From Candidatus Poribacteria bacterium (lineage in GTDB: Bacteria > Poribacteria > WGA-4E > JAJDTR01): DNA of 64,000 nt. The translations under genes and the position numbers were made by a program. This document shows positions 1-64,000 of this stretch, one piece after another. Every line of letters begins with the position of its first letter. Within the stretch, counting starts at the first letter, position 1. Location: contig CBDCTK010000002.1 in assembly GCA_965222225.1 (NCBI GenBank), positions 5,472,001 through 5,536,000 on the forward strand, given 5' to 3'. The notes beneath the pieces are model-generated. The model was given only the letters and a program-made list of their open reading frames with translations, did not search any database and was not told the DNA's origin.

Positions 1-677
1 CTCTCAAGGCAAGCGCGCGCTTCCTTCTCGCACGCATCAAAGTGTTGGAGCAGCATCTTGGTGTCGGAGTGTTCAAACGCGTAACGGGAGTACTCCACTT
101 CGCTCTGGTGATGAACATCCCCATACTGAAGCTGATCGTTCCAGCGAATATTGAAGAAACTATCGACATCCTGCAGGTAAAGCGCAATGCGCTCTAGCCC
201 GTATGTGAGTTCGGCGCAAATTGGGTCTAGCTCAATACTTCCCATCTGTTGAAAGTAGGTAAACTGTGTAATTTCGGCGCCGTTCCACCAAACTTCCCAG
301 CCTAGACCCGAGGCTCCGAGCGTCGGCGATTCCCAATCATCTTCGACGAAACGCAAATCGTTCTTGCGTGGATCGACGCCCAGATGATGTAGACTTTCGA
401 GATAGAGTGGAAGCACATTTGTTGGCGCCGGCTTCAAGATGACCTGATACTGATAATGCGCTCCAAGCCGAAACGGATTTTCGCCATAACGTCCGTCCGT
501 AGGTCGTCGCACCGGTTCAACATAAGCGACCTGCCACGGTTCGGGGCCAAGACAACGCAGAAACGTTGCCGGATTGAATGTTCCGGCGCCGACCTCAATA
601 TCACAAGGTTGCTGGATAGTACAGCCGTAATCTGCCCAAAATTCCTCTAAGGCAAGTATAATTTCTTGAAAAGTCAT
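1..677 (-). CDS. glyQ: Glycine--tRNA ligase alpha subunit (3' part outside window)
   Basis: Not in the ORF track. Manual translation from ATG at 677 gives [71 protein letters not shown], the GlyQ signature. Confidence 0.96.
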
Positions 678-722
678 GATTTCAAAGACGAAATACGCAC
701 CGTCTTTTATGCTTCTTAGTGG

Positions 723-1472
723 CTAAATCAAATCTTCAATGAGTTCTAGGCTCTTTAGCGTGAGGTCGGTATGATAGGAAATGAATCTCGACAGCGCCAA
801 TTGAAGTTGACGATGGTTCAGTTTTGAAGCCTGAACGCGGTTGAGATAGGCTAAGTCACAATTTCTCAGGTACTTCATCAACTCACAACTGCCGCGCGCA
901 AGCTGCGGCGCGTTTGAATCGTCATGCGTGCAGTTGTCACAAAGCACACCACCGAGACGGGTACTAAACCTCAGAGTCGCACCCGAGGGCTGGGAAGCAC
1001 AGACAACACATTGAGACAGTTGGGGTGCAAAACCCGCTATGTCCAGCAATTTTAACTCAAACCCGCGAGCTAGTAGAGCAATATCATCAACCTGCGATAG
1101 CCCATCAAACCCATGTTGCAATAAACGGAAAACACCTTGGTTGGCGGGTTGCTCGGATTCTATTGCGTTAACCAATTCCGCGAGATAACAACCGTACGTA
1201 GTCCGATCGAAATCTGCCTTTATTCCATCATAGGCATCAATTAAGTCGAAATCCTGCACAATCCGCAAATCTTTATTGGGGCGCTCAGAGAAGACAAGAG
1301 TTCCGTAATTCAGGAGCTCCAAACTGCCCCCAAATCGGCTCCTAGGCCCTCTCACACCGTACGCTGCAGCTTGAACCTTTCCAAAGTCGGAAGTATAGAA
1401 TATGATAATTTTATGGTATTCGCCGAAAGGATATGATCGTATAACAATCGCATCTGTTTTTTTAATGGGCAT
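723..1472 (-). CDS. recO: DNA repair protein RecO
   Basis: N-terminal OB fold (AIVIRSYPFGE...GKVQAAAYGVR), CxxC...CxxC zinc finger, and position next to glyQ. Confidence 0.93.
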   Translation of the reverse strand: MPIKKTDAIVIRSYPFGEYHKIIIFYTSDFGKVQAAAYGVRGPRSRFGGSLELLNYGTLVFSERPNKDLRIVQDFDLIDAYDGIKADFDRTTYGCYLAELVNAIESEQPANQGVFRLLQHGFDGLSQVDDIALLARGFELKLLDIAGFAPQLSQCVVCASQPSGATLRFSTRLGGVLCDNCTHDDSNAPQLARGSCELMKYLRNCDLAYLNRVQASKLNHRQLQLALSRFISYHTDLTLKSLELIEDLI

Positions 1473-1559
1473 TTTTTACCCAACAATAAAATGGGACAAT
1501 GAGACGATGAAGTGATTTTATTATCAATTCACCTGTCCACTGTCCCATTAGACAACAAG

Positions 1560-1634
<75 letters not shown>

Positions 1635-1728
1635 CTGAGATACAAACCGTCTGCTACAAACTATGATTCTATCATACAAGCCATAATAGTGTCAAGAACC
1701 CTTTTATTCCAATGTTTCAACCGTTTGA

Positions 1729-3060
1729 TTACGGCTCAGACGTAGATTCCTCTTGCAAGGAAGCACTATCTTTGATTACTGGAGTTTGGATTGTCAGTCT
1801 ATGAATTCGACGTTCATCCGACTCCAAAATGGTGAAATCCATGCCCTGATAGGAAAAATGGCTTCCCATCTCTGGAACCCGACCAAGGAAATCGACGACA
1901 AATCCACCAATTGTGTCTACATTTTCCGCTTCGAGTTCAATTTTGAGTTGCTCGTTAAGGTCGTCAATATTCATGCGAGCGTTAACTGAGTAAGTATTCG
2001 CACTCAACAAGATACACTCTTCCTGTTCATCGGAGTCATACTCATCTTGGATTTCGCCGACGATTTCTTCAACAATGTCCTCAAGCGTAACAAGCCCGGC
2101 TGTTCCTCCGTACTCATCAACAACCAATGCCATCTGCTGTTTGTTTGCTCGTAGATCCTGAAATAAATCTGAAATTTTTTTACTCTCTGGCGTAAAGAAG
2201 GGTGTCCTCTCGGAAATGAGTTCTCTTAAGTCTATCGGCTTTCCCTCTTCCCAATAATCCAACATGTCTTTAACGTGGAGGACGCCTATAATTCGATCGG
2301 CTGTCTCCTCGTACACCGGAATACGTGAGTGCCTCGACTCGATAGCCGTTCGTAGAACTTCCTCCTTGGGCGTCGAAACTTCAAGGCAAACCATGTCTGT
2401 ACGAGCGTTCATAATCTCGCGTGCGACCTTATCCGGCAGATCCAAGATACGTGAAATCATTTCCCGTTCTTCTGCTTCCAAAATCTCTTGACTGTCCCCT
2501 ACATTGTCTAACGCCTCTATCACTTCGGGTGAAACAACGCTGTCCTCCTGTGGGTGAACCTTTCCCCCAAGAATTCGTACCCCAACATTTCCGAGCAGAA
2601 TCAATGGTGTGACAACAACATATAACACCCAATAAATCACGCGCAAGAAACGCAGCGTGTGGATTGTTGAGTTTTCGGGACTCCCTTGGATATAGTTTTT
2701 GGGGATAAGTTCGGTAACGACAACGACAAGGACAGTCGCTACACAACCGACAACCACGTGGCTTCGCAGATTGTCAAAGCTGAACAGCGACACAAGCAAC
2801 AGGACAAGCGTCACAACTAAAATACTCTTGGCGGTAATTATCGTCGCGGAATATCGCCGTGGCTTACGCAGCAGCGAGGTCAGAGTTTCATAACCGGTGC
2901 CACCCGTTTCCGCTATGTTCAGTATGTCTTCGCGGCTCAACCGGTTTAATAACGCCTCGGCAGCCGAAAAGAGCGCCGTAAGCATTGATAAAATGACCAA
3001 GCAAATTAACTTTACTATATCGTCGTTCAAGCGTGGAATTACACCTCCACTTTTTGACAT
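1729..3060 (-). CDS. HlyC/CorC (CNNM/DUF21 + CBS + CorC_HlyC) hemolysin-family transporter
   Basis: FSAAEA DUF21 start, HSRIPVY and VDEYGGTAGLVTLEDIVEEIVGEIQDEYD motifs, C-terminal DTIGG. Confidence 0.93.
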   Translation of the reverse strand: MSKSGGVIPRLNDDIVKLICLVILSMLTALFSAAEALLNRLSREDILNIAETGGTGYETLTSLLRKPRRYSATIITAKSILVVTLVLLLVSLFSFDNLRSHVVVGCVATVLVVVVTELIPKNYIQGSPENSTIHTLRFLRVIYWVLYVVVTPLILLGNVGVRILGGKVHPQEDSVVSPEVIEALDNVGDSQEILEAEEREMISRILDLPDKVAREIMNARTDMVCLEVSTPKEEVLRTAIESRHSRIPVYEETADRIIGVLHVKDMLDYWEEGKPIDLRELISERTPFFTPESKKISDLFQDLRANKQQMALVVDEYGGTAGLVTLEDIVEEIVGEIQDEYDSDEQEECILLSANTYSVNARMNIDDLNEQLKIELEAENVDTIGGFVVDFLGRVPEMGSHFSYQGMDFTILESDERRIHRLTIQTPVIKDSASLQEESTSEP

Positions 3061-3089
3061 CAGTCAGAGAAACTGCTACGCCAGAGTCT

Positions 3090-3515
3090 TTAAAGTAGGC
3101 GAAGAATCGCTTCCTGTTTCTCAAACATGATGGTAGCATCCGCGGGGATGTGGTGGTCGTAACCTAGAAGGTGAAGGACGCCATGTACGGTGAGCGTGGC
3201 AATTTCAACATCAAGCGAATGATTATGCGCGTGAGCTTGTCGTTGCGCCGTGGGAACCGATATAACGACATCGCCTAGAAGGGGCGAATTCATCGATTCA
3301 GTCCCATCTTCATGCATGGCAAAGGCAAGCACGTCTGTTGGAGTGTCAATGTTCCGATATTGGCGGTTGAGAGACTGAATTGCGCTGTCATTTGTCAGTA
3401 GAATGCTTATTTCAAAGGCCTCCGAATCATGCATTCTCAATGTTGCCAATACCGCCTGCTGAATAACGCATTCATTGAAGTTGGTATCTTGGGAATCGTT
3501 TCGGACAAAAACCAT
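3090..3515 (-). CDS. ybeY: rRNA maturation endoribonuclease YbeY
   Basis: LNRQYR..DTPTDVLAF, LLGDVVIS and HGVLHLLGYDH motifs. Confidence 0.96.
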   Translation of the reverse strand: MVFVRNDSQDTNFNECVIQQAVLATLRMHDSEAFEISILLTNDSAIQSLNRQYRNIDTPTDVLAFAMHEDGTESMNSPLLGDVVISVPTAQRQAHAHNHSLDVEIATLTVHGVLHLLGYDHHIPADATIMFEKQEAILRLL

Positions 3516-3573
3516 TGAAACACCTGTGTCACCTGTCCTGTACGTACGAGCTAATTACAGGAGTTTACTTTGC

Positions 3574-4563
3574 TCAAGGATTCATTGATGCATCCGCCTC
3601 CTGTTTGCCACGATCTTCATAAGCTTCAACAATCCGTTGGACCAATTCATGGCGAACAACATCAGTTCTGGAGAAATAAACAAATCCAATTCCCGAAATC
3701 CCGGATAGAACAGCTTGTGCATCGGCAAGTCCCGACACTTTGCCCGTGGGTAAATCCGTCTGCGTAATATCTCCCGTAACTACAGCCTTGGAGTCGAATC
3801 CGAGCCGCGTCAAGAACATCTTCATCTGTTCAATCGTGGCATTTTGGGCTTCATCAAGAACAACAAACGAGTTATTGAGAGTCCTTCCCCGCATAAAGGC
3901 AATCGGCGCAACCTCAATGATGTTACGTTCAACATAACGTTCCAGTGTTTCAGGAGACATCATGTCGTATAACGCATCATATAAAGGTCGAAGGTACGGA
4001 TCGACTTTGGCTGTAATATCACCCGGTAAGAAGCCCAGCCTTTCACCCGCTTCAACAGCTGGGCGCGTCAAGATAATTCGGCTCACTAATCCACGTTTCA
4101 GCGCTGCGACAGCCATCGCCATGGCAAGGTAAGTCTTACCGGTACCTGCTGGACCAATGCCGAACACAAGGTCGTGTGTCTTTATCGCTTCTACGTAGTG
4201 TTTTTGTCCTGAAGTCTTCGGGTGTATAACCCCGCGCTTAGAGAGCACGGGAATCGACTCGCCAACGGTTTCTGCAAGTTGATTCGTGTCGCCACGCTTC
4301 GCGACTTGAACCGCATACTTCACGTCATCAAGACCAATCTCATGTCCTGTACGCATCTGGTAAAGCAGCGATTCCAACACCTTTGCCCCCCGACCAATCT
4401 GATCGGCGCTGCCGCCGATTAGTTCAATCCCGTCACTTTTCAGGAGCACGTTGACATCAAGGCTGTTCTCAAGCACCTTCAGAAACGTATCTTCTTGGCC
4501 AAAGAGAAGTTGTGCTTCCGTATTGCTCTCCACGGGTATTTTCAGCGATTCTCGGTTCTCCAA
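3574..4563 (-). CDS. phoH: PhoH-family ATPase
   Basis: GPAGTGKTYLA Walker A, RPAVEAGERLGFLPGD, MRGRTL and LDEAQN motifs; phoH-ybeY-corC synteny. Confidence 0.95.
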   Translation of the reverse strand: MENRESLKIPVESNTEAQLLFGQEDTFLKVLENSLDVNVLLKSDGIELIGGSADQIGRGAKVLESLLYQMRTGHEIGLDDVKYAVQVAKRGDTNQLAETVGESIPVLSKRGVIHPKTSGQKHYVEAIKTHDLVFGIGPAGTGKTYLAMAMAVAALKRGLVSRIILTRPAVEAGERLGFLPGDITAKVDPYLRPLYDALYDMMSPETLERYVERNIIEVAPIAFMRGRTLNNSFVVLDEAQNATIEQMKMFLTRLGFDSKAVVTGDITQTDLPTGKVSGLADAQAVLSGISGIGFVYFSRTDVVRHELVQRIVEAYEDRGKQEADASMNP

Positions 4564-4685
4564 TACGCAACTAACCTCCCATTCAGGATGATATTATTCT
4601 ATAACAACGACCAATAGAATGCAAGTGCAAATACAGGGCAACCCTTAACCGGTACATCCTTGGTTTCTGTAGTGGGAAGTATTCA

Positions 4686-5732
4686 TCATATTTGCGGCGC
4701 GTCCACACCAAGCTCCTTCGCCTTCTCGACAAGCGCATTCCATGTTGGTTCTTCAATCGGGATGCCTTCCCTTGTGCGTTTTTCGAGGTTGTGTTCTTCG
4801 AACTCCCCCGGTACATAAATCTCATCGACCCCTGGGAGCCTTGCCGACGATTTCACCCATTCAATCATATACTCAATCTCTTGTAGGTAAACGTCAAGAT
4901 TAATGAAATCGTCAATCTTGATGGCAATCATAACAATCCCGCTGCCTCCCCGTGTTGGAGCCTCGCGAGTACACCCGGCCCAGGACAACCCCCCGGCAAT
5001 GGCGTCTACCATGAACCCTAAGCCAAAACCCTTATGCCCAAACTGAAACCCTCCGAGCGGCATCACGGCCGTGTCATCCATCCGTTCTAAGAAGTCATTC
5101 GGATCGGTGACCGGTTTTCCATCCGAATCAATCATCCAACCCTCGGGCATCTCTTCGCCGCGAGCGGCTTTGACTAACATTTTGCCACCGGCAATAACAC
5201 TAAGTGTCATATCGAGCAACAATGGCTCACCGTCCTTGCGTGGCACCGAAATTGCTACCGGATTGGGAGGAAGACGGCGTGAAGTGCCGCCAAAGGGGTG
5301 CATGAACCGTCCGCCGCCGTTAAGAAGCACAATGCCAATCATCCCCGATCGTGCTGCTATCGGAGGGTACTCTCCCATCCGTCCGGCGTGTCCACTTTGG
5401 TGAAGGCCAACGACGCCAACGGTGTGTGTCTCGGCTTTTTGAACGGTCAACTCCATCGCTTTGCGTGCAGCGACCATACCCAAAGCCCGGTGGGCATCAA
5501 TCACGGCACTAGTTGCGGTTTCGCGAATAATCTCCAATTTGTCGGCCGATGGCCCACCTTTCATGGCGCCTATATAATTCAACGCGTTGATAACGCCGTG
5601 CGAATCGTGTCCAACGAGATTAGAGTCTACGACGTGGTCGCTAACAATTCGGGCGTCTTCATCAACGCCACCACCCGCTCGATAGACGTTATAAATGAAT
5701 TCTCTGAGTACCGCGTGATTGAGCGTCGGCAT
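4686..5732 (-). CDS. Ldh_2-family (malate/L-lactate/L-sulfolactate-type) oxidoreductase
   Basis: GHDSHG, HAGRMGEY, GHKGFGL and YVPGE motifs. Start moved to MPTLNH (5732), which follows an AAGGAGG RBS. Confidence 0.88.
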   Translation of the reverse strand: MPTLNHAVLREFIYNVYRAGGGVDEDARIVSDHVVDSNLVGHDSHGVINALNYIGAMKGGPSADKLEIIRETATSAVIDAHRALGMVAARKAMELTVQKAETHTVGVVGLHQSGHAGRMGEYPPIAARSGMIGIVLLNGGGRFMHPFGGTSRRLPPNPVAISVPRKDGEPLLLDMTLSVIAGGKMLVKAARGEEMPEGWMIDSDGKPVTDPNDFLERMDDTAVMPLGGFQFGHKGFGLGFMVDAIAGGLSWAGCTREAPTRGGSGIVMIAIKIDDFINLDVYLQEIEYMIEWVKSSARLPGVDEIYVPGEFEEHNLEKRTREGIPIEEPTWNALVEKAKELGVDAPQI

Positions 5733-5944
5733 CAAGCCCTCCTTGCGAATACGCATATATCGAATCTGGGCTGTTTGCGACCACAGGTTCGTTCTGTTTC
5801 TCGGGACAGTTATTGTGGCAGGGTTTGCCTTCAAAGTCAAGTGGAATCTCGTTTCACTAGAACAGGCTTGACGCTTACCGATTGACTTGCTATCATCTCG
5901 CCTCAAAGGCGCGCAATAACTTACGTCAAGACAAGGTATTACCT

Positions 5945-6724
5945 ATGCTGGTTGATTCCCACGCCCACATTCAACTTGATAATTACCTTACGGACCGAGA
6001 TGCCGTGTTAGTACGGGCACGTAAAGCTGGGGTGCACGCCATTCTTGTCATTGGGTTCGACCTACAAACCAGTCGAAATGCAATCGCCCTTGCCGAAGCG
6101 TACGAGGGTCTCTACGCGACTGTCGGCATGCACCCGCACGACGCTAGAGGTTTTGACATTACGACACTCGAAATCTTCCGCGAACTTGCATCGCACGCGA
6201 AAGTAATCGCGCTTGGCGAGATGGGGCTTGATTACTATCGCAACTTATCGCCGATATCTCTTCAAAAAATTGCATTCGAGCAGCAGCTAGATTTGGCGGA
6301 GGAATTGAGTCTGCCCGTCGTCATCCACAATCGCGAGGCGTATCACGATATTCTTCCAATGCTGCAGGCGCGGGGTAATCGAATTCGCGGTGTGATGCAT
6401 TGCTTTTCGGGAGATGTGGGTGTAATGCGTCAAACCTTAGATCTCGGTTTTTACATTGGGATTGGGGGGCCCATAACCTATCGCAAAACTGAGGATTTGC
6501 AAGCCGTAGCAAGAGAGGTCCCAGTAGATCATCTACTCGTAGAAACCGATTGCCCTTGGCTCGCACCGCAATTTCGGCGTGGCAAACGCAACGAGCCTGC
6601 ATACGTCCGGTCAACCGCAGAAAAAATCGCGGAATTGCGCGATGTTTCGCTTGACGAAATTGCGGAGATTACGACGCACAACTTCGAGAGACTGTTTCGT
6701 GTGAAGAACACAACACATTTGTGA
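5945..6724 (+). CDS. TatD-family metal-dependent DNase
   Basis: DSHAH, GMHPH, GEMGLDYY, HCFSG, ETDCPWLAP and RGKRNEP motifs; start at MLVDSH. Confidence 0.94.
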   Translation: MLVDSHAHIQLDNYLTDRDAVLVRARKAGVHAILVIGFDLQTSRNAIALAEAYEGLYATVGMHPHDARGFDITTLEIFRELASHAKVIALGEMGLDYYRNLSPISLQKIAFEQQLDLAEELSLPVVIHNREAYHDILPMLQARGNRIRGVMHCFSGDVGVMRQTLDLGFYIGIGGPITYRKTEDLQAVAREVPVDHLLVETDCPWLAPQFRRGKRNEPAYVRSTAEKIAELRDVSLDEIAEITTHNFERLFRVKNTTHL

Positions 6725-6933
6725 ACACTACCCTAACCCTTAGACAAAGCTGAAAGAAATTTGATATGAAAACCTGACCAATGCGGCCTGCTTTAGACGT
6801 CCGAAATCATTGGGAATATAACCCTCTTTTTCTCAGATTTGCTGAGCTTTGTTTTCGCCCAGATGATGGCTAATCAAGTGACTGAATAGAGAACAATCAA
6901 ACGAGTGGACAGTGGGTGATTAAGGAAGCGGAT

Positions 6934-6992
6934 AGCGAACGTGAAACAAAAACTCGGTTTCTCTGTTATAGGTAGCAACTTGCGTTATTTAA
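6934..6992 (-). repeat. Dispersed ~60 bp repeat; second copy at 28303-28362
   Basis: Reverse complement TTAAATAACGCAAGTTGCTACCTATAACAGAGAAACCGAGTTTTTGTTTCACGTTCGCT aligns with TTAACATAACACAGGTTGCGGCCTATAACAAAGAAACCGAGTTTTTGGTTCGCGTTCGCT. Confidence 0.8.
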
Positions 6993-7823
6993 CTGTCTAG
7001 TTTTTGGGAAATTACAAAGAGATAGGTCTTATTCCTCACGGTCATCGGCTTAAACGCTTAAACCTTAAACGAAGAGAGTTACGTAGTCGTCTGAAACCGT
7101 GGAACGAGATGCCATGCAAAGATTCCAGAGTTGACGTGAGGATATTGTTAGTTTGGGTATCTACCTAGTTTTAGCCTCCCGAAGTGTTAACCCTTGTGCG
7201 GAAAATAGAATATGGCGCGTCCGAACGTCTGCGCCATCACTAACTTTCTGAAACAATCTTTTGCATTAAATCGTTAAATTTCCTGGAAATCAACCTTAGG
7301 GTTGTCGGTCAAACCTGAATAGAACACGATATTGGCCGTGCGTGCTCTCGAATCTGGATTGTCAAGTTTCATTGATTAGCTTGACTGGTAGAAGCTGGAT
7401 GCCTGAGAGATTTCTATACCGGCGGTGTTAATTTGATGCGCGGGTTATATAGTCATTACAACTAAGAATTACACATATAGGATTTATGTAGAGCGGCTTG
7501 TAGTAGCGCAATTTATTGCGCGTCTTATATAGGAGTGAGTTTTACTAGCGACAGGCGGCCGTGATCGGGAGATCGATCCTACAGTAGGTTTGTCGTAACA
7601 ATCTTCAACAATCAAGTCGCTAATTTGCCTTCTTAATATGTGTAAATATGAATGAAAATGACTATATAACAAATCCTGCGAATCCTATAGACACAGAAAA
7701 GACACATGTGATTCACAATTATGTTACATTGTCGTATAAGACTAATATGTGAAGCCATACAAAGAAGGTCCAATTTAGAAAAACCGTCTGAATATTACAA
7801 TTTATGCAGAGGATTGGAAGAAA

Positions 7824-8111
7824 ATGGTACCATATTTGATTCAATTTTGTTACGCCGCTAATCCCTTAGCTGGACTCACCCCCGCGGCACTTCGCCTTTA
7901 TAGCGCATTAGAGGTTTTCAAAAATGCCGAGACTAGTGATAGCGTTGAGGATGATAACCAAGAGTGGTTCCGTGCTCCACGGCGGGACAAATACCTAACG
8001 ACAACCGGTTTCTCTAAAGCGGAGATTGACAAAGGACTTGATGAACTGCTAAAAGCCGGAGTGCTGGAGATTCGAAATAAACGCAGAACCCTGTGGTATC
8101 ACTTCAAGTAA
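7824..8111 (+). CDS. Small protein, probable winged helix-turn-helix
   Basis: LTPAALRLYSAL...GFSKAEIDKGLDELLKAGVLEI...WY pattern resembles a wHTH; purine-rich RBS upstream; 19 bp from maf. Confidence 0.55.
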   Translation: MVPYLIQFCYAANPLAGLTPAALRLYSALEVFKNAETSDSVEDDNQEWFRAPRRDKYLTTTGFSKAEIDKGLDELLKAGVLEIRNKRRTLWYHFK

Positions 8112-8130
8112 CACAAGCGCGGCAGACGGC

Positions 8131-8727
8131 ATGATGAAATTGCAGTTAGCTGAACGGTTTTCTAGCATCATTCTAGCCTCCGCATCTCCTAGGCGAGCCG
8201 AGTTGCTAAAACAGATTGGACTTGATTTTCAGGTTTGTCCAAGCGATTTAGCGGAAACAATGGTAACGCAGACCTCACCCTCGGCGGTAGTTGAAGAACT
8301 CGCGCTGATGAAGGCCCAAACTGTTGGCCGGCGTTTCAATTGTGGACTCATCATTGGTGCGGACACAGTCGTCGTAATCAACCAACAGATTATTGGAAAA
8401 CCGGAAAATAATCGCCATGCTATAGAGATTCTGAGCCAACTAAGTGGAAATCGCCATAAAGTTGTTACGGGTGTTTCCCTTCTTGACCTTGACAGGGAGC
8501 AGGAAATCGTATGGTCTGAGAAGACTCTAGTCTACTTCAGAAAACTGCGCGAGTCGGAAATTCTAGAATATGTTAGTAGCCATGACGTGTCAGACATGGC
8601 GGGAGGATATGGAATCCAAGAGAAGGCGGCAGCGTTTGTATCACGAGTTGAAGGCTGTTATTTCAACGTGGTTGGACTTCCGTTGGCAAGTTTGGCGGAG
8701 AAACTTTGGGAACTTACGGAGAACTGA
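8131..8727 (+). CDS. maf: Maf-family nucleoside triphosphate pyrophosphatase
   Basis: ILASASPRRAELL, IGADTVV, GKP, LSGNRHKVVTG, AGGYGIQ and NVVGLP motifs. Confidence 0.93.
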   Translation: MMKLQLAERFSSIILASASPRRAELLKQIGLDFQVCPSDLAETMVTQTSPSAVVEELALMKAQTVGRRFNCGLIIGADTVVVINQQIIGKPENNRHAIEILSQLSGNRHKVVTGVSLLDLDREQEIVWSEKTLVYFRKLRESEILEYVSSHDVSDMAGGYGIQEKAAAFVSRVEGCYFNVVGLPLASLAEKLWELTEN

Positions 8728-8761
8728 AAGAAGCTGCAATCAGATTTCTTGTTGAATGTGC

Positions 8762-10732
8762 TTAACGAAAATCGGCGTGAACCTCCGTAGGAGTTTGGTT
8801 TTTGCGTGCTGCGAACCAGTTGCTATAAACGTTGTTCTTTTTCGATTGAAGAACGGTGCGTCGGAGTTTGACCTTATCGTCCGGGGAAGTTTTGAACTTT
8901 TCAATATCCGCTTCCTCGTGATCCACTAATTGAACCAGATAAAAAGCCCTATCTCCCTCGAATGGCCCACCAACGGCATTCAGCTCTAGATTAAAGGCGG
9001 CGAGCATGGCATCACGACAGCTACCCATCCCCGGAACATAGCTGGTTGTTGGTGAGAGCGAGAAACTGTCGCTTTCCTTAACCTCTCGATTTTCTAAAGA
9101 CACGCCATCTGCTGGAACATATTTCTCAACGAGTTTCTCAAGCGACCCGCCATCGCTACGTTGGTTGAGCAGTTGTTGTGCATCTTCCAAAGCCATCTGC
9201 TTCGCGCGTTCCTTTCGGAAGCCCTCAACGACTTCGGCTTTTACGGATTCAAAATCAGGGATACCCGCTGGCTTCTTTTCCAATACCGTTGCAACGAAAT
9301 AAGCTGCAATCTCATCACTCCAGTTTTTCGTTTCAATGACACGGCTTACACCCACCTCGACATCAAAAACTTCGTCTATTAGACCGCGATAGCTGCCTTT
9401 TGTTCCTATTGTCGGAATGTTATTTTCATCTCGCGTGAAAAGCCCGGTCTCCTTCACAATGAAACCCAGTTCTTTATACTGATCCTGTTTGACTGCCTCC
9501 TGATAGTCGAAGATTTCGACATCAAAAATTAGTTCCTCTGCTACTCCCTTCGCTTTAGCAACTCCATCAATTTGCACGAGTTTTTTCCGAACGTCCAGCT
9601 TTGCTTGGCTAAACGGTTGTGTCTCTTCGGAACGCTTCTCCTCAAGCTTAATAATATGGTAACCGAATTGTGTTTCGATAAGGTCACTTATTTGACCTAC
9701 GGCTAGGTCGTCGAAACAAGCCTTTTCAAAAGCGGGGACCATATCGCCCCGAGCAAAGAAATCCCCCGTCGGCGGCAACTTTGGATGCCGTCCGCGGAGT
9801 GCACCGCCGTCAGTTGCTGAAGGACCTTCGGAATATTCTCTCGCTAGTTCGGCAAAGTCTGCGCCGTCAGAAATCTCGTTTTTTACCTTTTCAAGCAACT
9901 CTTCCGCTGCGGTCTTTACCTCTGTTTTCTGTTCATCGGTAGCGTCAGTTGGGTATTTTTTTAAGATATGACGCGCCTTTACAATCTCCGGGATTGTGAA
10001 TTCGCCGATATGTGTTTCATAGTAGGTCCTAACCTCTTCCTCTGATACGAACTCTTTCGGATCTATTTTGACATACATCAACTTTACTCGATCTTCGGTC
10101 TTATATTTTTCTTTGTTGTCCTCGAAATACGCTTGTACCTTAGCGTCGTCAATCTTCACTGCATTTCGGTATTCACGATTCTGAAATTCGATAAACTTTA
10201 ATTGTGCTTTATCGTTCTGGCGCCGGTATTCATTTTCTAATTCATTGTCTGTGACCAACTCGAGCCCCTCAATATCGTTCCTAAGATTTTCAAGGCTCAT
10301 CTGTAGGCGAAGGCTCTGACGGTAAACACCACTAAATCCTTGTGCGTGCAGAAGGTTATAGTTTGTTAACAAAGTGGGATCGCTGCGTACATAGCGATCG
10401 ATTTCCGCGTCGGTAACTTGTGTGCTGCTAAGCCATACCTGCTCCTGAACCAATTGATTAACAATATCCTTTTCGATCTGTTTACGGTCAATCGATCTGT
10501 TACCTTGGCTCTGTTGACGACGCCTCTGCACTTCTTGGTTAACTAGTGTCTCGAAACGACCGCGTCCTACCTCTGTCCCACCAATCTTGGCGACAATTTC
10601 CTCGTCTCTCTCCGAGCTTATCTGTCTACCTCCAGTGATATCAAAGAGCAAAACGGTACCAATGATGAAGACAAATCCAACAACCGCCATAAAAATCTTC
10701 GCAATAAATTTCTCCCTGAGAAAAACTATCAT
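8762..10732 (-). CDS. SurA-N/PpiD-like periplasmic chaperone with parvulin PPIase domain
   Basis: N-terminal TM anchor, KARHIL, FAELAREYSE, GDMVPAFEKA and ETQFGYHIIK motifs. Confidence 0.9.
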   Translation of the reverse strand: MIVFLREKFIAKIFMAVVGFVFIIGTVLLFDITGGRQISSERDEEIVAKIGGTEVGRGRFETLVNQEVQRRRQQSQGNRSIDRKQIEKDIVNQLVQEQVWLSSTQVTDAEIDRYVRSDPTLLTNYNLLHAQGFSGVYRQSLRLQMSLENLRNDIEGLELVTDNELENEYRRQNDKAQLKFIEFQNREYRNAVKIDDAKVQAYFEDNKEKYKTEDRVKLMYVKIDPKEFVSEEEVRTYYETHIGEFTIPEIVKARHILKKYPTDATDEQKTEVKTAAEELLEKVKNEISDGADFAELAREYSEGPSATDGGALRGRHPKLPPTGDFFARGDMVPAFEKACFDDLAVGQISDLIETQFGYHIIKLEEKRSEETQPFSQAKLDVRKKLVQIDGVAKAKGVAEELIFDVEIFDYQEAVKQDQYKELGFIVKETGLFTRDENNIPTIGTKGSYRGLIDEVFDVEVGVSRVIETKNWSDEIAAYFVATVLEKKPAGIPDFESVKAEVVEGFRKERAKQMALEDAQQLLNQRSDGGSLEKLVEKYVPADGVSLENREVKESDSFSLSPTTSYVPGMGSCRDAMLAAFNLELNAVGGPFEGDRAFYLVQLVDHEEADIEKFKTSPDDKVKLRRTVLQSKKNNVYSNWFAARKNQTPTEVHADFR

Positions 10733-10876
10733 AGAAACATTTCTCCTTATTATGTGTACCTAGTCGTGGTTTGCAACATGAACCTTTCGGTTAAACCTTT
10801 TTGCATTAGGCAATACCATATGTCACTTGAACTAGTCTAACTCGCTAACTCCAGTTGGGCGATGACGGACGCCTCC

Positions 10877-12847
10877 TCACGGCAAACTCAGCGCTATGAG
10901 TTCGGCAGGACGATTTGCCCCGCCTATCGGAATCACAATAAACTGCTTCCCATCAGCCATATAAGTCATCGGCGCTCCCTGTGCATTGCTTGGGAGTTCT
11001 GTTCTTGAAATTAGCTGTCCGTTATCAGGATTAAACGCCCACAGAAACGGATTCTGTTCCTCGAAGGTTACTTCGATCGCATTTCCGCGGGGCGAGTTGC
11101 CCGTCACGTCCCACTGTGCCTGCGTCGCCGCGAAAAGCAGTGATTGAGTCAGTAGAGGGAAATTGCGTTGAGCCCATAATGGTGGAAGATCGAGATGTCG
11201 CAGAGTGGGGTGGTCCCTTGGACCCTCTCCGACAGGTTGCACCCACTTGTGCTCGCCCGTATTCAGATCTATCGCGGTGATGCGCCCATAAGGAGGTTTG
11301 ACTAAGGGCAGGCCTCGCGGGCCGTCCGGCCCAAACAATAGGACACCAGTATAGGCGTAATCCGCCTTTGAATCTTTCGCTTTGTTTAGTGTGATGATGG
11401 CGGGATAGGTGTAGGACGGGATATAAATAATCCCCTTGTCTGGGTCAACAGCTGCCCCTGCCCAGCTAGCTCCTCCGATGATGCCGGGCATGGCGATTGT
11501 TCCCTTCTCGGAGGGAGGTGTATAGAGTACACCATAGTCGTAATCTTCGATCGCACTGAGTGCTTGTTTGTGCAACGACGGTGTAAAATCAATCAGGTCG
11601 TCATGGGTTAAGCCTTGGCGATCAAAAGGTGCCGGCTTGGTGGGGAAGGGTTGCGTGGGCGATGATAACTCGCCCGGCGCATCCGACTGGGGAACGGTAC
11701 GTTCTTCAATGGGCCAAACCGGTTTTCCAGTAATGTGGCCGAATACGAAGCAAAACGCCTGTTTGGTCACTTGGGCAACCGCCTTGATTTTCTTTCCATC
11801 AACAGTAATGTCAATCAAATTTGGCGCTGCCGGCAAATCACAATCCCACATTCCATGGTGCAACATTTGGAAGTGCCAAACCCGTTTCCCGGTTTCTGCA
11901 TTGAGGCATACTAGGCTTTCGGCAAAGAGATTGTCTCCGTGCCGATGTCCACTGTAATAATCGTTGGTGGGGGTGCTGACAGGCAGGTAGACGTAGCCCA
12001 ATTCCTCATCTGCGCTCATCATCGTCCACACATTCGCGTTGTCCGTCGACTTCCAAGAATCGTTCTTCCATGTCTCGATACCGAATTCCCTTTTTTGCGG
12101 AATGGTATGGAAAATCCAACGTTGCTCGCTGGTGCGAGCGTCAAACGCCCTGACATCTCCCGGCGGCATCTGCTTTTGTGGCGGCTCCCCAACCGCGAAG
12201 GAATCGAGAACCGTGGAGCCAACGACAACCACGTTTCGACAGATAACCGGCGGCGAGAAAATAGCATACAGTCGCCGATTCACCGGGCGTCGCAAGCCTT
12301 TCGTCAAATCGACGCGACCATCCTCGCCAAACCCTTGTATTGGTTTTCCCGTTTCGGCGTTAAGCGCGATGAGATACCCATCTCCCGTACCAAAGAGGAC
12401 GCGCTTAGCAGTACCGTCCTCCCAATAGTAGACACCGCGATGCACGAAACCTGTATTGGCGGGAGTGCCATCTTTGTGGGTTTTCGGGTCATAAACCCAG
12501 ATGGTTTCTCCCGTGGCAGCCTTGATGGCAGCAACCTGATTGAGCGGCGTGCTGGTGTATATTACTCCACCAATCATGAGAGGTATGGCTTCATTCACCA
12601 TCGTCCACAGGTCGGGATTGGATTCGACGAGCGCATTATCGGGAGAGTTCCAACGCCATGCAACCTGGAGATTTCTAACATTGTCTTTGTTAATCTGATC
12701 GACTGGAACGTATTTGGTACTGGCTTTGTCCGAGCCATAAACCCGCCATTCTCCAACCTTAATGGCATCCGCAGGGCAAACAATCAGACCGATTGCACAA
12801 AAAATCGAGACGATGCAATAAGTTAGCAAATGGTATGTTCGAATCAT
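10877..12847 (-). CDS. PQQ-dependent (quinoprotein glucose-type) dehydrogenase
   Basis: Signal peptide, PQQ beta-propeller W-docking repeats, KPPYGRITAIDLNTGE and APMTYMADGKQFI motifs. Confidence 0.88.
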   Translation of the reverse strand: MIRTYHLLTYCIVSIFCAIGLIVCPADAIKVGEWRVYGSDKASTKYVPVDQINKDNVRNLQVAWRWNSPDNALVESNPDLWTMVNEAIPLMIGGVIYTSTPLNQVAAIKAATGETIWVYDPKTHKDGTPANTGFVHRGVYYWEDGTAKRVLFGTGDGYLIALNAETGKPIQGFGEDGRVDLTKGLRRPVNRRLYAIFSPPVICRNVVVVGSTVLDSFAVGEPPQKQMPPGDVRAFDARTSEQRWIFHTIPQKREFGIETWKNDSWKSTDNANVWTMMSADEELGYVYLPVSTPTNDYYSGHRHGDNLFAESLVCLNAETGKRVWHFQMLHHGMWDCDLPAAPNLIDITVDGKKIKAVAQVTKQAFCFVFGHITGKPVWPIEERTVPQSDAPGELSSPTQPFPTKPAPFDRQGLTHDDLIDFTPSLHKQALSAIEDYDYGVLYTPPSEKGTIAMPGIIGGASWAGAAVDPDKGIIYIPSYTYPAIITLNKAKDSKADYAYTGVLLFGPDGPRGLPLVKPPYGRITAIDLNTGEHKWVQPVGEGPRDHPTLRHLDLPPLWAQRNFPLLTQSLLFAATQAQWDVTGNSPRGNAIEVTFEEQNPFLWAFNPDNGQLISRTELPSNAQGAPMTYMADGKQFIVIPIGGANRPAELIALSLP

Positions 12848-12956
12848 GGTTTGACCTAAAAGTGTTTATCAACAGCATTGAAGCGGGCGTACATTTTGTC
12901 TCCAACAGTGTATTAATGTATTAATTTTTGTGTTGGATGTTGTCTCTCCGCCAAAC

Positions 12957-12988
12957 TTCATGTCACACATCGCGATGTGTGACATGAA
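12957..12988. repeat. Perfect 32 bp palindrome
   Basis: TTCATGTCACACATCG|CGATGTGTGACATGAA with no spacer, between two divergent genes. Confidence 0.9.
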
Positions 12989-13244
12989 TCAGAAGAGTAA
13001 TGGGTGCAATTCGATAGTCCTCGAACTCGTAGAGATCGCTGGAGAAACATGACCACCATGCTTAAGAATAATACTCCAATATATTATCTCTTTTCAAGTG
13101 GAAATGAGTGGAGAACGACATGCAGGCTGATGGTTTACTCTATGCATTCGAATCTCTTCGCAAAATTCTTGTATTAATTGTTGATTCATTGTATAATTAC
13201 CGTGTTTTGAATCCGGTGCAGGGCTTATTCGTGGACGGCTTGTC

Positions 13245-14150
13245 GTGATGTCTCCAACTCCACATTTTACAGATACAAGCATCCGAATTCACGATGTAAC
13301 TAATTTCAATCTGAGCCACACGCTTGAGAGTGCGCAGTCATTTCGGTGGCAGCCATACAATGGTTGGTATTACGGAGTCATTGAGGGGCGCCTTCTAAAA
13401 ATTCGGCAAGAAGGTCAAATGTTAATCCTAGCGAGTTCTGCCGATGAAGACGCCGAATGTTTGAAAACTTTTCTTCGCCACTATCTCGATCTCAATCGGG
13501 ATTTACTTGCCATTCTGCGAGCAGTAGACATTGACGCGTGTATTCGCGAGGCATTCAAGAGTTTTTGGGGAATGCGCCTCCTGAATCAGGGATTGTGGGA
13601 ATGCCTTGCGTCGTACATTCTATCTCAGAACAACAATGTGCCTCGAATTAAGGGAATAATTCAGAGACTATCAGCCCGATTTGGCGAGAGAATCAGCCTC
13701 GACAATTACGTCGATTATTCTTTTCCTTCACCTCAAGCGCTCGCCGAAGCAGGCATTAATGGATTGCTGGAGTGTGGGACGGGTTATCGTGCTCCGTATC
13801 TTTGGGAAGTGTCTACAGCGATAGTGGCTGGAACGCTCAATCTCGACAACCTTGATGGAATGTCTTATCCGTTAGCCAAACAAGAGTTGATGCAATTGAA
13901 AGGAATTGGCGAAAAAGTTGCCGATTGCATTTGCTTATTCTCGCTGGGACATCTGGAGGTGCTCCCCGTTGACGTTTGGATGAAGCGAATCATGGAACAC
14001 GTTTATTTCGGTAGAAGAGCTTCAATCCGAGAAATTCGTGAGTTCGGAGAGAGTTACTTTGGCGAGCATATCGGCTATGCCCAGCAGTACCTTTTCCATT
14101 ATGCACGAACATTTGGATTGAAGAAAATGATACAGAATCCCCACCTCTGA
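13245..14150 (+). CDS. 8-oxoguanine DNA glycosylase (OGG_N + HhH-GPD)
   Basis: TLESAQSFRW, SQNNNVPRI, GYRAPY, LKGIGEKVADC, PVDVW and GYAQQYLF motifs. Confidence 0.92.
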   Translation: MMSPTPHFTDTSIRIHDVTNFNLSHTLESAQSFRWQPYNGWYYGVIEGRLLKIRQEGQMLILASSADEDAECLKTFLRHYLDLNRDLLAILRAVDIDACIREAFKSFWGMRLLNQGLWECLASYILSQNNNVPRIKGIIQRLSARFGERISLDNYVDYSFPSPQALAEAGINGLLECGTGYRAPYLWEVSTAIVAGTLNLDNLDGMSYPLAKQELMQLKGIGEKVADCICLFSLGHLEVLPVDVWMKRIMEHVYFGRRASIREIREFGESYFGEHIGYAQQYLFHYARTFGLKKMIQNPHL

Positions 14151-14264
14151 CGAAATGAGATTCTCTGCCTTTGCGAGAAAAAAGAAACGAAGCCACCATT
14201 TGCTGCGTTTGAATTTTGTTGTGTAACCGAAGAGTGTTAGCAATCCAATTCAGGAGGAATACAC

Positions 14265-14759
14265 ATGCTTGAGGAACTTCGAGACAACGTCCTATCGCTT
14301 TTGGAAGAACGTGTTGAACTTGCAATTAAGACCATTCAAAGTCTGCGGGAGGCTAAGCTTTCGCTTGAGTCGCAAATCAGTCAGTTGCAAGGCGAACTCC
14401 AGCAGAAAGAAGAGTGGATTCATGACCTGGAAAACCGAAATCAGGAACTCCTTCATGTTGAATCCGATTTGAAGCAGCTTCAGGAAGCGCGTGACCAAGA
14501 ACGCGATGAGATTGATCGGGAGAAGACAGAGATACGTGAGCGCATTGAAGGATTGATGACCATGTTAAACGGCGTCAATGGGCGCCAAGAAGAGCTTGAA
14601 GCTGATCAATTATTCACTGGGGAAGATACGTCCGACTTGGCAGATATTTCAGATGCTGATATGTCTGACACGGAATTAGCCGAAAGTGACACGTCCGAGA
14701 CGGAACCTGCCGAGAGTGATACCTCAGAAGAGCCTCCATTTTTCAGCAACCAGTATTAA
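14265..14759 (+). CDS. Coiled-coil protein (ZapB-like) with acidic repetitive tail
   Basis: LLEERVELAIKTIQSL start, heptad pattern, IRERIEGL end, then DTELAESDTSETEPAESDTSE repeats; GGAGG RBS. Confidence 0.6.
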   Translation: MLEELRDNVLSLLEERVELAIKTIQSLREAKLSLESQISQLQGELQQKEEWIHDLENRNQELLHVESDLKQLQEARDQERDEIDREKTEIRERIEGLMTMLNGVNGRQEELEADQLFTGEDTSDLADISDADMSDTELAESDTSETEPAESDTSEEPPFFSNQY

Positions 14760-14812
14760 GGTAGCTTTACATCTAGAATTCCTGCCTGTCTATATGAGGA
14801 AAAACACTCCTA

Positions 14813-15943
14813 TTGCGCGTTTTAGTGCTTTCCCACTCCTACATAATGAAGCCCTACCGGCGCAAGTTTGCCCTCATCGCGGAACGGCCAGATGTTGAGA
14901 TGCGGGTGATAACAACCGATCGGTGGTACGAAAGCATTCAAGAAATCCTCTTTCAATCCGATTCGGATGTTCGATGCAATGAATTTCCTTGTCCGATTCG
15001 ATTTTCGGGCTATGGGAGCCGATTTTACTACCGGGGTAACCTGCGCGCTCATTTCCAGGATTTCCAACCCGAAATAATCCACCTTGAAGAGGAACCTTGG
15101 AGCATAAACGCGCTTCAAGTAATTCGACTTAAACGGAAATACTGTCCGAGCAGTCGATTCATTTTTCGAACATCACTAAGCATCCCCGCCAAACAAAAAT
15201 TCGGGTTCCTGCCAATCTGGATTGAACGACAGGTTTTCCGAGAGACGAACATGGCATTTCCCTTGAGTGACAATGCGGGGCGTATTTTGAAGCAGCGCGG
15301 CTATCATGGAGAGGCAGTTCCCTTTCCAAATGGCGTCGATTTTAGGCTGTTCCACAAGATGGACGTAAAGCGGTTGAGTACTTCACTTGGGCTGTTCGGT
15401 TACTTCGTAATCGGTTATCTTGGTCGAATAGTGGAGAGCAAAGGGCTAGATACACTGGTTGCCGCGGCGGCTAGGCTTGAAATCGAATACCGGCTCTTGA
15501 TTATTGGGAGCGGAGAGTACAAAGCAGATTTGGTTGGGATTGCCGAAGAACTCCGAATCGCCGACAGGATCGTGTGGATTGATGGAATGCTACCCGAAAA
15601 GGTGCCCCAATATGTCAACTGTATGGATACGGTTGTTCTACCATCGCGTACGACGCCGGACTGGGTCGAGTTCTTTGGACGCGTTCTTATTGAGGGGATG
15701 GCGTGTGAAGTACCGGTAATCGCTTCAGATTCTGGTGAGATTCCTCATGTCGTGGGGGATGCCGGATTAATCTTTCCTGAGGGAGATGCCGTGGCATTGG
15801 CGGATCGAATTGAGCAGATTGCGCGGAATCCGTCATTCGCCAATCAACTCATCCAACGTGGGCTGAAGAGAGTGAAAGAATTTACTTGGGAAACAATAGC
15901 CGACCGCACTCACGAAGTGTACCAAGCAATATTGGAAGCTTGA
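14813..15943 (+). CDS. Glycosyltransferase family 4
   Basis: GYLGRIVESKG and EFFGRVLIEGMACEVPVIAS (EX7E) motifs; TTG start. Confidence 0.92.
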   Translation: MRVLVLSHSYIMKPYRRKFALIAERPDVEMRVITTDRWYESIQEILFQSDSDVRCNEFPCPIRFSGYGSRFYYRGNLRAHFQDFQPEIIHLEEEPWSINALQVIRLKRKYCPSSRFIFRTSLSIPAKQKFGFLPIWIERQVFRETNMAFPLSDNAGRILKQRGYHGEAVPFPNGVDFRLFHKMDVKRLSTSLGLFGYFVIGYLGRIVESKGLDTLVAAAARLEIEYRLLIIGSGEYKADLVGIAEELRIADRIVWIDGMLPEKVPQYVNCMDTVVLPSRTTPDWVEFFGRVLIEGMACEVPVIASDSGEIPHVVGDAGLIFPEGDAVALADRIEQIARNPSFANQLIQRGLKRVKEFTWETIADRTHEVYQAILEA

Positions 15944-15981
15944 ATTCAGGGCCGAGATTCGGGCTTTCACCTCATTCGCGA

Positions 15982-16174
15982 TAAGAGCCTGTTTGAATAA
16001 TAGGTGTAAAGCCATTTTTAGACATTTGAGGCGGGCATCTTCAAGTTTTTGTTGTCGCCTGCTATACACCTGTGGGATCTCTATCGCACTCACTATCCGA
16101 TCGCTTGATCCTCGCTGGAGCTTTGGCGTAAAGCGAGTGACGTCGCTTCATATGAATTTTCAAACAGGTTCTTA
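15982..16174. mobile_element. ~190 bp non-coding MITE-like element with IS5-like terminal inverted repeats
   Basis: TAAGAGCCTGTTTGAA (15982-15997) and TTCAAACAGGTTCTTA (16159-16174) form a 16 bp inverted repeat with 1 mismatch; TA(A) flanks; no credible ORF inside. Confidence 0.65.
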
Positions 16175-16252
16175 AATGCACAAAGTCGAGCTAATGAGTT
16201 CTGAAAATAACGTACAGAATCCTACTCTTTTGATTCAAAAAGGACAGAATTC

Positions 16253-16747
16253 ATGGTGAACATCAATAACAGACACATCATAGAATTAGCGTTTATTTTA
16301 ACCATTACCGTGTTGCTTGCGGGGCTTTTTTCGTGCAGTCAGGTTCAGCGAGTGCTAGAGGCGGAGTATGCTCATTCAGACATCCCAATGGAAGAACGCG
16401 ACCACGTTTGGGTCGTAGATCAGAACGGTGTTGAGGTGCCTGTGCCAGGTACTTGGGTGCTCGTGTCACACACGCACTTAAACTCTACCTCTACGATAGG
16501 CGAAAGCTTCACACTACCTCCAAATCCGCCGCATAGTGTGCTGATATCGGATGGAACATATACGGATGGCGAAGATATCCTCTGGACAAAAGTGAATATA
16601 ACATCTCACGAAGGCGAGAAGTGGCAGTTTCTTGAACGTCTGGACACAAGCGTTTCCCCACATCAACTCTTTGTTGTCGTCGCAGTAGATGATAGCGGTT
16701 TGCCTGTACTGGAGTACGGAAAATATCCTTTGGGACTTAGTAGTTAA
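16253..16747 (+). CDS. Hypothetical lipoprotein
   Basis: Hydrophobic leader ending in LFSC (lipobox-like); AAGGA RBS. Confidence 0.6.
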   Translation: MVNINNRHIIELAFILTITVLLAGLFSCSQVQRVLEAEYAHSDIPMEERDHVWVVDQNGVEVPVPGTWVLVSHTHLNSTSTIGESFTLPPNPPHSVLISDGTYTDGEDILWTKVNITSHEGEKWQFLERLDTSVSPHQLFVVVAVDDSGLPVLEYGKYPLGLSS

Positions 16748-17006
16748 CTGCTTTTTGGTCGATTTGCTTGCTTTTCTCTTCTTAATGTACAATAACTTTA
16801 GACAGTGTTCGGAATCTTGATTCACACTAAAATACATCTCTATAAGAGAGAAATGGAGGCATATCATGTTGACCAAGCGTTTGTACATGCTCGCGGGAGC
16901 ATTGCGGGTTATCTGCGGGATTTTAATTTCCAACACTATGGGATTTTCAGCACACCATGATGTTGTCGTTGACAGAATATACCGATAGCCAAACAATTCA
17001 TGTGGC

Positions 17007-17861
17007 TCAGGTGAAGCATTCATCAAAAAATCTTATGAAAATCTCATCATCTTTTCTGCGATTATATTTCCAGCAAGACTCCATGATATACAGTGGCAGC
17101 CACTTCTTGCTGTAGTGATGATGCGTTCCGTAGAATGACCTCTTGACACAAGCCCAAAACGACTCGATGGTGTTGGTGTGAGTTACGCCGTCCTCAGAAA
17201 CATATCTCTCTTGGTGATGGATAACATGTCTTTCGATATCTTCGTCCAGACTATTGTAAGAGCGAAATTCATCAGTCATAAGAATAGACTCATCGGGTGA
17301 GACATTGCTAAGGATGAATTCTCTGATATTTTCACCAGATAGAACCTTCATGAATTTAGCAACCACCCGACCGCCTCTCTCGACTACGCCGATGACGGGA
17401 GATTTATTTGTGCCTCTACCTCTCTTAGATTTTGCTCTGGGTTTGCCGCCGACATAGGTTTCGTCCGCTTCAACTATCCCTTTCAGCAATTCATCACTAT
17501 CACTCATTTTCTCACGGAGGCGCATTGCCATATACCAAGCGGACTTTTGATTCATGTCCAAGTCACGAGCAAGCTGACAACTCGATATGCTTTTCTTGGC
17601 ATTGGAAAGAATTGAGATAGCCAAAAACCATTTCTGGAGAGGTATCTTGGTACCATGGAAGATGGTTCCTGCTGTAGCCGAAAAGCTAGATTCACAATCG
17701 TAGCAATTCCAACCAGTAGTAATGTCGTTTTTGTTCTTGCGTCCAACTTTTTCACTGCCACAGTGGATACAGCAAACACCGTCCTTCCAACGTTTTTCCT
17801 CTATAAATCTGAGACAAGATTCTTGATTTGGAAACTCTTTCATAAGATTCAAAATGTCCAT
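17007..17861 (-). mobile_element. IS1595-family (ISXO2-like) DDE transposase
   Basis: CxxC..CxxC zinc ribbon, GTIFHGTKIPLQKWF, VEADETYVGG, LMTDE and HTNTIESFW motifs. Element ends not confidently located. Confidence 0.93.
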
Positions 17862-17961
17862 AGCAAACTCCTACGAGAAGAATAGTCACTATGGACATCT
17901 ACGTGTGACGAAAAGATTTACGACAGGGTACCAAGTTTTATGTTTGTCGTCAGTCTAAAAG

Positions 17962-19354
17962 CTACAAGCTACTAATTCCGTAATGATTTTCTTCTATCAA
18001 TAATCGACTCCGTATCATAGCGTCGAATATCAGCAATACTTCTTCAATCATTTTGTATGGAATGCAACGTTGAGCGATCATAGCTAGGAGATTACTTGTG
18101 AACACGTAACTCCCATCTGGAGTTTCCCCGTCCTCCGGAGCAGTGGATAATAGCAATGCGATCCATTGCGATAGCATTGCCGTATCTGACAATGTTTCAT
18201 CGCTGCTTCCAATCTTCCGCGCAATATGCTCCCAGAACGTTGGATGGAGGCGCGTGCGATGTCTGCTAATGAGAAGGAACATCAGCTTCGGATGATTTTC
18301 CAAATACCGATTTACCAACCACCAAGATAAAATTCTGTCGCTATGTTGTAACTGCCCCGTGCCAAACAATGGGGTTAAGCGCCCACGCTTGTCAAGCCAC
18401 TCAATCCAATCTGGATGTGACGCGCTTTTTGTAAAGAATTCGGTCTTTGTTTCATCTTCAAGGGCATGAGCGATTATTCCCTCATCCTCTTCGTTCAGTT
18501 CTTGAGGCGGCTTATCGGCAATCGCAGAAATTTCACGCTGCCAACCAACCATTCCACGTCGTACATAATCGGCAAGTTTGCTGATTGCCTTGTCAAGTTC
18601 GCTATGATCATTCTCGTCATACTGCGGGTACGGAATCGTCTCAATTTTCAAATGCTTCCAGCGTCGATGGTCGGCTATGCTTTTGCGCACCAATGCGTAA
18701 CGCTGCAATCCTTCTCTTTGCGGTGGCAAGGCGCGTACCAAATAGTTCATGACCGTGTCGCTATGGCTGTAGCCGACAAAGAGAATCGTGAAATTATTAT
18801 ACAATTCAACGAGAAAACGTCTTGCCCATCCCTCGTTATAAATACGCGCGACCAAAATCTGTGTCCGTAAGTATCATCTCGTCGGCATTGGCGATGGATC
18901 CATGAACATGAACAATCCCGTTGAACTTACGTCCCAAAGGCAACGCAGGGGCACAGAATACCGGTGGTGTATCGTTGAATAGTCCCCCTGCTGCTTCCTC
19001 AAACAAAATATCAAAGTTTGTGGTAACCAGATGAACCGGTCCATCTTTGTGATAGAGTCGCAGAAGATCTTGATGAAGTGATGTCGGTTTCAAGCCTTCG
19101 GGAGAAAGCACTTTTTTTGCAATGTCATAAATCTCCACACCATCATCGTGCAAGCGTCCGAGGAATTGCTCAAGATTTTCTTTTTCGTCTCTGACTTTGT
19201 TGCTGCGTTCCGCTATTACCTTGGTTAAGGAACAAAAGTTGGGCAGACAAGCAGGTTTACCCATTGAAACACCAGCCCCAGCGAACACTACGAGATTATT
19301 ATCACGCAAGGCATCTAATAGTGGTTTGGGAAAGTCAACATTGGCTAGTTTCAT
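17962..19354 (-). pseudogene. SIR2-domain (SIR2_2, Dsr1/DUF4020-like) protein, frameshifted and probably 3'-truncated
   Basis: VVFAGAGVS, TTNFD and HVHGS in 18836-19354; LFVGYSHSD in 17962-18855. One extra T near 18838 breaks DFGRAYL|NEGWARRFL. The ORF ends next to the IS1595. Confidence 0.85.
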
Positions 19355-19395
19355 AATATTGCTTCATCATTTCTTTCATAGGTTTATTTTCTCGC

Positions 19396-19903
19396 TCATC
19401 CAGTTCCTTGTGAATCGTGTCTAACGGCCGAACATGAGCAGTATTTATTGATGGCTTTACGGGTGGGTTCGCCGATGTAAAGGGATTCGCCCTTGCCCTC
19501 TTGATCTGTCTTACTGGAGTGAATTGCGAGCGTACTTTTCACGTCCTCGATATTGACCGCGACCGCGGTCCCGACCGTCGCGACGAATACCTGACAATGT
19601 TCGAGTGGTGATCGCTCCAACGATTTGTCGATTAACATTCGTGGACTGCCATTTGACGGCATCCACCACTTGTGAGATCGTTGCGGGCGATTTGCCTGAC
19701 TCATGAAGATGGGTAAGATACTCGGCAAGCACCGCATCATTCAATTCACGCGGGCTGACCACAGTGGATAGCCAAGTATCCCATTTGGTCAACGCCCGAC
19801 CATAGGCTGCGAGCGTGTTTTTCGAGACGCCATGCTTAATCAATTCCTTTGTCGAATCACTGATAGCAACTGAGCTTTCCTGTTTTACTGCTAATTCGTT
19901 CAT
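19396..19903 (-). pseudogene. Cre-like tyrosine recombinase, internally deleted and truncated
   Basis: N-terminal SAM-like part (VSKNTLAAY...YLTHLHESGKSPATIS...LSGIRR) joined out of frame to IHSSKTDQEGKG. The catalytic R box and the C-terminal HxxR/Y boxes are absent. Confidence 0.85.
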
Positions 19904-19914
19904 GATATATCACC

Positions 19915-20733
19915 TCATTTCAAACGGTACCCGTTCTTATCCCAAGTGGAAACAGCACCGTGACCATACTCATTGATTCCAAGCGAGACGCGAGCTACAT
20001 TGTCCGTTTTGCCATAAATGTCAACGCGACCACCGTGTTCATCATTTTGCATAGTTACAAGGGGAGATTTATCATCTCCACAAACCGTGACTCCGATTCC
20101 GCTAGAGGATAACTTCACACCCCGATTATAGTTAGCTCCCAATACACTCACACTACTGTCAGAACCACTGGTCGCATCCATTAGAATCATGGAATCAGTC
20201 AGAAGAGATTCGCTTTCAGGATTATGCCACCTAGCACCACCGATTTGAATGCTACCTGCTCCTCGCATGACAATCCTCGCATCATCGTTAGTAATCTCCC
20301 ATAAGGAGACTTTTCCCGCTAAACCACCAGCCTCACTCGTCAGCTCAACTAGCCCCCTACCGCGTGCGGAAAACACGGCGATAGATCCCGCACTTTGCTC
20401 GAACTGCCTCAGTCTGATTTTCCCTGTCCCGTCTTTAGAGAGAACTCTTAATGACGTGCCGTACTCGTTGCACTCAAAGACAATCGACCCAGACTTATGT
20501 ATAGCATCAGTAATTTGAAGCGAGGCGGTATCGCTTCTGCTGGCAAGTTTGCCCGCGTGTTCCAGCACCACGCTTCTATTATCGGGTCCCGAAATAACTA
20601 GGCGATTGCAAACAATCTCATCGAATGTGTCACGTTTCGCTGTGAGCGGCGAAACACACAACCCGATGGCAAGTCCGGCAATCCCAATCACTGCGCCAAA
20701 GACCATATAGCTAAATTTCTGCTTTGTGTTCAT
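19915..20733 (-). CDS. Secreted beta-repeat family protein, copy 1
   Basis: Probable start MNTKQKFSYMVFG (MSM start at 20739 is also possible). Signal peptide, FDEIVC, repeats such as DEHGGRVDIYGK, and end GAVSTWDKNGYRLK. Confidence 0.8.
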   Translation of the reverse strand: MNTKQKFSYMVFGAVIGIAGLAIGLCVSPLTAKRDTFDEIVCNRLVISGPDNRSVVLEHAGKLASRSDTASLQITDAIHKSGSIVFECNEYGTSLRVLSKDGTGKIRLRQFEQSAGSIAVFSARGRGLVELTSEAGGLAGKVSLWEITNDDARIVMRGAGSIQIGGARWHNPESESLLTDSMILMDATSGSDSSVSVLGANYNRGVKLSSSGIGVTVCGDDKSPLVTMQNDEHGGRVDIYGKTDNVARVSLGINEYGHGAVSTWDKNGYRLK

Positions 20734-20946
20734 TGACATTCTCCCATTTGGTTTTGAAATTGAGTGACGGAAAATAGTCACAAGTTAAGTTTGTATAAGA
20801 CGTATTGTAAAATTTTTGCAGGCCAAATGTCAAGGTATGTACCTGTCTCACAGATATGTTGAGAATACCTTGCGAATATGCTATACTTGCCACGTTTTTG
20901 CGAGAGAAGGTATGTTTTGTACTATGGGACGACGGAAACGAAAAAA

Positions 20947-21732
20947 ATGAGCACCCTCACCGATGACCACATTCGCCAATTCAACCATGAGGGATACTTG
21001 GTATTCGAAGGTCTGTTAGATGAGAACCACAACCAGCGTATCATGCGTGATATAGACCAACTCATGGAAGATCGGGAGAATCCAAACAAACCGGCGATTC
21101 CGATGCGCTACCCCGACCTAGGTCTCTTGACCTCGGAACCTGTTATTGTGGATCGGGTGGCATCTCTCATGGGAGGAGATCCATTTGTTCACCATCATAT
21201 TCATGCCACTTGCCACATGCCCGGTGAACCCGGCGTTGCTTGGCACCACGATTACGAGCAATTGCCCCAAACGAATCGTTCGCACCTTATGGTGCACGTC
21301 TTTATGTATCATTCCGGATTGAATGGCGAAGTTGGGGACCTGCTCGTGCTACCGGGATCGCATAAGAAAATCATGAATGGAGATGCGTTCCGGCAATTTG
21401 GATGTGCCGACCTTCCAGAATCTCGCGCCATCAATGACCTTGCCCCTGCATCCGTTGTCATTGTCCACTCCGCGCTTCAGCATGCGCGTCGTGCCAAACC
21501 CGCTAACCTCGGATCCAAACGCTATTTCGTCGACACATCCTATTGCCAATATGGAATCGTTTGGCCCACAATCCGTCGGTTCCAGCAGTATAACAACATG
21601 GCACTGGAACTCGGGTGGGATCGAAATGGGAAATACGCATTTCTCTATGAAGAAGGTCATTTCTTTTTCAAAGAGGAGCACCAAGCAGCGTTCGAAAGTA
21701 GCAATCAGGGCAGTTTGGCAGTGAAACTCTAA
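20947..21732 (+). CDS. Phytanoyl-CoA dioxygenase (PhyH) family 2OG-Fe(II) oxygenase
   Basis: EGYLV, WHHD, LLVLPGSHK and distal H (LQHAR) motifs. Confidence 0.88.
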   Translation: MSTLTDDHIRQFNHEGYLVFEGLLDENHNQRIMRDIDQLMEDRENPNKPAIPMRYPDLGLLTSEPVIVDRVASLMGGDPFVHHHIHATCHMPGEPGVAWHHDYEQLPQTNRSHLMVHVFMYHSGLNGEVGDLLVLPGSHKKIMNGDAFRQFGCADLPESRAINDLAPASVVIVHSALQHARRAKPANLGSKRYFVDTSYCQYGIVWPTIRRFQQYNNMALELGWDRNGKYAFLYEEGHFFFKEEHQAAFESSNQGSLAVKL

Positions 21733-21916
21733 CGGGTAGTCGTGCAAATACACGAATCAATGGCCATACGCTTCAAAAATACCCTCATCGTCGGAGTCAA
21801 TAGTCTGATCCGGCGTAAGTGACCGCTTCTAGCAGACAAACCACCTTACTCAAAAATGCGTTTGGCTAAAGCGAGGAGGGCTGTGATTTAAGTGTGGAAG
21901 CTAAAGAGAGATAGAG

Positions 21917-23458
21917 ATGCCCAATTTTGACTTTATTCCTGAAGCACCGACCCCAGTTGGATTGAAAAAACAGCTATTCATCGACGATTACGTTGTCGCG
22001 GAAAAAAGTAATGTGAGTTTAGAGGTGGGACAGGCGAAAAAACACGGTGTCGTGATGGAACCGACACTTTTGACCGAATTTCAGTCCGGCGCGATTCACG
22101 ATGGGCCAGATGGCGGTTTTGGCTTTGAATCGCATTTCTGTTGGTTTTTCTCGCCTCACTGGGATTCGGACAAAGCTATGTTTCGCCTGTGGTACATGGC
22201 TGGCAAAAGGGCGGGTACCGGACTATCGTATGCGGAATCATCTGACGGTTTCAACTGGACCAAACCAATGATTTCCAAGGGTGGGAAGAGCAACCTTGTT
22301 ACGTGGAACTCACCTGTTCCAATTCTCCGTCGTAATGAAAGTGTTGACCTGCTTGATATCGGGCTAGATGGTGCAACCGTCACCATTGATCCGAGTTTGG
22401 AATTCGGTTCACCTGAGAAGTTCAAAATCGCGTTTTATCCGAACAGCGGTGGCATTGATGGCAAGACGCGTTTGGGATATTCAGCCGACGGAATCCATTG
22501 GAACCTATACCACGATGGTTACCCGGTAACGGAACGCGCAGCGGACACAAACAACCAGATACAGTGGGACCCGCTTACCGAACGCTACCTGCTGCACTGT
22601 CGTCAGGATTTTGAAGGCGGCGGTGGAATTGGGGAATACCGCGGCGTACGCATCATGGAACATTCAAAAGAGAACGACCTTCTGAACCATCCCACTGCAT
22701 GGAAAACCCTCACGACATTTGTATTAGACGATCCGGACAAAAGCGTGATTCCGGACACCAAAACACCCGTTTATCAGATTCACACCTTCCCGATGTCGTA
22801 CTATGAAGGCGTGTGGTTTGGCTTAACGGATATTCTGGCTGCAACCAACAAGCATGTTACCGATGGTGACCAGGATTACCACACTTCTCACGAACGGGGT
22901 GTATGGGAATTCTACATGGCGCCATCGCGTGATGGGGTCAACTACGATTTCACCGTGGCGGTCTATCCGCGCAAACCCCTCATCCCGCGCGGTCCATCCG
23001 GCAGTTTCGACAAGGATTGCGTGCGTCCGCCATCAAACATTATTACGCACAACGATGAGCACTGGATCTATTATCTGGCGACAAACGAACGCTGGGGATG
23101 TCATCGGTGGGATGCGCGCCTTGCGCTTGCCAAGCTGCGGCTCGACGGTTTCTTCTTTCTCGAAGCGAAGGAGAAGCCGGGAAGGGTGGTGACTCGGCCG
23201 TTCCTACTTGAGGGTGATAAGCTACAGGTCAACGTTGATGCATTGGATGGCTATATGAAGGTCGAGGTGCTTGAGACATCCGGTGAACCAATCCCCGTCT
23301 TCTCGGGCGATTCAGCCAAGGTTTATCGCGGGTTCGACAATCTGCGACTTGAACCAATCTGGAAGGGGAATGCCGGTTTGTCATCGTTGCGAGGCAAGGA
23401 AGTGCGGCTCAGGTTCAATTTGAGCAATGCGAAGTTGTACGCTTTTCAAATTTGCTGA
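21917..23458 (+). CDS. Putative five-bladed beta-propeller glycoside-hydrolase-like protein
   Basis: KQLFIDDY, Asp-box-like repeats (SSDGFNW, SADGIHW, SRDGVNY), LRLDGF and KLYAFQ; paralog of 31774-33435. Confidence 0.7.
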   Translation: MPNFDFIPEAPTPVGLKKQLFIDDYVVAEKSNVSLEVGQAKKHGVVMEPTLLTEFQSGAIHDGPDGGFGFESHFCWFFSPHWDSDKAMFRLWYMAGKRAGTGLSYAESSDGFNWTKPMISKGGKSNLVTWNSPVPILRRNESVDLLDIGLDGATVTIDPSLEFGSPEKFKIAFYPNSGGIDGKTRLGYSADGIHWNLYHDGYPVTERAADTNNQIQWDPLTERYLLHCRQDFEGGGGIGEYRGVRIMEHSKENDLLNHPTAWKTLTTFVLDDPDKSVIPDTKTPVYQIHTFPMSYYEGVWFGLTDILAATNKHVTDGDQDYHTSHERGVWEFYMAPSRDGVNYDFTVAVYPRKPLIPRGPSGSFDKDCVRPPSNIITHNDEHWIYYLATNERWGCHRWDARLALAKLRLDGFFFLEAKEKPGRVVTRPFLLEGDKLQVNVDALDGYMKVEVLETSGEPIPVFSGDSAKVYRGFDNLRLEPIWKGNAGLSSLRGKEVRLRFNLSNAKLYAFQIC

Positions 23459-23667
23459 CCATTACGCTATGAACTAAAGCAAGATTTCTTGAATTGGGAG
23501 TCCTATCGCACAAAGATCTCTATCGCGCTCGCTTTCCACTCGCTTGATCGGTTTCGGTAGCGTCCGGTAAACGGCGGAGATTCTTGGTAGAAATAGTTAT
23601 CGGAAGTAAGTTGGTTTTGACAACTCACAAGCTATCTCTGTCTAACAGGCGAAAGGAATAACAACAG

Positions 23668-24117
23668 ATGGATTTTCACTACATCAATACGAATGACGGG
23701 TATCACGAAAGAGATACGTATAAGATATGGCTAAATCTCGGCTATGCCTTTACCAACGGGGAACAGCTTTACGGGGCAAAACTTGGAACGCTTCAGCCTG
23801 GCGATTTGGTATTCATGTATGTTTCAGGCAAGGGAATCAAGGCTGTGGGGATGGTTATCAATGAATGGGACGGTATTGAGTACCGCCAACCGATAATTTC
23901 AAGCCCATCCGCCAACAACGAGTTTCGCATTCAAATAAACTGGTTCATCGTTCCTCCAGATGATTTTGTGCCTTCTTCGAAAGTGAAGGAGATTATGGGA
24001 TACGATTTTGTGCAGACTTGCGCACGCATCAACAAACGCGACGCAGCCGAGAAACTCCTCCGATATATGCTGCAGATGCTAGAATTATGCGGGTACAGCT
24101 TGACGTGGGACAGTTAA
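23668..24117 (+). CDS. EVE/PUA-like domain protein
   Basis: LQPGDLVFMYVSGKGIKAVG...FRIQINW resembles the PUA-like domains fused to restriction/HNH nucleases; AAGGA RBS. Confidence 0.6.
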   Translation: MDFHYINTNDGYHERDTYKIWLNLGYAFTNGEQLYGAKLGTLQPGDLVFMYVSGKGIKAVGMVINEWDGIEYRQPIISSPSANNEFRIQINWFIVPPDDFVPSSKVKEIMGYDFVQTCARINKRDAAEKLLRYMLQMLELCGYSLTWDS

Positions 24118-24168
24118 TTTTTGATTTGCGTGGGAATTAAGAATCGGAATTAAGAAAAGGAGAAGATT

Positions 24169-24567
24169 ATGCGAAGGAAAGGAGCGTTGTATGCAGTGAT
24201 TGGCGGTGTTGTTGGGGCAGTTCTAACGATGGTGTGCTGCTTGTTCATGCCATTCGTGGCGCAAAGTCAATCTGAGGTTGCGCCCGATGGGGTATTCGGC
24301 CAGATAACCTGTAGGGGGATGAAGGTGGTTGATTCGGAGGGCAAACTGGGTGTGCTTATCTTCAACGGTGATTACGGTGGGCGGGTCGACGTGTTTGGCA
24401 AAGATGGTAATCCCCGTGCCGGTATGCTCATCACCGAACATGGGGGGCAGCTCGCCGTTTTGGACAAAGATCACAAAGCCGGTGTGGTGATGGCCGTCAC
24501 CAAATATGGGAACGGCGCGGTAAACACGTGGGATAAGAACGGGTCTCCTTTGGCTACATTGAAGTGA
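24169..24567 (+). CDS. Secreted beta-repeat family protein, copy 2
   Basis: AGGAG RBS; MRRKGALYAVIGGVVGAVLTM...AQ leader; FGQITC; GGRVDVFGKDG; ends GAVNTWDKNGSPLATLK. Confidence 0.85.
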   Translation: MRRKGALYAVIGGVVGAVLTMVCCLFMPFVAQSQSEVAPDGVFGQITCRGMKVVDSEGKLGVLIFNGDYGGRVDVFGKDGNPRAGMLITEHGGQLAVLDKDHKAGVVMAVTKYGNGAVNTWDKNGSPLATLK

Positions 24568-24669
24568 GAAGTGGGTGATTCGCGTGATTTTAGGTAATCG
24601 GTAGTAATACCATTTCTCTAAATTGCAAGTGCATTGATTACGTGGATCAAGTAAATAAACTTGCGTGGA

Positions 24670-24729
24670 GCGGAGTAAGACGCCTCGTCTCCGCCGCGTA
24701 AAGTCGGCGGGGCAAGATGCCTCGCCTAC
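24670..24729 (-). repeat. REP-like hairpin pair (GTAG type)
   Basis: Reverse complement of 24706-24729 is GTAGGCGAGGCATCTTGCCCCGCC (GTAG plus hairpin). A degenerate copy lies at 24670-24692. Confidence 0.5.
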
Positions 24730-25683
24730 GGGGTTTGGTATGAAGGTCAACAGTTGGTATGGGTCGTGTCATAATAGTTTAATTGAAAAACACTGTATGC
24801 ACTGTTATTCAAGCGAAATGGTATAAGTCGATTTTTTAATTTGGTTCTTCATAGTTAAATGCGGGATTGAAATTTGCTGCATGAAGGCGCGTTTGCCCTA
24901 TGGGTTCAAATTGCTTGCTATAATTCCCAAGTTTTGTGATTGAAAACTTCACACATGTATAGTATGATATAGCCGGTTAGCGATGGTCGCGACCTTATTC
25001 CTGCCAGCGGTATGCCGCCGGGACGAAAATCCCATGTGTCTCGTATACATTTTGTTCTGCTGCGCATCCGCTGTCCCAGCGCTGTCAAAGGCTTCCGCGC
25101 TCACTGGAGAAGTCAAAACGCCTTCAAACCGTTGCGCTGAGAACACAATCCGGTCACCCTTGCGCGCGGTTCATTGCCGTGAAAATAGGAAAAAACAACA
25201 GAGTAAGATGTTGAATCTATGTCTAAATCGTCTGTCTTGTTCAACTGTTCTTGCCCCCTGTTCAGTGGAGGCTTTGGTGGCAAATGAGTGAATCTCGGCG
25301 GCGTCCGGTCATTGCGCCTGACGCGGTTTTTCGGCAGTCATTTCAGCACCGCGGGCAGAGGGGTCAAAGTTATAATCGCAGAAAATCACAGTATTTCACA
25401 CGCTCAAATACGAGCAAAAATCATGCACGAATCCAAGCTACGACACGCTTCAATGCCCGTCTCGAGTCTTAACGCATCGACTGCAATGGAGACTACGGTA
25501 GTCGGATCAAACGGGTGGATAAATCAAGTGAACGAACAGGCAACGCGATATGGATCCTGGGGCGATAGGAATCCCACAGCAAAGGCGATAGATATCCCAT
25601 AGAAATCTCCTCCGTATCACGACACTCGGGATCTGTAACGCGTCTGGTAAACGGCGGAGATATTTAGCAGAAATACAGGTGTC

Positions 25684-25766
25684 ATGACGAATTCACGTCC
25701 CGATTTAATTCTAATCATGTGCGATCAGATGCGGTGGGATGCTGCCGGATTCGCCGGGAGTTCAAC
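25684..25766 (+). pseudogene. Duplicated 5' end (~28 codons) of the sulfatase gene at 30333
   Basis: 75/83 nt identical to 30333-30415, with a perfect 47 nt core (25711-25757 = 30360-30406); MTNSRPDLILIMCDQMRWDAAGFAGSST. Confidence 0.9.
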
Positions 25767-25881
25767 AATATCCTTACCAAGGCGATTATCCAGATCCGCT
25801 GTTAAATTGTCCTTATGCGAGTATAGGTTGGTTTTCTGGGTTTTCGTTCAGTCTCAAAACCATGACAAAAGGAGAGCTATT

Positions 25882-26346
25882 ATGATAAAACGAGAGTTAG
25901 TTTGTGCGTCGGTGATAGGCGGTATTGTTGGGGCAGTTCTTACGATGGCGGCGGGGTCGTTCTCGCCACTGGGCGCGCAAAATGAAGTGAGGGATGCGGA
26001 GTTTAGAAAAATAACATGTACCGCGCTCAGGGTGGAAGGTGCGGACGGAGCAAGAGCCGTGACCCTAGGCGCTGTAGGAAATGGCGGGAGTGTTTTCGTG
26101 TTTGGCAAGGACGGAGAAATTGGCGTGGGTATGACCGTCAATAAAAATGGCGGGTACGTTCGCGTACACGACAAGAACCTAGAATCAGGCGTGAGTATGA
26201 GCGTTGATGAACATGGCGGGTATGTTCGCGTGGAGAGCAAGGACGTAGAAATACTTGAAGGCGTAAGGCTGAGTGTGGATGAGCGTGGCGGGCGCGTTGA
26301 CGTGTACGGCAGAGACGGAGAATATAACGAGCTAACACCCAAGTGA
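25882..26346 (+). CDS. Secreted beta-repeat family protein, copy 3
   Basis: True start MIKRELV after an AGGAG RBS (the ORF track fuses it to the sulfatase remnant). SPLGAQ, FRKITC, four GGxVxV repeats; ends DGEYNELTPK. Confidence 0.85.
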   Translation: MIKRELVCASVIGGIVGAVLTMAAGSFSPLGAQNEVRDAEFRKITCTALRVEGADGARAVTLGAVGNGGSVFVFGKDGEIGVGMTVNKNGGYVRVHDKNLESGVSMSVDEHGGYVRVESKDVEILEGVRLSVDERGGRVDVYGRDGEYNELTPK

Positions 26347-26357
26347 GGTGATGAATC

Positions 26358-26432
26358 ATGAATGAGTTGGCAGTTCGAAACGAAAGCGTACTGGCTATCA
26401 GTGTTGCGTTGTGGATAATTACAAAGGTTTAG
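26358..26432 (+). pseudogene. Tyrosine-recombinase 5' remnant (24-codon ORF)
   Basis: MNELAVRNESVLAISVALWIITKV*; the first 15 residues match MNELAVKQESSVAIS of the 19903 recombinase. Confidence 0.75.
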
Positions 26433-26447
26433 GAATGGGAGGATGTT

Positions 26448-27047
26448 GTGCGAAGGAAAGAGTTGCTGTTTGGAATGTTTTGCGGTGCTGTCGGGGCGAT
26501 TCTAACAACGGCAGTGGGGTTGTTCACGCCTCTCGTAGCGCAGGATGAATTGAGCGATGTGGCATTCGGAAAGATAATCTGTAGGGAAATTGTGATGGTT
26601 GATTCGGATAATAACCTCTGTGTTAGAATGGACGCCGAACGATATGGCGGAAGCATATATGTGAACGGCAAAGATGGCGACTCCAGTGTGAGCATAGGCA
26701 TAGATAAAAATGGCGGAGACATCACCGTGCATGGTACCGGTAATAAAATGGCGTATATGGAAATTGACGACGAAGGTGGCAGGGTCGGTGTGTTTGGCAA
26801 TGGTGGTGATCGCGATAATAGCGGGAGCGCAAGTCTGAGTATCGGCGAAAATAGAGGCAGGATCGGCGTATTCAACGAAGATGGAAAAGTCTGTGCGCTC
26901 ATGGTCGCATATGTTGATAGCTATATAAATGGCGGATTGATCGAAGTGTTTGGCAGCGATGGCAAACTCCGTGCAGTTATGGGCGCAGGTGTACATGCCG
27001 GGGTGCTCGCCGCGTATGGCAGCGATGGAACGACGGTTATAAAGTGA
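26448..27047 (+). CDS. Secreted beta-repeat family protein, copy 4
   Basis: GGAGG RBS and GTG start; TPLVAQ, FGKIIC, about six GGxI/VxV repeats. Confidence 0.85.
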   Translation: MRRKELLFGMFCGAVGAILTTAVGLFTPLVAQDELSDVAFGKIICREIVMVDSDNNLCVRMDAERYGGSIYVNGKDGDSSVSIGIDKNGGDITVHGTGNKMAYMEIDDEGGRVGVFGNGGDRDNSGSASLSIGENRGRIGVFNEDGKVCALMVAYVDSYINGGLIEVFGSDGKLRAVMGAGVHAGVLAAYGSDGTTVIK

Positions 27048-27058
27048 GGTGATGAACC

Positions 27059-27230
27059 ATGAACAGATTGGCAATTAGACAAGAGAACGCACTGGCTATT
27101 AGTGATTCCACGAAGGGTTTGATACGTGCCGGCGTCTCGGAGAACACGCTGCGGGCTTAGCGTTGCGCTTTGCTGAAGCTGAACAGGTGGCTAAGTGACA
27201 CGTGGAACATTTCCGATCAACTGAGCGGTT
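27059..27230 (+). pseudogene. Tyrosine-recombinase N-terminal remnant
   Basis: MNRLAIRQENALAISDSTKGLIRAGVSENTLRA*RCALLKLNRWLS aligns with MNELAVKQESSVAISDSTKELIKHGVSKNTLAAYGRALTKWDTWLS. Confidence 0.85.
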
Positions 27231-27309
27231 AGCGACGGCGATAGAAAATCCCGTGCGATAGAGCTCCCATAGCTAATCCCTCAAGCGGCCGAATAAGGAG
27301 GGTGAGGCA

Positions 27310-27357
27310 ATGGGGGATGCGGTTATAGGCGGTTGTACGGGTGCAGTATTAACAATG
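27310..27357 (+). pseudogene. Remnant of a further beta-repeat family leader
   Basis: MGDAVIGGCTGAVLTM matches AVIGGVVGAVLTM of copies 2, 3 and 5. Confidence 0.55.
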
Positions 27358-27670
27358 CGCGTATCTTATGTGTTGTGGCGTGCCCCAAGGAAAAATGCGA
27401 CGTAACGAAAGTCTTGTGAGAGAGGGTTTGGGATGTCACAGTGAAGGAAGATTCGCAGTGGTTGCAACTGAAACCTTTTCTGATTTTCTTATTCCCGTGT
27501 CTAACGTTAATAGAGCCACAGTGAATACAACAGGGCGAGTCTCAATATCCGCATTTTTATTGGTAAAATAAACTAACGTATGATATGATTCGCCCACTTT
27601 TGACGAAAGTAGTCAAAAGATTTAAAAATAGACGAACTATACGATTTTACATTCAGATGGAGAAAGTACA

Positions 27671-28030
27671 GTGTATTACAAAATTACTGTAATCTTACAA
27701 CCTCAACCTGAAGGTGTATATACAGTAACCTGTAAAGAGTTACCCGAACTTATAACTGAAGGCAGAACAATAGAAGAAGCATTATATAATGTGGAAGATG
27801 CTTTTTCTGCAACTTTAGAAATATATGGAGAGTTTAGCCAACCTCTGCCTCGGGAAATTATGTTCGCGGAAGCTCCAACTGGAAACAACTCGGAAATAAA
27901 CTTGCTTGAATCAAAAAAATCTAAGGCAAAGTCGAAGTTTAGGTTTCAAACTCTTGACCCCCCATTAGAACACCCGGGCTTATGTTTTCGGGCGGCTTCT
28001 GTGACCCAAATTATGGGATATGAGATATAA
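27671..28030 (+). CDS. hicB: HicB-family antitoxin
   Basis: EGVYTVTCKELPELITEGRTIEEALYNVEDA motif; overlaps hicA. Confidence 0.88.
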   Translation: MYYKITVILQPQPEGVYTVTCKELPELITEGRTIEEALYNVEDAFSATLEIYGEFSQPLPREIMFAEAPTGNNSEINLLESKKSKAKSKFRFQTLDPPLEHPGLCFRAASVTQIMGYEI

Positions 28031-28229
28031 CGAGGTTAAGCGAAAACTAAGGCGATTAGGCTGTCAAGAGTTAAAATCATCAGGCAAAGGTTCACACCGA
28101 AAATGGTATAATCCCGACACGAATAAGAAGGCTACAATTCCATATAACAACAGGGAATTAGCCAAGGGAACCCTCCGTGCCATAATGAAAACATTAGCAA
28201 TTGACGGTAAGATGTTCGAAGATGCTTAG
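28020..28229 (+). CDS. hicA: HicA-family toxin
   Basis: 69 aa and basic, with GKGSHRKW and ELAKGTLRAI motifs. Confidence 0.9.
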   Translation: MRYNEVKRKLRRLGCQELKSSGKGSHRKWYNPDTNKKATIPYNNRELAKGTLRAIMKTLAIDGKMFEDA

Positions 28230-28302
28230 CCAATTCTATTCTAATTTTCAGCGGATACTCCACTAAAGAGGTCCGTTTTTTTGTGTAAACTCTCAATTTT
28301 AC

Positions 28303-28430
28303 TTAACATAACACAGGTTGCGGCCTATAACAAAGAAACCGAGTTTTTGGTTCGCGTTCGCTGCATTTTAGGTAAATTGGTCTGATTTTCACCAATCTCG
28401 CGATTCCATGTCGGAAAAAACTCGGTCTCT
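28303..28430. repeat. REP/MITE-like element with internal inverted repeat
   Basis: AGAAACCGAGTTTTT (28334-28348) and AAAAACTCGGTCTCT (28416-28430) are inverted with 1 mismatch; the left part is repeated at 6934-6992. Confidence 0.65.
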
Positions 28431-28492
28431 CTGCCTCTGTCGAACAATGGTGACAACTTGGGTTAGAACGTATGAATGAAAAGGACAAGGTT

Positions 28493-29011
28493 ATGCGAAG
28501 GAAAGAGGCGTTGTTTGCAGTAATAGGCGGCGTTGTCGGGACAGTATTAACGATGACGGCAGGTTCGTTCTCGCCATTGGAAGCGCAAAATGAAGTGAGA
28601 GAGGTGTATTTCGATGAGATAAGGTGTAGGCAGATAGTGGTGGATTACCCCAACGGTATTCCTGCGATATTGCTATCCGCGGTCGAGGATGGCGGGGCAT
28701 TGGTTATTATGGGCAACAATGGCGGCGGTGTGTTTATTGAGAGCAATAAAACAGGCGGGAGTGTCAGGGTGCGTGGCAAAGATGGCAAAGGCGAGGCAGG
28801 CATGAACATTAACGAACATGGGGGAGGGTATATCGGCACGGTTAACAAACATGGCAATGGCGGTGTGCTTATGGACGCCGACGAATATGGAGGAGATGTC
28901 ACCGTGTATGGTAACGACGGCTCTGCCCGTGCGAGTATGAGCACCTACGACGATGGAGGGTACGTCAGCGTGTACAAAAAAGATGGCAGCCTCCGTGCAA
29001 CTTTGAAGTGA
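28493..29011 (+). CDS. Secreted beta-repeat family protein, copy 5
   Basis: MRRKEALFAVIGGVVGTVLTM, SPLEAQNEVR, FDEIRC, five GG repeats; ends DGSLRATLK. Confidence 0.85.
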   Translation: MRRKEALFAVIGGVVGTVLTMTAGSFSPLEAQNEVREVYFDEIRCRQIVVDYPNGIPAILLSAVEDGGALVIMGNNGGGVFIESNKTGGSVRVRGKDGKGEAGMNINEHGGGYIGTVNKHGNGGVLMDADEYGGDVTVYGNDGSARASMSTYDDGGYVSVYKKDGSLRATLK

Positions 29012-29026
29012 AGGGAGAGTGAATCC

Positions 29027-29070
29027 ATGAATGAGTTGGCAATCAAGCAATAGGAATCAATGATCAGTGA
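29027..29070 (+). pseudogene. Tyrosine-recombinase 5' remnant
   Basis: ATGAATGAGTTGGCAATCAAGCAATAG...ATCAGTGA translates to MNELAIKQ*. Confidence 0.7.
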
Positions 29071-29083
29071 AAGGAGAATCATC

Positions 29084-29542
29084 GTGAGGTACCGAGAGAA
29101 ATTGGGATATATGGTTTTGGGCGGAATCTTGATGCTGGTTGGCATGTTAGCTGCGGGGTTGTTTTCGCCGCTGGGGGCGCAAACTGAATCGGATGTCACT
29201 TTTGGGAAGGTAACCTGTGGGGAACTTAAGGTGATGGATAGGTACGGGCGTACAGCGGTGGTTATAAAGCCTTATTCACATGGCGGGATGGTTCAAGTGA
29301 ATGGCACGGACGAAAATTCATTCGTGCTTATGGCGATTGGGACACGGGGCGGGATGGTTCGAGTGCTCGGCAAGGACGACAATTCCGAGGCGCTTATGTG
29401 GATTGACGAACGAGGAGGGGAAATGGTCGTGTGCGGTAAGGACGCATTTACAAAGGCGACAATGGGAGTTGACGGCGAACAGGCCGGGTTCGTGCTCGTT
29501 CGCGGCCAAGACGGAGAATATAACGAGCTAACCCCCGAGTGA
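29084..29542 (+). CDS. Secreted beta-repeat family protein, copy 6
   Basis: AGGAG RBS and GTG start (MRYREKLGYMVLGG), SPLGAQ, FGKVTC; ends DGEYNELTPE. Confidence 0.85.
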   Translation: MRYREKLGYMVLGGILMLVGMLAAGLFSPLGAQTESDVTFGKVTCGELKVMDRYGRTAVVIKPYSHGGMVQVNGTDENSFVLMAIGTRGGMVRVLGKDDNSEALMWIDERGGEMVVCGKDAFTKATMGVDGEQAGFVLVRGQDGEYNELTPE

Positions 29543-29553
29543 GGTGATTAATC

Positions 29554-29628
29554 ATGAACGAGTTGGCAGTTCGAAACGAAAGCATACTGGCTATCAGTGT
29601 TGAGTTTTGGATAATTACAAAGGTTTAG
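29554..29628 (+). pseudogene. Tyrosine-recombinase 5' remnant (24-codon ORF)
   Basis: MNELAVRNESILAISVEFWIITKV*, a near copy of 26358-26432. Confidence 0.75.
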
Positions 29629-29643
29629 GAATAGGAGAATGTT

Positions 29644-30030
29644 ATGCGAAGGAAAGAGTTGATGTTTGGAGTGTTTTGCGGTGCTGTCGGGGCGATTCTA
29701 ACAACGGCAGTGGGGTTGTTCACGCCTCTCGTAGCGCAGAATGATGTAATGGATGCGAAGTTCGATACGGTAAACTGTAGGACGTTAATTGTGGAAGATG
29801 AGGATGGTAAACACGATGTGGTTATCTTTGGAGGCAGCGTTATCGCGCATGGGGAAGGCGAGGGGCGTGTGAGGATGGGCGCCGGCGTCATTGCTGGAGA
29901 AGCTGGTGGTCATGTCATAGTGTATGGACGCGATGAAAAAAACGTCGCGAAGATGGCGGCTGAAGAAGATGGCGGTTTTGTTTCCGTGTTTAGTAAGGAC
30001 GGAACAGGAAACATCTTAATGCCGAAGTAA
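29644..30030 (+). CDS. Secreted beta-repeat family protein, copy 7
   Basis: Leader almost identical to copy 4; FDTVNC; GGHVIVYG and GGFVSVFSKDG repeats. Confidence 0.85.
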   Translation: MRRKELMFGVFCGAVGAILTTAVGLFTPLVAQNDVMDAKFDTVNCRTLIVEDEDGKHDVVIFGGSVIAHGEGEGRVRMGAGVIAGEAGGHVIVYGRDEKNVAKMAAEEDGGFVSVFSKDGTGNILMPK

Positions 30031-30041
30031 GGTGATGAACC

Positions 30042-30206
30042 TTGGATAGATTGGCAATTAGACAAGAGAACGCAATGGCTATCGGTGGTTCCACGAAGGA
30101 TTTCATTCAAGCCGGCGTTTCGGAAAACTCGCTGCAGGCGTATCGTCGGGGGTTGTTGGAACTGGACAAGTGGATAACGACGGCGGGACAGTTTCAAATG
30201 AACTGA
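30042..30206 (+). pseudogene. Tyrosine-recombinase N-terminal remnant
   Basis: LDRLAIRQENAMAIGGSTKDFIQAGVSENSLQAYRRGLLELDKWI aligns with the 27059 and 19903 sequences. Confidence 0.85.
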
Positions 30207-30332
30207 GCGGATAGATCGGACGAGCGGACAGCTAGTGCGAAAGCCATCTCACTTCATTGACCATCCTATAGCTTCAAGGGCTTAACTGACCATTAATCAC
30301 TAACCGCTAGACACTTAACAAAAATAGGCATC

Positions 30333-31781
30333 ATGGCGGATTCGCGCCCCAATTTAATACTAATCATGTGCGATCAGATGCGGTGGGATGCTGCCGGATT
30401 CGCCGGAAGTTCCACGGTTCAGACTCCTCACCTCGATCGGTTGGCAGCGAACGGTGTTTGCTTTGAAAACGCTTATTGCGCATCCCCGGTTTGTTCACCT
30501 GCTCGCGCGAGTTGGTTGAGCGGTCTATATCCGCATGCCCATCTTCAACTGCGAAATTATGGTTCCGCTAGGATGGGCAAGTTCGGTTGCTATCTACCTC
30601 CCGATTGCATAACTATCGGTGATGTTCTCAAAGCTGCCGGCTACCGCTGCGGCATGGTAGGTCCATGGCATCTGGGCGAAGACCACAATCCACAACACGG
30701 GTTCACCGATTTCTGGCGCGCCTATCGTTATCAGGGCGATTACCCGGATCCGTTGTTTGATTATTTTGAACAGGAAGGGGTTCCAAACCTCTATCTCCCG
30801 GACGCGCCCGGGATGACGCTCTATGAAAATACGCTAGAATTTGGTACAATAGACGACCCTCGGCAGCAACGAACCACTTGGACGGTTGACCGGGGTATCG
30901 AATTCATCCAGGGGGCAGATGGAGCGCCATTCTTTCTATTTGCCAGTATCAAGGACCCGCATCCCAGAATCTTGGTACCGCCCGAGCTTCTAGAACACTA
31001 TCCGGAAGATCAGATACGACTCTCTTCCTCCTTGCGGGATTCACTTGAGGGAAAACCCGAGTTTCAGAAAAGGGGAAAATTTCGCATTCGTCCGACGGTA
31101 ACCGACGAGCAATTTCGCCGGATGATGGCTTACTATTACGCCCTCATTACGCACATTGATGCTGAAGTCGGGCGTATCCTCAAAACGCTTGAAGAACGAA
31201 ATCTTATTGACAACACGATAGTCGTCTTCATTAGCGATCACGGTGAGTTGCTAGGCGACCACGGCTATGTGGAGAAATGCCTAATGTATGAGGCGTCGGT
31301 ACGAGTGCCGTGCCTAATCTCATGGCCCGAGCAGTTGCCGAGCGGGGCCCGCGTCACTGCGCCGCTCGCCGGTGTCGATTTAATGCCGACGTTGCTCGAC
31401 CTCGTAAATGAAGTTCCGCCAACACCAATTGATGGGCACTCCGTAGCAGAGGCGATTCTGAATGGACGAGAGCCTGAGCGCCAGCCGATCTTCGCCGAAA
31501 TCGCCAGTCTTAACGCGATTTATCATGGTGCTCAAGAGCCGGAACAGCTTGCTGCCCACGTAATGGTGCGTGATGAGAATTGGAAATACATTTGGAACCG
31601 TTTCGATATCGACGAACTGTACGACTTGAATGCAGACCCGGGTGAGATGAAAAATGTCGCCAGCGATTCCGATCAGCGCAATCGGGCTGCATTGATGCGT
31701 GAGCAAATCGTCGAGATGATTTGCCATACAGGTCCCGGCCCCTACGAATGGTGTTTACTTGAAAGAGAAAAGAATGAGTAG
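30333..31781 (+). CDS. Sulfatase (Cys-type, formylglycine-dependent)
   Basis: PNLILIMCDQ, CSPARAS (CxPxR), SDHGE and ELYDLNADPGEMKN motifs. Confidence 0.95.
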   Translation: MADSRPNLILIMCDQMRWDAAGFAGSSTVQTPHLDRLAANGVCFENAYCASPVCSPARASWLSGLYPHAHLQLRNYGSARMGKFGCYLPPDCITIGDVLKAAGYRCGMVGPWHLGEDHNPQHGFTDFWRAYRYQGDYPDPLFDYFEQEGVPNLYLPDAPGMTLYENTLEFGTIDDPRQQRTTWTVDRGIEFIQGADGAPFFLFASIKDPHPRILVPPELLEHYPEDQIRLSSSLRDSLEGKPEFQKRGKFRIRPTVTDEQFRRMMAYYYALITHIDAEVGRILKTLEERNLIDNTIVVFISDHGELLGDHGYVEKCLMYEASVRVPCLISWPEQLPSGARVTAPLAGVDLMPTLLDLVNEVPPTPIDGHSVAEAILNGREPERQPIFAEIASLNAIYHGAQEPEQLAAHVMVRDENWKYIWNRFDIDELYDLNADPGEMKNVASDSDQRNRAALMREQIVEMICHTGPGPYEWCLLEREKNE

Positions 31782-33435
31782 ATATCTTTCAATTTGTGTA
31801 CTCGTAGTTATTTGCTGGAGTGGGGACGCATCTAGAAGTGTCAAGGCTGACGAGGGAGAAGGAATTGAGGGGCTTGCCGAGGCGATACCTATCCTAGGAA
31901 AACAAGCCAAAAAGGAAAGTTTGGAGACCCTAGTCCCTCTTGAGATCGGTCTCAAGAAACAACTGCTTGTTGATGACTACATCGTTGCCGAAAAGAGGAA
32001 TGTTACGCGCGAACTTGGCAAAATCACTAGAGAAAATAATGGCAAACCTGTCATGGTTGCAGACAAACCTTGGGAACACGCCAATCGCCTCGGTTTCTAT
32101 ATGACCGTGCTACGAGATGAGAAACATGACAGATTTAAGATGTGGTACCTCGCCCAACACGGCGGTTGGCAGGATTTCAACGGATTCAACACGAAAATAG
32201 GGTCGGCAGACGTAGATATTTCAGGCGTCGGCTATGCGGAGAGCATTGATGGGCTAAGCTGGATAAGACCTCCGCAGGATGTTTTCACATACGACGAGAT
32301 TGTACATGAAACTCCCGCTCAACCCGACATGCCGACAAACATCGTGATACGAGCCCAGTCGTTCAGTTGCTTTATTGACCCGACAGTTCTTTGGGGCGCA
32401 CCGGATAAATACAAAGCGGCATTCGATAACCCCGTGGATCAAAGACCGGACGGAGGGGATGTCGCCTGTTCGTGTTTGGCGTATTCTCCCGATGGCATTC
32501 ACTGGACATATTACAACAAAGGGGAGCGTGTTACCTATCGTGCGGCGGATACGCAGAATCAGATATTGTGGGATCCAATAGGTGAGCGATACCTTCTCGT
32601 TACCCGCCACGATCTTGCTGGAGATGGTGGCGAGCAAAAAGAGACGCGCGGCACCCGGGTAATGGCGCACCACAAGGGCAACGACTTAATCAATCATCCA
32701 ACGGCGTGGCAGGACCTTCAAATCCTTGCACTTGATGAACGGAAACGACGTCAAATTCATGCCTTGACCGTCTGGCCCTACGAGGGAGTGTATTTCGGTT
32801 TTATCGGCGCCTATGAATTTTTGACGGATGATGACTTTAGTAGTACGCCGGGAGACTTGGAAACCCGGCATGAAGAAAACATCGTTAACTTCTATATTAC
32901 GACCAGTCGTGATGCTGTTGATTGGGATATGAGTTGGGTTTATGCCTCCGAAGCCCTGATTCCCCGCGGACCTGCCGGTAGTTTCGATAAAGACGGCATC
33001 CACGTCCCCAACCTGATTACTTATAACGACCGTCACTGGCTCTTCTACTGCGGCATGTCGGAACGGTTTGGTCACGACGATCCACAAGGCGTCATGGGGA
33101 TTGGACTTGCAGCGCTGCGGCTTGATGGGTTCGTCTACCTTGAGGCGAAGGAGAAACCGGGAACAGTTGTAACGAAACCGTTTGAGTTGCGCGGGCGTAA
33201 GCTTCAGGTAAATGTCGAGGCCCCGGATGGGGAACTGCGTGTTGAGGTATTAGATGCGAAGGGTAACCCCCGCATAGGGTTTTCCGGCAGCCATGCAGAG
33301 GCGTACACCGGAATTGATGAATTGAGATTTGAAGCGTCGTGGGCGGGACACGACCTGTCAGCATTGGTCGGAGAGATAATACAACTGAAGTTTAGCCTTA
33401 GAAACGCGAGGCTTTACGCGTTTCAGATTCTGTGA
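31774..33435 (+). CDS. Secreted beta-propeller glycoside-hydrolase-like protein
   Basis: Signal peptide, KQLLVDDY, Asp-box-like repeats, RAADTQNQI, LRLDGF and RLYAFQ; paralog of 21917-23458. Confidence 0.72.
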   Translation: MSRYLSICVLVVICWSGDASRSVKADEGEGIEGLAEAIPILGKQAKKESLETLVPLEIGLKKQLLVDDYIVAEKRNVTRELGKITRENNGKPVMVADKPWEHANRLGFYMTVLRDEKHDRFKMWYLAQHGGWQDFNGFNTKIGSADVDISGVGYAESIDGLSWIRPPQDVFTYDEIVHETPAQPDMPTNIVIRAQSFSCFIDPTVLWGAPDKYKAAFDNPVDQRPDGGDVACSCLAYSPDGIHWTYYNKGERVTYRAADTQNQILWDPIGERYLLVTRHDLAGDGGEQKETRGTRVMAHHKGNDLINHPTAWQDLQILALDERKRRQIHALTVWPYEGVYFGFIGAYEFLTDDDFSSTPGDLETRHEENIVNFYITTSRDAVDWDMSWVYASEALIPRGPAGSFDKDGIHVPNLITYNDRHWLFYCGMSERFGHDDPQGVMGIGLAALRLDGFVYLEAKEKPGTVVTKPFELRGRKLQVNVEAPDGELRVEVLDAKGNPRIGFSGSHAEAYTGIDELRFEASWAGHDLSALVGEIIQLKFSLRNARLYAFQIL

Positions 33436-33566
33436 GACGCATGACTACGCCAATGAGTATCGTGGATGCGCTTAAACAATGTACAACGCTAGTGATGCTC
33501 ACTCCATTGTTAAACTGTTGCTTGGGACTAGGCTGTAGGGTTTCACGCTGTTAGGAGTGTTACAAT

Positions 33567-34544
33567 ATGGTTAATTTCGCAGTTGTCGGCTTGGGCATGG
33601 GGAATAACCGTGCGCGGATGATTAAGAACACGGATGGAGCCGAATTGAAATGTGTTGTCGATCTACAGGCGGACCTTGCAAAAAAAACGGCTGAAAACCT
33701 GGATACCGACTGGGGGACGGATTTAGACGACGTTCTTGGCCGGGCTGACATTGATTGTGTGATGGTGATGACGCCAAGCGGAACCCATGCCGAGATTGGC
33801 ATACGCGTTGCGAAGGCTGGAAAACACGTAATCACTACAAAGCCAATGGATGTAAGCACGCAAGCCTGCGATCAACTCATCGCCGCCTGCAACGAAGCGG
33901 GCGTCAAGCTCGCCGTTGATTATCAAAGCCGCTATGTGGACAACAACTATCGTGTTGCCGAAGCCCTCCGGCGAGGGTGGCTTGGCAGACCGATTTTGGG
34001 AGAGGTGCGTTTCAAATGGTTCCGATCTGACGACTACTTCGAACATAACGGCGGTTGGCGGGGTACCTGGCAGATGGATGGTGGCGGCTCTCTGGCGAAC
34101 CAAGGCGCCCATCTACTTGATGTTATCTCTTGGTTCATGGGCGATTTTGAATCCGCCTACGGCGAGATGGCGATTATGAACCACGACATCGAAACCGAAG
34201 ATATCGGGCTAGCCATCGTACATTTCAAGAATGGCGCAAAAGGAGTCATCGTTGGCACGACGACTTTTCCCACGAATGCCTATTTCAGCGCGGAGGTGCA
34301 CGGTACGGATGGCGGGATTCTGATTGAGGATGTGCTTAACGGCAAGATGCGTGTTTTTGGGGAAGGATTGGAAGAACGGCTTCAGCAAATCAACAACCCG
34401 ATTCATAATATTATCGAAGATTTTGTGAAAGCGGTTGAGGAGGGCGGGAACGTGAGGGTTGATGGCAGAGAAGGTCGTCGCACGGTCGCACTCTTGGAAA
34501 AAATCTATGAGTCCGCTCGAACGGGGAAGACCGTTAGCGCATGA
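33567..34544 (+). CDS. Gfo/Idh/MocA-family oxidoreductase
   Basis: VVGLGMG Rossmann motif, GKHVITTKP, WRGTW..DGGG.L.NQG.H. Confidence 0.92.
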   Translation: MVNFAVVGLGMGNNRARMIKNTDGAELKCVVDLQADLAKKTAENLDTDWGTDLDDVLGRADIDCVMVMTPSGTHAEIGIRVAKAGKHVITTKPMDVSTQACDQLIAACNEAGVKLAVDYQSRYVDNNYRVAEALRRGWLGRPILGEVRFKWFRSDDYFEHNGGWRGTWQMDGGGSLANQGAHLLDVISWFMGDFESAYGEMAIMNHDIETEDIGLAIVHFKNGAKGVIVGTTTFPTNAYFSAEVHGTDGGILIEDVLNGKMRVFGEGLEERLQQINNPIHNIIEDFVKAVEEGGNVRVDGREGRRTVALLEKIYESARTGKTVSA

Positions 34545-34733
34545 GGTAACTGCTACAACGCTTTACATGAAGCGCAGCGATTCCGATGGATACTCGGATA
34601 TTGTACATGATTATTTTGCGCAAGGGAGTTCAATTCAAGAGTAATCAATTAGCCAAGCACAAGAAAAGTCGCTCAAAGAGCCGGCGTGGTCTTTTCCCGC
34701 CAAGAGTCGTGTGGGTGACATCGTGAGGTATAC

Positions 34734-35483
34734 ATGAACGAAGAAGAACGCTATCTTTTTGATCTGTGGGGCTATCTGGTTGTGGAAGATGTTTTAAGCA
34801 AAGCGGTGCTTGCGGAGTTAACGCACCTGATTAGCCATCAATACGACGCTGAACCGAATAATGAGGACATCTACAGCCAACGGTTCGGTGGATTTCTCCA
34901 ATTGGAAAGCGATGCGTTTCGGAATCTACTAAATCATCCACGAATTATGCCATATCTCAAGGAACTGATAGGCGATGGTTTTCGGTTGGATCACATCTAT
35001 GGCATCGTAATGCGGAAGGGAAATCTCGGGCTAGACTTGCACAGCGGTGGAACACCGTATAATCCATCGGAGTATTATGTATGCCGAAATGGGCAGATGT
35101 ACAATGGTCTCACGGTTGCCTCGTGGGCGTTAACGGATATGCTCCCCAGACATGGTGGATTCTGTTGTATTCCGGGTAGTCACAAGAGCAATTTTTCATG
35201 TCCACCACAGTTGAAAGCTGTCACGAGTGCCCCTCAATGTATGAAGGGCATACATCAAAAAGCGGGAGATGTGGCAATTTTCACCGAGGCACTGGCCCAC
35301 GGCACGCTGCCATGGGAAGCAGACCATCCCCGGCTTTCGATTCTGGTGAAATACAGCCCGGGCCACGCTTCTTGGTCGCAGAAGCAGTATCCGGATGAAA
35401 TGCGCGCACAAATGAATTCGGAAGCCCAACGGCTCCTATTGGAACCCCCTTATGTCCATGGGCGGAAGCCGGTTGTGAACTAA
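34734..35483 (+). CDS. PhyH-family dioxygenase-like protein
   Basis: FDLWGYLVV, GGFCCIPGSHKSN and KAGDVAIFTEALAHG motifs. Confidence 0.85.
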   Translation: MNEEERYLFDLWGYLVVEDVLSKAVLAELTHLISHQYDAEPNNEDIYSQRFGGFLQLESDAFRNLLNHPRIMPYLKELIGDGFRLDHIYGIVMRKGNLGLDLHSGGTPYNPSEYYVCRNGQMYNGLTVASWALTDMLPRHGGFCCIPGSHKSNFSCPPQLKAVTSAPQCMKGIHQKAGDVAIFTEALAHGTLPWEADHPRLSILVKYSPGHASWSQKQYPDEMRAQMNSEAQRLLLEPPYVHGRKPVVN

Positions 35484-35568
35484 GCCGTACGGCAAAACTA
35501 CACGATTATTTTCACAATTCTGACCACAATGAGTCAGGCACATTTGACCTTCAAGGAGATTGAGTACC

Positions 35569-36339
35569 ATGCCCAAGCAACTTACCTGTGAGCAGCTTGA
35601 AGCCTATCACCGAGATGGTTACATTGCCGTCGAAGACCTAGTGTCGTCCAAAGAGGTTGACGAACTCGGTCGACGGCTCCGCGAATATACACATGACGGG
35701 AAACCGATGGGAGAAATCCGAATACAGGTTGAACCGCGTGTTGAAAGAGGGGAACTCAAAGTCGATCATCCGGGCGACGGGATTCGCAAAGTAGGGAACC
35801 TTGTCCAAGGAGACGATCTATACCGCGCCCTCGGCTTGCACGAGAACATAGTCGGCATAATTGAACAGATTTTGGGACCCGACATCAAAATATTCCGTAA
35901 TGATCTGTTGATGAAATCCCCCGAGGTCGGATCGCAGAAGGGCTGGCATCAAGATTCGCCATATTGGTCGATCAAGCCCATGGCGCTGTGTTCCTGCTGG
36001 TTTACCCTTGACGATGCGACGCCCGAGAACGGGTGTTTGGCCGCCCTCCGAGGTTGGCACAAAAAGGGGCCTCTCCCGCACGTCAAAGTCACGGATGATT
36101 TTGTCATTCAGGACGAATACAGGGACTCGTCTGATAGCGTTTTGGCGCCGGTTCGTGCAGGTGGCGGAGTGTTCTTCCATTCGTTACTCCCACACTACAC
36201 AGCGCCAAATCGTTCGAATAAGTGGCGACGCGCAATCGCCCTATCCTATATGTCGGCAAAGTCTCAATACACGAAAGAAGGGGAAAGTCCGGTCTACTTT
36301 CACGTGAAAGGGCAGACATACCCGGGATGCGTGCGCTGA
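35569..36339 (+). CDS. PhyH-family dioxygenase
   Basis: YHRDGYI, WHQDSPYW, LDDATPENGCL and HSLLPHYT..NRS..WRRA motifs; ATG follows AAGGAG. Confidence 0.92.
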   Translation: MPKQLTCEQLEAYHRDGYIAVEDLVSSKEVDELGRRLREYTHDGKPMGEIRIQVEPRVERGELKVDHPGDGIRKVGNLVQGDDLYRALGLHENIVGIIEQILGPDIKIFRNDLLMKSPEVGSQKGWHQDSPYWSIKPMALCSCWFTLDDATPENGCLAALRGWHKKGPLPHVKVTDDFVIQDEYRDSSDSVLAPVRAGGGVFFHSLLPHYTAPNRSNKWRRAIALSYMSAKSQYTKEGESPVYFHVKGQTYPGCVR

Positions 36340-36370
36340 GTATAACTGACAATAATCTAAGGAGAAAACA

Positions 36371-37471
36371 ATGGCACTGAAGATAACTTGGAAACAGGGA
36401 CCGGCATATCCGGCGTTGGTTAAGGGACCGTCGGCTGGAATCGTAGATGGACGGTTCTTGGTCGCCGGGGGGATGTCTTACCCCTGGCGCGAGGTAGAGT
36501 ACGGATTCTGGCTTGGGATTGACGAAGACACGGAGGCAATGCCGTCGCTTGTTGTTCCCGGCGAGCACATTGAGAGCGCTATTGGCAAATGGCATCCGCT
36601 TCCACATTTGCCGATAGGTCCTGGCTGGACCTCGGGCGCCGCGGTTGCCGGCGGTTTAGCTGTCGTGGGTGGGCGCCGCCGAGCGGTTGGGATGCGCGCC
36701 ATCGCGGATGCTTGGTTTCTGGATGTGAGAGGCGGGGAAACGACCTGGGAACGCCTTCCCGACCGACCCACTCCCGCTATGGTACCGACAACTTTCTCAC
36801 ATGGCGAGTTTCTTTACACCGCTTTCGGCACCGATTGGCAACCCCACGAACATTCGATTGAAGACCCGAACATCTACCGCATGGATGTCGGAAAACGTTC
36901 GGGCTGGGAAGTTCTCACTCAATTTCCCGGCAAACCCAGATGGTTTCCCGGAGTCACTATCTGCAACGGGAAACTGTACGTCATCAGCGGACGCGACCAA
37001 CCCGTGGGTGGAGTCAAGGATGTGCATCCCTATAACGCCCATAGAATAGGAGAGGATGGCACCGCGGTGTATGTAGCCTTTCGGGAAGTGTGGGAATACG
37101 ACCTACAGACAGGAGTATGGCAGGAGTTGCCGCGTCCACCGAGAGCCTTTGCCAGTGAGGCATTTACTGTAGAAAATCGATGGATTGTATTGACCGGCGG
37201 CGATAGTTGGGTAGTCTACCCCGAAGGTGTTTCAGTAGCCATAAAGAGCTATGAGTCGGAGCTTGACTTTTTCTGTTATTCGCACGAATCGTGGGCTTAT
37301 GATACGCAAACCGGCGAGTGGTCAGCACTAGATCCGCTTCCATACGGGGTGTGTTCACACAGGGTTGCGATATCGGGTAATCGCGTTTTCACAGTCGGCA
37401 ACGAGACCGTGGACAAGAAGCGAAGCAACGCATACGGAACAGTATTTGAAGGCACAATCGAAATCTCCTGA
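36371..37471 (+). CDS. Kelch-repeat beta-propeller protein
   Basis: Repeated hhhGG...YD...W..LP units (FLVAGG, LAVVGG, LYVISG, IVLTGG). Confidence 0.75.
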   Translation: MALKITWKQGPAYPALVKGPSAGIVDGRFLVAGGMSYPWREVEYGFWLGIDEDTEAMPSLVVPGEHIESAIGKWHPLPHLPIGPGWTSGAAVAGGLAVVGGRRRAVGMRAIADAWFLDVRGGETTWERLPDRPTPAMVPTTFSHGEFLYTAFGTDWQPHEHSIEDPNIYRMDVGKRSGWEVLTQFPGKPRWFPGVTICNGKLYVISGRDQPVGGVKDVHPYNAHRIGEDGTAVYVAFREVWEYDLQTGVWQELPRPPRAFASEAFTVENRWIVLTGGDSWVVYPEGVSVAIKSYESELDFFCYSHESWAYDTQTGEWSALDPLPYGVCSHRVAISGNRVFTVGNETVDKKRSNAYGTVFEGTIEIS

Positions 37472-37680
37472 TTTTTAGTTTCCGCAGGAACGAGCGGTTC
37501 TTCAATTAATGGGTTCTAACGTTGATAAGCCAACACAAGCATTGGGATAGGGAACACATACTGTCCCACTGAAGCTAAAAGAGTCATAATGCTGGCAATC
37601 CGAGTATTACCGTTGCCTAGGCTTATCGTATGGAAAATTACTGTTAATCAAGGGTAAATCCGGGAGGAGTGGTTGGCTTT

Positions 37681-38760
37681 ATGAAAACTTATCGAGCAGC
37701 TGTCATCGGTTGCAGCCGAATGGGAGCGTTCATTGACAACGAAGTGACAAGCTACCGCGGAATTAATCGGCCGTATTCGCACGCTGCCGGTTTCTATGCG
37801 GAGGATCGCACAGATCTTGTTGCGTGCGCCGATCTTCGTCCTTCCGTGATGGAAGAATTCGGTAGACGATACGACGTGCCGAAGCAACGACAGTACACCG
37901 ATTATCAAGAGATGATCCATCACGAGAATCTCGATATCGTGGGTGTGGCAACTCAACCTGAACAGCGCGCCGATGTTGTCATCTTTGCGGCGGAGCACGG
38001 TGTTAAGGCAATCTACGCTGAAAAAGCGATGGCAGCGTCAATGGATGAAGCAGACGCCATGGTGGAAGCAGTGGAGCGCAACGGTGTTGCCTTCAACTTG
38101 GGAACGAACAATCGCTGGCACACCGGCTTTGACAAGATGAAGGAGATTATCGACAGCGGCGAGTTGGGACAACTTCGGACGCTGATTGTCTACTCAAACC
38201 AAACTCTGTTTAACAAAGCGAGCCACAATTTTGATTTGCTGCTCCGATTGAACAGCGACTGTCCCGCCGAATGGGTGTCGGCGTATCTCCCGCGAGGCGA
38301 CGAACAGATTGATGGCGACACGGTGCTGGAAGATCCGGTCGGGCAAGGAACAATATATTGTCAGAACGGTGTGATGGCACATGCGCTCCTTGCTCCGTGT
38401 GGCGGATCCGAAGCGATTTGTGAGAAAGGGTGTGTGATGCGCTGGGACAGCCGCGAATGGGAGATTCGACGCTCAACCGATGTCCCGGGCTGGCGTACCT
38501 GCTTAATCTCTGATGCCTTTCCAGAGTTCGAACAAACTAGCACCACTGCCAATCTCATCAGAGACCTGATTCATGCATTGGACAGCGGCAATCCTGCCAC
38601 CAAAGGCGGTGTTCGGTGCGCCTATGCCAGCACAGAACTAATCTTTGCTTTTATGGAATCACATTTACGAAATGGCGAACGGATAAATCTTCCACTGAAG
38701 GGATCCAAGTTGCGTCTGAAGCGAGAACGAGGTCCTAATCAGCCAAGGTTTAAGTCGTAA
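37681..38760 (+). CDS. Gfo/Idh/MocA-family oxidoreductase
   Basis: AAVIGCSRMG, GVKAIYAEKAMA and GELGQL motifs. Confidence 0.88.
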   Translation: MKTYRAAVIGCSRMGAFIDNEVTSYRGINRPYSHAAGFYAEDRTDLVACADLRPSVMEEFGRRYDVPKQRQYTDYQEMIHHENLDIVGVATQPEQRADVVIFAAEHGVKAIYAEKAMAASMDEADAMVEAVERNGVAFNLGTNNRWHTGFDKMKEIIDSGELGQLRTLIVYSNQTLFNKASHNFDLLLRLNSDCPAEWVSAYLPRGDEQIDGDTVLEDPVGQGTIYCQNGVMAHALLAPCGGSEAICEKGCVMRWDSREWEIRRSTDVPGWRTCLISDAFPEFEQTSTTANLIRDLIHALDSGNPATKGGVRCAYASTELIFAFMESHLRNGERINLPLKGSKLRLKRERGPNQPRFKS

Positions 38761-38864
38761 ATAAACCTCGTCTTTACCTGCGGCATATCAACCAAGATTC
38801 CAAAGGCTCACATGGCGCGCAAAGAAAGACATTAGACTCCCAGTTACTGAAGGAGATTTTTTGT

Positions 38865-39752
38865 ATGACTACAGACCTGCGGCAGGCTGTGCTGCATTCC
38901 GATTCGCACCTAAGCCGCTTCGACCCTCTTGAACGTATTCTCTTCTACGATGACTTCAACAAAGGAATGCAAGGATGGACTGGGCTAGTTGGTAACTATG
39001 AGGAATCGCTTGATTCTATGTTACCCGAGTATCGGGACATACGCCCGCCAATGCTCAGTAACCTGTCAATGTGGGATAGCGGCACCGTTGGCACCCTCAC
39101 AGGCAACTACGCCTTGAAACTCGCAACACGGCCCCGTCCCGGTTCTTTCAGCGTGGGTATCAAGAGAATGACTTTCCGTCATGCGGGGCCCATTCGTCTT
39201 GAGGCCTATTTTACCTTTAAACCGGAGGCGACAGAGTTGCGTTTGGCAGAGACTGATGTACGCGCGGTTGGTGTCCTGTTTGATTTGCAGGTAAGCGATC
39301 GGACGGTAAGCAACCCACTACGAATTATGCCGCATATTCGCTACTTGAACGCTCTAGATGGCAAAGCGGTGGAACGCTGGCAGTACAAAAAAGACCGTAT
39401 GTCTATGCACGACATCGGCGGTAGCGGCAAAACCCGCTCGCATTTTCACCTGGCGCCAGAGGGGTGGCTGGATTTGCCCGGCGGCAATCAGCGTCTGTGT
39501 TATAACGAGATTGCAACCAAGCACAACTGGTACTACCTGCGCCTGGACTTTGATTTGGAGACAATGTCATATCTGGGCTTTCAATGTAACGATTGCGTCT
39601 TTGATGTCTCCGGGATCGAGCCAATGCTGATACCTGCTATGCCCAATCTGTGGTGCATGTTAAATAGTTTTTTCTGGGTGGAAAGCGACTGCGATAGCCG
39701 CGCCTTTCTCTATTTGGATTCGGTACTATTGTCGGCAGAAATGGAGGAATGA
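38865..39752 (+). CDS. Conserved hypothetical protein (DUF6772-like)
   Basis: RILFYDDFNKGMQGWTGLVGNYE and CYNEIATKHNWYYL; family recalled from memory; AAGGAG RBS. Confidence 0.6.
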   Translation: MTTDLRQAVLHSDSHLSRFDPLERILFYDDFNKGMQGWTGLVGNYEESLDSMLPEYRDIRPPMLSNLSMWDSGTVGTLTGNYALKLATRPRPGSFSVGIKRMTFRHAGPIRLEAYFTFKPEATELRLAETDVRAVGVLFDLQVSDRTVSNPLRIMPHIRYLNALDGKAVERWQYKKDRMSMHDIGGSGKTRSHFHLAPEGWLDLPGGNQRLCYNEIATKHNWYYLRLDFDLETMSYLGFQCNDCVFDVSGIEPMLIPAMPNLWCMLNSFFWVESDCDSRAFLYLDSVLLSAEMEE

Positions 39753-39754
39753 TT

Positions 39755-40087
39755 ATGCGACAAAGTGCTACCGCCACTGTGGAATTAAACACCAAATGGC
39801 GTGACACATTTACCGCCGAACCGTTTGAAGTTGCGTGGGCGTCTGAAGCAATCTATTTCATTCGTGCTCTTGAATCGGAGGGAGTTCCCGGAGGAGCTAG
39901 CGCGCACGTCCAGATTTCGCCGGACGGAATACATTGGTGTGACGAAGGTACGCTTGTACCACTACCAGCGGCTCCTGGCACCACCTTTGCGCGGATTACT
40001 CATTTTGGGGGTTGGCTACGTCTAGTAGGAGAAATTCCCAACGGCGCACGTATGAAGGTAATTGTTCACGTCGTTCTGAAATCGTAG
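39755..40087 (+). CDS. Conserved hypothetical protein (DUF6385-like)
   Basis: EPFEVAWASEAI, VQISPDGIHWCDEG and HFGGWLRL; coupled to the upstream gene. Confidence 0.6.
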   Translation: MRQSATATVELNTKWRDTFTAEPFEVAWASEAIYFIRALESEGVPGGASAHVQISPDGIHWCDEGTLVPLPAAPGTTFARITHFGGWLRLVGEIPNGARMKVIVHVVLKS

Positions 40088-40242
40088 TTCGGATGCGCCA
40101 ATTCTTGATTTAAGCCGCAAGCATTCGATCTTTGCAGAGTTCGAGTTTTAACGCATAATCTGCGCAATGTTATCCAGCATTCTGCTAGGCAAACACACTC
40201 TACGATTCTCACAATTAGGACTTGAAAACCACGATTTTTTTG

Positions 40243-40272
40243 TTGACAAACTTCCCAAACCTTTGGTAAACT
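40243..40272 (+). promoter_or_regulatory. Sigma70-type promoter
   Basis: TTGACA-N18-TAAACT with an extended TGn -10; both boxes are conserved in the duplicate at 41470. Confidence 0.7.
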
Positions 40273-40441
40273 ACAAATGTATATGAAGGGTGATGTAATC
40301 CTTCGGTTTGATTTTCAATCATGGGATCACGAATAATCCTAGTGATAAGGAGGATTTGGTTCCGTGAATAGATTAATGAATCAGCTATCGGCTGGTTCCC
40401 TATTTCTAGACAAAACATAGTAATGAAAGGAAAAATGAGTC

Positions 40442-41320
40442 ATGACTAATCTAATGACACAAACAAGCGCCAGGGTGGTTCTGAGCGCGTTGCTTATTCT
40501 CGCATTGGTATCTCCGGTTGCCGTTGCTGAGTTGGTGCTCCACTTTGACGCCAACACGCAGGAGAAAGGGGATGATTCCTGGATGGACAGCGTTAGTGGT
40601 GGAGCAGTGCCTATGGCAGACGACAAGCCCGCGGTTGAAGAGGGCATGATTGATGTCGCAGGGCAGGCATTCAACAGCAAGTACTATACTGCCTCGAAAT
40701 CACGCCAATCGTTCGTTAATACTGACAATGAGCCCACCGACGATATCCCAACAGTTTTTCTTGAAAACTACACTATGGGAATCTTGGTGAGAATTAATGG
40801 GGGTCTCTTGGAACAAGAACATCAGATGTTAGGTATTCAATCTAATGCCCCAGAGGCAAACCAAACCTCGCGTATCTGGGTCAGCAACGGCGACGATGAA
40901 AATCCTGCCGGGAACATTACCAATGTCAACGTTATGCAGCCCGCCATCGGTCTCCGTGAGGACTATGGACTCGCGGACCACGGTCTGAGCTTAGGTGTTG
41001 GCACATGGCGGTTTGTTCATATCGCCTTTGAGAGCGGGATTGCCATTGACTTTTACATTGATGGCGAAAACACCGGGTCGCTCCCCTCCGGCGTAACATG
41101 GGACCCCGATCGTCCGATGAACATTCATGCGCTTTTCTGCCATAGTTTTGGCGAACAGCAACGGACCTTTAACGGCTCCATAGCTTACTACAAGGTGTGG
41201 GACGAATACTTGACCCAAGATCAGATACAGGCTGACATGGGTGGTGGCGCTGGCGGAGGTACCGCAGTCGATCCTGCCGACAAAGTTACGACAACTTGGG
41301 GAAATGTGAAGGCCCAATAA
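40442..41320 (+). CDS. Secreted LamG/concanavalin-like protein with C-terminal AVDPADKVTTTWG motif, copy A
   Basis: Signal peptide, LVLHFDA, WRFVHI, FYIDG, FNGSIA..KVWD..LT..QI, Gly linker and TTWG tail. Confidence 0.82.
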   Translation: MTNLMTQTSARVVLSALLILALVSPVAVAELVLHFDANTQEKGDDSWMDSVSGGAVPMADDKPAVEEGMIDVAGQAFNSKYYTASKSRQSFVNTDNEPTDDIPTVFLENYTMGILVRINGGLLEQEHQMLGIQSNAPEANQTSRIWVSNGDDENPAGNITNVNVMQPAIGLREDYGLADHGLSLGVGTWRFVHIAFESGIAIDFYIDGENTGSLPSGVTWDPDRPMNIHALFCHSFGEQQRTFNGSIAYYKVWDEYLTQDQIQADMGGGAGGGTAVDPADKVTTTWGNVKAQ

Positions 41321-41469
41321 TTGTCAATACCGACCTTCGGAAGGTTCATTGAAGAGCAAAGATTTGTGAGGTAGTGAGTTGTACGCGCACGGCGCATGAA
41401 TTCATACGTGTGTCGTGCGCATTACCACACCGCACAAAATTTTTGATTGTCAATCAACCTTACGATTTG

Positions 41470-41499
41470 TTGACAAACTTTCAAAGCATTTGGTAAACT
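41470..41499 (+). promoter_or_regulatory. Sigma70-type promoter (duplicate)
   Basis: TTGACA-N18-TAAACT with TG extension. Confidence 0.7.
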
Positions 41500-41674
41500 A
41501 AAAGGTATCTGAAGGGTGACATAACGCGCGGTTTGATTTTCAATCATGGAATCACGTACAATCCTAATGACAAAGAGGATTTGATTCTGTGAATAGATTA
41601 ATGAATCTACTATCAGTTAGTTGACTTCTGATAGACAAAACCAAGTAATGCAAGTAATGAAAGGAAAATGAGTC

Positions 41675-42562
41675 ATGACTCATATAATGACACAAACAAG
41701 CGCAAGGGTAGTTCTGAGCGTATTGTTTATCCTTGCACTCGCATGCCCGGCTGCAATCGCCGAATTGGTTCTCCACTTTGACGCCAACACTCAGGAGCGC
41801 GACGATGATGCCTGGATGAACAGCGCTGGCCCTGGTGGAGCAGTGCCTATGGCCGACGACAAACCCGCCCTTGAAGAGGGTATGATTGACGTTGCCGGTC
41901 AGTCATTCAACACCAAATATTACACCGCTTCAGCACCAAGGCAAGTGTTTGCTACGCCAGGCGATGAGCCCGACGACAATGGCCCAACTGTTTTTCTGGA
42001 ACACTACACGATGGGTCTCTTGCTGAAGATTAACGGCGGTAAGTTTGAAGAACCTTCGGAGCATCATTTGATCGGTATTCAATCTGATGCCAATCAGAAA
42101 AACCAAACCTCGCGTATCTGGGTCAGCAACGGCGACGATGAAAATCCTGCCGGGAACATTACCAATGTCAACGTTATGCAGCCCGCCATCGGTCTCCGTG
42201 AGGACTATGGACTCGCGGACCACGGTCTGAGCCTAGGTGTTGGCACATGGCGCTTTGTTCATATCTCGTTTGAGAGCGGGATTGCCATAGACTTCTACGT
42301 TGATGGCGAACTCACAGGGTCGCTCCCCTCTGGCGTAGTGTGGGACCCCGAGCGCCCGATGAATCTCCATGCGATATTCACCCATAGCCATGCTGAAGAG
42401 GCCCGAACCTTCAATGGCTCGATTGCTCACTACAAGGTGTGGGATGAATACATGACCCAAGAGCAAATTCAGGCTGACATGGGTGCAAGCGCTGGCGGTG
42501 GTACTGCAGTCGATCCTGCCGACAAAGTTACTACAACCTGGGGTCAGCTGAAGACTCAGTAA
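41675..42562 (+). CDS. Secreted LamG-like protein with TTWG tail, copy B
   Basis: Tandem paralog of 40442-41320. Confidence 0.82.
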   Translation: MTHIMTQTSARVVLSVLFILALACPAAIAELVLHFDANTQERDDDAWMNSAGPGGAVPMADDKPALEEGMIDVAGQSFNTKYYTASAPRQVFATPGDEPDDNGPTVFLEHYTMGLLLKINGGKFEEPSEHHLIGIQSDANQKNQTSRIWVSNGDDENPAGNITNVNVMQPAIGLREDYGLADHGLSLGVGTWRFVHISFESGIAIDFYVDGELTGSLPSGVVWDPERPMNLHAIFTHSHAEEARTFNGSIAHYKVWDEYMTQEQIQADMGASAGGGTAVDPADKVTTTWGQLKTQ

Positions 42563-43330
42563 TTGTCCCAACCAACCTTCGGAAGGTTCGTTGAAGAGCA
42601 AAGATTTGTGAGGTAGTGAGTTGTACGCGCACGGCGCATGAATTCAGACGTGTGTCGTGCGCATTACCACACCGCACAAAATTTTTGATTGTCAATCAAC
42701 CTTCCGAAAGGTATTCCTGTAGTCAATTTCAACATTATGTGTCATGCATAATGGTGATGAATCATTCGCGACGAACCGTGGTATCCAACGTTCCCTCGCT
42801 GATGCTAATTGCTTCGACTAATCGCCTTCCCAATTGGATAGCCGACCTGATACCTGCCGTCTAGATTTCCCTTCTGAAAGCGACACCTTCCCTCAATTGG
42901 GTTTGTCCATTTTGCAACATCGAATTTACCGGTGGATTAGTGCGCGTGAACGGATTCGATTGAATCAGGTACAATGGCACCCTCTGATATAGTAGAGAGC
43001 GCAAATTTATGAATCCTTACTATGCGACTATGCGATTTTCGGAAGTAGTGTTCAATTCCGCTAAAGTCATCTTGTCAACCATTAAATGATAAAGAGAGTT
43101 AAAACAAAGCGAGTTCACATTTTGTGGGTCAATGCCTGCGACAATACCGTTTTAGGAAATTTCCGCCTGTCTGGTAAGCCCTGTCTGGTAAGCAAGGTGT
43201 CTTCGCCTTGACGGTCTTAGTGGTAATCGTAGTTAATCAGAGACAGGGAAGGTTATACTAAGCAAAATATTTCTACCATTCAGTTATGAAATTTGACAAT
43301 CTTTCTACATCAATCTAGACGGAGAGAAGA

Positions 43331-44221
43331 ATGAAGAAGGCTCTGTTGGTTCTGAGCATGATATGGTTGCTGGTTGGTAACACTTGTAGGGCTTGGTGGT
43401 CTGGTGGTCACGGGATTCTCACTCGTGCGGCTGTGGAGGCGGTGCCCGATGAGATACCGGAATTTTTTCGTTCCGGCGGTGGGATGATTGCTCATTGTGC
43501 ATTTGATCCGGACGTTTCAAAGAATCGCGGAACTCCCGTTGTAGCAAGCAGCGAACACTCCGAACACTATATCGATCTTGAATTGTTACAGGGGCGCTCC
43601 TTGCCGAAGAATCGGTACGAATTTACACAGCTATGCACTGAACTCGGCATCCGACCGGAGAAGGTAGGGCTCGTTCCTTACGCGGTAGCAGAATGGGCAG
43701 AACGCCTCGCCGTTGCTTTCGCTGAACATCGGAAGTGGCCAGATAACCTTTTCATCCAAAATAAATGCATGGTCTACGCAGGATTCCTTGCGCACTATGC
43801 CCAAGATATGTGTCAACCCTTGCATCTGACAGTCGATTTTAACGGCCGCCGCCAGCCAGACGGAGCTCTGCTGCATAAGGGGATTCATGAAAAAGTAGAC
43901 GCCTTGGTTGAGTTTCTTGAAATGAAGCCTGCTGATTTAGCAGAAGCACAAGAAATAGCCCCGTTAGACAATCTCATGACAGACATTTCGAAATCGGTTG
44001 AAAGCGGGTACGCTCTTGTCGACAGGGTTTACGATCTTGCTGACAGCCTGCCCAATACTCGTGATAAGGAGTGGACCTCCGTGCCGGAGGTTATCGAGTT
44101 CGCGCGTGAACGTGCTCGCGAATCCGTGCGGTTCACAGCTTGTCTTTATCTTACCGCGTGGAGGATTTCAAAAACCGTTGAGTTGCCAAGTTGGCTGGAT
44201 CGATCTGAATCCGACAAGTAG
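43331..44221 (+). CDS. Secreted zinc-dependent phospholipase C / S1-P1 nuclease family protein
   Basis: Mature N-terminal W..GH, PD, HYID, HYAQDMCQPLH and IHEKVD zinc ligands. Confidence 0.82.
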   Translation: MKKALLVLSMIWLLVGNTCRAWWSGGHGILTRAAVEAVPDEIPEFFRSGGGMIAHCAFDPDVSKNRGTPVVASSEHSEHYIDLELLQGRSLPKNRYEFTQLCTELGIRPEKVGLVPYAVAEWAERLAVAFAEHRKWPDNLFIQNKCMVYAGFLAHYAQDMCQPLHLTVDFNGRRQPDGALLHKGIHEKVDALVEFLEMKPADLAEAQEIAPLDNLMTDISKSVESGYALVDRVYDLADSLPNTRDKEWTSVPEVIEFARERARESVRFTACLYLTAWRISKTVELPSWLDRSESDK

Positions 44222-44538
44222 GTGGGTTCTCAGCCTGAGTTAGGAGGATTGCCTCCTAAGCCGCGCGGTTGGCATATTTATGTGTGTTACAGGGCGTGTC
44301 GTCTCGACAGCTGTGGAACCAACCTGCGTCGGCAATCTGAAATTCGGAGGATTGAGTCAAGACTGTTAATTCTTGATATGCGATGAAGAAGACAAATCGG
44401 GCAATTCACTAAAGAGGTGGCTCAGAGGACATAGCAAGTTTTGTATACTGATTATCAGTTCCGTGAATCCGCCGTGAATTTAGATCGATGAACCAAATAC
44501 GGAAATCTTTTTTGATTCAGAAATGGTATAACATCTAA

Positions 44539-47500
44539 ATGAATTATCCCAATGATACACGGACACAAGGTTCCAATAAACCTCCTCAAAGATTGTCCAC
44601 ATCATTCGTTCTTCTTGTAACACACACCTTGTCTTTCATTCTTTGGGTTAATGTTATCTTCCTCGGTTCAATTGGCACACTGTCGTATGCAGACATCATT
44701 GCCAAGTCGGATGTTGATGGCATCACCGTCGAATTTAATCTTCCCGGCTTGAATGTGACATCGATTGAACGAAACGGCGTTAAGTATCAGTCGGTGTCGT
44801 ACGAAGAATGCGGTTATACCTCTGAGGAGGGTAATCCCTACCTTCCGGTTTCACGAATCCTTCTCGGCGTCCCTGTTGACACGAGTTTCTCTGTTGAGGT
44901 TCTACACGCAGCGAATGAAACTCGGGCGCGCCATCGTCTTCCGCCTGTTCCATATCGTGTGCTCTCGCGAGAAAACGACCTTCTCACATCACGGAGTGAC
45001 AGAGATTGGTCAGAAGAGCAAATTCAAGCCCCCACTGAGGAGTGGCGTGAAGATGGCCCCGCGTACCAAACAGGCGCAATGTTCCCCGCCAATCTAGTAG
45101 ATATCGTCTATGAGGGGTACATCCGGTCTCAACGCGTAATTTGTCTCGCACTACATCCCGTCCAATATAAGTCCAAATCAAGGTTGCTCCGACTCCATCC
45201 CCGTATGGTCATCCGCGTAAATTTTCACTCCACGGCATCGGACTTCGTTTCAACCTATAGAACTTCATTTTCTCAAAGCAGAATGTCTCCCTCTTCGATT
45301 GTTGAAGAGCCTGAGACATTCGAACGCACGTTCCGCAACCTTTTGGCAAACTATGATGCGGCGAAAAAGTGGCGTGTGCCTAGAGAACAAACCTTGAGCG
45401 CCCCGGCTATGCAGCACGCTCCCACATCGCTTCCGGGTGAGGTTCAATACAAAATTCTCGTTGATGAAACAGGCATCTACCGATTGACAAGAGACGATCT
45501 CATTAAAAAATGGGGAATCGACTTAGGGCAAGTACCAGTGCGCAACCTCCATCTTAGAATCGGCGAGGTGGAAGTGCCCATCTATATTCATGGTGAGGAG
45601 GATGGAAGTTTCGATTCAGGAGATTATATTGAATTTCTCGGCTTGGATGCTCAGAATAGGTACACGCATTGGAATGTCTATTGGCTGCGTGTGGAACGTG
45701 AACCGGGGATGCGCGTCTCGCAAATCGACGCGACTCCTGATGATCCTACAGCAACCGTTATTCCCGTGTTCCGGTCAAGAATTCACTTTGAAGAAGATCT
45801 GCTGACGAGCAACCTGGAACATCGCTTCCCAGAAAGAGTCTCTCAGGGAGACAAACACGGTTGGTTTGATGCACTGGACTTCTGGTATTGGGATGGAATC
45901 AGGAATGCGGGCGATTTTAATGAAATGAATCTAGAATTTCCGCTCTATGACCTCGCTCGGAGTTTTGTCCAATCCAAGATTCAGGTCGCACTACAAGGTG
46001 GCACGCCGACGCAGCATGAGATCCTGACATCCATCAACGGTGTTCGAATCGACAACGCAAAATGGAGGCGTCAAGACGCAATCTCTGTGGAGAAAATGCT
46101 GCGTGTATGGGACAATCTAAAGGACATCACTCAAGGCGATTGGAACACCTTAACCCTCACCCGCGTTGATAGTACGGTAGAAGATGACACAACTCGGTAC
46201 CCATACCATGTTTATGTGAACTCATTTGATGTGGAATACACCCGCTTGTTGAAGGCCGTCAACGACTATCTTGAGTTTTCATCTCCTGGCAGCAACGAAT
46301 CTTATGCTGTCCGAAAGCGTCGCAACTTGGAATACACCGTTCGAACTTTTCTTGCGCCCGATGTGGAAGTGTTTGAGTACGATGGCACGGGTTTGATTTC
46401 CAAGTTAAAGAATCCCATCGTTTCGCGTGTTGGTTTGGATTTGGCAGAACGCGACCGTCTTCGCGCGATCTTGAATGTCAACGCCGCAGGCGGTACCGAG
46501 GGTGTTGATGATCGGCGCATAAGCGTTCCTCGGGTTGCTTACGATGCAACTTTCCAGGTGCCGGACACGCATGATGCACAATTTGTAGCCGTTTCGTCTG
46601 CCGGCGTTCGCGAACCTGTTCGTGTTGAAGCAGTACCGGTAAGTGAACTACTCTTACCTTCCAACGGAGCAGATTACCTCATAATCACCCACCCTGTGTT
46701 CCGTGAACCGTCCAAACGACTTGCACAGTGGCGTTCCGGCCCAAAGGGCGGCGGATTTAGGACCAAAGTAGTTGATGTCACTGAAATCTACAATAGCTTT
46801 GGAAAAGGAATGGTAGATCCAAAAGCTATCAAGCGTTTTCTGACGTATGCTTACCAAAACTGGGAGCCTCCGGCACTTTCCCATGTGGTCATTATGGGAG
46901 ATGGTACATACGATTTCCTAGGAGTAGACAAAGAACTTTACCCGGAACCGCCTGAGGATCTTGGTTATATTCCTCCTCACTACATCTGGACAAGTTCCTA
47001 CGGACGCACTTCTGCTGACCACTGGTACGCCACCGTGAGTGGATTGGACGAACTCACGGATTTTTATATCGGTCGTTTGACTGCGGAAACCCTGAATGAG
47101 GCAACCGGAATCGTTGATAAAATAATTAATTACGAGAATAAGAGACCTAATGGAAGTTGGCGGCGCCAAATCATCTCTGTGGCAGACGATGAAGTGAATA
47201 ATTCTGGTGATTTCATTTTCAAGAAGAGCTTAAATGAAATTGCACAAAGCCATACGTTACTGGGTTATGAGACAATAGAGATTTTTCTTGAAGATATCAT
47301 TGATTTGGTGGAAGGGAATCCCGACGATTACCCTGATACGCTCCCGAAGCATATCGCAAAGGAGCGGATAATTCGAGCTTTAAGCAACGGTGCCGTGCTT
47401 GCTCAATATGCCGGTCATGGGGGTAGAATTGTTTGGGCGCATGAAAACATCTTCGGCAATGTTTCAGTCGATCTTGTCGAGCAGACACCGCATATCCCAT

Positions 47501-50500
47501 TTATGCTTGTGTTGAGTTGCTACAACGGCTATTTCGATCAACCCGGTGAGCCGAGTATGGCAGAAAAGCTGCTTCGGAAAGAGAAAGGCGGCATTATCGG
47601 CATGCTCAGCGCCTCACGCTTGACCTACGGCAGTGGTAACGATGCCCTGAATCGAATCATTTTCGATCATTTGTTTAAGCGCAATGAACGACAGCTCGGT
47701 GCGCTTAGCTTTGATACAAAAGTTGAGCTTTTAATTAATAGAGGAGTAACCGGCAATATTGATGTGATGATGGGGTACACCCTCTTCGGCGATCCTGCTA
47801 CGAAGTTGGCAATGGCCGATTACGAAATGCAGCCTAAAGTCAAATCCAAGACTGTTGTGCCCGGTGGGACGGTCGAGATCGCAGACGGCCGGATATTGGA
47901 TGTAGTTTATGATCCTCGACTCAAGCACAAACAGTTTAAGCCGACATCGGATTTCGATGGTAGACTACAAGTCAAAGCCATTTTTCCCGGCAAGTATGCG
48001 ACCGGTCAAGGTGACAATGGAGCAGTTGAATTCTACACCGGAGATGTAATAGTCACGAAGGAAGCACAGGTCACTAATGGAAGTTTTCCAGCACTGGTTA
48101 TCGCTGTTCCGGACAACATCAATTCGGGCCCAGCTCATGTCGAATATTATGCCGAAAGTTCTACCCATATCGCAGTCGGTGGGACCTCACTCACCGTGTT
48201 AGAGCCGAAGATTCTGGATATTCAACCTGAGGTAGTGGATGAGGCATCCTTCCGTATCTCCGCCCAGGTTTCTGACGAACTTAGTGACGAAGGCATCAAA
48301 GAGATTGTCCTCTCGTGGAGAAATCCCGAAACTCGTAATTGGGAAACTGTAATCATGATTCCGGACCAACCACGCGGGAAAGGTTGGTATACCGTGCCAT
48401 CGCCGTTACTATTATCTGCCAATGGTGCTGCAATTCGGTATGACATCCAAGTCACCGACATTGATGGCAACGTAATCACCTCCGAATTGTTGAGTTATCG
48501 ACCCGTGGTTTTTCCAAATCTCAAGCCAGTCGACGCCGAGGCGTACTCTAACGAAGCGCTTATCTATTACCATTACTCGCCAGAAATTGATGCATGGACC
48601 CTTAACGCAGATATCCAGCAAGTTGAAGATGTTGAGTTGAAAGATACGGTGGAAGTGGTTTTCTTCGATGGAAACCCAGATCTGAACAGCGATAATGTGG
48701 TTGATTCTGAAGCCCGACTGCTTGGTCAGGTCCAAATACCACCGGATGCTTGGCAGAGACGGGATCCGCTTGAAATTCACAAAACTCCAAACTTTCAAGG
48801 GCAAGCTCTGGTGCAACCGCGCGCGTTTCATGCAGATCCGCTCAATACCAATTGGCTTGTAACCGCTACTCTTCGAAATGAATTGCCAATCGGAGACCAC
48901 AAAATCTTTGTCTGGATTGATCCGGTATTTGATGTAAACGCATCGCCAGGGGGACAGGTGCGGGAGGGGGACGACGAAGACAATGTTGGGCAGCACAATG
49001 TCCAAGTTCGAGATACCTTAATCGGAAAAACCGCGAAACGAGTTTTCAGCCACGACGGTGTTATTGATTTTCGAATGCCAAGAAATCTTGCATCCCAACC
49101 TGAAGTGTTGACGATTATGGAGATGACAGAGCAGGAGCACGCTCATCTCGTCCAACAAAACACCTTGAGGCGAATAAATTTGCCAAACGGGAGTCAGGCT
49201 GTTGCCTACAATGTGACGATTAAGGACGCAGAACCGAATGCTCAATTGAACCAACCCGTAACTACCGAACTCCGATTTGATCTTGATGCGCTTAAATGGG
49301 GGATTAGCGAAGAATTGTTCGGGAAATTGGACACTAACGATGATGATACCTTAATAGATTTCAGTGACTTCACACGCGAGCAGATTACGGCAATCAATGC
49401 CGGTGCAGAACAACGAGCAAAAGAGATTGGTGTGTATTTGTGGGTCGAGAGGTTGGGGCAGTGGACACGCTTAGCGTCCGAGTTGATTACCGCAGCAAAC
49501 GGATCTATTGAGGTGCAGCCGACAATCGCAAGCGCAACGTCTTCAAATTTCGGGGGCGGAGGTCTCTTGAATGTGCTGCTGGATCCAGCGGAAACGAGGA
49601 TTGGTCGAAGGGTACTACTCTTTACATCGGCGTCAACATACCGGTTGTTAGTCGGAGAGGACACTGCCCCCTTAAAAGTGGTTGCGTCCGATCGATACGT
49701 GGGATTTCCGCAGGATCCACCGGTCTATACAGATGGTGTTTCCATTGACATTGAGTATGACAGGAAGGGATTTCGATTTGGAGATGTCCTTACTTTCGAC
49801 GTTATCCAAGACAGCGCGAGCGGAGATTCCTCGTTGTATGCTGTTTCTTACCTTGAGGAAAACAGAGGGACAGGCGTGATGCAATATTTGCGTCTAGCGC
49901 CGGGTTCGAACATGCCGCGAGACCAATGGGTTATCTTGTTCGTTGATTCAGAACATTTTCAGATAGAGGGTCAAGAAACCGGAATCCTGTCACGGAACGG
50001 AAATCCTATTCAAGGGGTAGTAGGCGAAGAATTCAGTTTTCCCGAATTCGGACTAACACTTAAACTCACTCAGGGACGCTGGATGTTTGAGGCAGGGGAC
50101 AGTTTTACGTTTGAAACCAGAGAGGTTGGACGGGTACGCGCCGAGGTTCCAATCCTCGGACCATTGACGTTGATGCGAAGTGACGATGTTATTCCCCCAG
50201 ATATTCAGCTGACAATCGGCGAACAGAACTTCGTGGATGGCGACCCAGTTTCTGCGGATCCTCTCATACAAGCAACATTAACAGATAACAACGGGATTGA
50301 CTACATCACACGCCCCATTCGCATGGAGATGCTTTACAATCAGGATGCTTCCCTCGTACCGGCGACAGAATATCGATTAAGCCATCAACCTAGCTCTAGC
50401 CAAGTTGTTTTAAACTATCGACCCCCTAGGCTTGATCCGGGTACATATCAAATTCGACTTGCAGCAAGCGATCTTGAGGGGAATGAATCCGAGAAAGAAA

Positions 50501-50817
50501 TTGAATTTCGTGTGCACAAAATCCTGCAATTGTTAAATGCCACAAACTATCCCAACCCGTTTACCGATGAAACAACTATCACTTGTGAACTCACTGGGGA
50601 AGCCGATGAGATCGGCATTAAGATTTACAGCTTGTCTGGAAGACTGGTACAAGAGTTTACAGAGGCCGCAACTGCCGGATTCATGATGATTCCGTGGGAT
50701 GGACGCGATCGAAATGGCGAAGAGATCGCGAATGGCGTCTATTATTGTAAGATTCGGGTCGAGAAAGCAGGAGAGAGAGGCCTGACCGAATTTATCAAAA
50801 TCATGAAGCTGAGATAG
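44539..50817 (+). CDS. Large C25 (gingipain/PorU-like) cysteine peptidase with propeptide and C-terminal FlgD-Ig/CTD-like domain
   Basis: Propeptide_C25-like N-terminus, ADYLIITH, GDGTYD, IGRL, YAGHGG (His), LSCYNGYFD (Cys), LFGDP, DVIPPDI and NYPNPF...IKIYSLSGRLV...WDGRD.NG..IANGVY. Confidence 0.9.
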   Translation: MNYPNDTRTQGSNKPPQRLSTSFVLLVTHTLSFILWVNVIFLGSIGTLSYADIIAKSDVDGITVEFNLPGLNVTSIERNGVKYQSVSYEECGYTSEEGNPYLPVSRILLGVPVDTSFSVEVLHAANETRARHRLPPVPYRVLSRENDLLTSRSDRDWSEEQIQAPTEEWREDGPAYQTGAMFPANLVDIVYEGYIRSQRVICLALHPVQYKSKSRLLRLHPRMVIRVNFHSTASDFVSTYRTSFSQSRMSPSSIVEEPETFERTFRNLLANYDAAKKWRVPREQTLSAPAMQHAPTSLPGEVQYKILVDETGIYRLTRDDLIKKWGIDLGQVPVRNLHLRIGEVEVPIYIHGEEDGSFDSGDYIEFLGLDAQNRYTHWNVYWLRVEREPGMRVSQIDATPDDPTATVIPVFRSRIHFEEDLLTSNLEHRFPERVSQGDKHGWFDALDFWYWDGIRNAGDFNEMNLEFPLYDLARSFVQSKIQVALQGGTPTQHEILTSINGVRIDNAKWRRQDAISVEKMLRVWDNLKDITQGDWNTLTLTRVDSTVEDDTTRYPYHVYVNSFDVEYTRLLKAVNDYLEFSSPGSNESYAVRKRRNLEYTVRTFLAPDVEVFEYDGTGLISKLKNPIVSRVGLDLAERDRLRAILNVNAAGGTEGVDDRRISVPRVAYDATFQVPDTHDAQFVAVSSAGVREPVRVEAVPVSELLLPSNGADYLIITHPVFREPSKRLAQWRSGPKGGGFRTKVVDVTEIYNSFGKGMVDPKAIKRFLTYAYQNWEPPALSHVVIMGDGTYDFLGVDKELYPEPPEDLGYIPPHYIWTSSYGRTSADHWYATVSGLDELTDFYIGRLTAETLNEATGIVDKIINYENKRPNGSWRRQIISVADDEVNNSGDFIFKKSLNEIAQSHTLLGYETIEIFLEDIIDLVEGNPDDYPDTLPKHIAKERIIRALSNGAVLAQYAGHGGRIVWAHENIFGNVSVDLVEQTPHIPFMLVLSCYNGYFDQPGEPSMAEKLLRKEKGGIIGMLSASRLTYGSGNDALNRIIFDHLFKRNERQLGALSFDTKVELLINRGVTGNIDVMMGYTLFGDPATKLAMADYEMQPKVKSKTVVPGGTVEIADGRILDVVYDPRLKHKQFKPTSDFDGRLQVKAIFPGKYATGQGDNGAVEFYTGDVIVTKEAQVTNGSFPALVIAVPDNINSGPAHVEYYAESSTHIAVGGTSLTVLEPKILDIQPEVVDEASFRISAQVSDELSDEGIKEIVLSWRNPETRNWETVIMIPDQPRGKGWYTVPSPLLLSANGAAIRYDIQVTDIDGNVITSELLSYRPVVFPNLKPVDAEAYSNEALIYYHYSPEIDAWTLNADIQQVEDVELKDTVEVVFFDGNPDLNSDNVVDSEARLLGQVQIPPDAWQRRDPLEIHKTPNFQGQALVQPRAFHADPLNTNWLVTATLRNELPIGDHKIFVWIDPVFDVNASPGGQVREGDDEDNVGQHNVQVRDTLIGKTAKRVFSHDGVIDFRMPRNLASQPEVLTIMEMTEQEHAHLVQQNTLRRINLPNGSQAVAYNVTIKDAEPNAQLNQPVTTELRFDLDALKWGISEELFGKLDTNDDDTLIDFSDFTREQITAINAGAEQRAKEIGVYLWVERLGQWTRLASELITAANGSIEVQPTIASATSSNFGGGGLLNVLLDPAETRIGRRVLLFTSASTYRLLVGEDTAPLKVVASDRYVGFPQDPPVYTDGVSIDIEYDRKGFRFGDVLTFDVIQDSASGDSSLYAVSYLEENRGTGVMQYLRLAPGSNMPRDQWVILFVDSEHFQIEGQETGILSRNGNPIQGVVGEEFSFPEFGLTLKLTQGRWMFEAGDSFTFETREVGRVRAEVPILGPLTLMRSDDVIPPDIQLTIGEQNFVDGDPVSADPLIQATLTDNNGIDYITRPIRMEMLYNQDASLVPATEYRLSHQPSSSQVVLNYRPPRLDPGTYQIRLAASDLEGNESEKEIEFRVHKILQLLNATNYPNPFTDETTITCELTGEADEIGIKIYSLSGRLVQEFTEAATAGFMMIPWDGRDRNGEEIANGVYYCKIRVEKAGERGLTEFIKIMKLR

Positions 50818-50855
50818 CTGTATCTAATCCCCAAAAAGCAGGGAGTTGGCAGTCG

Positions 50856-51938
50856 TTGAATTCTGGAAAATATTGGATTAAGAAAAACTACCCCATCTCC
50901 AAACAGGATTGGATTGGAAGATTGCGTTTCAAATCTCGCGTTTTGCGTGGTTTCTGCGTTGTATTCATCATCTTTCTTGGCCAGTCCTTCGCTCAAGCTG
51001 CTACCAAATACGCGGGAGAGTTTCTGACGCTTGGTGTAGGGGCACGTCCGTTGGGAATGGGAGGAAGTTTTGTGGCAATTTCCGATGACTCAACGGCGAC
51101 ATACTGGAATCCGGCGGGACTAGGGTACTTAAGTCATTCTGAAATTTCGCTTATGCACTCTAGTCTTGGCGACCTAAACAGCTATGACTTCGTCAACTAT
51201 GTACAGCCCTTCGGTAGAAACAGTTCCGTTGGACTTAGCTGGTTGCGAGTGGGTGTAGATGATATTCCAATCACGAACTTACCCATTCCTTCAGGTGGTG
51301 TCGGTCCCGGAAATCGACCTAGGATTGAGCGCACCTTCAGCAACACAGACAATGCGTTTATCCTCTCGTATGGTAGGGGGATTGGCCCTGCGGCATGGAG
51401 ATTATTTTCAGGGGGAAATGCCAAGGTAATCTATATTTCGACACTCAGAAACATCAATGCAGTCGGTATTGGTGGTGACTTTGGCATTCTCTGGCAATCC
51501 ACTCAAGATAAAGCCAATCAGCTATCCATTGGTGTTATGGCACAAGATTTCTTCAAAACGAAACTTTACTGGAACACCCCGCCGGACGAATCGGGACAAG
51601 CATCAAACACAGATACGATAAACCCCAACTTCAAAATAGGTTTTTCCTACAGCGCAGATGTTGCCGCGCTAAATAGCCAGCTACTGCTAACTATCGACAC
51701 TGATAGCCTATACTCGTTTGAAATGCACTATGGCGCTGAGTATGTATTCGCACAGTTACTCGCGTTGAGGATTGGCTTGCAGGAGCGAAAAGGGGTGACC
51801 ACAACTCGCCTTATGACTGCTGGAGCGGGGCTTAAACTGTCTTTCTTGACAGGCGCAGCTTTTTCAGTTGACTACGCATACCTCGGCAATGAGGAACTTG
51901 GCGCTAGTAATCGAATCTCTCTCATGACACGTTTCTGA
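50856..51938 (+). CDS. PorV/PorQ-family outer-membrane beta-barrel
   Basis: FLTLGVGARPLGMGGSFVAISDD.TATYWNPAGL, VDYAY...LG..NRISL and terminal F. The true start may be downstream of the TTG. Confidence 0.88.
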   Translation: MNSGKYWIKKNYPISKQDWIGRLRFKSRVLRGFCVVFIIFLGQSFAQAATKYAGEFLTLGVGARPLGMGGSFVAISDDSTATYWNPAGLGYLSHSEISLMHSSLGDLNSYDFVNYVQPFGRNSSVGLSWLRVGVDDIPITNLPIPSGGVGPGNRPRIERTFSNTDNAFILSYGRGIGPAAWRLFSGGNAKVIYISTLRNINAVGIGGDFGILWQSTQDKANQLSIGVMAQDFFKTKLYWNTPPDESGQASNTDTINPNFKIGFSYSADVAALNSQLLLTIDTDSLYSFEMHYGAEYVFAQLLALRIGLQERKGVTTTRLMTAGAGLKLSFLTGAAFSVDYAYLGNEELGASNRISLMTRF

Positions 51939-52006
51939 ACCGTTACAAGGGTAATATTCCGCCACAGTGCGCGATAGTCAAATCTATCCTACCTCCGAAA
52001 CTCCCG

Positions 52007-52309
52007 TTAAGCTTCCATTATCCGTACTTCTTCAATCTGGTTCGAGACGAGCCACTCCAATAAATCCTCCTGTTCGTCGGTGATTTCAATTTCAGCTTGA
52101 TTTTGGTCATCTAGCGGGGAAACAACATAGAATACGCCATCCTCAAGCAGTTCAGTGGTGCGAGCAATGGGAAAGAAAAATTCGTCGGAATTGCCGGTGT
52201 CATGAATTCGGCCCTCGGTGAAATATGGAAGTTGATTTCTCAATGTGGCTGAAATTTCATACGGGGCAATTTCTGTTTTATCCAGTGGAATCACATGGTA
52301 TTTTGTCAT
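52007..52309 (-). CDS. Hypothetical acidic protein
   Basis: 100 aa ORF with ATG, co-oriented with and 26 bp downstream of anmK. Confidence 0.6.
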   Translation of the reverse strand: MTKYHVIPLDKTEIAPYEISATLRNQLPYFTEGRIHDTGNSDEFFFPIARTTELLEDGVFYVVSPLDDQNQAEIEITDEQEDLLEWLVSNQIEEVRIMEA

Positions 52310-52335
52310 GGCTTTCTTCTCAAAGGTAAACGTGC

Positions 52336-53523
52336 TTACGCAGGTGCGAGCTTCCCAAGCACTTTTGGTCGAGCTGCTCCAGTGACCTGTGGTAGCCCTG
52401 CTTGGTGGCCGTGAATAGCTTCATTGGCGAGTATTGCGAACGCTATAGCTTCCTTTCCATCGCTAGGAATACCGTACGAATCAGAGGATAGGATGGGAAT
52501 TGGATTAAACAATTTTTTCAACCGCTTCATCAAGGTTAGGTTGTAAGTTCCACCGCCACTTACACAAATCTCATCAATGGAATGATGGGGGAATAAAAAT
52601 CGGTCGTAATGGTCAAAAATCGTTCGCGCGGTAAATTCTGTGACTGTTGCAACCAAATTCTGCGGCGACACTTCGTATGCTTTAGCTTGTTCAAATGCTT
52701 TTTTGGCAAACTGTTTGCCATAGGCTTCCCTCCCCGTGGTCTTTGGCGGTGTTGAGTCCAAGAAGGTGTCTCGAAGCCATTCATCCAGCAGGACTTCACT
52801 GGTACACCCTTGCGCCGCAATCTGTCCCGATGTGTCATAGGTCTGCTTTCCATGTGTAACAATTTCTATCACCGCATCAATAAGCATGTTTCCGGGACCT
52901 GTGTCCGAACCAAGCACTTCGCAAGCGTTCGCCCCCGCGGGGATAAGAGTGACATTAGAGATACCTCCGATATTTTGCAGTGCAATCGTCCGATTTGCTT
53001 GTCGGAACAACAGGAAATCAACGTATGGTACAAGTGGCGCACCTTGCCCGCCGGCTGCAACATCGGCAACTCTGAAATCTTCAATGGTAGGGATACCTGT
53101 TTGATGCGCGATGACCGCAGCCTCGCCAATCTGCATTGTAGAAGGGATGTGAGACGTTCCCATCTGCGGAGGAAGATGATGAATCGTCTGACCATGGCTT
53201 CCAATAAGATCGACCGTATCAATAGAAATGCAAGCCTTTTTGGTAATCGACAGAGCTGCCTCGGCAAATTTTTCACCGAGAAGGAAATTCATTTGGCAGA
53301 TCTCATCAACGCGAGAAGTTTCGGGGTCAAAAAGATTGAAAATTCGTACACGTAATTCTTCTTCAAAGGGAAAACTGTCGAACGCAATGAGTTTCATCTG
53401 TGTGGATAGGCCGTGTCCGCAGATTTCAACGAGCGCGGCATCGACTCCATCGGCAGAGGTGCCGGACATCAGGCCAATCACTCTTTTCGTCTGTTTTTCA
53501 AAGAGAGTCTGGAATGCCTTCAT
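52336..53523 (-). CDS. anmK: Anhydro-N-acetylmuramic acid kinase
   Basis: IGLMSGTSADGVD, GSHGQT, DFRVADVAAGGQGAPLVP, NIGGISN, DTGPGN and KEAIAFA motifs. Confidence 0.96.
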   Translation of the reverse strand: MKAFQTLFEKQTKRVIGLMSGTSADGVDAALVEICGHGLSTQMKLIAFDSFPFEEELRVRIFNLFDPETSRVDEICQMNFLLGEKFAEAALSITKKACISIDTVDLIGSHGQTIHHLPPQMGTSHIPSTMQIGEAAVIAHQTGIPTIEDFRVADVAAGGQGAPLVPYVDFLLFRQANRTIALQNIGGISNVTLIPAGANACEVLGSDTGPGNMLIDAVIEIVTHGKQTYDTSGQIAAQGCTSEVLLDEWLRDTFLDSTPPKTTGREAYGKQFAKKAFEQAKAYEVSPQNLVATVTEFTARTIFDHYDRFLFPHHSIDEICVSGGGTYNLTLMKRLKKLFNPIPILSSDSYGIPSDGKEAIAFAILANEAIHGHQAGLPQVTGAARPKVLGKLAPA

Positions 53524-53665
53524 TAGTTATTTCGCCAGAGTAACTCCCCAAATGGCTAGCGAGTACGCAACGATGGTCTGGGTTGATTTGTAGAGTCAAG
53601 TATGAATCGACAACAGGCAATCCCAATCAATTGAGACTCGGGATGAGACTCGGAAAGGTTGATAT

Positions 53666-54817
53666 TCAAACGTAAATCAGAAACGGTGTCCGTCTGCGTG
53701 CAAAGTCATCAAGGTCGCTGCGCCAGTCCTGAAGGATTTCGGTTGGAGAGCGCCTTTCGATGATTGCCAGACGCAGCGAATCCGTTCCCGACAGCAGATC
53801 GATGAAGTGTGTCCCATCGGTCTCAAGAAACTCAAAGTGATTGGAATAGGCTTCAACAACCGTCGCAAGTAGATACAGGACAATCTCTAACGGCATAGCT
53901 AGTTTTCTATCCAGTACATGCACACTTACACCGTGGCACAACTCATCCACATACTTCGAAAGCGACGGCACAAAATGAACGGGGCGGAAACGCACACCGG
54001 GGAGTTCCAAACAGTTCAAGGTTTCCGACCACTTATCGGCATCAATCCATGGCGCACCAATCCACTCAAATGGCTTTGTTGTCCCACGTCCTTCCGACAA
54101 GTTTGTCCCCTCAATAAGACATGTCCCCGGATATAGAATCGCCGTGTCGAGAGTTGGCATACTAGGGGATGATGGCACCCACGGGAGTCCGGTTTGGTCG
54201 TACCACATACTCCTTGTCCAACCGCGCATCGGAACCACGTCAAGTTGCAAATTTAGTCCTAATTCAGCCTTGAAGAGAAGAGCGAGTTCGCCGATGGTCA
54301 TGCCATGCCGAATTGGGATCGGATGCGCGCCGACGAAAGATTTGTAGTTGTGCTGAAGCAAAGTCCCCTCAAATCGATCCCCGCCAATGGGATTCGGGCG
54401 ATCTAAGACAAGAAACTCAACGGCGTACTCGCAAGCTGCCTGCATTGCTAGAAGCATCGTTGTGATAAAGGTGTAGTAGCGCGCGCCGACGTTCTGGATA
54501 TCGTACACCAATGTATTGATTCCCTTCAACATCTCCTGAGTGGGCTGAAGGGTTTCACCGTAAAGGCTGTAAATCGGAATCAGATGTCGTTCATCAGCCG
54601 TGGAGGTAATTTTGAGCATATCATGGTGGTCTCCCCATATTCCGTGTTCAGGACTGAAGAGTGCCATGAGGCGAGTCTTCGGACACTCTGCAAATAGGCT
54701 CACATTGCTCCGAAGATTTTCATCGACCCCGGTTTGGTTAGTGATTAAGCCGATGTTTCTTTCTTCAATTAGGTGTGGTTTTTCACGGAATAGAACCGTC
54801 AATCCGGTATCAATCAT
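53666..54817 (-). CDS. Exo-beta-N-acetylmuramidase NamZ family (DUF1343)
   Basis: GLITNQTG, LFSPEHG, SLYG, LDRPNP, RHGMTIGELA and SEGRGT motifs. Confidence 0.93.
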   Translation of the reverse strand: MIDTGLTVLFREKPHLIEERNIGLITNQTGVDENLRSNVSLFAECPKTRLMALFSPEHGIWGDHHDMLKITSTADERHLIPIYSLYGETLQPTQEMLKGINTLVYDIQNVGARYYTFITTMLLAMQAACEYAVEFLVLDRPNPIGGDRFEGTLLQHNYKSFVGAHPIPIRHGMTIGELALLFKAELGLNLQLDVVPMRGWTRSMWYDQTGLPWVPSSPSMPTLDTAILYPGTCLIEGTNLSEGRGTTKPFEWIGAPWIDADKWSETLNCLELPGVRFRPVHFVPSLSKYVDELCHGVSVHVLDRKLAMPLEIVLYLLATVVEAYSNHFEFLETDGTHFIDLLSGTDSLRLAIIERRSPTEILQDWRSDLDDFARRRTPFLIYV

Positions 54818-55860
54818 TAGCTACACGTGCCGAAGACCAATTTGTGAAACTCGTCTCGGAAACCAAGAATTCCTTCGCGGGACGCATCTGGATGAACCCG
54901 GTTTGTAAGCAGGATAGCAAACATCCTTCGTTCAAGATGAAGGCGAATAGACGTACCTGTGAAACCGGTGTGATAAAGTGAATCGTCCTTTAGAATAATC
55001 CAACCTATGCTACGTTCCGAATTCAGTCCTGCAGTGTAGGTTTTGCTTAGTTGATGAATACTATCAGATGTTAGTACACTATCTCCGCCATTGACAAGAA
55101 TCCGACAGAATTTTGTGAGATCCCTTGCTGTTGAAAAGAGACCAGAATTCCCGGCAACACCGCCTAGGAAATTGGAGTTTTCGTCATGAACCTCGCCGCA
55201 GAGAATTCCCGTGCGCCAGTCGTATCGTTCGCCGTTTGCCATACGTCTCTCAAATTTGTTTGAATCCTCTGTGGCGGCACAATTGTCCTTCCATGCTGAG
55301 GGTGGACAATACCGAGTGGTCGTCATTTCAGCGGGTGCGAAAATGCATTCCTGCGCCAAACGGCCTAGTGATTGTCCACTAGTGCGTTCAATGAGCTCAC
55401 CGAGCAAAATGTACCCAAGACAGCTGTAAATAACCTGCTGACCGGTTGGGTAATCAAGTTCTATTTCGCCAAGATACCGTGAAATCTCATCTCTCGATTT
55501 TACTTTGAGATAGAGTGGGCGCCACGCCGGCAGTCCAGATGTGTGGGTGAGTAGATGTAGGAGCGTTATCGTTTCGCGGTTGAATTCGGGAAGGTACTTT
55601 TTGACGGGATCGCGAATATCCAATATCCCATCTTCAGCAAGGTGCACAACTAGTGTCGCGACGACGATTGGTTTGGTCAACGAGGCGAGATCAAAAATGG
55701 TATCACGCCGCATTGGCTTGGTTAATGGCAGCACCTTGCGGTGTCCGAACGCTTCGTGATAGGTAACCTCACCGTCTTCAGCGATTACGGCAACTGCGCC
55801 GGGAAAGATCCCATCGGAAATGCCTTGCTGGAGCAGGGAAGAAATCTGCTTTGAATTCAT
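54817..55860 (-). CDS. Beta-lactamase-family serine hydrolase (AmiE-like)
   Basis: FDLASLTK (SxxK), LLTHTSGL, YSC, GEVHDEN and HTGFTG motifs. Confidence 0.9.
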   Translation of the reverse strand: MNSKQISSLLQQGISDGIFPGAVAVIAEDGEVTYHEAFGHRKVLPLTKPMRRDTIFDLASLTKPIVVATLVVHLAEDGILDIRDPVKKYLPEFNRETITLLHLLTHTSGLPAWRPLYLKVKSRDEISRYLGEIELDYPTGQQVIYSCLGYILLGELIERTSGQSLGRLAQECIFAPAEMTTTRYCPPSAWKDNCAATEDSNKFERRMANGERYDWRTGILCGEVHDENSNFLGGVAGNSGLFSTARDLTKFCRILVNGGDSVLTSDSIHQLSKTYTAGLNSERSIGWIILKDDSLYHTGFTGTSIRLHLERRMFAILLTNRVHPDASREGILGFRDEFHKLVFGTCS

Positions 55861-55966
55861 GGATGTACATCGCGAAGATGGGGTGACTGATGATGGCTCA
55901 AGACTTTTTGCGCATGATTAGGAATTGTAGGTTTACACCTTGGCATCCTTCGCATTTTTAATTGAC

Positions 55967-57079
55967 TCAAAACTGTTGGAACCAGTTTTGCTTCGCAACC
56001 ACGGCAAAAGCTTGTCCTGGCAATATTTCTAGGTCGTCGTCGAGTGCACCGGACGCAATGTCATTGGGAAGAAATGGATGAAATGTACCGTTGGCGTATA
56101 TCGAAATGAGGGAAATCTTGTCGAGAAAGACTGGGTATTTGGCGAAATCGCTTACGCGGTTGATGCCAGCTTCCGTGTGAGGAACGCCAACCAGGTTGGG
56201 CCCTGGAAATAGTCGAATTGCTCCCTCAACCGGATCGCCGGCAAGGTCAATGGACATAGCATTCCTTAAGGAGACGAGTATTCCCGTGTACGGTTGAATG
56301 GCAGCATTGGCGGAAATGTCGGCGTCCGAAGGCTCGAAGAATACTTGAAACTGCGCGGTTCCGCCGCGCGTCGGCGCTGGCGTGGTAATCAACCAATGCA
56401 CGTTGCTTTCCCCTCCTAACGCCACAAACAAATCGCTAACCTTCGTAATGGAGCGAGATTCGCCGTTGACCTCCGTATCCAATCTCGGAAGATGAACCAT
56501 GCTGGTTCCTGCAGGCACCGAAAGGCTAAAACTCTTGGGCGTCTCAAGATTGAGTGTTTCGAGTTGCTGAAGCATGATATCAATATTCGCGCGGGTAGTG
56601 GTGTCTCCAATGAATTTCCACCGAATAATCCCACTCTTATCGATGACAAACGCGGATGGTCTGGCGATGTTAGTTATGCTAAGAACGCCGTAAGCCTTTA
56701 TTGTCACTAGATCCTCATCGGATAATATCGGGAATTCCACAGCAACCTCGCCAACAAAAAATGCTTTTGATACCGCCGGTTTGTCGACGCTAATGGCGTA
56801 CAGTTCGGCGCCAAGCTGGCGGAAATCGGAATAATGTCCCTTCAACTCCACGAGTTGGTCCCGGCAGAACGGTCAGAACTTGCCGCGATAAAAGATGAGT
56901 ACCACGTTTTCGGACCTGCGATGGTCGCTCAGCGTAATAGATTCGTTATCCGTGTTGGGAAGCGTAAAATCCGGTGCTTCATTACCAACCTCATTTCCAA
57001 CAACACCTTGAGCGCTACTCCAAGCGCTAAACAGAAATACAATTATCAAAAGCAGAATGGTTCGAAAATCTATCTTCAC
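55967..57079 (-). CDS. Secreted AhpC/TSA (peroxiredoxin-like) selenoprotein with UxxC and a C-terminal extension (370 aa)
   Basis: ORFs 56873-57079 and 55967-56851 are in frame across TGA: [33 protein letters not shown] hairpin starts 15 nt after the TGA. Confidence 0.85.
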
Positions 57080-57575
57080 TGGAAACCTCCTGTATTGGAA
57101 ATTTTAGGGAATTTTAGTATACAATGACTGCCCATCAATCGAATTACATTAAGGATATTAACAGATTGTCCTACAATCAGTCAATCGTTTTTTTTGGCAT
57201 TTCTTGGACAATCCAAAGAGCGAGATAAGGTAAAATATAGCATAAGATTGAAAATATGGAGATTATGACGAAGTGAAGTTAGATGCAGTCCTTCCTCCTG
57301 ACTGGACAGCCCGCCTAGGTTGAGTTGAGTAAGCATTCACGTGCCAATGAAGCGAAGGTCTTTGAAGGCAGGGCTGTCCTTATCAATTGTATTGTTTGTG
57401 ACAGATATGTTAGAATACTTTCGATTGATGAGTTGCCAATTTCGTCGATCCAAAGTTTGGATTGGCACTTCAGTTTTGCCCCAATCCAAACCTCATGGAA
57501 TGAACCTGAGTGTTAGGTGTAAGCCGTCAGTACCTATCTTCGTCACTGGCACAACAGAGAAATCATGATAAATCA

Positions 57576-58973
57576 ATGGTATCAATTAACCAAGATTTCA
57601 CCCCTTTCGCGACACGCATGAACGTTGAGGGATTACCCGATATCGTAGTAGAAACCTTCAAGTTTTATTATACGCAACTAGCCGACGGACACACCGGTCT
57701 CATTCCAGAGAGTGACATCACCCCGGTTGAACACCTTCCAGACTTAGAAAAGTTCCCGAAAGAATTGGCAAAAGTTGGACAGCGTTTATTACCAAAGACC
57801 ATCGTATTGAAGTTGAATGGTGGTTTGGGGACCAGCATGGGCATGAATAGAGCAAAATCGTTGCTAACCGTTAAGGATGAATGGTCATTCCTAGACATAA
57901 TTGCTCGGCAAACTCAATTAAGGGGTATGCGTCTAGTACTCATGAACAGTTTTTCGACCCGGAGTGATTGTCTCACAGCACTAAAAGATTATCTGGAATT
58001 GTGGGACGATATCCCTCTGGATTTTGTTCAACATAAAGTGCCGAAAGTCAATCAAGCTGATCTGAGTCCCGCGGACTGGCCTGAAAATCGAGATTTGGAA
58101 TGGTGTCCGCCCGGACATGGCGATATATACACATCGTTAGTAACAAGCGGCATGTTAGACAGGTTGTTAAAAGCGGGTTATGAATACGTATTTATCTCCA
58201 ATTCTGACAACCTTGGGGCGGTGATGGATACAACCATCCTCGGTTTCTTCGTCGAAAACCAGTTGTCATTTCTCATGGAGGCCACAGATCGGACCCCGGC
58301 ACACAGAAAAGGCGGACACCTTGCTCGATTGTCCTCCGGTCAGCTCATCCTTCGAGAGGTAGCTCAATGCCCGTCCGACGACATTAACTCGTTTCAAGAC
58401 ATTAACCGGCACAAGTATTTTAACACGAACAACCTATGGTTACATTTGCCTACTTTGAAAGCGGTGATGCGCTCCAAAGGCAATATCTTAGGTTTGCCCA
58501 TGATTCGTAATAGTAAGACAATCGATCCCCGAAGACCTACATCATACCAAGTCTACCAATTGGAGACGGCAATGGGATCGGCTATCGCTGTTTTTGAAAC
58601 CGCAACGGCTATCCGCGTTCCCCAATCGCGCTTTGTCCAAGTGAAAAGGACTGAGGATTTGCTGGTGGTACGCTCAGACATCTGCATGTTGAGTAGCGAC
58701 TTTCAAGTTGTTCCCAACCCTAATCGAAACCTAGGTCCCATCCTAGTGACTTTGGACGAATCCTATTACCAACTAATTGACGATATGGAAGCGCGATTTC
58801 CTGAGGGTGTTCCGTCTTTGATCGACTGCGAGCAATTGAAAATAGTAGGAGATATAAAATTTGGGGCAAATGTAACGCTGTGCGGCGTAGTGGAACTAAT
58901 TAACTTATCAGGCAAGCAAATTGAGATAAATGACGGTACAACAATTGAAGGATCGAGAACATGGTCGAATTGA
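57576..58973 (+). CDS. UTP--glucose-1-phosphate uridylyltransferase (eukaryote-type UDPGP family)
   Basis: LKLNGGLGTSMG...KS, LMNSF, WCPPGHGD, SNSDNLGA, KGG, FNTNNLW and QLETAMG motifs. Confidence 0.94.
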   Translation: MVSINQDFTPFATRMNVEGLPDIVVETFKFYYTQLADGHTGLIPESDITPVEHLPDLEKFPKELAKVGQRLLPKTIVLKLNGGLGTSMGMNRAKSLLTVKDEWSFLDIIARQTQLRGMRLVLMNSFSTRSDCLTALKDYLELWDDIPLDFVQHKVPKVNQADLSPADWPENRDLEWCPPGHGDIYTSLVTSGMLDRLLKAGYEYVFISNSDNLGAVMDTTILGFFVENQLSFLMEATDRTPAHRKGGHLARLSSGQLILREVAQCPSDDINSFQDINRHKYFNTNNLWLHLPTLKAVMRSKGNILGLPMIRNSKTIDPRRPTSYQVYQLETAMGSAIAVFETATAIRVPQSRFVQVKRTEDLLVVRSDICMLSSDFQVVPNPNRNLGPILVTLDESYYQLIDDMEARFPEGVPSLIDCEQLKIVGDIKFGANVTLCGVVELINLSGKQIEINDGTTIEGSRTWSN

Positions 58974-59006
58974 TTGCATCGGTGTATGAGGAAGAATAAA
59001 GAACGA

Positions 59007-60479
59007 ATGAAGATTATGAGCCATGTTGGAGCCCAGTTTGGATTAGTAACCGGAATTGGCAACGAGACGTTAGAACGGCTTGTCAGTGAATCGGCTCGTC
59101 GGCAACTTGACCGTCGAATGGCAGCAATACAATTGTTATTTCGGCAAGAAGCGGACTGGCCTCTTGACAAGTTAGGGTGTCACCAACGAGCGTGGATTCG
59201 TAGCCATTTGCAAGATGAACATGTCGATCGAACGCTGGAGTTGGCAACCCGTGCGCGTGAAGATTTCTCCGTCCTTGTAACAATAGGTATCGGCGGGTCA
59301 GATTTGAGTGCCCGTGTATTTCATGATATACTTAACCATCCTTTTCACAACTTGCTATCCTTGGACGAACGCGGAAATGCACCTGAAGTCTACTTTACAG
59401 GTGATACGTTCGACGCCTTTCGCCTCAACGGTTTGTTGGGGATGTTAGCGGCGCGCGGGCTATTGGGCAAGACACTTTTCAATGTCATAAGCAAGTCGGG
59501 GCGAACAGGCGAAACCATTGCGACCTTGGCGATTATCCGCGACCGGTTACAGAGCGGTTGCAACGCCAAGAGTCCGGAATCCTGGCGTCGTCAAGTCGTA
59601 GCAACCACTGGATTGAATCCCGATAGTGCCCTTTACCGGATGCATCAGGAGCACATGTTTTATGGAGAAACATTACTTCCCGTGCCAGAGGGTGTTGGGG
59701 GGCGTTTTTCCGCGTTTTCGCCGGTTGGACTCTTCTTCCTAGCTATGACCGCGGGCAAGGGTGAATCGCCGCGATCTCGTGTACAAAAAGCCCTCAGCGG
59801 GGTTGACAAGGCTGACGCATTATTCCAAACTCCGACCACGGAGATCGAAAATGTACCTTATCGCCTTGCCCGATGGTTGCACCTTGCAGAAATGTGGGCG
59901 GGTAAGAACAATCTCGTTTTTTATAACTACGCGGACAATCGTTATTTGGGGGATTGGTTTGTGCAACTTTACGACGAATCTCTTCAAGAACGCGGTCAAG
60001 GGCTCAATGTAATCACTGCCCTCGGTCCTACTAGCAACCACTCCATTCTGAACGGCATTCTGAATGGACCAAGGGATAAAGTTGTCCTGTTCATCGGTTG
60101 GCGTGAACTTGGAGAGGACTTGGCGATTCCGTCACGGACGGGCATTGGTGGCGACCTAGAGTCATTTGAAGGGCTGTCAATGAATCAAGTACAAGCCGCT
60201 TCCTACCAAGGCACTATAGAGGATTTTAGCGAATCGGGCATTCCGACCGCAACGCTGTCTGTTCCGAAACGAGATGTTCACAATCTCTGCAAACTAATGC
60301 GTGTGCTGATGGACTGTGTTGCCGTCAAAGGGCGCTTACAAGCGTTCCATGTGAACGATGCTGACATGGTGGATTTCAAAAGTGAGCTGACCTACCGTCA
60401 GGATGGTGTGGAAGGCTATAAAGAACGTACACGCCGGATTGCCGCATCCATAAAACGCGATACTGATTGCTCATCATGA
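59007..60479 (+). CDS. pgi: Glucose-6-phosphate isomerase (divergent)
   Basis: IGIGGSDL, VISKSGRTGET, VGGRFS, QL..ES and QDGVEGYK motifs; start uncertain. Confidence 0.8.
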   Translation: MKIMSHVGAQFGLVTGIGNETLERLVSESARRQLDRRMAAIQLLFRQEADWPLDKLGCHQRAWIRSHLQDEHVDRTLELATRAREDFSVLVTIGIGGSDLSARVFHDILNHPFHNLLSLDERGNAPEVYFTGDTFDAFRLNGLLGMLAARGLLGKTLFNVISKSGRTGETIATLAIIRDRLQSGCNAKSPESWRRQVVATTGLNPDSALYRMHQEHMFYGETLLPVPEGVGGRFSAFSPVGLFFLAMTAGKGESPRSRVQKALSGVDKADALFQTPTTEIENVPYRLARWLHLAEMWAGKNNLVFYNYADNRYLGDWFVQLYDESLQERGQGLNVITALGPTSNHSILNGILNGPRDKVVLFIGWRELGEDLAIPSRTGIGGDLESFEGLSMNQVQAASYQGTIEDFSESGIPTATLSVPKRDVHNLCKLMRVLMDCVAVKGRLQAFHVNDADMVDFKSELTYRQDGVEGYKERTRRIAASIKRDTDCSS

Positions 60480-60511
60480 TTGGCATTTGACACATTTGGG
60501 CATAGCGATCT

Positions 60512-61636
60512 GTGGGCGCTTTTCGTGCAGAATTTGTGCTCCGAAACTCCGAACCTTGCAACACGTTGCGTTTGCGTGGGACTTTTGAAAAAGTAACAAT
60601 TGACGAGGCTGATTTGAGAAACATCCTTTTGATTCGTCTCAGTTCACTCGGTGACGTTGTTCTTGCCTCCCCAGCAATCCGTGCGGTGCGCAATCATTTT
60701 CCAAATGCACGTATTTCCATGCTTGTCGCAAGCCAATCTGCAGATCTACTTACAGAAAATCCACATCTTGACGAAGTCCTACGGTTTGATCGCCATGCCA
60801 AGGACAAGGACACGGCAGAGATGATTAGATTGGTTCGTGCCCTGCGTGAACGACAGTTCGATCTTATTATTGATTTCCAGCGGAAATTTCGCACGAGCCT
60901 GCTTGGATACTTGAGTGGTGCAAAGTGTCGAGTGGGTTATCATCAACCAAACGGGCTTTTATGTTCTGTGCGTGTTCCCGATTCGTCCGGACACGCCATC
61001 GATCGTTACTTTGCCCTGCTGCATGCCCTGGGAATCGAGGCGAAAGATCGAACGTTGGAGTTGTTTCTCTCGGAATGCGATCGGAAATATGCACGGGACG
61101 CCATGGAAAAACAAAGCATTGGTGGAAACAGGCCAACGGTAGGGTTATTCCCAGGTGCTGGGTGGAAGTTACGGGAATGGATGCCCGATCGCTTCGCGGC
61201 GATTGGCGACCGTTTGGTCAGAGAATTCGGTGCACAGGTAATTGTCTTCGGCGGACGACATGAATGTCAATTGGCTAATTGTGTAATCGGCCTGATGACC
61301 GAGCAAGCAGTGTCATTTGCCGGAAACCATCCGATTTGCCGGTTGGCGGCTCTGATCGAGCGCTGTAATCTCTTCCTTACAAATGACACCGGGCCGATGC
61401 ATATTGCTGCCGCATTACGTACGCCAACAGTTGCTCTGTTTGGCCCCGGCGACCACATCCGTTTTCAACCGCTGGATCCCATTCATAGTATTATCCGCCA
61501 CGAAGTCCCGTGTAATCCGTGCAAACAATTCACTAATCATTGCAAGGATAATGTCTGTATGAAATTGATTACAGTTGATGAGGTGTGGGAAACTATTTGC
61601 CAAAGGCTAAGCCAAAATCTAATCCAACTGCAATAG
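60512..61636 (+). CDS. GT9 lipopolysaccharide heptosyltransferase (WaaF-like)
   Basis: ILLIRLSSLGDVV, NDTGPMHIAAA, TVALFGP and C.PC...C...CM motifs; start uncertain. Confidence 0.9.
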   Translation: MGAFRAEFVLRNSEPCNTLRLRGTFEKVTIDEADLRNILLIRLSSLGDVVLASPAIRAVRNHFPNARISMLVASQSADLLTENPHLDEVLRFDRHAKDKDTAEMIRLVRALRERQFDLIIDFQRKFRTSLLGYLSGAKCRVGYHQPNGLLCSVRVPDSSGHAIDRYFALLHALGIEAKDRTLELFLSECDRKYARDAMEKQSIGGNRPTVGLFPGAGWKLREWMPDRFAAIGDRLVREFGAQVIVFGGRHECQLANCVIGLMTEQAVSFAGNHPICRLAALIERCNLFLTNDTGPMHIAAALRTPTVALFGPGDHIRFQPLDPIHSIIRHEVPCNPCKQFTNHCKDNVCMKLITVDEVWETICQRLSQNLIQLQ

Positions 61637-61800
61637 GTGGGTTTTGATGAGATTAGTATGCAGTAATTTCGTCAATAGACAGGAGATTAAAGAACTACGC
61701 GATACAACCCGTCAGGGGTGGCGCTAAATGTTACATATTGCCAACCGTTGTGAACTTTATTACTGATGGTTCTGGTGAATTACCACCATTGGGAGAAAAA

Positions 61801-63108
61801 ATGCGTGAGATGAATGAGACGGCGTGGGGGACTTCCTCACAGCGAGCAATTCTTGTTGGCGTCAAGTTACGAAATGGCTTGATGCATGAGGTGGAAGATT
61901 CACTAGCGGAGTTGGAGCAACTTGCAGAAACTGCTGGAATGGAAGTCGTCGGCGAGATTGTCCAAACACGCGCATCCCCAAATCCAACTTATTTTGTAGG
62001 GCAAGGAAAAATTAAAGAGCTTCAAGTATCGATTGAAGAATTACGTGCTGATACAGTCATTTTTGATGAAGACCTTGCGCCTGCCCAAACGCGCAACATT
62101 GAAGGGGCGCTTGATATCGTCGTAGTAGATCGTACGGGCTTGATTCTGGAAATATTCAGACAACGTGCACAAACAAAGGAAGCTACGCTTCAGGTAGACC
62201 TTGCCCGGTTGGAATATGCATTACCTCGCCTGACACGGATGTGGTCTCACCTGTCGCGCCAAGCGACGGGCGGAGGTGGACGAATCGGAGGTGCCATGCG
62301 CGGTGAAGGCGAAACGCAAATTCAGACGGACCGACGTCTGATTCGTCGGGAAATTACAAAGATTAAGAAGTCCTTGCAAGTCGTGGATACCCAACGTCGT
62401 GTCCGACGTCATGACCGTAAGGAAATGGCAAATGTCTCACTAGTTGGTTACACAAATGCTGGTAAATCAACACTCTTCAATCAACTTACCGGCGAGAATC
62501 GAGAGGTCGAAGATAAACTATTTGCAACATTGGACTCGACCACACGCATGGTCAAGTTGCCGAGTCATCACCGTATTCTTCTGAGTGACACTGTCGGCTT
62601 CATCAAGAAACTTCCACATCATCTGGTTGCTGCGTTCAAAGCAACTCTAGACGAGGTTGCCGAAGCCAAACTGCTCCTCCATGTGGTAGATGTGAGTCAT
62701 CCACAAGTAGAAATACAAATCGACGCAGTTAATGAGGTGCTTGATGAATTGGGTGCGTCTAAAATACCGATTTTAATGGTGTTTAACAAGATAGATTGTC
62801 TTGAGGATGAAGCCCCTCTATGCCTGCTGCGAAGCCGATACCCGGAAAGCATCAATATCTCTGCCCGACGAGGCGATGGTCTTGCCGCCCTACGAATGGA
62901 GTTAGCCAATCGATTTGCAGAAAATGATGTTGACGTGTCGCTTACCCTTCCGTATTCAGAAGGTAAGAAACTAGATTTTGTATACAAGAATGGTGAAGTG
63001 CTAGAAGTTAATTACCAAGGCGATGCAATCTTAGTCACAGCAAGAGTACCGGAACGATACTTGGAGGGATTGAAACAGTTCATGGCGACACATGAGGAGC
63101 ACTCTTAA
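61801..63108 (+). CDS. hflX: GTPase HflX
   Basis: DRTGLILEIF..RA.TKEA.LQV, GYTNAGKST, LFATLD, DTVGFI and NKID motifs. Confidence 0.96.
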   Translation: MREMNETAWGTSSQRAILVGVKLRNGLMHEVEDSLAELEQLAETAGMEVVGEIVQTRASPNPTYFVGQGKIKELQVSIEELRADTVIFDEDLAPAQTRNIEGALDIVVVDRTGLILEIFRQRAQTKEATLQVDLARLEYALPRLTRMWSHLSRQATGGGGRIGGAMRGEGETQIQTDRRLIRREITKIKKSLQVVDTQRRVRRHDRKEMANVSLVGYTNAGKSTLFNQLTGENREVEDKLFATLDSTTRMVKLPSHHRILLSDTVGFIKKLPHHLVAAFKATLDEVAEAKLLLHVVDVSHPQVEIQIDAVNEVLDELGASKIPILMVFNKIDCLEDEAPLCLLRSRYPESINISARRGDGLAALRMELANRFAENDVDVSLTLPYSEGKKLDFVYKNGEVLEVNYQGDAILVTARVPERYLEGLKQFMATHEEHS

Positions 63109-63126
63109 GGCATAAGATTTGCCGTG

Positions 63127-64000
63127 TTACGAATGCCTCAATGCGTCAATTGGTGAGAGGTTAGCCGCTCGACTCGCGGGATAATATCCAAAAAAGACGC
63201 CCACGCTAACACCAGATAGAACAGCAATTAGTATAGATTCCACTGTGATAACCGAGGGCCACTTGATGAAATCCTGCATCAACTTGCTGACCGCCCATGC
63301 GAACCCTTTTCCCATCAACGCACCTGCTCCAATACCAATCAACCCGCCAATGCAACACAGCATAACCGATTCCGTCAGGAACTGGAGGCGAATATCCATA
63401 CTCTTGGCACCGACTGCTTTGAGTAATCCTATCTCGGGAATCCTTTCAGTCACAGACACAAGCATAATGTTCAAGATACCAATCCCACCCACCACCAGCG
63501 AAACAGATGCAATCGCAACAAGAATGATTTCAATAATGGAAATAATTCGATTGGCGGTCTTCAGTTCCTCTTTCATTATCCACGTCTCAAAGAAAGCCAC
63601 GTTTCCATGATCGCGATTAAGAACGGTTTTCACCTCACGAACTGCACGGTCAACGAGTTCGTGGTTTTTCGCACGAATCAGAATATGCCCAACACGGTCG
63701 TTACCCCAGAAGTGTGTCTGCGCTGTAGTTATGGGTAAGAACACTTGATTGTCTTCACTATTTTCCGGATCCAATCCCGTGCCCCGAGACTCCATGATTC
63801 CGATAACTGTAAATCGGTGATTGTTAACTTTGAGTTCCCTGCCGACGGGGTTAAGTCCGGCGAACAAATCTCGCCAAATCTCCTCACCGATTACACACAC
63901 TTTGCTCCACGTGTCAAGGTCGTCATCTGACAAGAATCTGCCATAGCCGCTGTACCACTTGCGAGCAATTTGGTATTCAAAAGAAGTAGCCTGCATGCGA
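63127..64000 (-). CDS. MacB/FtsX-like ABC transporter permease (5' part outside window)
   Basis: VGGIGILNIMLVSVTERI.EIG..KAVGA, QFLTES and FFGYYPASRAA.L.PIDALR motifs. Confidence 0.93.
   Translation of the reverse strand, partial: RMQATSFEYQIARKWYSGYGRFLSDDDLDTWSKVCVIGEEIWRDLFAGLNPVGRELKVNNHRFTVIGIMESRGTGLDPENSEDNQVFLPITTAQTHFWGNDRVGHILIRAKNHELVDRAVREVKTVLNRDHGNVAFFETWIMKEELKTANRIISIIEIILVAIASVSLVVGGIGILNIMLVSVTERIPEIGLLKAVGAKSMDIRLQFLTESVMLCCIGGLIGIGAGALMGKGFAWAVSKLMQDFIKWPSVITVESILIAVLSGVSVGVFFGYYPASRAANLSPIDALRHS

Follow-up and report, generated by a model that had tools for sequence, protein, structure and literature searches.

The array of surface-protein genes in the window, a stretch of 64,000 nucleotides from the chromosome of a sponge-symbiont member of the Poribacteria (genome G000), was best explained by the tandem build-up, at island hotspots, of units composed of a repeat-protein gene (p) and a tyrosine recombinase gene (int), with deletional decay of int, retention of p, and duplication or loss via conserved flanks; we give this reading a probability of roughly 55%. 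The array looks like the fossil pile-up of a two-gene unit, more so than a novel and functioning machinery for shuffling genes. Diverged p-type units and small cargo (a HicAB pair and a Dsr1-like sirtuin gene) would have accumulated at a few intergenic island hotspots, and ordinary deletions would have removed the int genes, leaving the 5' stubs found here and the 3' tails found at other loci. These deletions may have halted where the upstream p gene or the ribosome-binding site (RBS) of the downstream gene would be damaged. While leaders and junctions are conserved, the p repeat bodies between them diverge or are replaced very rapidly, and the leaders and stubs may provide passive homology for unequal crossing-over that duplicates or deletes cassettes; one such duplication is visible in the window. 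The original prediction had proposed repeated recombination at or near the 5' end of int, in the manner of a shufflon or integron, with serial insertion or duplication and decay as its alternative, and the alternative proved the better fit.

Seven paralogous genes (p1 to p7, each an open frame), one leader-only remnant and six recombinase 5' stubs were confirmed in the window, the paralogs and the remnant all lying where they had been predicted (Table 1). The leader-only remnant was the sole solo p leader in the genome. The left block is bounded by a transposase ORF, putatively IS1595/ISXO2-like; downstream of p1-int lies a frameshifted SIR2 gene whose two frames matched the NCBIfam Dsr1 model (E = 6.5e-22 and 2e-17), far below its cut-off; the order p-int-SIR2 recurs in G002. 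Within the longest recombinase remnant, the segment 19511-19903 matched Phage_int_SAM_1 (E = 1.1e-6; 29.2 bits versus a cut-off of 22.3). Pfam searches returned no match for the 513-aa and 149-aa genes. The toxin gene inside the array matched HicA_toxin (PF07927, E = 1.7e-14), its partner is presumably HicB, and the block was 96% identical to its counterpart in G005. The junctions listed showed no differences in short-read contigs of run X3, which possibly derives from the same sample.

Table 1. Features of the array and its borders (positions within the window)
Feature	Coordinates	Strand	Remarks
Transposase ORF	17007..17861	-	ORF; bounds left block
Dsr1-like SIR2 gene, frameshifted	17962..19354	-	NCBIfam Dsr1 match; downstream of p1-int
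Longest recombinase remnant	19396..19903	-	~aa 1-117; a second frame covers aa 160-220
p1, 275-288 aa	19915..20781	-	
513-aa gene, left hotspot border	21917..23458	+	synteny in 9/9 same-genus genomes
149-aa gene, first of hotspot	23668..24117	+	common to G001, G002, G003, G008 and G009
p2, 132 aa	24169..24567	+	followed only by junction RBS remnant, zero int codons
Sulfatase 5' end, duplicated and decayed	25671..25800	+	88% identity to 30320-30415
p3, 154 aa	25882..26346	+	
int stub, ~49 nt	26358..26406	+	
p4, 199 aa	26448..27047	+	
int stub, ~45 codons with stop	27059..27232	+	followed by ~35 nt in common with 30042 copy
p leader-only remnant	27310..27357	+	
HicB-like and HicA toxin-antitoxin pair	27671..28229	+	inside array
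p5, 172 aa	28493..29011	+	chosen for structure prediction
int stub, 24 nt	29027..29050	+	same break point in G002 and G007
p6, 152 aa	29084..29542	+	KYREKLGY-type leader
int stub, ~50 nt	29554..29603	+	duplicate of 26358 stub
p7, 128 aa	29644..30030	+	
int stub, ~45-54 codons	30042..30214	+	start mutated to TTG
Intact sulfatase, right hotspot border	30333..31781	+	Pfam Sulfatase, E = 1.1e-53; synteny

All six recombinase starts (19903 on the minus strand, 26358, 27059, 29027, 29554 and 30042) were present 11-15 nt past a p stop codon, as predicted. The consensus spacer GGTGATNAAYC held in five of these junctions and deviated in that of 29027. Every recombinase copy in the window was indeed truncated (none of the six open, versus seven of seven p genes) and lacked the catalytic domain. 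By itself, the window has no present capacity for recombination. Since the p genes remain open, they are under selection. The head-to-tail arrangement of p followed by an int 5' stub was also borne out, the RBS of the next p gene lying directly after the stub in three cases (26358 to p4, 29027 to p6 and 29554 to p7). Genome-wide, 8 of 24 p-family ORFs had a motif resembling the int start (up to 4 mismatches) no more than 45 nt past their stop codon, versus 111 of 8672 other ORFs of at least 100 aa; diverged int starts were also recognized by eye or with tblastn after three further p genes (B3, D2 and p7). A segmental duplication within the array relates 26289-27232 to 29485-30214 (87% and 81% identity); because it produced both pairs, the stubs 26358/29554 and 27059/30042 are not independent. 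The stub lengths of ~0, 24, 49, 140 and 320 nt represent five independent truncation events. Three of these five deletions removed almost exactly the whole of int, which is tidier than expected of random deletion without selection or time and sits uneasily with the accretion reading. Window copies included no 3' halves, and eight 3'-only int tails, at least as frequent as 5'-only stubs, were found across the genome, six of them beginning at int residues 197, 256, 268, 271, 284 and 292 and the other two abutting p starts. With five different break points and 3'-only tails at least as common, the idea that units stack by recombination at the start of the recombinase gene, or close to it, was not sustained.

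The proteins p1 to p7 share an N-terminal hydrophobic leader and repeats of ~22 aa (66 nt), as seen by repeat search and alignment, and p is predicted to be a membrane-anchored or secreted protein of beta-hairpin repeats. The proteins are also highly variable, and the earlier description of the paralogs as variable and exported is thereby supported. Bodies of p could not be aligned between species, and the leaders and junctions were conserved. Pfam searches with the p proteins gave no hits at E ≤ 0.1 except for a below-cut-off DUF4064 match on p7. The AlphaFold model of p5 was confident (pLDDT 89.5); Foldseek returned no matches at E ≤ 0.001, the best being engineered OspA sheets and MORN1 (TM-scores 0.35-0.48). 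The family was large, with at least 352 database members and no Pfam match, and phylum-wide, occurring in 124 of 151 sampled genomes. On the accretion reading, the window defines it as a large, unnamed family of leader and 22-aa beta-hairpin repeats that evolves far faster than its surroundings and whose members may interact with the host or with phages.

Although the window holds only remnants, other loci of the genome carry intact Cre-like recombinases with all catalytic residues. Two of these follow p genes immediately, in a p-int-p unit at C2:2333829-2335768 (p of 208 aa, int of 318 aa) and a p-int unit at C2:4353489-4354881 (147 and 310 aa). The int genes themselves lie at C2:2334179-2335135 and C2:4353489-4354421. 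The product of C2:2334179-2335135 matched Pfam Phage_integrase (E = 2.1e-18) and Phage_int_SAM_1, and its similarity to Cre (PDB 7rhz) extended over residues 70-315 (E = 1.4e-12). In the alignment to Cre, the motifs LLRISE, ASKT, GHSLRVG, GRW and PAHY fell at Cre positions, which places its R, K, H-x-x-R, W and Y at the catalytic positions of the Cre numbering. Scores were 77 bits versus a cut-off of 220 with the NCBIfam XerA/integron-integrase model and 81 bits versus 330 with the XerD model. Intact family members could act in trans on the array; a search for a target site for them found none. At the DNA level, int genes A and B share 76% identity; no two p-int units in this genome are near-identical, and no recent movement is apparent. 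The int gene begins 5-18 nt after p, and in intact units the next p begins 5-20 nt after int.

The hotspot in the window is flanked by the 513-aa gene on one side and the sulfatase on the other, and both flanks were syntenic in all nine same-genus genomes. The gap between them was ~0.2-0.3 kb, that is, empty, in two of the ten genomes (G004 and G006); in the remaining eight, G000 among them, it measured 2.2-8.9 kb. Five of the ten carried p genes there (six in G000, five in G005, three each in G002 and G007, one in G009). A second hotspot (C2:2329021-2336172) was empty in four of nine relatives, and what it held differed in G001 and G003. Compared with each other, the two hotspots' empty sites had no common sequence above shuffled controls, and their intergenic DNA was too diverged for unit borders to be placed. 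The linkage of p with a following int or stub recurs across two Poribacteria families, in G002, G005 and G009 of the same genus, in G015 and L071 of genus g4, and in G018, G035, G109, G130, G039 and G072 of family f3. Because searches for an att site, a direct-repeat border or a circular form of the p-int unit found none, we infer its mobility only from these patchy and differing locations. Three findings had been named beforehand that would argue for simple duplication and decay; for two of them the opposite was seen, since intact recombinases exist and the content of the array differs between related genomes.

Could the array have arisen in place, by plain tandem duplication and divergence of one ancestral p-int pair that was never mobile? 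The segmental duplication described above fits such a history, as do several scars common to several species. The 24-nt stub that separates p5 from p6 breaks off at an identical point in G000, G002 and G007 and is therefore an inherited scar of some age and no product of recent recombination; likewise, orthologs of the stub adjoining the sulfatase (30042) lie beside the sulfatase in G002, G007 and G009 (77-80% identity). However, the first 45 nt of int, taken as neutral, had a median identity of 72% (34 pairs; 27% in the shuffled control), whereas p bodies were at the random level (46% versus 45% for shuffled sequence), and p-int units may, judging from these identities, already have diverged before they came together. 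Moreover, the nearest relatives of window p types lie at other loci (p3 with B1 and A2, p6 with B2), so that present similarities speak against the window p genes and stubs forming one clade. In G005, the homolog of the locus B unit occupies another position on the chromosome, and the hotspots are empty in two and four species, respectively. In-place origin is therefore very unlikely. The order of p types (MRRKE-type, int, KYREKLGY-type) recurs at loci B and E, in the window, and in G002 and G007; this may reflect a conserved block of larger size or a functional operon, which the accretion reading does not explain.

A further question was whether p belongs to the unit at all. The p family may be resident rather than cargo, because it is phylum-wide and mostly stands alone, int being absent from 16 of 20 loci sampled in other families. 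One rival reading is an int-only selfish element, in which a Cre-like gene with ~12 nt containing the RBS inserts after the stop codons of resident p genes, often between adjacent ones, and then decays, p being an old chromosomal family that serves as the target only. Such an element would account for int wedged tightly between p genes, with spacers of 6 and 20 nt at locus A (p stop to int start, and int stop to next p start) and of 14 and 5 nt in the G109 unit, for the 13-nt p-to-p junction upstream of B2 without a trace of int, for int 5' ends far more alike than the preceding p genes, and for p and int both ending in AAG-stop directly before an RBS. On the other hand, no orthologous pair of filled and empty sites was found for any single junction, no terminal repeats or core site could be defined, and we know of no citable precedent for an element made of an ORF alone. 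Sister int lineages also carry other fixed upstream partners, such as a 382-aa gene present in five copies, and two-gene modules are therefore favored. We regard the int-only element as unlikely.

Alternatively, the intact Cre-like enzymes might act in trans on the leader or on the stop/start junction, so that p and other cassettes are excised, inserted and reordered in an integron-like way with a different site. The existence of enzymes with catalytic residues and the differing array content between species are compatible with this, as are the sharp drop in identity across p5 between G000 and G005 (95% upstream, 82% in the leader, ~52% in the body) and the solo leader on the opposite side of the HicAB block. 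However, break points of stubs and tails vary, only that one solo leader exists genome-wide, the HicAB block has no flanking leaders in G003 and G008, and old stubs are inherited across species. No palindrome or inverted repeat in common was found, and other arrangements in the contigs, in which rare variants are invisible, were only of kinds already seen in other species. An active cassette system is thus distinctly unlikely.

On the conservative reading, the window mainly documents accessory surface-protein genes piling up and outliving their recombinases in a sponge symbiont. A bolder reading, which we consider doubtful, is that the unit represents a new minimal class of mobile cassette, in which a Cre-like gene either is coupled in translation to a hypervariable gene for a surface protein or homes to the stop codon of such genes. 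The cassettes would stack at hotspots and thereby build and reshuffle a surface repertoire, the window being the fossil record and the intact copies live. If true, it would constitute a Cre-type counterpart to integrons and a source of new, simple recombinases with natural targets.

Among known systems, integrons resemble the array in being co-oriented sets of small, mostly promoterless genes whose content differs between relatives, with a toxin-antitoxin pair inside and a tyrosine recombinase involved. Repeat searches and a palindrome scan found no attC-like imperfect palindromes between the cassettes, the int 5' stub being the only repeated inter-cassette sequence. Recombinase remnants follow each cassette on the same strand instead of one divergent intI with attI and Pc at the head, and int is Cre-like, far below the cut-offs of the Xer and integron-integrase models. 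In the Mycoplasma vsa/HvsR and vpma/Xer1 systems and the R64 shufflon with Rci, inversion takes place between inverted sites around a single expression site. Like the array, these comprise clustered variable exported proteins with conserved 5' ends and adjoining tyrosine recombinase genes. In the array, p2 to p7 are co-oriented, each with its own start and RBS, and the inverted repeats found merely reflect p1 on the opposite strand. Integron- or shufflon-like recombination was accordingly for the most part not upheld, the units having no common attC, lox or inverted-repeat site. For SSV1-type integrases, attP lies inside int, so that integration splits the gene into N- and C-terminal parts. 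Fragments of int from both ends are likewise scattered beside cargo here; such a split predicts one fixed break point and complementary halves, and the break points are variable and 3' halves missing from the window.

Cre itself was the best match among solved structures, and intact int has the same domain order and catalytic residues. Unlike Cre, int is multicopy, chromosomal and tied to a surface-protein family, and its window copies are all dead. A scan of six loci, confined to loxP-type sites of the form 13-N(6-8)-13 in which 11 or more of the 13 positions match, found none in common. One palindrome, located at the margin of island A, is part of an unrelated repeat. Finally, integrase-bearing islets are known to stack at one site, with integrase pseudogenes and integrase-less derivatives. 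Unlike such islets, the p-int array showed no att direct repeats or tRNA target, its units measure just ~0.5-1.6 kb, and most units contain a member of one cargo family, p, whose distance to int is operon-like. As in the islets, several units point the same way, each with a tyrosine recombinase gene or what remains of one, a fixed chromosomal hotspot holds content that varies between relatives, and only the accessory cargo, including a toxin-antitoxin pair and a sirtuin defense gene, is intact.

The original prediction of an array of variable repeat genes, each followed by the start of a tyrosine recombinase gene, was borne out in its layout. Seven open paralogs (p1 to p7, of the family here called p) and a leader-only remnant were present between 19.4 and 30.4 kb of the window, and all six starts of the Cre-like recombinase gene (int) that had been placed 11 to 15 nt after p stop codons were found. 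The longest int remnant in the window matched the N-terminal SAM-like domain of phage integrases. Across the source genome (G000), an int-start-like motif lay within 45 nt after the stop of 8 of 24 p-family open reading frames, compared to 111 of 8,672 control frames. Diverged int starts were present behind three more p genes, and int or a remnant follows approximately 11 of the 24. The association of p with int is thus more than chance.

The seven p proteins have in common a basic and hydrophobic N-terminal leader followed by an invariant Cys, and their 22-aa repeats take the form GG-x-V-x-V-x-G-K-D-G with a 66-nt periodicity. No family for p was found in Pfam, NCBIfam, or PADLOC. At least 352 database proteins matched the p profile at E ≤ 1e-5; among the matches listed, a Pfam domain was present in none of 120 p relatives, and the sole name shown was "hypothetical protein." Of the 151 genomes sampled in the phylum, 124 contained matches, with the highest numbers per genome in the genus of the window (8 to 25) and in another genus, g4 (22 to 27). 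An AlphaFold model of p5, made from a 21-sequence alignment, was confident (pLDDT 89.5) and contained a single N-terminal helix and then twelve strands arranged in hairpins. Fold searches with p5 gave no matches at E ≤ 0.001; the nearest folds were engineered single-layer OspA sheets, MORN proteins, and phage tail parts (TM-scores of 0.35 to 0.58). On the basis of the leader and repeats, the confident model, and the lack of a family or fold match, p is predicted to be a beta-hairpin repeat protein that is either anchored or secreted.

The int remnants in the window (5' remnants, or stubs) end after approximately 0, 24, 49 (two copies), 140 (two copies), and 320 nt, and no 3'-only remnants (tails) were found within the window. 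Elsewhere in G000, tails begin at int residues 197, 256, 268, 271, 284, and 292, and two more adjoin B1 and E2, p genes at two further loci. Since the break points of stubs and tails vary, the recombination that had been proposed at or near the int 5' end was not upheld as a single-site crossover; the break points fit deletions limited by neighboring functional genes. One duplication is visible inside the array, and it takes in two stub pairs. Therefore, five independent truncation events are counted in the window, including that at p2, behind which no int codon is kept. Beside this single duplication stand p types whose nearest relatives lie at other loci and, within G000, int 5' ends that are 72% identical (median) and p bodies at the shuffled level; growth of the array purely by duplication in place appears to us very unlikely.

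Seven intact recombinase open reading frames of the int family were present in G000. The best solved relative of the intact int was Cre (E = 1.4e-12; residues 70 to 315 against Cre 72 to 339), and its motifs LLRISE, ASKT, GHSLRVG, GRW, and PAHY align at Cre catalytic positions. The Pfam domains Phage_integrase and Phage_int_SAM_1 were found in this protein; scores against the NCBIfam Xer and integron-integrase models were far below the cut-offs, and int, like p, had no match in PADLOC. Two of the seven lie directly behind p. The layout, where intact, is p-int-p with minimal spacers. At locus A, in the second island, the next p starts 20 nt past the int stop; B1 and E2 are preceded by no more of int than its last codons (ARFKDGK and the stop), 12 nt before the p start; and a genome of another family (G109) has p-p-int-p-p with spacers of 14 nt and 5 nt. 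Junctions this close could also be read as the work of an int that homes alone to p stop codons; we consider that reading unlikely. Among public sequences, those nearest to the recombinase loci came from Candidatus Poribacteria metagenome-assembled genomes. In a 44-row tree, the Poribacteria recombinases all fell in one clade (99/96), with the p-linked copies A and B as sisters and the p-linked G018 copy deeper; only three intact p-linked rows are included, too few to put the events in order.

The other five intact recombinases of G000 form a sister lineage whose upstream partner is a 382-aa gene encoding a cytoplasmic-looking protein. This two-gene unit occurs in five copies of 80 to 95% identity. 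In four of the five, conservation extends approximately 60 nt past the int stop before the flanks diverge, and the divergence point may be the element end. A MITE-like repeat lies between the two genes of the unit and has dozens of copies in G000 and in other same-genus genomes. At the 3' end of int, the ERGAIARF codons form a 10-4-10 near-palindrome, GAACGGGGCG CAAT CGCCCGGTTC, whose arms match at 9 of 10 positions, immediately upstream of the int stop and at the homologous place in other copies too; it may be a by-product of codon content.

The array occupies a hotspot between a 513-aa gene and a sulfatase gene. Its flanks (PhyH and the 513-aa gene; sulfatase and a 558-aa gene) were syntenic in all nine same-genus genomes, and its content is listed in the table. 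The second island in G000 contains two int tails and further small genes in addition to the intact p-int-p; the same site is empty in G005, G006, G007, and G009 and has other content in G001 and G003. A unit homologous to locus B lies at a different chromosomal place in G005. The best fit, to which we give a probability of roughly 0.55, is accumulation of p-int units at island hotspots followed by loss of int with p retained. The p-int units, diverged beforehand, would build up at such hotspots together with other small cargo, int would then be lost by deletion while p is kept, and further duplication or loss would proceed via the conserved leaders and stubs.

Features of the array, the hotspot in ten genomes, and related loci (C2, contig of G000; L004 and L054, extracted loci; coordinates without prefix are window positions)
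Feature	Location	Size or gap	Content or remark
Leader-only p remnant	27310-27357
Segmental duplication	26289-27232 vs 29485-30214
Sulfatase 5' end and short internal piece (YQGDYPDPL)	25671-25800 and 30320-30415		duplicated upstream of p3
Frameshifted Dsr1-like sirtuin gene	17962-19354 (-)		downstream of p1-int
Solo leader, HicB/HicA, p5 leader	27283-28589
REP-like micro-element with GCGATAGRNATCCCA	16073, 23495, 25562, 25585, 27255
Intact int directly behind p	C2:2334179-2335135	318 aa
Intact int directly behind p	C2:4353489-4354421	310 aa
Near-palindrome at int 3' end	C2:2334185-2334210
Second island (A)	C2:2329021-2336172
Sister-lineage unit	C2:458790-461380; near 1313824-1317633, 3334495-3336655, 3989320-3991410, 4161009-4163710
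MITE-like repeat	C2:459917-460144	~225 bp
Lipoprotein-like gene	C2:4352224-4352745, 4826073-4826591; G005 L004:2870-3349	~172 aa
Multicopy segment	L054:756-4987 (C2:2321756-2325987)	~4.2 kb
Hotspot	G004, G006	~0.2-0.3 kb	empty
Hotspot	G009	2.2 kb	149-aa gene, one p, one stub
Hotspot	G008	2.7 kb	149-aa gene, HicB, without p
Hotspot	G001	3.2 kb	149-aa gene, without p
Hotspot	G003	4.5 kb	149-aa gene, HicB, without p; two more ORFs, a putative restriction-modification pair (by eye)
Hotspot	G002	3.2 kb	three p and stubs
Hotspot	G007	3.2 kb	three p and one stub
Hotspot	G000	6.9 kb	six p
Hotspot	G005	8.9 kb	five p

Several further features were observed at these loci. The duplicated sulfatase start places a block of approximately 4.6 kb (p3 to the last stub) between dead and live sulfatase starts. 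The order p1, int, and sirtuin gene is also present in G002, and therefore this module arose before the species split. The block with the solo leader, the HicB/HicA toxin-antitoxin pair, and the p5 leader has 95 to 96% identity to G005, compared to 88% for the core flanks, which from the alignments suggests recent exchange or strong constraint; the HicB core has 90 to 94% identity to G003 and G008 as well. A conserved lipoprotein-like gene with no Pfam match lies a few genes downstream of p-int units in three places. The multicopy segment has several copies per genome (73 to 88% identity) in all 10 genus genomes and probably represents either a further mobile element or a gene present in several copies.

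The 24-nt stub between p5 and p6 has an identical break point in G000, G002, and G007, and the stub adjoining the sulfatase gene is common to G002, G007, and G009 at 77 to 80% identity; therefore, both scars predate species splits. Beside these old scars, the DNA of p bodies is unalignable between species (25 to 50% per 60-nt window; leaders, 73 to 85%), and the p proteins are only 37 to 45% identical. Aligned with G005, G000 is 95% identical upstream of p5, 82% identical in the leader, and approximately 52% identical in the body. Such conserved flanks around unalignable bodies imply that p bodies would have been either replaced between the flanks or placed under very strong diversifying pressure. 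An order of p types (MRRKE/MKAKE-leader type, int or a remnant, KYREKLGY-leader type) recurs in loci B and E and the window of G000 and at the same hotspot in G002 and G007, which hints that the conserved block may be larger or that the different p proteins may work as a set.

No attC-like, lox-like, or inverted-repeat element common to units or loci was found, and nothing consistent across four loci was seen for an invertible promoter or flanking inverted repeats. Within the array, promoters and terminators were no more frequent than expected from shuffling. No common attB was found for the two hotspots, whose empty sites were alike no more than shuffled controls. The leader was rejected as an att site, there being one solo leader in the whole genome. 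The intact enzymes of G000 could work in trans at the leader or at the junction; beside these searches, we judge such action quite unlikely. Two other candidates were discarded: GCGATAGRNATCCCA belongs to a genome-wide REP-like element (GCGATAG motif; 80 exact copies in C2) with no copy within 1.5 kb of the other nine p loci, and a 13-8-13 palindrome resembling lox, on the left border of island A (C2:2329039), has relatives at places without int or p. In G004 and G006, where the hotspot is empty, the site likewise carries the REP-like element.

Among 80 int-relative loci surveyed on one-genome-per-species contigs, p-profile matches were present at 6 of 11 Poribacteria loci versus none of 69 loci of other phyla. 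When p loci were sampled from other Poribacteria families, int or a stub lay behind p in 4 of 20, all within family f3 (4 of 11; 0 of 8 in f2 and 0 of 1 in f5). Populations were checked on Logan contigs from four of nine listed runs (X3, X5, X6, and X1), which are contigs rather than raw long reads and whose uncovered parts are not evidence. The X3 contigs covered window junctions with no differences. Alternative joints, such as 24140>28478 (X6 and X1) and 29568>27289 (X5), had short sides of 29 to 31 nt and were not counted as within-population variation; they match arrangements of other species (e.g., G005) or paralogs. A literature search on Poribacteria with tyrosine recombinases, judged on titles and abstracts, found nothing on the p-int array. 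Integrons, Cre/loxP, the Mycoplasma switching loci, SSV-type integrases, and island accretion are the known systems with which the array may be compared; a split integrase of the SSV type was rejected since the int break points vary.
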